DNA from: Iphione sp. A-MEVVRFRX5
Taxonomy: Eukaryota
DNA length: 64,000 nt
Assembly: GCA_976226885.1 (NCBI GenBank)
Contig: OZ320318.1
Location: forward strand, 81,964,001 to 82,028,000
Direction: 5' to 3'
The notes under the pieces are model-generated. The model saw only the letters and a program-made list of their open reading frames with translations, had not been told where the DNA came from and ran no database searches. This document shows, one piece after another, positions 1-64,000 of this stretch. A program made the position numbers and the translations under genes. Numbering within the stretch: the stretch's first letter is position 1; each line of letters opens with the position of its first letter.

Positions 1-2681
1 AGGCATCATTCAAGGAAAACGAATAAGAGCCAAACGTCCCCGACATTCAGACCATTGTCATTGACCGCACCCCCTTTTGCCGAGGTTAAGGCTCTATCTG
101 GAACTGTTTGTTGAAATGGCAAGTAACTTTCTTGAAATGAGAAATAATTTGTCTCCTGTGGCCAAGAATGTCCGACTAACGACTGGCCAACGCGAAGGTA
201 TAGCGGTCCCCGTTTGAGATCATCCTGGAAGATTGGCTAAGCGGTACGACCCCCTGTAAATCATGATCCTGCCTGAAGACATGGCAGCTCATGTGAGGAA
301 GGCAACTGCCATCGGTGAAAGGTTAAGGAAAACAAAGAAAAGAAAATGAACAGTTTGGCATGACACAAAGGTAGCTAGACCTGATCAAAGTACCATCTTT
401 CCAGATTTGAATTAACTGGTCTTTAAAGCGATGAGAGATCAAAGTCACTGTGTTCAGTGAAAATTTTCTAGGAGGAAAACTGGAATGGTGAAGTATTTTG
501 TTACCTTCACCCCGCCCCCCCCCTTTAGGTAGCATCCACCGCCGTTACAGTGTTTTGGTGAACAGACAAAGAAAATTTATGGTTGAAGAATTGGACTAAT
601 TTGTCCTTCTCCTCCTTGTAAAATTGACTGTTAATGGCGATAATTTTTTCACTCTAGATTCGCTTGTATAAAAACGATGACAGTTCATTTGCGTTCTGAT
701 ATTGGTACCCGTTTCAACACGAAGGTAGGACCTCGAGGAATTGGAACGTGTGATTTGTCTGTCTGTCTCTGTCTTTCCACCTCGGTGTCTTAGACCGCAT
801 CAATTATGATAGCCTTTGGTTTTTCTTCATGTATGAACAATTCATCACTGAGGTATCTAAATCTCGGTCTGTTTGTTCCTTCTCTGTACGCCTGTCTGTA
901 TCAGTTGGTTGATTTGTCTCTACAGTTTGTATATGTTATCTCTGTGGCTTTATGTTTGTTCCTATCTGTGAAGTCACTAACCTGTCTGTCAGTTTGTAGA
1001 TTGTTTTTCAATATGTCTGTGCCTGTAATTGTTCCAATCTGTCTGTTTCTGTACCTCTCCTCTGCATATGTTTGTTGCTGTCTGTGTGCCTTTCTTCTTG
1101 ACATGTCACTATAACCATGATTTCCTGTCTGACAGTGTATCTCTCTTGACCTGTAAGTCTGTGCAGCTGTTTCTTTCATTGATGGACTGTATTTATAATA
1201 CCACCTGTCTATCTGTCTGTCTGTCTGTCTTACTAACTCACTGTCTCTCTGCCTCTGTCCCTGTTCGTCTTTTCATGTTCTTGACCTGTGTCGTGGATGT
1301 CTCGTCTCTTTTCTTATTATTTGTTTTTCTGACAAATTATCTTTTGGCGATACGCAGTTACTTCTTTTTTGGTGAAGGGACTAAAATGTCATGCTGTTCG
1401 ACAACAGAACGGTGGAACAGAACATAAACTGTGTTTCCTCCCATATCGACCTCTTAGAAATGATTGTGTGAAAGGTATTTACTATCCTTACTACACTATA
1501 GGATTAGTGTTATGTCGTTTATGAGATGGTTATATAATGTGTCAAATATTAGGCTTAACTCCCTTGACGGGTGGGTCCAACTTTACCCAAAAACACTTGA
1601 CTGTCTCGGATGAACACTTTCAATTTCTGTTGCCATAGTTACGGACCTTACCTCCTCGCATGTCTCGGAAGTTCGCACCAGAAGTGTATCAGTAATTTTG
1701 CCCCATCGGAAAGTCTCGCGTTTCAGGATATTAAAGCAGTTTGTCGGTGTCTCACGATGGTTTTTTCCCCTTCGAAGTTTGGATTCGCATGCTCATCCGG
1801 TCTCGCAATGATTATGTCCACACATACATATCGCGTGCCTTCCATTATTTCGTCAGCGCTTATTTATTTTTTTAATTTTTGTTAAGAACGCCGCGTCGGA
1901 GTGACTTCGGCGTTCGTGTCCAAGTGGACGTTTCCCGTTTACATTTGTTCATTTGTATAAAATATGAAAAAGAGGCTCGGGTTATAGACGCAGCTCTCTT
2001 CGCGGCAGCGAGACGCTTCCGGAAATTGGCGTTCCCTTGGCGACCGCGAAGAGATCCCGAGAGTGAGGCTGAAGCCAGTGTCGGCTAAAATGTCCTCAAA
2101 GGCTATCGAGGAAGGACCAGACCTTTAACGAACATCTTTGAGCACGCGATCCCCCATCCCCACCCCCACCCCACCCACCTCCCACATGGGGCGACACCTT
2201 GTAATAACTTAATTTCTACTCGTGCAGGGGCTTCAGGAGATCCCTAATACTAACCTACCCCTGTTGCTGTCGATATCCCTAATCCTATAATTAACTCTCT
2301 CCCTGTTCTATAAGTGGGCCATAACACTTCCTAATGCTATCCTCTAGCCCGACGCTATCTTATGTAAAATGTATACACGTGTGGAGGTACGTGCAACGTT
2401 TCCCTTTTTCTGGAAATTTGTCCGCCTAAACAACATTCGGTTATCCTGTACCCACCTGACATGCGAGGATGTGGCGGCCACCCACACCCATACGTACGCC
2501 CTTGAGTGTTGGTGGCCGCCACATCCTGCCGCGGCTTACAGGGCAGCTGGCTGGTGTCACGTGCAAGGCTTCTTCAGGGCTCACTACGCAGGTAGCGTGA
2601 CTTTAAGATACATTTGTTTCTGTTACCACTTATGTTCCCATCTCCATCCTCATTTCACACTTGAAGAAACAATATATGGAT

Positions 2682-2910
2682 CATGACCAGACAGATTTAC
2701 TGTAGCCCCAACCTAGATTGGTCCACAACTTGTAAAAAAACTGTGGGTGTATAGGATTCTGTCTCCTATGCACAAAAAGATCCCAGAAACCTATTAGAAA
2801 TATGGGTAAGGGACAACCCCGGGTCTTATGGTCTTTTATTTCTCCAAAATAGATGGTAGTATGCTATCCCGGGAGGATATGCAAGAACAGCTTAAATGCT
2901 AGCTGAATAT
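2682..2910 (+). repeat. Dispersed repeat, copy 1
   Basis: Colinear blocks CATGACCAGA, TGTAGCCC, TCTCCTATGCA, CCCAGAAA, GGTAGTATGCTA and AGCTGAAT are shared with 16421-16650. Confidence 0.75.
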
Positions 2911-5900
2911 CTAGTTGCTGGGTACATTGAAAAATGAACAATGAAAAATGAGAAAATGGATTGGCACTATGAGATCGTTATTGAGATGTGTAAAGGAGTG
3001 CCTTGTGTTTGAAGGATCAATCTTCTATACCACCGTGCAGGATCATTTTGAACACTAAGATGTGTTTGTGTTCACCTGTACAAGCACGTCAGCCTTGCTT
3101 CCAACCATTACTCCCAATGAGTTATAGTTGGTATACCAGTTCACAAGGTATTTAATGCACTTAGATCTCCCAGGTAGAATATGGTTGCAGATGATGTATT
3201 GATATATGTGAAAACAAGTATAAATCAGCCATTGCAAATAAAGTAATCTCGAATTTGGCAGTGTGAGGGGGACATGGAGCTGAAGGTCATTCGGAGTCGT
3301 AGATGAGGTATAGACGGTTGAAAATAGAACTGCAACGTATAATTTATTTAGAGGAAAAATGCAAGGAAAAAGTGTAGCTATCAGGGCCTCGCAGCGGTGA
3401 ATAACCTGGCTTCCTCCCAAGTCTTACTCTGTTTTTACCACTAGTTTTAAGGCTAAAACCTACTGAGGATTTATTTAAATCTCGTATTTCTTATGATGTA
3501 ATTCTCAATTAATTTTTAAATTTCAATTACTTTCTTAATCGTCAGCGTAAAATGGGCGATCAGTTCCTTTTTGTTTCCGGCTTTGTGCAGACATTGGAAT
3601 AATTTCGTTTTAAAACGCCAAGAAAAGTTAGCGACGGTGGACATCACTACTTTTTGTCGTATCTGTATATTAATTTCATGCACAGGAAAGTGACTTGAAA
3701 ATTTGCTTTTTGCACAATTTCAAACGAAATGATATGTTGCCTCAGCATCCACGTTGGTGATAGGGCTCTGGATGTTTAAGGTTACATGCACACCTTGGGA
3801 TAATGTGCTTGACATCGGTTTTTATTTCCATCTCCATTTCTCCTTTCTCTCCCTCTATGTCCGTCCTTCCCTCCATCTGTCCGTCCGTCCATCCGTCCCC
3901 CCTTCTGTCTTTCCTTGTTCTCCATCCTTCCTCTCCTCCAGTGTTGTCCTCCCGTCTTTGTCCCCTCCTTTCCGCCTTTACCCTCCTTTTTTCCCTCTTC
4001 TCCACCCCTGCCTCTCAACGTTGACTCTATCAACTATTAAATCCGATGTGGAGGAAGGTTGATTGTGATAGGAAACTGATGTCTGGACTGCCCCCAAATA
4101 TCACGATCTAGACCCCATTGAAGTAAAGATGAGCCCCCCCTCCAAAAGAAAAATATTAATAACCTGTCGATGCTATCACTAGGTTACAGGAAGGAATCAT
4201 TTTTCCTTTTAGTTTCCTTTTTTTTGGTATTCAGCATGCTTCATCGTTCACAACCTACACGAAATATCGCTCGGATGCCGCTAAATGAGATTTGACCGGA
4301 AGCGATATTGGGGTGGCCCATTATTAAAAGGCGCGGGGGTGATCGGTAAGGGAGATGTTTAAGTGGGGGATGGAAAGGGGGGGGGGGTCTGAAGAGAGGT
4401 ATTTTATAAGCCATGAAACTTGCATATAACCGGAGTGTGGCCGCCTTCTTTATGGACGCTCAAGTGGAGAACTGTTCCTTATAAGGGCAGCCGGTGCTGC
4501 TGTTAATAGAAGCAGATAAAAGCAGCGAGGAGTTCATGCGGGGGAGGAGTAGGTAGCGGGGTGGGTGGGGGGGTGGATGTATGGGTCAGTGATAGGTGGA
4601 TATTCTGGGAGGTAGGAGAACAGTTCTAATATGGCTGGCAGTGCATTTCGTATGTTTTCATTGTCACTAAAAGCGTGCTTAAACTCTGGATTTGCATTCT
4701 TACAAATTTGTTAAATGTGATTTCATTGAATAAGCAGAAGGCCAAGTAGCGGTTCTCCTAGATATAGAGAGGATTTGGAGGGTGGGAGGGGATTATGTAA
4801 AGGGAGGGGGGACAGACATGGAAACAGGAAAAAAAGGAGAGATAGAGGAATAGATGGATAGAATGATTATCTTCTTATGTAAAACGTTGCTCGAAATTAG
4901 TACCAGCCATGGTAATGGTGGAATTCTCACGGGATTTTACGTGATGTAGTATCACTACGCCTGTGTACATGTACATGTATGTATATATAGAGAGAGGGAG
5001 GGACGGAGGGAGGGAAGAGAAAGGGGGAAAGAAGAGAGTATAAAGCAACAGAGAGCAGATGTATAAGGAAGAGGGAGAGAGATGCGAGGGAGACATTTGA
5101 AGGATAAATACGCCGAAGAGATAAGTAAGAGGGCGATATTTGAAAAATGTCCTTCACAATAGACACTAAAGGTGGTTATAAAGAGTATAAGAAAGAGAGA
5201 GAATGAGAGAGATAGAGAGAAAAGGGAGGGGAGAGATAGACTTACATACACAAAGAAGGCAAAGCCAGACACTGAGGGAGACATACAGCTGAGAAAGGGG
5301 GAGAGAGAAAGAGAGAGAGAGAGAAACCGGAATAGAACAGAGACAGAGAAAGAAAGACAGTCTGGGAAAGGGACCGTGATAGAAGGGATATGGAGGAAGG
5401 AGGAAAAAGTAAATAGGAACAAACAGGGAGAGAGAGACTTAAGAGATGGGTAGATACAAACAACACCTACCTATGGCTTCCATCCTAAAAGAGTGACATC
5501 GCGATGCATGTAATATGATGGGATCCTAAGATGCGATAGGAGGAGGAGGACGGAAATGTGAGCATTAGGAAGACGGGTAGTTCTCGGATAATGAGATATT
5601 GCAGTAAAACAGTAATATAAGGCCGGCAGTTTTTGCAGAAGAGAAAGAACAGTTTGGGTGGGGAGAGAAGAGCGAAAGGACAGCTTAAAGGAAGACAGGT
5701 ATGGAGCGAATGAGGCACAATGAGAATGAGATGGAGAGCAGGGGCCAAAAAGAGACGTGGTCAGAGAATACAAATAGGTTGTTTACACCGTAACCAACTT
5801 AGAACGTCGGGAAAGTTGGATGAAACCATAGACAGTCCTTATCGCTAACAGGATGGGCCACCCACGCCGACACAGGCAAGCCAGGTCCAGTCTTGTCACA

Positions 5901-5954
5901 CAGCAATTGTGTAAACAGGGAGCAGGAGAATTCACACTATAAATGACTCATGCC

Positions 5955-6274
5955 ATAACCAAATCACGTCATCACTGTCCTGTACTATAACCTATTCACC
6001 CGACCATCAAAACATACCATAACCAATTCACACTACCTCTGTTTCATGGAATGACCTACTCACACCATCACTGTCTCATACCATAACCAACTCACCCTGT
6101 CATTCAAATATACCATAACCAACTCACATCATTGCTCTCTCATGGAATAACCAACGCACACCACCACTGTCTCATGACATAACCTACTCACAGTACCATT
6201 GAAGCATACCATTACCAACTCACACCATCACTGTCTCATGGCATATCCAATTCACACCATCCATGATTCATAGA
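5955..6274. repeat. 32-bp minisatellite with 96-bp higher-order repeat
   Basis: ATAACC-like anchors at 5955, 5987, 6019, 6051, 6083, 6115, 6147, 6179, 6211 and 6243. Confidence 0.9.
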
Positions 6275-7559
6275 GTAAATAAAATGCACCATTACCAACT
6301 CATGCTGTAACCAACCTGCACCAAAACGGACTCATCCCATAAAATTCTGCATTAAACACTTATTACTCTGAATCCCCCTGCTGGTTCAATCAGTCCATTT
6401 TTGTAATACTGCTCCTGAAAAACTGTCTCGCGTGAATCCAAACGTTGAGCCTCTGACAATAACAGTCATCAATAGAGCCATTCTCATCAGACTGGATATC
6501 TAGCTTTCCGTTTTGGTTGGTTACAACATCAGTATAGTTCATGTTTGCTCCGATTACAGATCCATATATCCGCCATAGATTTAAAAGGTATCCTTTAACA
6601 GTTTGTGATGTTATAAACATTGAAATACATGTAACACCTCGTTATGTCGAAAGGTGTCATGTGGTAATGATGGGAGCTGGAGGTGATCTGAGGGTGTAAT
6701 TAAACAGGGGGAAAAATCTACAATCTCAGAAAATCAAATAATCAGACCAAAGGGGAAGGAGGAGGGAATGACACAGGACGGAGGAAAGCAGAGAATACAG
6801 TGAGCAAGTCGAGAGGAAAGGGTGGGAGAAAGGAGATTTAAGAAAAGAGAGATTGAGATAGAAAAAAGATGTAAAGACATTATACCAAGATGTTTATGTC
6901 ACTTCTACCTTACGGAGCTCCATATTACATGCCTGGAATATTAAGTTTAATGAATAGCGAAGATACTATAGATCAAGATGTATAAGCAACATTAGCCTTC
7001 AAGAACGCCATATCGCATGCGTTGAATGTAATATGTAAATTAAAGTAATTGCCGGTAATTACCAGCGAGTGGGAAAGTGAAAGGTACCAGTATCCTCCTC
7101 GGTAACGGAGAGAACTATTAGCAGGAAAGGGAGAAAAGAAAGTGATATGTGAAAAAAAATCTCAAGTAGAGTTAGCCGCTTCTGTTAGGACTGGTGGAAA
7201 AGATGAGGTTGTAGAAATAGGGAAGTGTAAGTAGACTGGGAGGATGTCTATAATGAGCTCTTCAAATTACCTGCATCTTCATAGCCATTAAGGTTTACAT
7301 CTCACACTTAAGAATTCTGGCTCTGCAAGCAATATGATTTACTCCAAGCCGTTTGGGTTTTTCTATGGCTGATGGTACTGCATGGATATGGTAACCACCA
7401 TTCGGAGGTAGATATAATGTACCGCATGGTTAAAGGAACTCCATGTTTCGGTGAATACAAGGCCGACGTTTCACAGCAATCTTGTAATCCTAAGCGGTAA
7501 AGGAGTGATACGAAACTATTTGGGTACAAATGTGAAGGAGGAGAATACAGTGTACGTAT

Positions 7560-8120
7560 GCAAGTATGAGTACTCAGGGTTCAGTGATTATAGCAGCAGA
7601 AGTGCATATCACCTTCAGCAAATTAAGTATCCAGTATATATAGATCTCAGTAGTACATACAATATCGGTGTCTCGAAGCCCTGGACTCAGTATCTGTTGA
7701 GTGCAGCACTGACCGTTACAGACAGTCACAGGTGAGACCTGGGTCCAGCTTCCAGCAGTTGTATTATTCAGCCATATGCAGTCTCAGTGAAGTTCCAGGC
7801 AACATATCCAGCAAGTGTCGTACTCAGCTGTATACATATAGCCTCACTGAGGTGGTGGTGTCAGTATCCAGGTGTATAGCACCCAGCCATACGCACCACT
7901 TCATGGAGGCCTGGGACTCGGTATATATACACTTGAGTCTAGTACTCAGCCTTACAAGCATCATTGATTGTATTTGGCAAACAGACATACACCCATACAT
8001 TGAGCCCTGTGCACTGCTTCAGCGAAACCTGTGACTCAGTATACAGAGATTATAGCACTCAGCCATACATGTACCTTCAGTGAAGTCCTGGCTTTAGTGC
8101 GCTGTAAGTATATCACTCAG
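7560..8120. repeat. Degenerate tandem repeat, unit about 58 bp
   Basis: Recurring TATAGCACTCAGCCATAC...CTTCAGTGAAGTCCTGG-like blocks, e.g. near 7762, 7875 and 8051. Confidence 0.65.
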
Positions 8121-10896
8121 GCTCATTGAAAACACCGGAATCAATACACGAACATTTTAGTCCTCAGTCCTGTCCTACCCTATCCAAACTCCCTCTCTCT
8201 CCATGGAAGTGTGTCTGCTGGAACAGTTTCTTATCCTTATTGCCTAGTTTTGGTAATAGCACACTTGCAGCCATACCTACACATACACATACAAGCACGT
8301 GTCCTGTACCAGAGGACACCAGAGAAAGCGATAGAAAGATTGATAGGGAGGGAGAGAGAAAAGAGAGAGATAGGGGGAAGAGGGGATAGAGAGATGGAAA
8401 GAAAGAGGGAGAGAGAGAGTAGTAGGCATCACCGTAGTCCTGCTTCTTTCGCCGGGTTCACTTTTCACACAATAATGAATAGACATTAACCATACAGTCG
8501 CACCAAGCCAAATTTCTCTTTGTTCCTACCTTTTATAATTGTATTTTCATTCAGCTGATGCTTTCATTTTTCCTAAAAAGAAAAGATAAAACAATAAATA
8601 CGCTAGAATATCCGCCTGTACAGAAAGCCTGCAGTTCAAGCGTTTTTCCAGAGAATAAGACCATTGAACCCGGTGGAACAACGGCGTCTTAACCCAGTGC
8701 CCGGGTCGCGTGATGCGTAAGCTTTGATTTGATTGGCTTACCCAGAACCACCTTGTGTATTTAACCCTGTAAGGCGCGTCAGCACTGTATTATCGCGCCC
8801 TCAGGCCTAACTTCCGGCGTCCTCAGCGTCCCGCCTCCCATCCTATTAGCGTTCTTCCCCTACACACACGCTCCCAATCCTCCTCCTACATTACGTCCCC
8901 CCTTTCGCCTCTCCTCCTATTCCCATGTGTTTGAGGGTGTATGCATGTATGTGTGTGTGCATGGATGCGTGCATCCATATTGCTGTGTATATCTTATCAC
9001 TCACAGCCACGAAGAAGAGGGGGAATGCTAGCAATAGCACTGTCAACCGTTCAGCCTTCTGCTATGATCTTTTAGGTCTTAAAACTTCCAAAAGAGTATA
9101 CTATATGACTGATTAGTGTTATTCTACATGGATACTTACTACATGCCATTGGCTACTGGCTATTGCCTACTGGCACTTGCTGCCTGTCTGTCATTCAGCC
9201 TGTCCGTAAAGTGTACAGCTCCCTGTCCGTAGGTCAATAGTCTGGGAGTCTCTAGGGTTACGTCTGGCCTGCCTAGGTTTGTTTCTGTATGTTTGTGTTT
9301 CTGTATATTTTGTCGTGTGCTTTCTTCGCCGCCAGTTCAAGCTTTCTTTCTCTAGCCTTCCCTTCATACATATTTTTATTTCGTTTTACATTCCCCTCCC
9401 CTCTAATAAACGTTTCTGTCCTCCTGTCTTTCACTCGGTCTCATGTCGCTATCCTCCCTTTGTCCTTTTATTGACCCGCTATAGACGCTTCCTTGTTCTC
9501 TCCGGGTGCTCATCCAGTCTCAAATCACTCCCTTTCGGGACACTACTTCTCTTTTCTCTCCCCCCCTCCCCCCTGTTGCTGCTCTCATGGCCCCCTGTAC
9601 TGACCACTTCCGGAGACACAAACGCCGCCGTTCACACTCAGGGCGTTCCCCTGGCGGACACAGCTTGAGTTATAGACCGGAAGCTGGCAAGGAGCGTCTG
9701 GAGACTGTATGGTCACGCGAGATCTCGTGGTCGGCTGATATCACGTAGGCCACGAGACCCTAGGGGCTCTGAAGGAGGATATGCCCTGAAATGGCAACGT
9801 TCACATGAAAAAAATGACGCGGCGTCTTCTTTGATTATCGACGTTTTCTGTGTTTTGAAGGGAGCATCTTATATGACAGCAGCGGGCTTATTCTGTATGA
9901 AATGAACAGAATTAGCATCCTTTCCTTGTCTGCATAGTTGACAAAAGGGAGTCGCGTTTTGGTCTTTTGGATATGTACATTATTTATTGGTTTCTCTCTT
10001 TTTCTCTTCTTTCATCTTCTTTCTTTCGTTTTCCTCTTTTATTCTGATCCATCCCTCTCTTTTCGATCTATTCTTCTATCTTCCTTATCTTGTTTCTCCC
10101 TTCCTCTCTCTTATCCCTTTTTTGTATGTGTGTGTTCCTCTTTCTCCTTCTGGTCCTACCACCCTCTCTTGTTCTCTCTTTCTCTCTTTTCCACTCGTCC
10201 CCTTTCTCTCCTCTGTTTCCCTTATCTTCTCTTATCGTTGCTCCTCGTTTTCTCTAGTTCCTTCCTTCATTCCTTTTCCTCTCTTCTCCCTCTCCATTTT
10301 TCCGCTCTCTCCCTCGCCTCCGGTCGCTCACATCTCTACAACGAACATCTACATCTATTACAGATCTCCAACATTGTGAGAGAGCAATTTGCAGCGCTAC
10401 CGATAATTTTATGTAATTTTCTATCAAACTCGCCTAACTCCTCTCCTTTACTCTTTCCCTATCTACATGTGTACATGTATATGTATACAAAATGACAATG
10501 GATGTTCAATAAACGAATTTCAATTTGAATATATATCCTTCCATTCTTGAAAATGATACCAGGTAAATCTATGCGAGATAGAACATCTTTTTATGGAAAC
10601 ACAGTGTGTAAATGTATACGGCATGCTCATGTATATATGCCCAATAAATAGTATCGTTATTGTTATTGGAAAATATTAGGTATCCATCAACAACCAACGG
10701 TTGCTTAGCTGCACCTGTCTTCACTATGGGCGCCATGATATATCTGTTCCTTCGATGATCGTTATTCTGCAGCTTATTTTGACCGAATGGTATTATTAAC
10801 AATAGCGCAACTTGCCTCCTTTCCCTTCCCGCCCTCCTCTCCTTCCCTGCCCTCCTCTCCCTCACTGCCCTCCTCTCTCCTCACTGCCCTCTCCAT

Positions 10897-11095
10897 NNNN
10901 NNNNNNNNNNNNNNNNNNNNNNNNNNNNNNNNNNNNNNNNNNNNNNNNNNNNNNNNNNNNNNNNNNNNNNNNNNNNNNNNNNNNNNNNNNNNNNNNNNNN
11001 NNNNNNNNNNNNNNNNNNNNNNNNNNNNNNNNNNNNNNNNNNNNNNNNNNNNNNNNNNNNNNNNNNNNNNNNNNNNNNNNNNNNNNNNNNNNNNN
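10897..11095. other. N gap (other gaps: 12374-12527, 32891-33019, 35066-35246, 39218-39361, 42313-42453)
   Basis: Runs of N, mostly abutting low-complexity sequence. Confidence 0.99.
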
Positions 11096-13494
11096 TTACG
11101 TTCTCTTCCCCGCTACGTGTTCCAAGTGTGGTATCTCCTACAAAGACGAGTAGCAGAAGGTGATGAGGTCTCGTCTTGATCGATCTTCAGCTGTCAGAGG
11201 CAGACTTTCAAAATGGAGACGTCCGCCCAGAGAAACACGGGTTTTACCACTGTTTATTGGAATTTCGGTTTTCCTAACCGACACAATTCATCATTCAGGA
11301 TTCTTTTTCACCTAGGCATATTTTGGAAGGAAGTAAATTTAATTGAAAACAGTTTCACCTCCTTTGAGTTCATAGAGTATTGATTTTATGGGAAAACTTA
11401 TTTAAGTAAGAAAAAAGTTAAATTGTAAAACAATTCCTGGATTGTACTGAGGTGGATACTGTTGTAGCGTGTTAGTGACGTCAGAAAGCTGGTAAAAGCC
11501 TTTGCTGAGAATTAGCAGAAATGGTTACAGTTTCCATGGTGATTGTGTTCGATTTGCTTCGTGATCAGATGGACAGATGCTAATTGCAAATGGCCGGACG
11601 AGGAAAGCAGACGACTTTCTTTCATTTTTACGGATTTCGCTCCACCGCCTCTACATATTGCGCATTTCCTTTTTCGTTCCGCTTTTTCATTGACCGTATA
11701 TTGTCCGCTAGTCAGTGAATTCTTTTCTAGTCCATACCAATCACGGTTAGTTGATGGAAATATTCCTCCAGGATGTCAAAAGAAAAGATTCCTTTTGAAA
11801 AGAGTCCTTTTTGAGGAGATACGATGATATTTTCTCGTTGATAACGCATGCCAATACATACCAGTATCAGGCATGATGATATCAAGAATTGGCGGGAAAT
11901 CCGCATAGTGTGAAAAATGTCGTCAGTGTAGAAAAGCGATCATTCTGTGCGCAATCATGGTGGAATTTGTGAAAGGTTATTGCTAGGTTTGATGAATTGG
12001 AATAAAATCCATTTGGGCAGGAGTCGAAGGATGAATTAGCATCTAAATTGGAGCAACGTTTCAGTTTTACAGATTAGGAAAGGAACCCAGGGGTGATGAA
12101 AATCCATTAATCTGAAGAGTTATGCAAATCAAATGGTGATTTATTACAGAGTTTGGGCTTTGTAATTGCCCATTTTAGTTCTGTCAGATTTGTGTTCAAT
12201 GAAACTTGGTAAAAATATGGCTCTTGTTGCTTCAGTGTTAGCATCTTACCAAAGCAAAATAACATGTCGTAGATAAGAGGACAGGAGGGGGAAAAGATAG
12301 ATCAACAGCGACAAAAACATAAGTAGAGAATAAAGAGAACTGAGACGATGAGGACGAGAACGGCAAGGCAGTCNNNNNNNNNNNNNNNNNNNNNNNNNNN
12401 NNNNNNNNNNNNNNNNNNNNNNNNNNNNNNNNNNNNNNNNNNNNNNNNNNNNNNNNNNNNNNNNNNNNNNNNNNNNNNNNNNNNNNNNNNNNNNNNNNNN
12501 NNNNNNNNNNNNNNNNNNNNNNNNNNNGGTTAACTGTGCACTTAATGCAGGGGACACATTACGATATTGGGGAGCAATGTGCGAAGGGTAACAGAGTGGA
12601 AATGACAGAGAAGGAAGGACTAGTGGGGCCGTGAGGATAGGGTAAGGTTGAGCTAGATAGGAAGAAGGACACGTAGAGAGAAAGGACAGAGAGACTTAGG
12701 GAGAGACAGATAAGGAAAGACAAACAGGGAGTGGAGATGAAACAAATGGGTGGGAAAGTGGAGAAATACAGAGGCATTAAAAACATGAGATTTACTACAA
12801 GGAATTGAGGAAACTAACACCAGAAAGGAATAAACGACAGGAAGGGAGCAACAGAGATAAATAGGGAGTGGGGAAAGAGACTGATAGATAGCGATAGAGG
12901 GGGAGAGTTACAGATAGGGACAGTGAAGAGAGAGTGTGAAATGGAGGAAAAGAAGGCGATACAGGTGTATCGGGAAAGGGAAGAGGGTCAGGGACAGGAA
13001 GGAAAGGGAGGAACAGGTGGAGCTTGGGGACAAAGATTGAGTGAGAGGGAAAGAGAAATAGATAAGAGACAGAGAGAAAGGAAAGACAGGGAAGGAAGGA
13101 TGGGAGATACAAACAATTTAAGAGAGGAGGGACACAGGGATTATCGGAAATAAAGATGGAGAGTGGGAGATAGAGAGAGGACGTGTTGGAAGGAGGGCGG
13201 GAAAGAGGCTGGCAAATAGACTAAACTGAGGCTTAGAGAGGCTAAGAAATGGTCAAAATCAATAAGAGAACGAGAGGCGACTCTACATAGGGCCATGACC
13301 TGTAAAAAAAAGAAGCCACAAACACGACTAGTCAAAGGACAGGAACGTGCTTCTTTAGGCCCATTCTGAAGTGTAACAGTGTATCCATTTCCCTATAGTA
13401 ATAACAACTGGCAATTGCGGTAAACAAAAACCCACCAACACGACCAATGACAGCCAGCAGACGCCATGCAATCCAGATTTAGCATCGTGAGACC

Positions 13495-14015
13495 TGTAAC
13501 ACTCTACATGTAATTTTTGTGGTAGAAAATGTGTCGATACTAATTATGTTCTGAAAGTATTATTGTAACATAAAGTTATATGTTACCATGTAAAGCCTTG
13601 TACAACATCCACAAACAAAAATTTTTGTCAAGTACTCATGTTCTTGGAATCAGCACCTAACAGAAACCATTCTAGGTAAAACATTGTAACAACTTGTTTG
13701 CAGTATCCTGTCTCGTGTGAACAAAGTAACTCTTATCATCTACATGTTACAAAGTATACAGGATACTTGGTGCTATGACATCACTTAGCATAAAACTGCT
13801 GATGACTATTATTTGAGCACCTGTAATTAATGATTATTTTCTGGATCATGCAATGTTTATTCGCAGTGTTTGTCATAAGGTTCGAGTACATATAGAGGGT
13901 TGCTCTGATGCTATCGTCAAACTCACTACTTCCTGAACCCTGCTGTGCTGTATGCTGTGAAGAAATAAAGGCTGCAAATTGAACCTACTGGTGTGGTGTA
14001 CACTTTGTTCTTACA
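13495..14015 (+). mobile_element. Solo LTR (521 bp), probably Gypsy-type
   Basis: Begins TGTAAC and ends TTACA (inverted TGTAA/TTACA termini); flanked by 4-bp direct repeat GACC (13491-13494, 14016-14019); AATAAA at 13964-13969. Confidence 0.8.
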
Positions 14016-14535
14016 GACCTAAGAACAAACTTATCCACACAAAGGGCACGTGATGTCTTAAAAAATAATATTATACCATCATATATATGACATTTGATGG
14101 TTGTCACAACGTATGTTAGAGTGAATCTCGGATGCTTTTCTTTGTAGATAACTTTCAAGAAGGCACCAGGAGATAATTGTTTTTACCACAAGCTTTGTTT
14201 TGCTGCGCACTGCTGTGTAAAAACAATTAGATTCTTCCGATGATGCTCCTTACTTTACCGGGGAGCTTGTTTACATATTTAATGCCAGGTGACACCGCCG
14301 TTGATATCATTAGACATCACAAAAAGGCCTATAGCAAAGAGATTTGCTAACAAGGTAGGCCATCTGGTGGGCGGAGAGGGGGAGAGGGATGTTCAAGGCG
14401 CGCCACCGTGCGGGGAGTGTTGTATACATTGGCAGTCCCTATGCGGAAGGTGTTTACATTTTTTCAAGGCAAACATTTGTATCTGGAGAAGTTGATCTTG
14501 TTCGGGTAGGCGCACTTGTAAGAATGAAGGAAAAC

Positions 14536-15222
14536 AGAATTGGTTCCATCCATTGTTACAGATCACTCGATTTTCAAAGATTAGAGAAACAACTTGAAAA
14601 GGCTGTTAGAATTGCTACAGGAAATACAAGAGACGACTTCCATAAAATTTGCAGAAAGCATAGTATCCTACCACTAGAACTTAGAAGTCACTATTATGCT
14701 TTATGTTTATATCAACCAATATTAATTGAACCGTTTTTGTATCTACACAGTAAAACAAGACTTAGACAAACCAACCTACCACTCCCTCTCCCTAAAAAAT
14801 CAAGTTTCACCAATGAACCAGAATATGTGGCAACAAGATTATGGAATAATCTACCAGACTCCATTAAAATCAATGATAAGAAAACATATAAGAACCTTGT
14901 CAAAGACTACTCGTTCAACAAATTATTGAAAGAAAACTGGAAAGTATCATGAAGTGTTATATCAACAATCGCTCACTAATTTTGTTTAATGTGCAATTCA
15001 TTATGTCTGACAATTATGTTTCGTTAACAACTTACTTTATGTAACTATGATATGGTACAAAAAGAAAAAGACCAACTATTGTGAATTGTATATATTGTAT
15101 ATATGTATATAGTGTAAATAGTGTATATAGTATTGTTCGTTTTGTCTCATGTAACAAGTCCTATGGCTGGCTACATTTGTAGCCAGGATAAATAAAAGTT
15201 CAAAAAAAAAAAAAAAAAAAAA
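14536..15222 (+). mobile_element. 5'-truncated LINE copy of a related but distinct family
   Basis: Frame to the stop at 14952 (DFQRLEKQLEKAVR...TRLWNNLPDSIK...YKNLVK) aligns with the C-terminus of the 51943 ORF (NFHRLSRLYNKAIR...KLWNNLPESI...FMRSVK). 3' hairpin 15167-15186, AATAAA 15191-15196, 21-nt poly(A) 15202-15222, candidate TSD GAAAAC at 14530-14535 and 15223-15228. Confidence 0.85.
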
Positions 15223-15399
15223 GAAAACGCGACAGAAATAGGGGAAGAGTGGGTAGGGTGATATAGGGAGAGAGAGAGGGAGTCAAAGAGGTGCGAAAGA
15301 GAGAAGCGAGAGGGTCAGACCGGGGAGGCCTTTGAGGTGAGGGGGAGACAAGGAAGGATGGCACAGAGATTGAGACTGCGCTGGAGGTGGGAGAGAGAG

Positions 15400-15403
<4 letters not shown>

Positions 15404-15483
<80 letters not shown>
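15404..15483. repeat. (GA)n microsatellite
   Basis: Pure dinucleotide run. Confidence 0.98.
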
Positions 15484-15486
<3 letters not shown>

Positions 15487-16117
15487 GGGGCAGTAGAGAA
15501 TGACTGTGATATAATGGGAGAAAGAAGGAAACGCCTGATGGCGATGGAACGAGAGGGAGGGACTGGGAAAGGGAGACGAAGAAGGGTGGAGCGAATGGGA
15601 AAGACCGAGTCTCAGTGATGCGTGAGAATAAGAAGGGACAGAATATGTGGAGATGAAACGAAAGAGAGGGAGAAGACAGGACTTAGAGAGATGATCTTCA
15701 AGGAAAACGTGAAGGCACAGAAAGAATATTAACCATTGAAAATGAAAAAAATCAGTTCTCATAGAAGGATAGAATTTACGATAACATAAGGAACCAGTAA
15801 TGGATCCTACGCTAATGTTATAATGATATCCTAAATAAGTATATTTTCCTCGTCTTGTGTACACATTGTTACCAAAAATCTCAAGGTTTGTGTTTATACC
15901 CGTCATGACCATAGAGAAAAGATCGAGAGCTAGAAGGAGGATGTTTGTATCCCTTGTTTTTTTATGGCTAAATGTAAGAAGAGAGTATAATAGCCGCAAT
16001 GCTGCCCATTGTGATGGGAGTGTCAGGTTCTACTGTTCACGTCTCGTGCTGATGCCATGTCTGCTCTGTATTTGTTTTTCCTCTGTCTCCGACCCGTCTC
16101 TCTGGCTGTCTACCTTG

Positions 16118-16118
16118 C

Positions 16119-16182
<64 letters not shown>

Positions 16183-16238
16183 CATATGCCTTTTCTGTCT
16201 CTGGCTGTCTATCTTGCTGTCTGTCTGGCTGTCTGTCC

Positions 16239-16275
<37 letters not shown>
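16118..16275. repeat. Compound (CTGT)n/(CT)n microsatellite
   Basis: Directly visible. Confidence 0.95.
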
Positions 16276-16277
<2 letters not shown>

Positions 16278-16420
16278 TGTCGGATTTTAGTGGAAGTTTT
16301 TTCCCCAAAGCGAGCACGCAGTAGTTACAGACCTTTTAGAAGTACGGAATAAAGTTTTCCCTGTTACCATGTATTTTTCGGTCAATATGTAAGTTCAAGC
16401 TTGTGGATGTGAATCTTTAT

Positions 16421-16650
16421 CATGACCAGATGATTTGTAGCCCAAACCCGTCGTGGTCCATAACCTGTTACGGAGGCCATCGTTTTACAAATTTTTTTTT
16501 CTCCTATGCAAAAAAGAACCCAGAAATCTATCTGAAGTAGAGGAAAGTGGTAACACTGAATATTTTAGCCTGTCAGTTCTCAGTAAGAAATGTTACCGGT
16601 AGTATGCTACCCTGGGGTGATATGGAAGAACAAATGAGACTGAGCTGAAT
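16421..16650 (+). repeat. Dispersed repeat, copy 2
   Basis: Colinear blocks shared with 2682-2910. Confidence 0.75.
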
Positions 16651-19613
16651 GTCACAGTCCTGGTAAAGGTATGAAAATAAAATGTCAGGCAGGTTACCAT
16701 TGTTATAGTCCTCTAAAGTTTAATGGGGTCAAGGGCAAAAAGTAAAAGCGCCAGGATTTTCGGTCAGTGTCGCTTCAGGGTTAAAACATATAGTCACACC
16801 GAGATTTTGTTCTTTTTTTTGGGGGGGGGATGACGTTGCTTACTGAATAATGTAAGATTACGTAATGAATGGACGAGTAAACGACGATGGACGCCAGCGT
16901 CCTCATGTAAAACGAGGCCTCGAGATTCTCCCAAATGCCATCGTTGTCGCAGTAATAGTTGTCGCTGACAGCTTTATGCGCATGCAGGTGTCGCGTAGAG
17001 AAAAGTATTTCCCACAATCAGGTCTCCCAGCTGCGCGCATGCGCGGTAATCGTCTCATCCAGCCTCCGATGATCTTGGTCCGCCTGTGATGGCGGCCATA
17101 TTGATGGCAATCTGGTTTAATTTAACAATGACTGCTGGCCTCCTGAAGCTACGCCCAGGAACTGAAGCTATTTGTTAAATGGGTGCCTGGAACTATATAT
17201 ATTGTTATGGTCTGGCGCTTGCTGTCTAGCCCTTGGCACAGTAGTCACGTCTCGGTCTGAACTGTTAACTGCGTATGCCTGTAGTCTCAAAGGAGACGGG
17301 ATCAGTTCTCTGCTATTTCCCAACCCTGCTTTTAGCCAAGTAACAAATAACTGGTGGAATATTGAATTACAATAACAGACCCCCTTCAGATCAATATATT
17401 CATCGCCCAGAGGCCAAATTGTTACACTACCTATTAAAAAGGTACCGTTGCTTGATTTCTGTCCATTGAAGTCTCATCTCGTAGTGGTGCGATTTTAGAA
17501 ACATACGCGATTTATTTCATTAACATAATTGTAAATGATATTAAGGAGGATAATGGCTCAAGCATATTTTTTTTTAAAGATGGACTGTCATTGGAAACGT
17601 GACACATGCCAGTACCACGCTGCAGATCGACCTCTGGATCTAAAGGGTTATTCCGAGCTTGGTTTTTCGCATCATGTGGATGGTAAAATCCGGTCGCATG
17701 CTCGTTGTGCAGTTTATTTGCTCTCCTCTTATTGGATTAGAGCTGTCACATGGCTCTGTGGACACTGTATATATAAGCTGCTGTATTTGTCTGAATAAAT
17801 GTCGGCTGCTACAGCTCCCGGCCTAGGTGGACCCCTCATTCTTTTTTGCAGAGACCTGCAACTGCTGAAATACATCGACGAGTTACAAAAGTAAGCCTGT
17901 ACTTGTCTCAAAGCTTTCAAGTGAACACAGAATATCTCATCCGTATCCTACTGGCATGTACAGGGGGGACGTTTGCTTGTCTGTATGTTGTTGCGTTGAA
18001 TTTAACGGATATTGGTGATGAAGGTGGTGGGCGGGCGGTGGGAGGGGGGAAGGGTAGGACTTTACCTTCATATCGTGAGGGAACAGTGTGCTGTAGGCAG
18101 CTTTAGATAATCTGTTCATCTCATCTGTGGTTAATCTCTCAAGAGATAATCTTGCAGATTAAGCCATTATTCAACAACATGCACAGCATGACTTCTCTTA
18201 TAATCTGTTTGCTTTGGAGGAAAACCGAAGATGTATCGTCAACAAAATATGTACATGTACACATCATATTTACAAACACGTCTTTGGGATTCATTTTGAG
18301 AATTTAAGTTAACCGCTTATATATAATGCCGCAAATTAATAGTGATATTGTCTCATATAACTTAGAAAGCTATAAATATTTCTATACATGCACATTTTAT
18401 TGGGAATGTATTTTATGTGGTTCGGACGGAAAAGTGTTGTTGAGTTTAAGAGATTTACCATAAAGCACGTACTCGCAAAACAGTTTCATTAGATCCAATC
18501 TCGGCCCGTTACGTAGGTTCACGGGTCAACCGCAGGTTACCGCCGCCGCCGCGGTCTAATATTCGTGATGGTGGCGGGATTTGAAGGAGTTTGGAACATC
18601 AATATGCCCAAACCTATAACCCTGATTGCTTTCTGTCGGACACCATCCCTCATCTATGGACCCGGTACGTGTCCGTTTCTTCACTATTTTCCCCGTTTCT
18701 CAGTTATCGGCCTCTGCTGCCTTACTGATGTAAAGGACGTAATTCTACAGGTACCGTGGAGTTCAGAAATGGTGAGAACATGAAAGAGTGTCAAAGTGAC
18801 GAGACGAGACAGCGAGCGATATGGGTAGCGAACAGAAAAGTGGACAGAGGAGAGATACAGGAGAGGGAAAAGGAAGAGAGAAAGAAAGAGACAGAGAGAG
18901 AGACAGAGAGAGAGACAGAGACAGAGAGACATAGAATGGAAGGGAGTCAAATCATAAGAAAGAAAGAGAATAGGTGGGGTGAGACAAAAAATTAAGTTGC
19001 ACACGAGGAGATTTGGCGAAGGCTTCAGAGAGACTTTAATGGGGTGTTTTTGTTTTTTTTTTAAGGAGATCGACTTTATCAGAGTTAGTGCATCCAGAGG
19101 CAAGCTTCATGATGTGTGACTGACAGATGCCGAGGGATGTGTTAACAATGAACTGCCTGCTCAATTTCATACCCTTGTATCACAATACCAATCCTGGTCG
19201 ATATTATAATGTTGGTGTTAGGTACTCCCTCCCCTTCCGCACTCTTCCTCTCCTTTTGTCTCTCCCTCTCCTTTGCCTCTTTCTATCTCTCCTTCTTCCT
19301 ATATCTGTTTCTCCCTCTACCCTCTCTCTGTGTCTCCTTCTCTCAATTGATTCCTCAAACTGTTTGTCTTTCTTCCTTCATTTTCCCCCCTTTTCCTTTC
19401 GCTCCTACTCTACCTCTGTCCATCTCTGTCCCTCCGTATCTCTCCCTCTGCCCCCCCTCCCTTGCTATGTCCCCCGATAGTCCTCCTTCGTCAGTCTGTG
19501 CGTGCCCCCTATACTAGGCACCGCTCCCTTCGTTCTCTTTCACTTTTACCCTCTCGTCTAATCTTTTCTCTCTCCTCTCCCTCTCTCTTTCCTCCCTATC
19601 TCTCTCTCTCCCC

Positions 19614-19620
<7 letters not shown>

Positions 19621-19667
<47 letters not shown>
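19621..19667. repeat. (CT)n microsatellite
   Basis: Directly visible. Confidence 0.97.
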
Positions 19668-19673
<6 letters not shown>

Positions 19674-21270
19674 CGCTGTACCTTAATTTACAATATTAAT
19701 CCGCCTGAGATGCTATTCTTTGATCCAAGACAGTGTTATCCTTCGATCCTCATGTAAGCCTTCATTGTCAATGGAGAAGGTCAAGGTGGCGTAGTTACAT
19801 CACAGGAGCTTCCCACACAGACGTCTTTCTCTTAAGTAGATTGATATTCCTCTCTCTGTTGTCGACTTAATTCCGTATGTACATCAATGCAGCTCTCCTG
19901 ACATGGAGGCAGCCTAATGGTGTGGACAACACGTCCTTAGCAACGTCTCTTTCTGATCCGCGCTCGCGGTCGCCGCCATCTTGTTGCGAACGTGATTGTT
20001 TCCAGCTCGTCGGCATATATACTCGTACTCTTATTCCCATAACCCACAATTTCCGCTAAACCAGCGAGAGAGTTTTGAAAGTGGTCGGTGGTGAACAGTT
20101 GAAATAAATTCAAATTTGATCTGAGATGGTGTGATTTGAAGTAATCTCACGTAAAAACACCCAGAATATATAAAAGGCGTATTTATAGCAATACGTTTCA
20201 AGTTCCCAGCTTTTTCCAACTGGTTTTCTATCCTTTATTAAACATTGTTGATTTCTGCAGTTATGTACAAAATCAAATTATATCCGTTCTTTTACACTAC
20301 CTCTGCAAATAACTGCTTAGAGAGTCGTATTGAAAGTATTACGTTACAGTCAGATCCTTCGAAATTAATCTGTGTGATAAAGTGTTCTATTTATATAGTC
20401 ACTGTTAATGGAGATAGGACCAGATATTGAATCATTATTGCAAATTTATTACCTATACAAAGGGTAACTTTGACACTGTATCAAAATACACCCCTTAACT
20501 TAATCTAAACTTGACAATGTGCCTACATACTATGTAAGCCACTCTTGACTCATAATCATACTCGAATTTCAAATCTTGACATTTTCCTTATTTACAATAC
20601 TACTTCACTGGACTCCAAACCTACCATTGTAAACACAATATTTAGACAGTGACAGGAACTATGTTTTAAGAACGGGTAGCTGTCTGTATTGACCATAGTT
20701 AATAATCTTTCTAAGCAGAAAGGAATGGACCAAACAGCTACTTATGTACAGAATGATCAAAGTGACAGTACAAGAATCAGTGAAATGGGTAGTGATGCTA
20801 CAACAGTCATCGGTCAATCGACAACAGTGTTTTACATGTTGCTGGTCAGTGAGGATCAGGAGCAAAAGCTTCCAACAATCATAACTTCTTTTATAATGGT
20901 CAAATTCTAATGCAACCAAGTTTGTATAAAAGGTTAGGCTCTAAGGAATAAAATGATCTATAGCATGGCTCTCCATTTTTAAGAGTTTTACAGCCATGTA
21001 AAGTTTTGCCACTCACTGCCAGTGATTTGTAGAAAAATGTAAACAATGTAATTTTACATCATAATGATGTGATTCGGCGATCAACCCATTGGATGTTCAG
21101 CAGGGAAACATTACTGTTATCTACATGTTTGATGTACATATAGGTAACATACACACCTCTAGAGTATCATCTACGGGGAAAATGTTACATTGTGGACACA
21201 CTTAAACAGATGCCAGATGAGAGGACAGGGCAGAAAACTAGAGAGAAAGGGACAGAAAAATGTTCCTTTA

Positions 21271-21610
21271 GGCCTAAACAAAAAATATCTGTGTTTCCGG
21301 TAACCCGACCGACCCTACATCAGAGCCAATTGCAACTTTTTATTTTTTTCTTGTTTTCTGAATAACTTCAGAATAAATAATGATAGAGACATGTTCTATA
21401 CACCAAATTACTCCTTAAGTTATTAGCTTTCATTTGACATAAGTTTTATTAAAATCTAAGTAGTAGAAGTGATATTACCATACATATTTCTTCCTCTCAT
21501 CCTGAATTAACATTGAAAAAAAAAAGAAAAATAAAAAAAATACTACCTACCGACCGACCCTCTCTTTTTGGGGCTTGTTACCGGAAACACAGAACTTTCT
21601 TTTTTAGGCC
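21271..21610. mobile_element. Non-autonomous DNA transposon (MITE), PIF/Harbinger-type
   Basis: About 35-bp imperfect TIRs (GGCCTAAACAAAAAATATCTGTGTTTCCGGTAAC / GTTACCGGAAACACAGAACTTTCTTTTTTTAGGCC); TTA on both flanks. Confidence 0.85.
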
Positions 21611-21783
21611 TTATTAGATATAGACATAACTGGAAATGAGGATTTTTTTCAGGGCAGAGCTGAGAGCTACATCCCCCTGTATTACACACATTTACATGAC
21701 CAGGAGTACAATCCTGTAATGTATATACATGTAGTCATAAATACATATCCCTGTTGCTGGTGTACATACCTTTATACACAGAA

Positions 21784-22052
21784 ACACACCTGTATAACTA
21801 GACATACACTACTTAACCATGCATGCATACCTGCATAAACATAAGATTCCCAGCTACTACTCATGTAAAACTACGTATAAAGTCCTATATATTCATAAAT
21901 ACACATCTTGGTAACTAGTGCTCACACCTTTTAAACCTCGTATACACACGTTTATAAACACAAAAGCACACCTGTATAACTAGACATACACATCTGTATG
22001 AACGTAACTTTTGCAGCTACATGTATGTACTACTCACGTGCAACTACGTATA
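21784..22052. repeat. Diverged local duplication, period about 185 bp
   Basis: CACACCTGTATAACTAGACATACAC occurs twice (near 21786 and 21969), each followed by TACTACTCAYGT..AACTACGTATA. Confidence 0.75.
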
Positions 22053-22134
22053 CATGCGTGTGTATAGCCAGATATACACATCTAAACAAACATGAAATCC
22101 CAGACCTGTAAAACCCCTCTCTGTTGTCTTACAG

Positions 22135-22267
22135 GCGGTGGAGGTCTGGCTCTGTTTGGGACAGGAAACCTACACACCTGGGCAGAACGCCTGGAGGAGG
22201 TGGTCACCCGCTTCACCGACACCCGCAAGATCAACATGGCCAAGTTCATGGATGACAGCGCCTATAG
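22135..22267 (+). CDS. Isolated internal coding exon of a host gene, probably a YIL108W-like zinc metallopeptidase (Metallopep, PF12044)
   Basis: Acceptor CTCTCTGTTGTCTTACAG|G and donor ATAG|GTAAGT; 133 bp, phase 1 to phase 2, open: (G)GGGLALFGTGNLHTWAERLEEVVTRFTDTRKINMAKFMDDSAY(R). Resembles the segment just before the HExxH motif in this family as recalled; family assignment needs a search. Confidence 0.72.
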
Positions 22268-22753
22268 GTAAGTCCTTTTCAGTAATGGAGATGATTTGGA
22301 GTGGGAGTAATGTATGCGAGCGATTGACCACATAACATACAGGTATAGCTCTGTTAACGAAGTACAATGTACATGCGCTCATTAACTTGACCTCTTTGCT
22401 TGTAGGGAACTTAGTAATCCAAGGTATACAATTCCATCTTGAATTTGCAGTTTAAAAAAATTAAAGTACATTCACAAATCATGCATTATTACAGTAGTAC
22501 TTACCTCTGTTTATAAGACAGCTAAATTTTAAGTGAATCTTTGAAAAATAGCCTGGGTCATAATAAAGCTTAGTTCTCAGGGGGATTCATTAACAGAGGC
22601 ATACCTGTACTTTTGTGATCCTGGAATATTTATTTCTGGGATAAACTATACATCAACATTGAGGGGTGAACATGGACAAGATCAGCATGGACGAGTTTAT
22701 TGGACGACAGTGCCTACAGATTAAACAGTTCGTATCGGTAATGGAGAAACTGC

Positions 22754-23168
22754 GGAGAGGAAAATGTACACCAACGATCTCCGTTTATAAGCACCCACTT
22801 CCCAGCCATCTGTTACCGTACAAGACTGAGTATGATACGGCGAAACAATTTTCAAGCCTGTATTATCAGAATTAGTATGAACCTGTCTTCATTCCCTAAA
22901 TATTTTGTGCAACATTTGGTGTGAGTCTTTATCAAAAGCTTCAGGTCTGAAAGTTTCAAGGAGAGGAAAATGTACACCAACAATCTCCATTTATGATAAT
23001 CACCCACTTCCCAGCCATCTGTTACCGCACAAGGCCAAGTATGGTATGGCAAAACAATTTGCAAGCATGTGTTATCACAATAAGTATGAACCTGTCTTCA
23101 TTCCATAAATATTTTGTGCAGCATTTGGTGTGAGTCTTTATCAAAAGCTCTAGGTCTGCAAGTTTAAA
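22754..23168. repeat. Tandem duplication, period about 206 bp
   Basis: GGAGAGGAAAATGTACACCAAC... at 22754 and 22960, with similarity along the whole unit and scattered substitutions. Confidence 0.93.
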
Positions 23169-26100
23169 GGCAGACATCCCACCCGTCCTTTAAGTGGTTA
23201 ACCATTGACTTACAGCTATCAGGATCCCCGTGAAGGAAGGTGAATGAGTTAATATGTAACAATAGATAATTAGACATGATTCGACTGTCATTTCTGTACA
23301 GACAGGCGACAGGAAGTCACTTGACCGTTTTTTCTCCCATCACGTGCACGTGCTCGCTCGCATGAGTGATTTATGAAGTGCGCTGATGCCGGGCGTGCTG
23401 GACGGCCACAGGCAGGTTACAAGCCTCACCCAGCTGCGGGCGGGCTGCCCGCCATAAGTGGCCGGATCGGAGCGCGGGAAACCGAGGGCAAATGTCGTCT
23501 GCTTCGCTACACTCATGATAGACTGATGGAACTTGATCAATGTCGCCCCTTTACAATAACAGCGCAGACATTATCGATCAAATTCCTTTGTGTTTTTTCA
23601 TGTCACGTGTGATTTGTTGGCGTTCCTGAACGCCATATGTGGGCATATTTAATGCCGCGAACTACCCTTGAAGATGGAGTGTCTGTTATCTTGGTCGGAT
23701 GGAAGAGTCACCTACGAAAAGAGTATATCATCCAGCGAATGCATACATGATAGTATAATTGCCGTATTGAATTTCAGAGGGAGATAGTTCAGAAAGTTTT
23801 CATGACTACACTTAGTTTAGTGGAGCAAAACAGAAAAGAAAAGCTGTCCGGGTACACATTTAGGAAACAAGGTGCTGATACAAACACTGAGCAGTTAAAG
23901 CGTTTTTAGCACAGACAAGAACCAATATGCTGACCCGAAACTTCCAGTTTTAGATCCTGGATAATAGAAATAACTAGCTTCTGGTACAAAATCCTTCCAT
24001 GTATTGACAAAGATAACTATAGAAAGCTGACACAGACGTATTCATATTATGATTACTGATACCAAATATCATTAGTTCGTATCGATGTTACCATGACAGT
24101 TGGAGGCAGAATGTAAATTTAAAAGAGAATTCACCAACTACGGCCTAGACCCTTAGGTTCAAAGGGATCGGTCTGTGAAGATACTGTTTTGCTGCCCGAC
24201 CTTTCGCGTGGGAGACTGACACTGACCGACTACAGGCAAAATGAAATGATATCGATATCCAAGGGTAGGAATAAATCACCTTGTGTGAAGTCAGAGATAG
24301 CCGAAAATATGGTCCCCTTTTGAACATTTTGACCGGACGGAGTAATAGTTCTTATTCAGCCCTTGAACGGGTTGATCCCCTTGAACCTAAGGGAGATTAA
24401 TAGTTTGCCTTCGCGATCACAGAGGGCGCTGATGTCCGCCTTGCGATACAAAGTTCGAACCCTGCAGTACAAAATGTAATCACATTTCTCTGCATTTTTT
24501 TCGCGCCAAAAGTTGGCCTACCGTCTGCTGGGTTCATGGCAATGGAAAACGCAGGCGTTTCATAACTCACACGTGATCAGTAGTAAATTACAGGCCCACA
24601 GATCAAAGTGAACTCGTTTGACCTCTCCGCAGTCCCGAAGAGCACGCGGGCTGATTGGCTACTGCTGTCACTTCCGGCTGTTCCAGTGCCAACACTTTAT
24701 TTTTCCCCTTTTGTCCTCAAATGCAGTGGGAAGCTTTTTCTGCCAATTTTCAATACGTCCGCTGAAATACCTCTCCATCAGGTACTTTAGCAAGAAATTA
24801 TGCTACACTTCACTAACTGGTTCATCGGTCCCTAGAACCTCATTTGAGAAAAGTTATCTATATAGAAAGTCTGAGTTCATTTCCCTACCTTTCAAGAGGA
24901 GAGGGGACCTAGGATCATTGACATATTACCTTCTATCCCAGTTGGATGGATTTTGTGGGTTTTTCCAAAATGGACTCTCGCAGAGGAGACCATCTGCGGG
25001 AATGGATAAATCTGGTCTCTGTTGTTGTCTGGTCTCCTCTGTGATCTCTTTTTATACAAAAATGATACTTTTGGATCTATCAAACCCTGGCCTCTCCCCC
25101 AGTCTGCTCTCCCCTTCGATCTGGTTTTCGTTTTAATGAGAGTTGACTGTACTTGTGATCTAGTATGTGTATGATCATGAAACTTGAACACCACTTAAAA
25201 CTGATTATACACCCATTCCTGTTCAATTTAGATACAAATGGGATGAATTTCAAGGAAAGTGGAAGCTCATGTCAAAGGAATGAATAGAGCTCTGTACACT
25301 CCAGTTACTCCCCTATAATTTGCAATTATGTCCCTGTAAAGCATGCACTGCCATATGTTATCTGTGTGTTTGTGGGAGGGAACATAGACTGCTACAGTAG
25401 CTAACACATAAGGACTGTGTAGAAAGAGGAGGAAGGAGCAGGAAACGTACAAGGATAGTGGGTACAGGTGTGAAGACAAAACAAAATTGAAAGGCAGCGG
25501 AGAAGGGCACCTTTTAGTCTTAGTCCGGAAGTATACCTGCCAGTTGGGCTTCACCAGTTGTCCCGTGCTGCCGGTTAGTGTAGGGCTTTTCTTACCAGGG
25601 CATCGTGCTGTCCTACATCAAGAGAAAATACCAACTTTAAAGGGAGTGACTAGGACAGGGGAATTCATAGCATAGGTCTGTAACCCTTCGAGCCAAACAG
25701 GAGTACGAGAGAAATAGATAGATAGATAGAGACCACGAGACACAGAGAGAGACAGACAGAGAGACAGACAGAGAGCGACAGAGAAAAAGAGATTCAGAGA
25801 GAGACATACAGAAAGAGAGACGGGGAGAGAAAGAGGGAGAGGGAGAGAGCTGAAGACATTGATAGGGATAGTAGTTTCCAAATGTCGTCTGCTCCTGCCC
25901 ACGGCTTTACGTGAAGGAGCCCTGAACTAACGACTACCCGAGGTGCCCGCCACCACCTTCGATCTGAATGGCCGCCAGTGGTACATGTCGCCATAGTTAC
26001 GGCGCCAGGAGCGCTCAGGGTGAAGAATATCACGGTAATATGTTCTCACGACGCATCATCTGCCGCCATTTTGCGCAGATCGACGAGGCCGAGACCCATC

Positions 26101-27884
26101 ATCACCGTATGAGACTCTTTAAGGACTCAAAACCCCACGCGTCTCGAGTTTTTAGGGGTCAAACATTGCGGAGTAGAAAATCACCGCAGACAGTGAAGAC
26201 AGGCTAATAGGTATCTAGCATAATACTAGTATGGTGCTGTTTGTTAGGCTTATAGTGATTGGATGGGAGCTGCATGATTTCTTCCCAGGGTTGCAATCCT
26301 CCGATGGAGATGGTAGGAAAGGGGGGGCACCGCGCGCAAGAGAAGCTCAAGCGCAGCTGATGACGTCAGCATCTATTTATAGAATCTCCTGCCGATCGAA
26401 AATAATGAAAGAGGAGGCGACGTGGGTTGAAGCGACTTAAATGCGGACTTTTATTAAATCATGTGAAAGCGGAGACAAATTAGGTCAATACCCCTAAAAA
26501 AACACCTGGTGGATCAGTAAGATATCAGATAACGAACGCATAGAGATGATTTTACCGTAAAGCCACTAATAAGATAAACGTCTCCTATCAAAGCCAAGCC
26601 ATCTTGGAAAGGAGCCACATCGTTGATAAACGCTTTAATAACCCTTATAGAGGACTTCTTAGATAAAATACATCGTCTAGGGAAGCCGCTTATCATGTGT
26701 CAAAACAAGATCTAGTATATGGAAGCCACATCTGTAGAAGCCACACCCAGTACAGAGGCATACCATGTATGTATATATGTATATCCATATAAACCATGCC
26801 TTCTGTGAAATCAAATCTTCCCCATCACCTACAACCAGAACAAGAAAAAAAACTGTTTTTTTTAGCAACTTAGCCGCTGTAGACAACCTGTAATACGGAG
26901 AGGTTGAGGCCGGAATCCCCAACAATCCAGATTAAACAGTAGTTACTTTATATGATGGAGATTCAGTTCTTAGCACAGCGTCCTTATATGGACAGCACAG
27001 GAACAAACCATATAAGAGAGAAACAGAACTAGAATGACTTTAATTCACTATACAACAGATAACCCAGTATTAGGACCACCGATGGGACCGAGCAGTTTTG
27101 CCCGCATCTCCGACTTGACCTGCTACCTAAGTCATAACATCCACTTGATGTATGGCTGAGTGGCAAAATGTCATCTGCAGCCAGGAAATATACAAGGCTT
27201 GTAGCTATGGCAGCAATCACGAAATACATATAATCGACTTATCAATAGAGGGCTGGGATATTGTGCGTATTTCACGTCTACTTGATGACTAGACCCACTG
27301 AAACCTATGTACATTCCCTAGTTGCATACAACTTTTGTGATAGGGGAGCCAACAGTCAAGAATAAGTGAAGCTGAATAGTATACAAACGTTAAAGGGAGA
27401 GGTCAGTTGTACAACTGCCAATGAAAGTAATTTTTCTTATTATATTTAGTTTCGGAATAAGGAAAAATGCAATACAATACAGAGCTGAAAATTTATGCCC
27501 AACCCTCCTGGCGATCACTCATTGGAATCCAGCGAGTTTGGACAATCTTTATTCCGGAGAGTTAGAGACCAGAGCTCACCGCCCATCCCGCCCAGCCTCA
27601 CCCCCACTGTCTGCGTTAGTGACACATATAATTCCAGGTACTCATGTTGTCATGGTAATTATATTTGAAAACTATCACCCCCATAACATCCGATCACTTG
27701 GAAAGAGGTTCTCTTGTTCACGCAAGGGTTAATGTGAAAGCAATTGAAGCTTATATAGCATTCCGTGCGGCCTGTCACAGACATGCACATCTGCTCTACC
27801 TAGACATTTCATGTCTGAATAGCATGATATTCATGAATAGATTGTCTGTTAGTCGTGCCCTTATTTGCTAGCATACCTAATGTG

Positions 27885-28700
27885 TATCTGACTACTGAGT
27901 ATTGACACTGGTGAATGAACCATGATGCTGAGAACATCATAATCTACCTGACTACATGAATCCTACAGCTGAGGAGTGATATCTATGTTACTATCGATTC
28001 ATGATACGGGAGATATTGGCCTAACTACTCGATCAGTATGCAGAGAACTTCATATCTACTCACCTACTGTACCATGATGCTGCGAACCTTATATCTACTT
28101 GACTACTGAGCCATGATGCTGATGCTGAGGACTGACATTGACCTGACTACTGGATGAGGATGCAGAGAACCTCATATCTACCTGACTACTGGACCCTGGT
28201 GCTGAGGACTGATATCTGCCTGACTAGATTCATGATGGTGAGGACCAGCATTGGCCTGACTACTGAACAAGGATGCAGAGATATATCTACTCAGCTACTA
28301 AATCATGATATACCTGACTATTGGACTATTGGACGGTAGGTGTCGGATATCTACCTGACTACTAATTATTGACACTAGGGCCGAGATATCTTAACTGGAT
28401 ACTGAACCATGATGCTGGGAACCTCATATCTCCCTGACTACTGAACCATGAAACTGAGGACTGATATCTGCCTGACTAACTGGACCATGGCACTACGTGG
28501 CTGACATCTACCTGCCTACTGACTATTGCTCCTAAGGGCCTGATAGTGAACTGAGTTCTGAACCATGATGCTTGGAATCACATATCTACCTGACTATTTA
28601 AACATGATGCTGAGAACCTGATATCTACCTGACTGCTACACTATGGCGTTGTGGGCCTGACATCTACCTAACGACTGTGCCATGGTACTTCGCACCTGAT
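27885..28700. repeat. Degenerate 38-39-bp minisatellite
   Basis: Repeated ATATCTACCTGACTACTGAACCATGATGCTGAG-like units. Confidence 0.88.
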
Positions 28701-29039
28701 GTCTCACTCTGTATGGCTCGCCGTTACACTTATATCCTGTAAACAACTTAACTTCACCCGTATTGTGTATCTCAAAGACTTGCCTGTTATCCGCACACGC
28801 GCATACCCATACATGTACATACATACACGAATACATACATACATTGTACATACAAACATGTATGCGCACTTACATGCATACACACAGACAAACGCAGCCA
28901 CCGAGTAATTACTCTACACGCTGCGTTTTCATCGAAGGGATCAGGGGCATAAAACCCACACCGTATTGTTAATCCTCTTTAGGCGCCTACCGCTGGGCTC
29001 AGATGAACTCAACGTTGATGCTCTCTCCATCATTGAGGG

Positions 29040-29040
<1 letters not shown>

Positions 29041-29096
<56 letters not shown>
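29041..29096. repeat. (TG)n microsatellite
   Basis: Directly visible. Confidence 0.98.
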
Positions 29097-29098
<2 letters not shown>

Positions 29099-29288
29099 TG
29101 AGTGCGAGTGCGTGCGTGAGTGTGTTTGGAGGTGCGGTAAATGAAGGGGTTGGCGTGACCCTGTCCATATAGAAGGGTGTACAGCCCATACTCTGATAAC
29201 CCGACACACGCCACTTATAGGCACCTTATTGGTCGATAGTATTAACAGCAGTGTTGCATGAACCGTAGTGGTTCTCTCCTCCCCCCCC

Positions 29289-29292
<4 letters not shown>

Positions 29293-29380
<88 letters not shown>
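29293..29380. repeat. (CT)n microsatellite
   Basis: Directly visible. Confidence 0.98.
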
Positions 29381-29382
<2 letters not shown>

Positions 29383-32300
29383 GCTCTCTCCCTCCTGGTT
29401 CGTGTTATGGACTTTTACCTGTCTTTTCCTCCTCTCCCAGTCTCCCCATCCCCCTGTCTTCCCTTTACCCCTCCCTCCCTCTAGGTGGTTGTTTTTGTAT
29501 TTTCACTCCCTTCTTCATCCCCTGCTCACATCCTCCGCTCCCTGTCTGCCTTCCAGTACGTAGGGTGGAGTACGATAGACTCTACTAATAGATTGTTTTT
29601 GTCTACCCTTCCTCATCACTGCTTACAGATCGTACACGTCCCCTTCAGTCATGCAACCTAAGACGACATGGCTGCTGTACCTGTAGTCAGGCTAGCGATT
29701 AACACAGACCTTAACATACAGAATTTCCCATTATACACACCCGTAAGATGACATGATTGTTTCATTACCGTACCCGGCATACAGTTATACAAACACACAT
29801 TCACACAGAAACACTCGTCACGACATGACATGACATGACTTTCATGGTTATCCTGAGGCTTATGATTATATACACACGCACATTCACACTCAGTAAAACA
29901 CACACGAACACACAACCTGTGGATGTCATGCTGGTTAATTATTATACAAATACACATTCACGCAAAAACACACACTCACACAGGACCCAGGGTGACCACT
30001 GTTATATACGTGTTATCAGGTTTACAGCAATTCACAATCATATTTACAAAGAAACGCGTACTTGCAGTAAAACCCATAGTCACATGACTATTACGTGTAT
30101 TAAGGTTTTGTTGTAACTGTTCTTCAAGATCAGTATCGATGTAGGGAAGTTGAGGTTACTAGCAATAGGTGAATAAGTAGACATTACAAAAAATAGGATT
30201 CAATAATATGCGCATGAAATGCAGACCTAGACACAACCGTGGGCTTGCATGACTGGTTTACCTGCTGAGAGGGTTAACAGATTATGACAAGGCAGACCCA
30301 CTGACACACGGAAAGGTGCACTCATTTATAGACAACCTGCGATGACTTTATGATCAGAAAATTGCATAGTGTGTCCGGTGATCTGCTCACACTTGCATCA
30401 AGCCTGAGTTTTAAAAAAAAAAAATCTTAGATAGAAAGCCTTAGATGTGTTTGACTGTCTACCCTTTCCTCACGCACCTATGTTTCTTTAGCATGCACGA
30501 GGGTTCAGGTGTACAGGTAGGCACGCCTGGCGGGTCTTCAATACCGACCGCCGTGCTCCAGAGTTCTGATGAGAGGTGGGCACACCTGTTTTCATACAAG
30601 AAGGAATGTAGGTAGGCAGGGAGACAGGCAGGCATACAGGTAAGGGGACAGCTAGGCAAGCAGGCAGACAGGCAGGCAGGTAGATATACAGGTAGGTAGA
30701 TATGCAGGCAGGCAGGCAGGGAGGCATAAAGGCACACAGACAGATAAGCAGGTAAGAAGGTAAGCAGGTAAGCAGGTTGGCAGGCAGGCAGACTGAAGAA
30801 CAGTTAAGACACAGAGGGTGGGCCATAACAGTGGAAGATTTATGATGGGACGGTAACACACAAATACACACTGATGTATATGTACAGTGTAAAGTCATCT
30901 CAGGGACACATCACCAATAGAGACATACCAAGGCACATCTTAGGAAGGAACATAATCTATTTACTGTATATAAAAAGTCTCTAATAGGAACACATCTCAT
31001 TTAGGGACAGTGTGAAAAGGAACCAATTATGTCCTGATTGGAGTCTGTCTCCTGTATTTCGATTTTAATGTAAAATCCCTGGATTGATTGTTTTATATTG
31101 ATGTATTTAAAGAAACAACTATTCCATGTATATATACGACCGTCAAAGGAAAACACAGGCAATCTGCTGTATACCATGCGTAGTGCCAACTGCTTGTGGT
31201 ACAGTATAATGGTGGTTTCCTGAGAGTTATTCAAAGCACATTTCAGCTTAACAAGTGTAGTGTTAAATTCATAACTGCCTCATTTGTAGGTCATACAAGG
31301 TTGCCTGAAGGTCAGTCAGAATGAGCAATTTGTACTGTAATATAACGAAGATAGTGAAATAGGCAAAACGGGAGGACAGGCAGAGAAAGAGAGATAGAGA
31401 GCTAGAAGGAAATGGTAGAGGGAACTTAAAGGGAACAGAGTCAGATAGGAAAGAAAGTAGGGGCAGATGAACAGGGCAGGAGGATTGAAAAGGGAAGAAT
31501 GAGATAGAAAAGTTAGAGTCAGAGGAGGCAGGCAAAAGGATGGAAAAGTGAAGAATGAGATAGGGAAGAAGGGACAGAAAAGAAGGAAGAGACAGGTAAT
31601 AGGTAAAAAACTATAGGTGGGGAAGAGGAGGGTGAGATCAGGATTGAATAGAACGGGGACAGGAAGTACAGAGAAAGGATAGTGACCAGAGGGAGTAGAC
31701 AGGGAAAGGCAATACAGAGACAAGGCGGACAAAGAGAGAGAAATAAAGAAACAGAGGTTCAGAAAAATAGAGGTAGAAACAGAGTAAAGAAAATAGGGAT
31801 ATGAATAGCGAAAAGCAGAGAAGGTAATGGGAGATACAAACAGAGATACGGTGAGACAGGAAAAGCAGTCCAAATAGCCAGGTTTTTACCTCGTGTGTAG
31901 CTATGACAACCCTCCCTCCCGGTCCAGATATCCCCCCACTGAGACCCTCGTTTATTGCATAACTTGACAAAGGACTCTCAAGGGCCCTCTCCCAGTTTTA
32001 GAGACAAAATCCATAGGAGGAAAAAAATGCAAATGCACCAGCAGCTGAGTAGGACATCATAACCACAAAAATAACTTTCCGGGGCCTTCAGTGTACACTG
32101 CGGGGCTTACAGTTAAATAAAGCAGTGATTCTGCCACATACATGTCAGCATGTCAATTTACATGCATCTATTGCATTTTGTAGAGGATATAAATCTACAC
32201 AGCTTTACCTAACCTGATTTAGTTTGGATAGGACCATATATTGATAATGCTAAGCTTTATCTGGATTCCATCCTTTTTCCGATTGATGTATCTCTGTTAT

Positions 32301-33648
32301 GTCTGCAAGTTTTATATCTACAAGTCAAATGCACAGTTATCTGTACACAGTGTGCAAATCTATCCTTTTACACAGCTCGGGGCTAAACCCATTAATATAT
32401 ACTTATAAAGTGTGTGAGTAAAAAATGCACAGTCATTTGTGATGGATTTCAACCCATACAAGCACACAGTAAACTGTGTACAGGGAACACAAAGAGATTT
32501 GAGCACCTCTGAGACACAGCCTTTTATATCGCAGTCTATTGCTTGCATGCAGGCGGGCGCATGCGTACACGTCTTTAGGTGTTTATATATATCCTAGTGT
32601 GATAGGTGACCTTAGCGATCAGCGGGAATCATGAAAAATGCCTTCGTGTCTGTCTCTGCCTGCCTTTCTCCACGTCTTCTTTTCTGTTTTTTTTTTCTGA
32701 CAAATTTGCGTCAACCTGTAAAACACAGACACGTATGGTTGAACATATTCGCCCAATGTTGCGACTTGAAAGATTGACTGCACTCGTGGCCATAACACAC
32801 CTCTATCTATTTCTATGTTTTTCCTCTCGCTCATTAAAAGAGAAAATGTAGAGACACGAGTAAATGAAAGGGGCAAAATTGAGATATTTANNNNNNNNNN
32901 NNNNNNNNNNNNNNNNNNNNNNNNNNNNNNNNNNNNNNNNNNNNNNNNNNNNNNNNNNNNNNNNNNNNNNNNNNNNNNNNNNNNNNNNNNNNNNNNNNNN
33001 NNNNNNNNNNNNNNNNNNNAAGCAGAAGACAAACAGATAGATAGATAGACAGATAGATGACCGGCAGTCCTAGTAGCACCACCTCCCCTATACTCTTCAT
33101 GTATTGTGTAGGTATTGTAGGATGACTTTCACTGGCCAGGTGTGTTAGACTTGTACCGGGGAACGCGCCTTCTACTCCGGCAAAGTCCTTATAGTCGGCG
33201 TCGGAGAGACGCTCCGTCCACACCCTCTCGTTACTGGCATCTGCTGGCAGCACGCGACGCGTGCACTGCACGCGTGCGTGCGTTCCCCGTGCGGCTGCCG
33301 CGTCTGGCGCGCAGCCACTGCCCCCTGGTGGTTGGGAGGGAGGTAGGTGGGGGGAGGGTGGGTGTGCTGGGCGGGGGCACCGTGGGGGAGATAGGGAGGC
33401 TTAGCTGGAGAAACTAGGTGGTTTCCATGGCAACTGAAGCTGTGCGTCTCCAGTCGTGTACTGTTGCAGATGGAGAGAAAGATTATTAGCGGAGAGGGCA
33501 GGTGGAGTGTGTAAGAATGTTAGACTGACAGAGGAAGACAGGAACAGAGGGAGGTAGAGGGCGCTGGGAGAAGGAGGGAGAAGTACGGGTCGGGAGATGA
33601 GGCTTATGGTTATAGGTAGACGAGGACAGATGGGAAGCCAGGGAGTGT

Positions 33649-33650
<2 letters not shown>

Positions 33651-33713
<63 letters not shown>
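33651..33713. repeat. (GA)n microsatellite
   Basis: Directly visible. Confidence 0.97.
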
Positions 33714-33719
<6 letters not shown>

Positions 33720-33833
33720 GGAGAGGGAAAGTGAAAGGATGGATAGGGAGAGGGGGCAAGGAAAAAGTGAGAAGGGGGATGGACAGGGGACTCAAAGCTT
33801 GTCAAGAAAAAAAACGGCATACAAACAAGCATA

Positions 33834-33882
<49 letters not shown>

Positions 33883-34003
33883 GGAGAGGGAAAGTGAAAG
33901 GATGGATAGGGAGAGGGGGCAAGGAAAAAGTGAGAAGGGGGATGGACAGGGGACTCAAAGCTTGTCAAGAAAAAAAACGGCATACAAACAAGCATAAGGA
34001 TAG
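33714..34003. repeat. Identical 127-bp tandem duplicate, each copy preceded by (GA)n
   Basis: 33714-33840 and 33877-34003 read identically by eye. Confidence 0.9.
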
Positions 34004-34686
34004 ACAAAGAGTGAAAAGCAGAGAAAGACGCATAGACAGATACAGAGAAAGAAAAAAGAACTTACAGAAAAGAAAACGTTAAGAGGGTAAAGAAAATTTA
34101 TACGAATTTGGAGGCAGCAGAGGGAGAGGTGACAACAAAGGATACCCGATAAAAAGCTAACAATAGATAAACAATAAACCCATTGTTATAAGAGTTCATG
34201 TCGAGATAATATAATGAGAAGGTATCAAAATAGTAATGATGCAGCAGAGTCTACTTTTTTGTTGTCATGAGAATAACAAGAGGATAATGAAGTGAATTGA
34301 TCATTCTATCTCGATTGTAATGACGTTTTCAGCAGGGAATTATTATTTATTGAATGTCTCTTTTTATAACCGATTCAACGTGGTTAGTAGAAGGTTCCAG
34401 ATAACAAATATAATGTAATACTCAACTGAATCTATTGAAAATCTATGAATAACTTTTTTTTACGATCGTACGATCTAGCCACGTCTATATCGAAAATCTA
34501 TGAATAACATGTGTCTAGCTGAACATCACTCGGCAATAGCCATCATGCTCCAGTAAAGAGCACTCATGAAATAACAGAAAGCTGGTTGAAAAGATCAGCC
34601 CTCAGAATAATACTACTATAATGTATATAGATAGGTACTGTGGGAGGTACCTTTTTAAATATGTCGAGCTGTGTGTGGACCTGTTA

Positions 34687-35034
34687 GGCCCCCCAAAAAT
34701 AGTAGGTGTGTTTCTGGTAACCGACCCCTACCTAGTAAAACCTCACCCTACCTAACAATTTTTTGGACCCAAAGAGATTCCAAGGCTGAATTTCCTTAGA
34801 TACGTGTTTTCATGGCACATATTTTTAGTAAATTAGTAGAAAAACAACAAAATCCATGGAAACTCACTAAAAAACAGTAAAATTCATACAGTATGTCAAC
34901 ATTCTTCTTATTGTCTTAATTATTATTGAAATCCAAAGAAAGAAAATGGGAAAAAAATTTAGAAAAAAAAAGATATCCCCCCTACCTAGGTTTTTGGCTG
35001 GTCATAACCAGAAACATACCTATTTTTTTGGGCC
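34687..35034. mobile_element. Second MITE of a related PIF/Harbinger-type family
   Basis: TIRs GGCCCCCCAAAAATAGTAGGTGTGTTTCTGGTAACC / GGTCATAACCAGAAACATACCTATTTTTTTGGGCC; TTA on both flanks; length similar to the 21271 copy (348 vs 340 bp). Confidence 0.8.
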
Positions 35035-36420
35035 TTATGTAACGTCAATACTTGTGTAGCTTTTANNNNNNNNNNNNNNNNNNNNNNNNNNNNNNNNNNN
35101 NNNNNNNNNNNNNNNNNNNNNNNNNNNNNNNNNNNNNNNNNNNNNNNNNNNNNNNNNNNNNNNNNNNNNNNNNNNNNNNNNNNNNNNNNNNNNNNNNNNN
35201 NNNNNNNNNNNNNNNNNNNNNNNNNNNNNNNNNNNNNNNNNNNNNNTGAGTAGTAGATAGTAGTCTAGGGAAACTGGCCCTTGAGACAGCCTTGAAGAGA
35301 GATCCCTTTCATTGTTTTGAGGTAGGATTTCCTTGGTGTTTCTCTTCATCTCTGGTAGGACATACACACATACTCTGGGCAAAATACTAATATATCATAA
35401 GTTAATTATTGATAGACCTAGAGTAAGGCCTTTAAAGCCTTTTTGTCTAGGAGTCTTTGAAACTTTTCCGAGGCTCCTGAAAACTCTCCCGTAATTCGGC
35501 CATTTTATGAGTTACCATCGTCAGTCCCATAAGTCAGGAGTGAAGCCTACGGTCAAATCCGGCCTTTCTTTCATACATGCCGCGCCTACCCAAGATACGG
35601 ATCATAAGTATACACTACAATCAGTTTGTTCCTAAAAATACCTCTGGTATTTCTTGTGCTATAGGTTATAGACGGTCTTTGTACTCGTACCTACACAGGG
35701 TGGTCCTTGGGTGTCCTTGTGATGTCCCTCTCACCTTCAGTTTTAAGGGACCCAAGACGGTATGAATCATAGTGCACTCTCCACCAATGCGACCACCATT
35801 CATCTTGTCTCAAACTTGTCCCAAGCATTTGGGACGCGGTCATGTTTGCAAATCGATTATCAGTACCAAACACCCATGCACCTTCCAGTAAGTACACCGT
35901 TAGCTATGCTATATATAAGGCATTGATGTTATAGGTTAAATAAGAATGAATATGAATGAAGAAAACTGGAGATTAAGTGAATGGGTGGGTTTTATTGCAG
36001 TGCATATGTTCATCAATGGACAAGAATTATTCAGAGATATCTCTTATCTCTCTTCCTTCCTACAAAGCATTTATCGTCTTCCTTCTTTCCTTCCTGCCTC
36101 CCTTCATTCCTTCCTTCCTTCCTTCCCTCCCCATCTTTCCACCTTTCCCTGTCCCTCCCCTTTCCCTGTCCCTCCCCTCTCCCTGTCCCTCCCCTTTCAC
36201 TGTCCCTCCCTCCCTCCCCTTTCTCTGTCCCTCCCTCCCAGTCCTGCCCTCCCTCCTTCCTATCTTCCTAGCACAGATTTCGTTAAATCGATCTCAAAGG
36301 ATCACCTAAACAAAGTTCTCCCTCTCCATAGAATTAAGGATGACTTAATTCCGAGATAATCCAGTTGTTATGTAAGCCCTCGTGCAATAAGATTCTTTTT
36401 ACTTACATTATTGCCCAGTG

Positions 36421-37132
36421 TGTAACAATGGCGTGCAAAAGCACCGTAGTATTCGCTTAGCACTGTTATTATGTAATCTTTTTGTGGCGTTTTAGCTCAG
36501 ACAAGCCGTATCCATATAGATTGGGATTACGTTGGAAGTCACACGATCCCTTTGATTGTGATGGCCCAATGAGATTGTTTGTTACACTCGCCTAGGGTAT
36601 GGAAAGAAGCACATGCGTGTAGCCAATGGGATTAGCTGTAACGAACCAGTCACGCGTAAGGGTGTAGCTTCATTGCTTGTCAAGACGGGTATTGTTAGAT
36701 AATGGCAAACTTGCTAGTTGAATAGTTAGATAAAGTGGTGCTTTTTAATAGCAGAATGAGTATTCGATAAAGGAGTCTTGTCAGTTAGACGGTGAGGAGT
36801 AGACACATAAGTTCAGTTAAGTAGATTGTAGGTATTAGATAACAGTTAGACAGTAACTATTAAGAGGAAGAAGGCAGTTAGTAACATGTCAGAGTATTAG
36901 AAGGAAGACACCAATGAGACAACTAGTGTTAGATAAAGAAGACCTGTAAGAAATTGTAAGACAGCTAGTGCTAGATAAAGAAGTCATTTGGATATGGATG
37001 TTTATAGAAAGAGGGTATTACAAGTCCGTAGCATTTGAAATAGAACAGAGCATAGCCACGTCAAATTCCATAAAGAGTGTATTAGCTACGTACTAGTATA
37101 GAAGGATTCCCACTATATGAACCATGGTTACA
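36421..37132. mobile_element. LTR-like segment (possible degraded solo LTR)
   Basis: TGTAAC...GTTACA inverted termini 712 bp apart with LTR-like composition, but no TSD found. Confidence 0.35.
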
Positions 37133-40100
37133 CTACCTATATAAAACGTTGCCTGAAAGTAGTACGGCCATGGAGAGGAGGTCTCATGGCAGTGTGATGT
37201 TAGAGAGAGACATTACTTTTTCATTAATGTACATATTAGGGTATTATATTAACAATGATGCTCACTGAAACATATTCTGTGTGAAATGAGATGATCATTG
37301 AAATTATATGCCACATGTGGCACTACTTTTCTAGAGCTGAGTAAGGATATCCCTTTGTTACCCTCCCCTTTCCTGTGTATTCCTACACCTCTGTAAGTGC
37401 AGTCAAGCATAAACGAGGATTGTAAAATCAGTGTGTACTTTGACCCCTTCCCCCACCACCACCAGCCAGAAAGAGAGGGGGAGGGGGGGGGGTAGTGCTG
37501 AAGGCGCTTGTTTAATGTAAAGGTTTTCCTCCAGCTGTATGGACTATCCCTACCACTCCTTGAAATCCTAATCTGACGTCACAGATCAGTGAAGCAAGTC
37601 ATAACTTAACCATTAATCTCACTTCTGAATAATCTTCAATGTTTCCCCACCCATGTACATGTAATATGAAAGATGGGGAGGGGGGCGCTAGAAATACAAC
37701 TGAATCTCGAGTCTTCTGACCGGGCCTCACCTTAAAGTATTGGTGAGGGAACCTGGACTATAACAGAACTAAACAAAGCCAAAAGCATGTAATACATGGC
37801 ATATATACAGGGGCTAAGAACGCATGTCACAGGACGTAAATCACTCCTCTAGTGATGTAAACGTCGGAAGCGTGCGAATAAAGAGCAAGAGTGACAATAT
37901 ACAGAAACAAATGTGCACGTAATGAGGGGAACATGCCGCCATGTAAGAATCCCCTATAGAGGTGTACATGTATATAATGGGAGGAATGTATATGAGGAGA
38001 GACGGGGAGATAGTCGGGGGAGAAAATTACAAAACAAAAAGATGATGAAAGAAAACGTATAAAAGGAAACTTAACGTATATGTATGCATTATTGACCGTT
38101 GGCTGTACCCGCCTCTAAATTATTACTCTAAAGGCAGAGTGCCAATTACGATCCTTGGAGGCTGTGTTGGACAATTTACTCATCACTGAGGTGTCAAGTC
38201 ACCATGTTGCAACGATACCTTTTACTAAGAACCTGACATCTTAGTAGGCTTTCCTCCAATCAAACTGTATCAATTCCCGACATAGCCACAAAGCCACACA
38301 AGAAATACTATTGGAACATAGGCCTACTGTTTTTCACAACTGGGCGAAGAGACAATTTTGTGAAAACGCAGCAAATAAACTGTGAGTAGATGTTATTTCT
38401 GATGATGCAAGGACATGATAAGACGTACTTTAACAGAAACAATCTGACCAAGAAACATAGGCATTTTTTCTTGAAAGATAAATATTGTAGAATTAGAATT
38501 AAATTCAGTGTTAGGTTTAGATTTGGGTTTAGGATTAAGGTTGTTATGAACAGATTCGGCAAGCGTCTTTTCTTGAATCATTTTTAGAACCCCTCTTTTA
38601 AGTCTACCTCTATCCATTGTGCTCTCATTTTTTTTGCTACTTCTTCTCCTCTCTCGCTTCGGTCCGGTGTCCATTCGGACTTTTTATACTTCCTCACCTG
38701 CTCCCTTGTCCATTCTAACACTTTAATGTAATTTGTATTCTGCTCGAGGCATCTTTTCAAAGACCGATGGATTGCAATAAGATTATTTGTCGGGGCTGTA
38801 GAGACTCTGCACAAAAAAAACGGCGGAAAATACCACAAAGAAGTGAGTTTCTTCATCAATTATCGCTCACTGGTTTTGGATCGCGTTCAGCGGAAGTTGA
38901 TCGATGATTCGGACGTGATTACAGTGTTTGCCGCCGGGGGATTCATTAACGGGTAGCGCGGAGTTCTCTTTCACCAGGATAATATGTGGGATTGTCCCCC
39001 TAACGAGTGTAAATTAGCGATGGAATTACTGCCGAAGAATGTTGAATATTTGAAAGAGGGCGGCGGCAGAACAGCGGTAAGAGGGGTGGGGGTGGAGAGG
39101 GAGGGATTTATGAAAAGAGGAGGGTGGCCAGGGAGAGAGGAAGAGGGGGGATAGGGGGGCACAGACAGAGAGATACAAACAGACGCAGAGAAGGTGAAAC
39201 GGACAGATAGGCAGGAGNNNNNNNNNNNNNNNNNNNNNNNNNNNNNNNNNNNNNNNNNNNNNNNNNNNNNNNNNNNNNNNNNNNNNNNNNNNNNNNNNNN
39301 NNNNNNNNNNNNNNNNNNNNNNNNNNNNNNNNNNNNNNNNNNNNNNNNNNNNNNNNNNNNNAAAAGTTAAGCAAAAGAAAGGTACGATGAGATAAGCACA
39401 TGACTGAAGACACACACGTATAGACATTTTAAAGGTAGACCTACATGCAGCTATTAAACTTATTTAAACAACTCGTTATATAGAAGATAACGATGAACTT
39501 GGCTGAGACAGAGAAGGACAAGTTTAAAGATGACTACATAGACCTACTTGAAGATACTCTTTAAATATGGAGGAGCCACCTCTTATCCCGCGCCTCTTGG
39601 CCTATATGACCCCCGGAGAAGATTTCCCATGATTCCTTTCTGCTCGCTCTCCACATCATTCTTTGAAGTCGCCTCCCATCGACGAGAGAATTACTCTCAA
39701 GATTCGGGTGACGCCGAGGACCTGATCGCTACGTCCGGGAAGGCTCACTTGATCAAATAGCTTATAGAGACTGCACGTGCGCACACCTCACCTCATCTAG
39801 TAAGGGTTAAACCGTGGTTATCTGTCAGCCTTGTTTTTGAAGGCGTTCCTGGCTTCGAGAAGTCGTTGCGTGATACATTGTATTTTATAGGTATAGCTAT
39901 CGGTAAAGGCCGAAGGAGATCAAATACATGTATGATGTATCTTCTCTGACAAATTGAAGGAGCTTCGAGTTTTTAAAGGAAAGCTTGGCGCGATTTCGCA
40001 AAGGGTGATAAGGCTTGAACTTACGACTGATACCCATCTGTGCTTTTAAACCCCTGGATGTTGAGAATTCATTAAATTCTGATATCTCTGAGGGATCAAT

Positions 40101-43100
40101 AGAGTGTCAACCACCAGCATACAACGGCATATTTTTATTCTTTCGTGAAGTTACAACACAGATTCTACGAGTGAAATTGTACTTTTCCCGACAGTTTAGG
40201 GAAACTACAAAAAACATCATGTCAAGCCATGTTTTTTTGACTCAGCAGTGGTTAATTTGTGCAGTGTACTTTGCTAAGGATATGTACATGCACAGGATTA
40301 TGTGATTCATACAATAAAAAGAAAATCCCACTGAATTTATACGACTCCTGCCTTACTCATAAAGCAGGTTCTTGCCCTAGATATGTACTAAACATGAATA
40401 AATGGTGCATTAAGTATAACCAAACTTCCCGCATTGAATGGCATGGTGTGGACTGGGGGCTGGATTTGACACGGAAGTTGCATTGATTTGTTAGGAAAGT
40501 TTAATTAAATTGGAAAAATATTAATTGATTTGACATTAAAGTGTCCGCGTATGTAGGAAAAAATCTTTATTATAACAGCGTCCAACAGGCAGGTTTCATT
40601 TCTGATGAAATAAAAAAATGCAGCAGTGGTATTTCTGACTTCGGTACTGGTCAGACCACAAACTTGATTATTATATGCCCGATATTCAGTGGTAATATAT
40701 CCGTTCATGCTTGTGTCAAGGGTACATCATTATAAATTACGGCATTAACTCTGATATAAGGTGAGAAATTTGATTTACCCGTGTCCTGGGGTCGAGGATG
40801 GCTTACAGACCTGGACTTACAATATCTTAAGTTTGCCACCATCAGATGGACTGCATAGTTGCACTACAATAAATCCTACCGCAGAATTCCCTTACCACCA
40901 GCCATATCAATGACATGTACAGGTATCTATTTGTTTATACTGACCTGTACAGTCTGGTATGGATGATTACAATCTCTTATGTGCAATAAACCAAAATGCA
41001 TACACTAAACAACTCACCTGATTCGTTTTAAAGTTAATTCTTAACACCACCATGGCAGTAAGTAGTCAGACTTGCAGAACCTCTTCTTTTTAACTTGCTT
41101 TATTAATAGGGCCATGGTCCTAGGGTACCATACTGCCATTTAATGCTGGGGTGAGATTCTACAGTACCCAGTATTGTCCCTTCCTCGTATTTGAATGCAG
41201 GTAACATATTGTTTTGGTTTCCTCAGACAACATGATTCCTTTGCACTTCAAATTGTTTCACACGACGTGAAATTCTCTGACCTGTCCTTTGTCAGATCGG
41301 TCCCAAAGCTATGAGGGACAGTAAAATAAGTACATGTAGTACTGAAGCACAATACTAGGAACTGCTCTGACCTTGACAGAAGGTCACATTTCAACAGAAC
41401 CACTTCTGACCTCAGCGTTCTCTGTGGCATAGTGAAGCGACGGTAGGGGGGAGCACGCATCCCTTGCGATCAACCAAGAAGGCTGTAATCTCATGCAGAG
41501 TTAGTGCAGCTTTGTAATCTGACACCTCCCTATCCAACAAACAGGACTTATACAACCAACTCTAAAGTGACACGTGTAATTCAAATCTTTGTGTCATAAC
41601 CAGATGTCCCTGCTCATCTGACCATGAATGTCAGTGTAACAATTTCGTTTACTGAGGTCAGACATTTTAGCGTCTCGCACATCTATTTGAATATATCGGT
41701 CCCTAAGTGCATCGAAGATGCGCGGTAGTACAGATCGTCAAGCATCACGCAAAGAGCATATTCAACCTGCTTGAAATACGGCCCAAGGGGAAGGTGCGCT
41801 GAGTAAGCGTGTGCGCGTGAGCCTGTGTGTGTGTATATGTGTCTGCATGTGTGCATTACAATGTCCGTAGGGGAGTCATTATAGTAGTTTCACCATTAGG
41901 GGTGGGGATTTAAGAACTGTTGTTAAAGACATGTAATGACCAGTGTAAAGAAATATACAAATGTCGATGTCAATCTTCTTGATTGCATGTGCACTGGAAC
42001 TAAAAGACACCGATTTTTAGAATTCATATAGAAACGCCTTTTCTCTTTCTTGGCCCTCGACAAATCGGCCTATGTTGAAATGTGAAAATATTATTGGCTG
42101 TGTGTGTGTCGTCACGTTGAAACCACAAAGCTACTGCATACTGCATGATGGTGAGGAAACCAGGACCATGCCTGTCAATTTGTCAAGGAAAAGTTCGGTT
42201 CGGAAAGGTTATACTGTGCAACAGTCGACACGTTTGCAATTGTGAGGGTTTTTTGTGGTCAAACAATCAAATAAAGATTACGTAGTGGCAGTATGTGTTC
42301 AGAATCCACTCTNNNNNNNNNNNNNNNNNNNNNNNNNNNNNNNNNNNNNNNNNNNNNNNNNNNNNNNNNNNNNNNNNNNNNNNNNNNNNNNNNNNNNNNN
42401 NNNNNNNNNNNNNNNNNNNNNNNNNNNNNNNNNNNNNNNNNNNNNNNNNNNNNAACCGCACGGTTGTTCGTGCCAGTGTGAAAGAGTGTCAGACAGGGCG
42501 GCAAATTAATTTGCTTTCAACTTGGCCGGGTCACGTGGCCAGCAGATACTCTCATGTCGATAAAATACACGTGTGTGCGTGAAGATTATAGCGTTCACAG
42601 CGTCTCCTGGGATCCTGACTCCGCAGTCCGCGCCTAGTTCCCGGGTCCACCGGCAGGGCTGCGTATGCGCATGCGCACGCAGTCCCCTGTATGCGCATGC
42701 ATCAATAATGAACGCACATATGCCGGGTCGGAGGGCCATCTAACGGTAGCTGTCAGAATGACTCTAATCCTGATGGCTTCACTTCGTGCACGTTAAAATT
42801 TCACGATTGTTCTGGGAGCAAGTAAAGTCGGTAAAGTTACATGCTGTGATATGGAAATCAGAGCAGATCACGAGTATATTATTATGAATGTTTTTGCGCC
42901 ATATAATCTACTCGCGAAATTAAGATTCAGCGAAATCTAAGTTTGGAGATTATGCCTGGTGACACCCAACCCATAAACCCCTGCGTGCTTCAAATAAGGG
43001 GGGCCTGGTGACAAATGGTAACTGGCATGTCGCCTCTGTTATGCCAAGGCCACTGTTGTCAGGTCGCCCTGTAATGCCACCTGCCTCGTACACTGTCCAG

Positions 43101-45344
43101 GGCCGCTCCAAACCCATAAAATAAAGCCCTGAGCGTTGAGTGGATCAGTACTGGGGCAAAGTTGAAGACCAAATGTTTTCTTTAACATGTCCATTTCAAT
43201 GTTTCCCTTTTGCCCGTTTCATTACCATGATGAAAGCCACTTGGGTGTGGAAAATGTGTGTACTTGTACACAGACAGACACACACACGTATATATATACT
43301 GTATTTATAAATGTGCGTGTGGTTTAGTATGTTGCTTTTGGGGGTGTTTAAACAAAAGAATGCGATACTTTTAAGGCACCAATATGGAATACTTTCTCTG
43401 AAGTATAGAATATTTCGTAGGGTATATTGTCAAGAATGCCATTTATACTGAATTTGTCATGCCCCAAAATTAGATCTTTGAGTTTCCCGCGGTTTTCGTT
43501 GCTATGGCGACACCATCTCATTTTGAACTTTTCCATTAAAGCTAAGCGGATTGAAGCTCGGCAAGACAAGCGAGGTCATCAGATCGAGCCACAAAGCTCC
43601 TTTTTCCTGCTCATCCTTTTGATCTCTTAAATCTCATATTAAATCAAAAGGTAGCCGTCATCTTTCAGTTTTCTTTTGTTTCAAACACACAAGGGGAGCC
43701 CCAAGTAACACTGTAAAATGATTGGCAGGAACGTATGTCTGCAAGGATGGGCTGGGGATATCGACTTCCGGTCCAAAATAGGTCGAGCAGACGACATTCT
43801 GATTTGAGTGATCTCTTTTGGCGTAGAGATATGATTGAATACCTGCGTTCGTAGACGCTGATCTCGTAATGGCTTTTTAAAAAATAGTAAACATAGAAAA
43901 TCTTTACGCTGCCCCGTCTCTTGTCACTGTCCGTTTCTCTGTTTCTGTCTATGTCCGTCAACCTTTCTGGATAACTTCTGCTACGCCTCTCCCCTCCTTT
44001 CTGAAATCTTTGTTTCTCTTTGTCTTTGTCTGCCTATCCGTTCTATCGTGCGACCGTTTTTCTGTAGTCATGTCTTTACTCCCTGTTTATTTTGTCCATC
44101 TCCCCCCTCCCCCCTCCCAGAGGCTGGGGACCCTAGAACTGCTGCTGTCCATCCACCGTCATGGTGGCTGGTGGGGGACAATAGACCTCGTAGGTCCTTG
44201 TCCTTAGTTTTTTCTTTATCCCGTCCTCTCTCCCCCCGTTTGTTACCCATATATCTTTTTTCCTTCGTCTCTTACCCCTCCCTCTATTCTTCTTACTGTA
44301 TGATACTACATGTAAATAATTTACACATCTTTTGATTCATCCCCTTACTCCTTTAAAAAAAATTCCCCAATGTCAATTTTAAATCTTCCCTGCGAATACC
44401 CAGCGCACTATGAAATTAATTTGAAAATGAACCTCTTAGTCCCCTCCCAGATGGCGACACTCATCCCATCTCCCACAATTCATTTCCATCCGCTCCGCGA
44501 ATGACGTAACACTACCATGAACGCATCAGAGCTCCCTCCCACCCACCCATCCACCCACCCTGCCTCCTTATTACCCTTCTTCTCGTACACCCTCCCAACC
44601 CACTCGCCATCCTCCGGAAAAAAAGAAACATAAATTAATGGCAGTGTCATCAGGGAATTGATTGTGTAATTAACTTAGGCCGTATCGACCTTGTTTCTGG
44701 CCATGTCGATGCCTGAATCGTAATTTTACGAACCACTAAATATTCACGAAGTAAACAGTGTAAACAGATAGTGAATACAGAGTAACGCATTGTTGCCGTT
44801 TCAGCAATAACAGTAATGGCAGAAAATGTAAGAAATATGGGCAAATTACAAAATTGACTATATAAGCCAGCAGATATTTCGTTGACGCGAAATTAATACG
44901 GTGGGAATGATGTTCGAATACGGGCAATATTAACACATGTGATTTGACTAAGCGTTGGAAAGATGAGATTAGTAGGAGGGCACGCCATCTTGGGGTCTAG
45001 ATCACATGGGCTGGGAGAGGGGGGGCGTGATAGGGTTGGGGGTTGACGTCGGATGCAGTGCTATACTGGCACTTTGTAGGGTTTATATCTAGGAATTGAA
45101 TACCGGAAAACACAATTCCCTGCATGTCTGCTTGTATACGTCTGTGCATCTGTTTGTCTCTGTCTCTCACTGCCTCTCGGCGTCTCCTCCCCCCCCCCCT
45201 TGCCCGCCCCCCCCCCCAGCTTCCCTTCGTCCTTATCTCATTCCTTCCCTATGTGACTTCCTTTGCCTGCCTGTCTCCCCTGTCCCCGTCTGCCTCTTTC
45301 TCCCTTAACCCCCGTCTCTTTATCCTACTTATATTTGTTCTTTG

Positions 45345-45465
45345 ATAACTTCCTGTCTGCCTGCCTGTCTCCCTGCCTGCCTGTCTCCCTGCCTGCCTGC
45401 CTGCCTGCCTGCCTTCCTGCCTGCCTGCCTGTCTGCCTGCCTGCCTGCCTGCCTCCCTCCCTCCC
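45345..45465. repeat. (CTGC)n-like microsatellite
   Basis: Directly visible, imperfect. Confidence 0.9.
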
Positions 45466-46419
45466 TCCCTCTTCTTGTTTGCTTACCTCTTTCCTTCAGC
45501 CTATGTCTCCCCGACTCCTACCTCTCTTTCTCCTGCTCTCTACTTCCCCGATTCCAATCCCTTGCCCCTTTCTCTTTCTTCCTTTATTTCCTCTCTCACT
45601 GCCTCCTTCCACTCGATCTCTTCCCATCTCCTTTCTATCTTGTCCTTAAATACAGACCTTTTCGAATGCTCTATAATGTGAACCGCTGCTAGTCACCCGC
45701 TATAACTGATGGCTTTACCCGTTGCAAAAGAACAATGTTAATCCACTAGTACCGCCCTCAGGGAACATTAGCGTAAACCAAATGCACGTGTACCTAGAGG
45801 CGTGTGACAGCCTTCTTGGCTGAAGTCTCGTATTGTACAGGTGCAGGAGCCCTACCATCCTTTCTAATGCTCTTTCCCTAACCCCATCATTAATCCGAAC
45901 CTTTTTAAAATGTATCTCCAACCCAAGGCCTGTTGCCACCGTATTCGTATACCTTGACTCACTCCCTTTCTCTGTCTCTGTCCTTGAACCAATCCCTATT
46001 GTTTGATTTCATAACAGACCACCTGTCCGACAGACCTCCTGACATAATGTATCTCGTTTTTGAGTGCCTCTCTTTATCGTTCTGTAGTGTCCCTGTCTCC
46101 CTTTGTCCTTACCATCCTCCCCGGATAGCTTCCCAGATCCCGTAGTCTTTCTCTTTTCCTTCCTATCCTCTCTCTTTCTGTCTTACTTCTCTTTACACCT
46201 CTTCATCCCTGCCGCAGCTGTACTCCCCCCATAGCTCTATGCTTCTGTCCAGACTTCATGCCTTCATCACCGCACCATGGCCTGTGTCCCTTGCTGTCTC
46301 TCCCCTCCCTCTTTTTCCTCTTCTCTACCCTCTTTCGACGGTTATGCTTCTATCTCGTTCTTTGTCCGTCTCTGTCTTTGTCTGTCTCTGTCTGTCTCTG
46401 TCTCTCCATCCCTGTCTCT

Positions 46420-46520
46420 CCTCCCTGTCCCTCCTCCCTGTCCCTCCTCCCTGTCCCTCCTCCCTGTCCCTCCTCCCTGTCCCTCTCTCCCAGTCCTTCC
46501 CTCCCTGTCCCTCCCTGTCC
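46420..46520. repeat. 13-bp tandem repeat (CCTCCCTGTCCCT)n
   Basis: Several perfect consecutive copies. Confidence 0.9.
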
Positions 46521-48429
46521 CTCCCTCCCTCCCTCCCCTCTGTTCCTCTTGCATTCATCATGCTTGCTCCCTCCTCCTCCCCCCCCCCCCTCTCTTTCTC
46601 TGTCTCCCCTTATAGCTTCACAGCATCCCTTTGTTCGCAGTAGGCTAAATATATCTCCATCTCTTCAAATCAATGGACCTCCATCCGGGATCTGAAATAA
46701 TGTGTCATGTGATACGTCGACAACAAAGCGTTTGAATACCAAGGCTGAGATAACAGTGAGCTAGTGCGTGATATTAGCATCGATACACCACTAAAAGGCA
46801 TGCACATAGTACATCTATACAATACAGGGAGATGCCAGTAGAGCATGATCAAGGCTGATTATATGAATAAGTATGAGTATTTATGGTAACCTTGTTCACT
46901 TTAGATAAAGAAGTAAAAATCACCGTAAACTGCTTCAAATCTGAACACTCTTTATGTTGATTACAAGTGTCCTGATTAGAGATCTGTCTTCTTTGTACAC
47001 AACTTCAAATTACATATAGTTCGCGAAAAGTCGGTCCCTTTCACAGAACGTACTGTTTTTATATACAGCTTTAATCGGATTCTTTAAATAAATGTCTTCA
47101 TCTAGGTCTGAACTCTTCACATGTCTGTCTAGGGTTCATTGGTATATTCACCATGTAAAACGTTGAATATTTCTCTGTCGCTGACCCAGCAAAAACTGGC
47201 AGGTGAATATAAGAAGCAGCCGGAATATTAGTTATGTATCACACTATTACCGACCTAATTCACCAAAGTGAAACAAGTCCAATTCCACAAGTCTTATATA
47301 ATATATTTCTATGGATTTGTACGTATCATACACGACAGAACAATTTTGATTCGACATAATGTATTTATTAGCGTTAGCAAATTAAAATGGTGAAATATAA
47401 CGAGAGAGCCAAAATAATAACTTGGGTATAAGCATTCTGGCATATCATAGCTTCCATTTTTCCCAGTTCAACAATAACTGTACATCTGCTGAACAATACT
47501 ACAAACGTAGACTGAGTGCTGTTGACAGACTGACGAGATCTGCAGTGTGATTACCTCATTCAGTTCAACCTTGAGAAATGAATGCTTTGTAATAAGAACA
47601 TGCCGTTATGTGTTAATTATAACCACCTATCAAAGGCACAGCTCAACGAGCAAACAGGCAGGTGTCGGTGGGCAGTACATTCTGCTGAAGGACTTCCATC
47701 TTGTGGGATGATCACATGATCCATGGTGTTATGTGATATATATATATATATATGTAATGGATACCACCTGTTCTCTCTTGTTCGAGAGGAAAACTAATTA
47801 TTCCTTTGGTACATCATGGATTAATTCAACTATTCATGGTAGACATCTTGGATAGTGGTAATGTGTTAATGTAACGCATGCACACACACATGCACGCACC
47901 CGTACACAGCTACACCTTTCGACCAACACAGTGTTCACCATCCACTCTAGATTTCTGTAGAAAGATAAGAATGTAATAAACTACATTGTTAGTATAACTA
48001 AAATGACACACTGAGGTTGCATCATTTTATCTCTTCTGGATATTGGGATATATAATTTTAGATCAGCGAAGGGATATTACTAAGAACGGGGATTTCCCGT
48101 GTGAGTTTTAACGTCGATTAAATGCCACAGGTTCGACATCGTACCTGTGAAAATATCAAAACAGAAAAGCGACTTGAACTCTGCACACTCGGTGGCGGTG
48201 ACCGTCCTCTATCAAGGGCGACTCTTGGCGCCGATCAGGGTTGCCTTGGCAACCCAAGATGGCGACTTGCCAAGTGTCGTTGTTTCTCGTGCGTTCTCGT
48301 TTTGAATACGTTGCACCCGTAGAAAAGGGTTCATCTTGGTTGGAAACTCGACGTGCACTGTCCTCGCAACCCGGCAATGGATGAACAGAAAAAAAAACCA
48401 GCGAGCCCACTGACACACTAACCGGCGAA

Positions 48430-48545
48430 CACACAATTTATCTTATGAAAGGGGTTCTATCCTGGTGTGTCTTCTTCCCCTTTTTTCTGTGTCGCATGCA
48501 TACACAAAAACGATTTTCAGGAAATCCACTCAGCTTTTTAAGGGA
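48430..48545 (+). repeat. Diverged tandem unit, copy upstream of the LINE
   Basis: Similar to 55289-55411: GTTCTAYCCTGGT.TGTC...GCATGCA..CACA.AAA.GATTTTCA.G.AATCCACTCA.CTTTT. Confidence 0.85.
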
Positions 48546-48752
48546 CAAGATGGCGTAGCGCTTAAGACGTGTGGCGGTTAGGGAGCGGAGCATTATCCGA
48601 AGAAATAAGCAGTTGAAGCTTCCTAAGAGAATAAGGAAATAACCAACACCCGTGGGAATATCTGAGGAACGGCTTGGGCACCGTCATAAAGGAATAACTA
48701 CCGAAAGGAAAGGACACAGTGCGCTTAAACCAAGCCACCCACGGACCACGAC
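48546..48752 (+). promoter_or_regulatory. LINE 5' UTR with terminal YY1-type motif (candidate internal Pol II promoter)
   Basis: CAAGATGGCG at the first bases of the element. A 5'-terminal YY1 site is established for mammalian L1 internal promoters; function here is inferred. Confidence 0.6.
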
Positions 48753-50522
48753 ATGTCCCAGGAAGGCACGAGCAGGGTTACGCGGAGTGGGGACCCGAGC
48801 CAGGCCGGGATAACTAGGTCACAACGGTCGCAAATACAAACCGAGGACCTCGAAAAAGAAGGCAAATCTCGACAATCACACAAGGTAAACAAACTCCATT
48901 CACACTTGGGGCGTCGACTCTCTCTACCGAATGACTCTGTATGTGCTTTAACCTCGCTTATAACAGCAAAACCAGTCAGCTTTGCAGAAGGGCTAGCCAA
49001 AATCGCAAGGAGGGAGGAGCTGCTTGATATGGAAAATGAGAAAGGGCTAAAAACAGGCAGTCAAGACGCTAATGATGTAAATACCCAAACTACGATAGAA
49101 GAAGATATGGACACCAACGAGGATGGATTAGATGAGGACAGTGATGACTACACCACCGAGGAAGAAACACCAAAAAAGCCAATGAGGCCGAGACATCCCG
49201 GACGCAAGAAGCGCAAGGCGAATAGTCCATGCACAGAGGAGGACCTCTCCAATACTGAGCTTGGAGTTAATGCTGCCACTGGAGGAAATAACCCGCTCAC
49301 GCTAGAGGATGTACTGCAGACAGTTTTATCCCAAGGTGCGAAAACACGGCAGAGCATAAACAGAAAGTTCAGATCGCTTGAGAAAAAGGTGAGTGCAGCC
49401 GACCAAGACCGTAAGACGATTAAGAAAACAGCGACCGACACGCGAGCAAGGGTTGAATCACTTGAGACCAAGGTTAAAGCTCTTGAGGAAGAGAACGCGA
49501 AGCTACGAGCATTAATAGATGATGACAAACCAACCATTAATAACGAAAAAATAGCAAAACTCCAAAGAAGTGTGGACTCACTGCAACGCCACAGCAGACG
49601 GAAAAACATCTTCATTGATGGAATAGTGCATTCGGACGGAGAAGACTTGAAACAAAAAGTAATCGACTTAAGTGGAAAGATAGGTGTGAAACTAAAAAAA
49701 TCAGACTTATCTGAATGCAGACGCACAGGCAAGAAGGACAGTGAAGGGATCCCAGGAATATTTCTATCATTCAGAGATACAGAGAAGAAGGCCGAGGTAA
49801 TGAAAAAGAAAGGAAAACTGAAAGAGATAAAAGAAGCTGGGAAGATCTGGATAAATCATGACCAAACGGCAGAGGAACGAAAACACCAGGCAAACCTGCG
49901 CGCTGTGGCAAAACTAGCCAAAGAGCGTGACCTAAAAACCCAAATACGGGGTGATGCAATCCAAATCGAAGACCGAACCTATAAATATGACCAACTGTCG
50001 GAACTACCAAAGGAACTGTCGCTTCAAAAGACAAGAGAGCTAGTCAATGATGGACATCTATTTTTCTCTGGGGAAGAGCATGTTCTATCGAGTCTGTACA
50101 AGTGCAATCTCACTTGGAAAGGAAATTCATTTGTCTCCACTGAACAAGCATATCAATGGGCACGAGCCACCGACTCAGGCGACAATGAAGTAGCACGCGA
50201 GATCGTTGAATGCAAAACCGCTGCCGGGCTATGCCGACTCCAAAAAAAGATCAAGGAATCAAAACATTGGAAAGCCAAACAACAGTCAACTATGGAAGAG
50301 CTAACGTTACATAAGTTTACGCAAAACCCACTGGCGGGTGAGTCACTACTTGAGACCGGCGATCTAGTCCTGGTTGAAGCATCGAATGACTTGTTTTGGG
50401 GTGCCGGGGCCACCCTACGCTCAGACCGTATACAAAGCCGAACCTATGAAGGTAGCAACACATCTGGGCTAGTTCTAGAATCCACACGCTCGGAACTCAG
50501 AGAATTAGCCAAAATAGCCTAA
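48753..50522 (+). CDS. LINE ORF1p: disordered/acidic N-terminus with basic patch, coiled coil, L1-type RRM and CTD, C-terminal NADAR domain
   Basis: 589-aa ORF. RPRHPGRKKRK basic patch; heptad-like region about aa 195-280; RRKNIFIDG...SECRRTG...IFLSF...IWINHDQTAEER matches the L1-like ORF1 RRM/CTD pattern (Transposase_22-like); aa 434-585 carry NADAR motifs. Confidence 0.92.
   Translation: MSQEGTSRVTRSGDPSQAGITRSQRSQIQTEDLEKEGKSRQSHKVNKLHSHLGRRLSLPNDSVCALTSLITAKPVSFAEGLAKIARREELLDMENEKGLKTGSQDANDVNTQTTIEEDMDTNEDGLDEDSDDYTTEEETPKKPMRPRHPGRKKRKANSPCTEEDLSNTELGVNAATGGNNPLTLEDVLQTVLSQGAKTRQSINRKFRSLEKKVSAADQDRKTIKKTATDTRARVESLETKVKALEEENAKLRALIDDDKPTINNEKIAKLQRSVDSLQRHSRRKNIFIDGIVHSDGEDLKQKVIDLSGKIGVKLKKSDLSECRRTGKKDSEGIPGIFLSFRDTEKKAEVMKKKGKLKEIKEAGKIWINHDQTAEERKHQANLRAVAKLAKERDLKTQIRGDAIQIEDRTYKYDQLSELPKELSLQKTRELVNDGHLFFSGEEHVLSSLYKCNLTWKGNSFVSTEQAYQWARATDSGDNEVAREIVECKTAAGLCRLQKKIKESKHWKAKQQSTMEELTLHKFTQNPLAGESLLETGDLVLVEASNDLFWGAGATLRSDRIQSRTYEGSNTSGLVLESTRSELRELAKIA
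50052..50507 (+). other. NADAR (YbiA/DUF1768, PF08719) domain within ORF1p
   Basis: Motifs appear in the order recalled for E. coli YbiA: FF..LSSLY, STEQAYQWAR (cf. SEHYFQAQK), W, HKFTQN (cf. AKFEQH), LLETGDLVLVEASNDLFWGAG (cf. LLATAPAKLVEHTENDAYWGDG), GSNTSGLVLESTR (cf. GKNRLGYLLMELR). Comparison made from memory. Confidence 0.9.
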
Positions 50523-50535
50523 ATACCAAGCAAAC

Positions 50536-51183
50536 ATGGATAGTGACGTGGTTTACCTAGCAGACAGCAGAGGCAGATATTTGCGAGAGGCCCTCAATAT
50601 ATTAGGGGTGCCGGGCAGCGTACACTTCATTCCCGGAGGGAATTTCCGTACGCTCGTGGCATATGCACGCAGGCACCAACGGCAGCAGTCACCGTGGGCA
50701 ATAGTGATCCTAGCAGGAATAAACAACATAACAAGATTAGTCAAGCAAGATGGCAAAAGGTGGGTGATCCCGAGGTACACTAATGCCCAGAAGGGGAGAG
50801 AAGATCTGGAAAACGAAATACAAAGGACATACACTAACCTACGCAACCTGTACCCAGACTCAAGGATTATATTTGCGACTATATTCAGTATGCACCTGCT
50901 GAAATATAATTTCTGGCTGAATGGAGTAAGAAAGAACCCATCTGAGTACAAAGAATGCCAGACACTAGTAGAAACCCTTGTACGGGAAATGAACCACCTG
51001 ATAACTGTGCAGAACGCCGCCGTGGGTGAAGGCAATATCTGGTGTGCAAGAATCATCTACTCAAAACATCGAGGGAAGAGTAGATACCGATATGGGAAAT
51101 TGTACGACGGAATCCACCTCGGGAGGCAAGAAACGTTAGAACTCGGAGAGAAGATCGAAGCATGGTATGCCCACCATGCTTAG
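50536..51183 (+). CDS. Stand-alone SGNH/GDSL-type hydrolase (esterase) encoded by the LINE
   Basis: 215 aa. Block I YLADS11RG, block II PG34G, block III LAG61IN63N, block V D191GIH194L. ATG lies 13 nt after the ORF1 stop in strong Kozak context (AAACATGG). Confidence 0.87.
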   Translation: MDSDVVYLADSRGRYLREALNILGVPGSVHFIPGGNFRTLVAYARRHQRQQSPWAIVILAGINNITRLVKQDGKRWVIPRYTNAQKGREDLENEIQRTYTNLRNLYPDSRIIFATIFSMHLLKYNFWLNGVRKNPSEYKECQTLVETLVREMNHLITVQNAAVGEGNIWCARIIYSKHRGKSRYRYGKLYDGIHLGRQETLELGEKIEAWYAHHA

Positions 51184-51942
51184 GAATTGATAACAAGCCT
51201 CGTCGTGCCAGACTGAAGGACCGCTATGCCAGGGCCACGGACAACAACAACAAGAGCTACTGACATGTGCATCCACCTACGTGTGCAGGTGTGGGCGGCT
51301 GTCCCGCCTAGCATTGAGGTATAGTGGTGTAACATGTCATAGTTATTCTCGGAATGTGTGCGTCTAGGACCTGGGCTATCTGTCTGACCTACACGCGCGT
51401 TGCTGCTAATTCAATACACTGTGTCACATTGATACATGGGACATTACTCGACAATATGAACCAACACTGCAGTACCGCCGACCTGATGCAGATAAGTAAA
51501 GAACTATCTAACGCACTTATTTTTTGCTCCTCTATATGTCGTATAACATGCCATTGACCGCACGTAGTCATGTAAATCTCTTTCAGTGGTTTTTTGTTTG
51601 ACAGTCTAGTAAATACCTGCTTCTGTAGTCATCGTAATAACCGCGCCTACTATACCGACTAGAATGCAAACGCATGAGTTATCTACTGCAAGGAATTATG
51701 AATAGCTACTGAAATATCCTCCCGCTTAGCCAAAACCATTACTTACGCGAACGCCATCTAGGTCACGCATCGTGACTGCAGCATCGTATCCTAGGTGCTA
51801 CATAAATTGTAATTACATAAGTGGGATTTAATACTTGAATCTCACAACCTTACTGTGATATCTTATTTTGTGAATGTATATACTGTAAATAACACATTAC
51901 CAAACTGTATATACTGCACCGGTCTAAATACGAGACCATACC

Positions 51943-64000: not shown

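Follow-up and report, generated by a model that had tools for sequence, protein, structure and literature searches.

The 64,000-nt window analyzed here, which is the whole stretch of DNA under study, contains a three-ORF LINE, intact and single-copy, that belongs to a large and ancient group of such elements; its ORF1 protein (ORF1p) ends in a NADAR domain. The fusion of ORF1p to NADAR is genuine and ancient and is maintained by selection: the domain has been retained across lineages in which synonymous differences (pS) are saturated, and its nonsynonymous differences (pN) are about as limited as those of ORF2.

Organization of the three-ORF element

Coordinates are positions within the window, and all of the listed features lie on the + strand. 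The element begins with a 5' UTR at approximately 48546..48752, read directly, with a 5' edge that is uncertain by a few bases; a copy of a 68-nt repeat flanks the LINE on its 5' side and reaches 48551. ORF1 (48753..50522; 589 aa) encodes an N-terminal variable region, a coiled coil, an RRM with a C-terminal domain (CTD), and the NADAR domain, and its placement is exactly that given in an earlier note on this DNA. It is followed by a 215-aa ORF for an SGNH/GDSL-fold esterase (50536..51183), a noncoding spacer of 759 nt (51184..51942), the 935-aa ORF2 with APE and RT domains (51943..54750), and a 3' UTR (54751..55272) in which an AATAAA signal (55245-55250) and a 19-nt poly(A) (55254-55272) could be read directly. 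Across the family the spacer is kept in length (552 to 814 nt) without conservation of its sequence. The earlier note had described an intact LINE, and the element is intact, but it contains three ORFs rather than two, as the esterase has an ORF of its own.

In ORF2, Pfam matches place the APE endonuclease at aa 11-217 (Exo_endo_phos_2 and Exo_endo_phos) and the reverse transcriptase at aa 504-752 (RVT_1, E=1.3e-38), and the family profile matches human L1 ORF2p across both domains (E=2.7e-35). The C terminus contains no zinc knuckle and no Cys-rich motif. Named reverse transcriptase relatives include "transposon X-element" and "BS," which are Jockey-type names. The element is classed here as an APE-type LINE, probably of the Jockey/CR1/L2 superfamily.

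The esterase ORF starts 13 nt past the ORF1 stop in another frame in the window copy and begins between -29 and +43 nt relative to that stop in 26 of 30 loci. The possibility that it represents a frameshifted ORF1 tail was considered and rejected, given that the stop and restart are kept in those 26 of 30 loci and that all three relative frames occur. The conserved stop and restart, together with a relative frame that varies across copies, identify the esterase as a separate cistron. The protein carries the blocks DSRGR, PGG, GINN, and DGxH (SGNH blocks I, II, III, and V), with D10, S11, G13, G34, G61, N63, and H194 invariant in 28 copies and D191 present in at least 90%. Its Pfam GDSL_2 match is weak; the structural model (pLDDT 89.8) retrieves GDSL lipases, platelet-activating factor (PAF) acetylhydrolase, and sialate esterases in Foldseek searches (E about 1e-7 to 3e-8), and the top PDB profile match is 4C1B, "ORF1-encoded protein" (E=0.023). 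Like that type IV LINE ORF1p esterase, the window protein is an SGNH-fold hydrolase borne by a LINE and has all four catalytic blocks, but it is encoded by a cistron of its own, second in order and downstream of the ORF1 stop, and lies outside ORF1p.

An L1-like ORF1p upstream of the NADAR domain

ORF1 is a type II (L1-like) LINE ORF1p, with the order coiled coil-RRM-CTD, to which NADAR has been added C-terminally. The variable N-terminal region includes conserved GRRxSLP and KKRKANSP motifs. The coiled coil (about aa 171-280; 49263..49592) lies N-terminal to the RRM and is indicated by family-profile matches to GCN4-type and other coiled coils at positions of about 190 to 275, by weak bZIP-type Pfam hits, and by an AlphaFold model that opens with a helix running into the RRM. 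In the same model, the RRM and CTD (about aa 281-423; 49593..50021) align with human L1 ORF1p 2YKP over 140 residues (Z 11.1, rmsd 2.8), and Foldseek returned E values of 3e-5 to 5e-4 against 2YKO, 2YKP, and 2YKQ, with a probability of 1.0 for these three and for 2LDY. Pfam Transposase_22 (PF02994) did not match ORF1 at E<=1. Judged from the model, the kinship to L1 ORF1p is visible at the fold level only. Both proteins place a coiled coil ahead of the RRM and CTD, and both are encoded on the 5' side of an ORF2 with APE and RT, whereas the window ORF1 additionally has NADAR and a long N-terminal region with conserved motifs of its own. Type II ORF1 proteins have also been documented in the CR1 and L2 lineages (PMC4120745).

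[quoted passage not shown]

The earlier note's placement of a NADAR domain at the C terminus of ORF1p is borne out by significant matches to two family models and by the YbiA-like fold of the predicted structure. Pfam NADAR (PF08719) matches aa 441-583 with E=2.7e-24 and 86.7 bits against a cutoff of 35.1, and the best NCBIfam match is TIGR02464, the YbiA-type riboflavin-intermediate N-glycosidase, at 86.3 bits against a cutoff of 73.7. The AlphaFold model of the RRM/CTD-NADAR portion has a pLDDT of 92.8, and its NADAR part aligns with the Phytophthora nicotianae NADAR 8BAU (Z 20.2, rmsd 2.0 Å over 160 aa) and with Escherichia coli YbiA 2B3W (Z 17.6 over 150 aa) at a sequence identity of 22 to 26%. 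The fold sets the limits of the domain at about aa 424-589 (166 aa; 50022..50519), not at aa 434-589 as first delimited. It shares with 8BAU and YbiA both the fold and the active-site residues, with the exception of one Lys-to-Arg change, but those are free-standing single-domain proteins, whereas the window NADAR forms the C-terminal part of a 589-aa protein of the RNP.

By alignment, the Phytophthora residues E43, K50, W89, E125, D130, and W133 correspond to E464 (50142-50144), R471 (50163-50165), W506 (50268-50270), E542 (50376-50378), D546 (50388-50390), and W549 (50397-50399). The window copy thus holds the full active-site set, with a conservative Lys-to-Arg replacement at position 471. 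In the de Souza-Aravind scheme, E125, the counterpart of E542, is reportedly what defines the YbiA family. Position 542 is Glu, as in the YbiA and Phytophthora types, rather than the Asp of the DarTG1 type (BC4488 family). Neither the ORF list nor Pfam revealed an ADP-ribosyltransferase among the ORFs of the element, whereas antitoxins of the DarTG1 type lie beside a DarT1 toxin gene. In the Phytophthora NADAR, the distal ribose lies against E43, K50, and E125 (PMC11543638), and in 8BAU the phosphates and ribose of ADP-ribose are contacted by W89, D130, and W133, the equivalents of W506, D546, and W549.

The residues named in the earlier note (E464, E542, D546, W549-G550, G567-x-N569, and R579) are all present, and most of them vary little or not at all across 33 intact sister ORF1 sequences; the two departures from YbiA that it described, QAQK to QWAR (which puts Arg471 in place of the Lys) and NRLG..LM to NTSG..LE, are likewise seen in the alignments. 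Eighteen NADAR columns are invariant among the sisters, and W469, W506, D546, W549, and G550 occur in 33 of 33. At position 464, 28 of the 33 have E and 3 have D; at position 471, 22 have R and 4 have K. E542 was correctly read as a motif residue of the window copy but is not invariant in the family, being E in 22/33 and nonacidic in 11/33, with at least four separate losses. In a clade of four elements (L041, L042, L045, and L047), two or three of the E464, R471, and E542 positions are noncanonical, and both ORF1 and ORF2 are intact in three of the four; because intact elements of this clade lack canonical residues, guanine de-ADP-ribosylation cannot be essential in every lineage. The set is more uniform among 94 public ORF1-NADAR representatives: Glu occupies the site of E464 in 92 and that of E542 in 91, and Lys or Arg stands at position 471 in 90.

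Retention of the fusion within and beyond the genome

A search of the element's own genome gave 4112 first-look candidates, of which 150 were scored. All 150 matched with E<=1.2e-25 at 33 to 68% identity, about 60 of them in open frames of at least 530 aa (530 to 720 aa), and all three ORFs were intact in 9 of 20 fully fetched elements. Every related copy examined carries NADAR, and the one-off chimera that the earlier note had allowed for was not borne out. Synonymous sites are saturated between lineages (pS about 0.79 to 0.85), leaving too few pairs with dS<1.5, and pN and pS were therefore compared in place of dN/dS. The pN of NADAR (0.366) is close to the values for RRM/CTD (0.324), the esterase (0.376), and ORF2 (0.407), and amino acid constraint on NADAR is on par with that on RRM/CTD and ORF2. 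Neutral evolution, the other outcome that the note had envisaged, is thus contradicted by strong constraint despite saturated synonymous sites.

An exhaustive search of public library representatives returned thousands of matches, and RRM/CTD followed by NADAR was found in 95 of the best 150. Two Logan contigs (L051 and L053) encode ORF1-NADAR plus the esterase (plus APE-RT) in the same order. Where a phylum is recorded for members of Atlas look-alike clusters, which is so for a few, it is Annelida. Of the element's own genome, the 12 best protein-primed PolB loci (about 3.6 kb each, covered in part) gave no NADAR match, so that a PolB-NADAR fusion was not confirmed in them. Proteins with several NADAR domains occur in molluscs, among them Haliotis rufescens XP_048255699 with 7, and are possible donors of the domain.

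A NADAR domain of the YbiA family has been noted before in ORF1 of Pacific oyster (Crassostrea gigas) LINE families that Repbase names "Tx1," for which processing of RNA intermediates was proposed (Genome Biol 2025, PMC12477816). The novelty claimed in the earlier note needs correction to this extent, although the oyster domain was noted without being characterized, in one sentence and a supplementary figure that give no analysis of architecture, selection, or the active site. In both cases NADAR lies inside the LINE ORF1 of a lophotrochozoan; the oyster elements, compared here by description only, are labeled Tx1 (L1 group), whereas the window ORF2 has 935 aa, no zinc knuckle, and Jockey-type relatives. 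Ectocarpus Gypsy retrotransposons also carry a YbiA-like NADAR, at the N terminus of Pol (PMC12477816), but these are LTR elements in which the domain is not part of an RNA-coating protein and was probably acquired independently from bacteria.

Possible roles of an RNP-borne NADAR

Enzymes of all four NADAR families strip ADP-ribose from guanine in DNA and RNA, and cytidine-ADP-ribose is a further substrate of the YbiA-type and NADAR-type enzymes (PMC12945103); among eukaryotic proteins, the Phytophthora NADAR removes guanine-linked ADP-ribose (PMC11543638). Because the ADP-ribose-contacting and catalytic residues E464, R471, W506, E542, D546, and W549 are kept, the window NADAR is most likely an active N-glycosidic hydrolase, to judge from its sequence. 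Other roles are known for the domain, including that of SNA-3 in RNA splicing (PMC9303266). YbiA is a NADAR that acts on small molecules, and together with SNA-3 it counts against reading the domain as a guanine eraser, as does the Arg that stands in the window copy in place of the conserved Lys.

The reading that we prefer, tentatively and at somewhat less than an even chance, is that this intact three-ORF LINE uses an RNP-borne NADAR to erase base-linked ADP-ribose and so unblock reverse transcription or integration. A type II ORF1p would trimerize and coat its own RNA in cis, and the RNP would therefore bring many NADAR copies to where target-primed reverse transcription takes place. There the domain could remove ADP-ribose from bases (guanine N2 and possibly cytosine) of the element RNA, the nascent cDNA, or the nicked target DNA, relieving a block to reverse transcription or integration much as phage NADARs act against DarT1. 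A counter-defense role is plausible by this analogy, since all tested NADAR families remove guanine-ADP-ribose (PMC11543638, PMC12945103) and an orphan NADAR of T4-like phages neutralizes DarT1 (PMC11825919). The window protein would share with these phage antitoxin mimics, which neutralize DarTG1, and with viral macrodomains the property of being an ADP-ribose eraser on a mobile parasite; the phage and viral proteins counter known writers (DarT1 or PARPs), whereas the putative eraser in the window is fused to an RNP coat protein.

Two observations weaken the counter-defense role. Between one and three of the residues required for guanine de-ADP-ribosylation are missing from several sister lineages whose elements are intact, and no writer of the pierisin, CARP, or Scabin type turned up in the genome with the available profiles, where neither Pfam Scabin-like (PF22596) nor Enterotoxin_a (PF01375) matched but the controls were silent as well. 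The genome does have one open frame for an R-S-E type ART (PF01129) and a cluster of PARP domains, neither of which is known to make NADAR substrates. A more specific proposal, which we regard as rather improbable, is that lophotrochozoan hosts ADP-ribosylate nucleic acids against retroelements, that the LINE NADAR is a dedicated eraser of base-linked ADP-ribose, and that losses of the catalytic Glu mark escape from, or a change of, this conflict. CARP-1/pierisin-type transferases would be the candidate writers under this proposal; in the literature these are mainly from bivalves.

The uneven conservation of the active site also bears on whether the domain needs to be catalytic at all. NADAR might serve mainly as a binding module that reads ADP-ribose, poly(ADP-ribose) ends, or a related nucleotide on ADP-ribosylated chromatin or proteins and tethers the RNP at DNA nicks, with catalysis dispensable. 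The phosphate- and ribose-contacting W506, D546, and W549 are invariant in 33/33 sisters, the catalytic E542 and K/R471 vary, some intact elements lack several canonical residues, and a helpful effect of PARP activity at L1 integration sites on retrotransposition has been reported, all of which would suit such a tether. The public sequences nevertheless almost always keep the catalytic set (92/94, 90/94, and 91/94), and it is complete in the window copy, which is the pattern that would be expected of an enzyme, and we consider the tether unlikely. A role in the processing or stability of the LINE transcript, rather than in counter-defense, would have NADAR act as an N-glycosidase on another RNA-linked substrate, such as 5' caps derived from NAD or ADP-ribose, ADP-ribose derivatives that arise when RNA is repaired or spliced, or a toxic small molecule resembling a nucleotide. 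Context originally tied NADAR to RNA-processing reactions that consume NAD or release ADP-ribose derivatives, the best NCBIfam model is that of the YbiA small-molecule N-glycosidase, and Atlas clusters include fusions of NADAR to mRNA cap methyltransferases of giant viruses and to RdRPs of RNA viruses; in Caenorhabditis elegans, trans-splicing requires SNA-3, which has three NADAR domains (PMC9303266), and RNA-intermediate processing is also what the oyster paper proposes (PMC12477816). No such substrate has been demonstrated for any NADAR, however, and the sole macromolecular activity shown is the removal of base-linked ADP-ribose, so that this role, too, has only a minor share of the probability. 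That the domain was picked up once from a host gene and has been carried along without a function is very improbable: the multi-NADAR mollusc proteins, such as that of H. rufescens, do offer candidate donors, but the domain is kept in every lineage examined at saturated synonymous divergence, with constraint equal to that on RRM/CTD and ORF2 and with 18 invariant columns.

Implications

The finding places NADAR in the RNA-coat protein of a retrotransposon, where selection has kept it in dozens of LINE lineages separated by deep divergence and in many public assemblies, and adds a new enzymatic module to the known repertoire of LINE ORF1 (PHD, CCHC, RRM, and esterase). Since the domain is kept under selection across lineages, it is implied that replication intermediates of NADAR-bearing LINEs encounter an N-glycosidic modification in vivo. 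The reversal of guanine and cytosine ADP-ribosylation in DNA and RNA by NADAR enzymes is itself a recent discovery, and a compact domain with a known assay and clear point mutants provides a testable entry to the substrates of eukaryotic NADAR proteins. The fusion bears on the question of whether animals turn nucleic acid ADP-ribosylation against transposons; were the host-defense proposal true, it would be the first animal writer-eraser arms race over ADP-ribosylation of DNA and RNA bases, fought between a genome and its transposons.

Architecture of the element and of ORF1

A complete LINE with three open reading frames lies on the forward strand at about 48546-55272. A 5' UTR of about 200 nt precedes ORF1 (48753-50522; 589 aa), and the middle ORF (50536-51183; 215 aa) starts 13 nt past the ORF1 stop codon in another frame. 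A noncoding spacer of 759 nt (51184-51942) separates it from ORF2 (51943-54750; 935 aa), which encodes an APE endonuclease and a reverse transcriptase (Pfam RVT_1, E=1.3e-38), and the 3' UTR (to 55272) closes with AATAAA and a 19-nt poly(A) tail. The LINE is bracketed by a 68-nt repeat (48484-48551 and 55356-55423; 79% identical), one copy of which stops at the 5' boundary while the other lies 84 nt beyond the poly(A); of a target-site duplication, no more than a short candidate (AAGGG) can be seen.

The Pfam NADAR profile (PF08719) matched ORF1 at aa 441-583 (E=2.7e-24; 86.7 bits against a cut-off of 35.1), and the NCBIfam model of YbiA-type N-glycosidases, TIGR02464, exceeded its curated cut-off. 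A profile built from 14 sister ORF1s matched the solved structures of a Phytophthora NADAR (8BAU; E=2.3e-10) and Escherichia coli YbiA (2B3W; E=1.3e-7). In an AlphaFold model of aa 272-589, for which 33 natural copies served as input (mean pLDDT, 92.8), the C-terminal half superposed on 8BAU (Z 20.2, rmsd 2.0 Å, 160 residues) and on YbiA (Z 17.6), and the N-terminal half superposed on the RRM and CTD of the human LINE-1 ORF1p trimer (Z 11.1, 140 residues). The earlier note had placed a NADAR domain at the C-terminal end of a LINE ORF1p and had proposed the PF08719 search and the structural comparison with YbiA; both agree with that placement, and profile, fold, and genome copies together confirm the fusion. 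Since the RRM and CTD fold is preceded by a coiled coil (profile matches) and followed by NADAR, ORF1 is a type II (L1-like) ORF1p with NADAR appended. Type II ORF1s are known from the L1, CR1, L2, and R1 clades, and NADAR is absent from the catalogue of ORF1 modules (PMC4120745). The first 170 residues (48753-49262) are variable and acidic, except for two short motifs that never vary among 14 diverged ORF1s: GRRxSLP, a site of the basophilic kinase type, and KKRKANSP, which resembles a nuclear localization signal.

The middle ORF is a predicted SGNH esterase. All four SGNH catalytic blocks are kept in 28 copies, and its model (pLDDT 89.8) resembles GDSL lipases, PAF acetylhydrolase, and sialate esterases; the best sequence-profile match in the PDB was a LINE "ORF1-encoded protein" (4C1B). 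Whereas the known esterase of type IV ORF1s is part of ORF1, here it forms a separate cistron.

Among named proteins, the reverse transcriptase region is closest to cnidarian ones that take their names from the Drosophila X-element and BS (Jockey-type). ORF2 is short and without a C-terminal zinc knuckle, and its profile matched human L1 ORF2p over the APE and RT regions (E=2.7e-35), a match that does not discriminate between clades. Because of these names, the short ORF2, and the undiscriminating L1 match, the element is filed as an APE-type LINE, probably of the Jockey/CR1/L2 superfamily. Elsewhere in the window, a forward-strand fragment at 14560-14907 matching the last ~118 residues of the family ORF2 profile (E=5e-8) is probably a 5'-truncated relative from the same LINE group.

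A diversified family under constraint

Searched in six frames with the NADAR domain, the 1.18-Gb genome yielded 4112 first-look candidates. Of these, 150 were scored and every one was strong (E<=1.2e-25; 33-68% identity to the window copy), and about 60 of the 150 lay in open frames of 530-724 aa; the domain, which might have been a one-off chimera, is therefore a family trait. At 26 of 30 loci the start of the esterase ORF (210-222 aa) falls between -29 and +43 nt from the stop codon of ORF1, and all three frames are used. All three ORFs are intact in 9 of 20 fully fetched elements (ORF1, 535-614 aa; esterase, 214-226 aa; ORF2, 927-943 aa). The spacer between esterase and ORF2 is always present in the fetched elements L032-L050 (552-814 nt), its length kept and its sequence not conserved between lineages. 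The window copy is a singleton whose nearest relative in the assembly shares 69-70% DNA identity, and no truncated near-identical 3' ends of it were found in the assembly.

Median pS between lineages was 0.79-0.85, and such saturation of synonymous sites precludes a formal dN/dS. The pN of NADAR (0.366) was near that of the RRM/CTD (0.324) and esterase (0.376) and below that of ORF2 (0.407), with the N-terminal region far freer (0.480), and 18 of the NADAR columns never vary among 33 lineages. The test of selection across copies suggested in the earlier note thus found the domain constrained, and by this sequence comparison NADAR has evolved under purifying selection all through the diversification of these elements.

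Active-site residues were mapped by alignment to 8BAU with residue roles from PMC11543638. The correspondences are E464=E43, R471=K50 (Lys to Arg), W506=W89, E542=E125, D546=D130, and W549=W133, and E125 is the Glu that defines the YbiA family. Mutating the E, D, and W residues abolishes YbiA N-glycosidase activity and impairs Caenorhabditis elegans SNA-3 (PMC9303266). The residues listed from the sequence alone (E464, E542, D546, W549, and others) were correctly identified, as were two deviations from YbiA (QAQK to QWAR and NRLG..LM to NTSG..LE). Across 33 intact ORF1s of the genome, the ADP-ribose contacts W506, D546, and W549 are invariant; at position 464, 28 copies have E and 3 have D, whereas position 471 holds R in 22 copies, K in 4, and some other residue in the remaining 7. 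Position 542 is E in only 22 copies and elsewhere Y, Q, A, V, or L, with at least four independent losses on the tree of these ORF1s. One well-supported clade (L041, L042, L045, and L047) lacks the canonical residue at two or three of positions 464, 471, and 542, yet ORF1 and ORF2 are still intact in three of its four members; the triad for guanine de-ADP-ribosylation is therefore dispensable in some lineages. The public sample of 94 RRM/CTD-NADAR representatives is the opposite, with E at the equivalents of 464 (92/94) and 542 (91/94) and K or R at that of 471 (90/94; K 58, R 32). Judged by these residues, the domain normally keeps an enzyme-like state, with Arg often in the place of Lys.

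Distribution beyond the genome

When 1.84 billion representative proteins were searched exhaustively by profile, 26,335 matched at E<=1e-3, 119 of them even at E<=1e-30. Among the best 150 of the 26,335, the RRM/CTD profile lay directly upstream of NADAR in 95, and 30 carried two to seven tandem NADAR domains, including Haliotis rufescens XP_048255699. Two Logan contigs encode ORF1-NADAR followed by an SGNH ORF (E of about 1e-25 against the esterase profile), with an APE-RT after it in one. Structural look-alike clusters in the Atlas were eukaryotic, with Annelida the only phylum recorded. In a tree of 210 NADAR domains (FastTree only), the 33 copies from this genome formed one clade (support, 99), and LINE-borne domains grouped together, separate from multi-NADAR proteins. 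From this spread and the tree it follows that the fusion is old and has diversified within host lineages.

The tandem-NADAR proteins, which cluster apart from LINE-borne NADAR, have the full catalytic set in only 11 of 57 domains. Outside the window, elsewhere in the genome (G000:C22:818011-830844), seven NADAR matches at an exact 2063-bp spacing, with open frames of about 415 aa each (one of 401 aa), look like NADAR-containing units arrayed in tandem; XP_048255699 shows a comparable periodicity, every ~642 aa. Some public relatives extend ORF1 past NADAR with a Q/N/P-rich stretch, as on Logan contig L053 (423-2606), where a low-complexity tail of ~340 aa has no Pfam match. Other ESM Atlas clusters fuse the NADAR fold to an mRNA cap guanine-N7 methyltransferase (giant viruses), to RdRP (Pisuviricota), or to Macro and ADP-ribosylglycohydrolase domains (Bacillota).

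Possible roles of NADAR in the LINE RNP

Enzymes from each of the four NADAR families take ADP-ribose off guanine N2 in both DNA and RNA, and those of the YbiA and NADAR types remove cytidine-ADP-ribose too (PMC12945103); one report describes an orphan NADAR deployed by phages against DarT1 (PMC11825919). By analogy, we infer that ORF1p would load the LINE RNP with NADAR domains in large numbers, and that these could clear base-linked ADP-ribose off template RNA, cDNA, or target DNA. The results leave room for two other roles. Loss of triad residues in some lineages while the ADP-ribose contacts stay invariant would suit a noncatalytic reader that only binds ADP-ribose, but the near-constant retention of the catalytic set in the public representatives speaks against this. 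The dispensable triad would also suit a different chemistry; the second rival reading is an RNA-processing or small-molecule N-glycosidase.

Clearing of ADP-ribose within the RNP would call on a writer. Transferases of the CARP-1 type, which modify guanine, are found chiefly in bivalves, with further occurrences in cnidarians, sponges, and other bilaterians (PMC12945103). Two Pfam profiles for pierisin/Scabin/CT-type transferases drew no match from this genome, and the controls gave no signal either. What the genome does contain is a single R-S-E ART open frame and a group of clustered PARP domains poor in introns; the known products of these enzymes are erased by macrodomains, not NADAR. About ten PARP catalytic-domain matches fall within 140 kb (G000:C4:4188061-4328866), and several of their open frames are very long, reaching 2281 aa; this suggests a tandemly expanded, intron-poor gene cluster. 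The reading put forward in the earlier note is partly supported: the architecture, the fold, the active site retained in this copy, and family-wide constraint are established, and a counter-defence role would be plausible by analogy with phage NADARs; the search for a host transferase, with its silent controls, lent that role nothing.

The earlier note knew of no characterized NADAR-ORF1p, but full-text searches turned up one paper that already links NADAR/YbiA to retrotransposons, a study of Ectocarpus transposable elements (PMC12477816), which mentions YbiA-family NADAR domains in LINE ORF1 proteins from the Pacific oyster; the fusion is therefore known as a kind, though uncharacterized. The window copy is a well-preserved member of a kind barely described. 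It makes nucleic-acid ADP-ribosylation in animals approachable as an experimental question and is, for that reason, of moderate to good interest.
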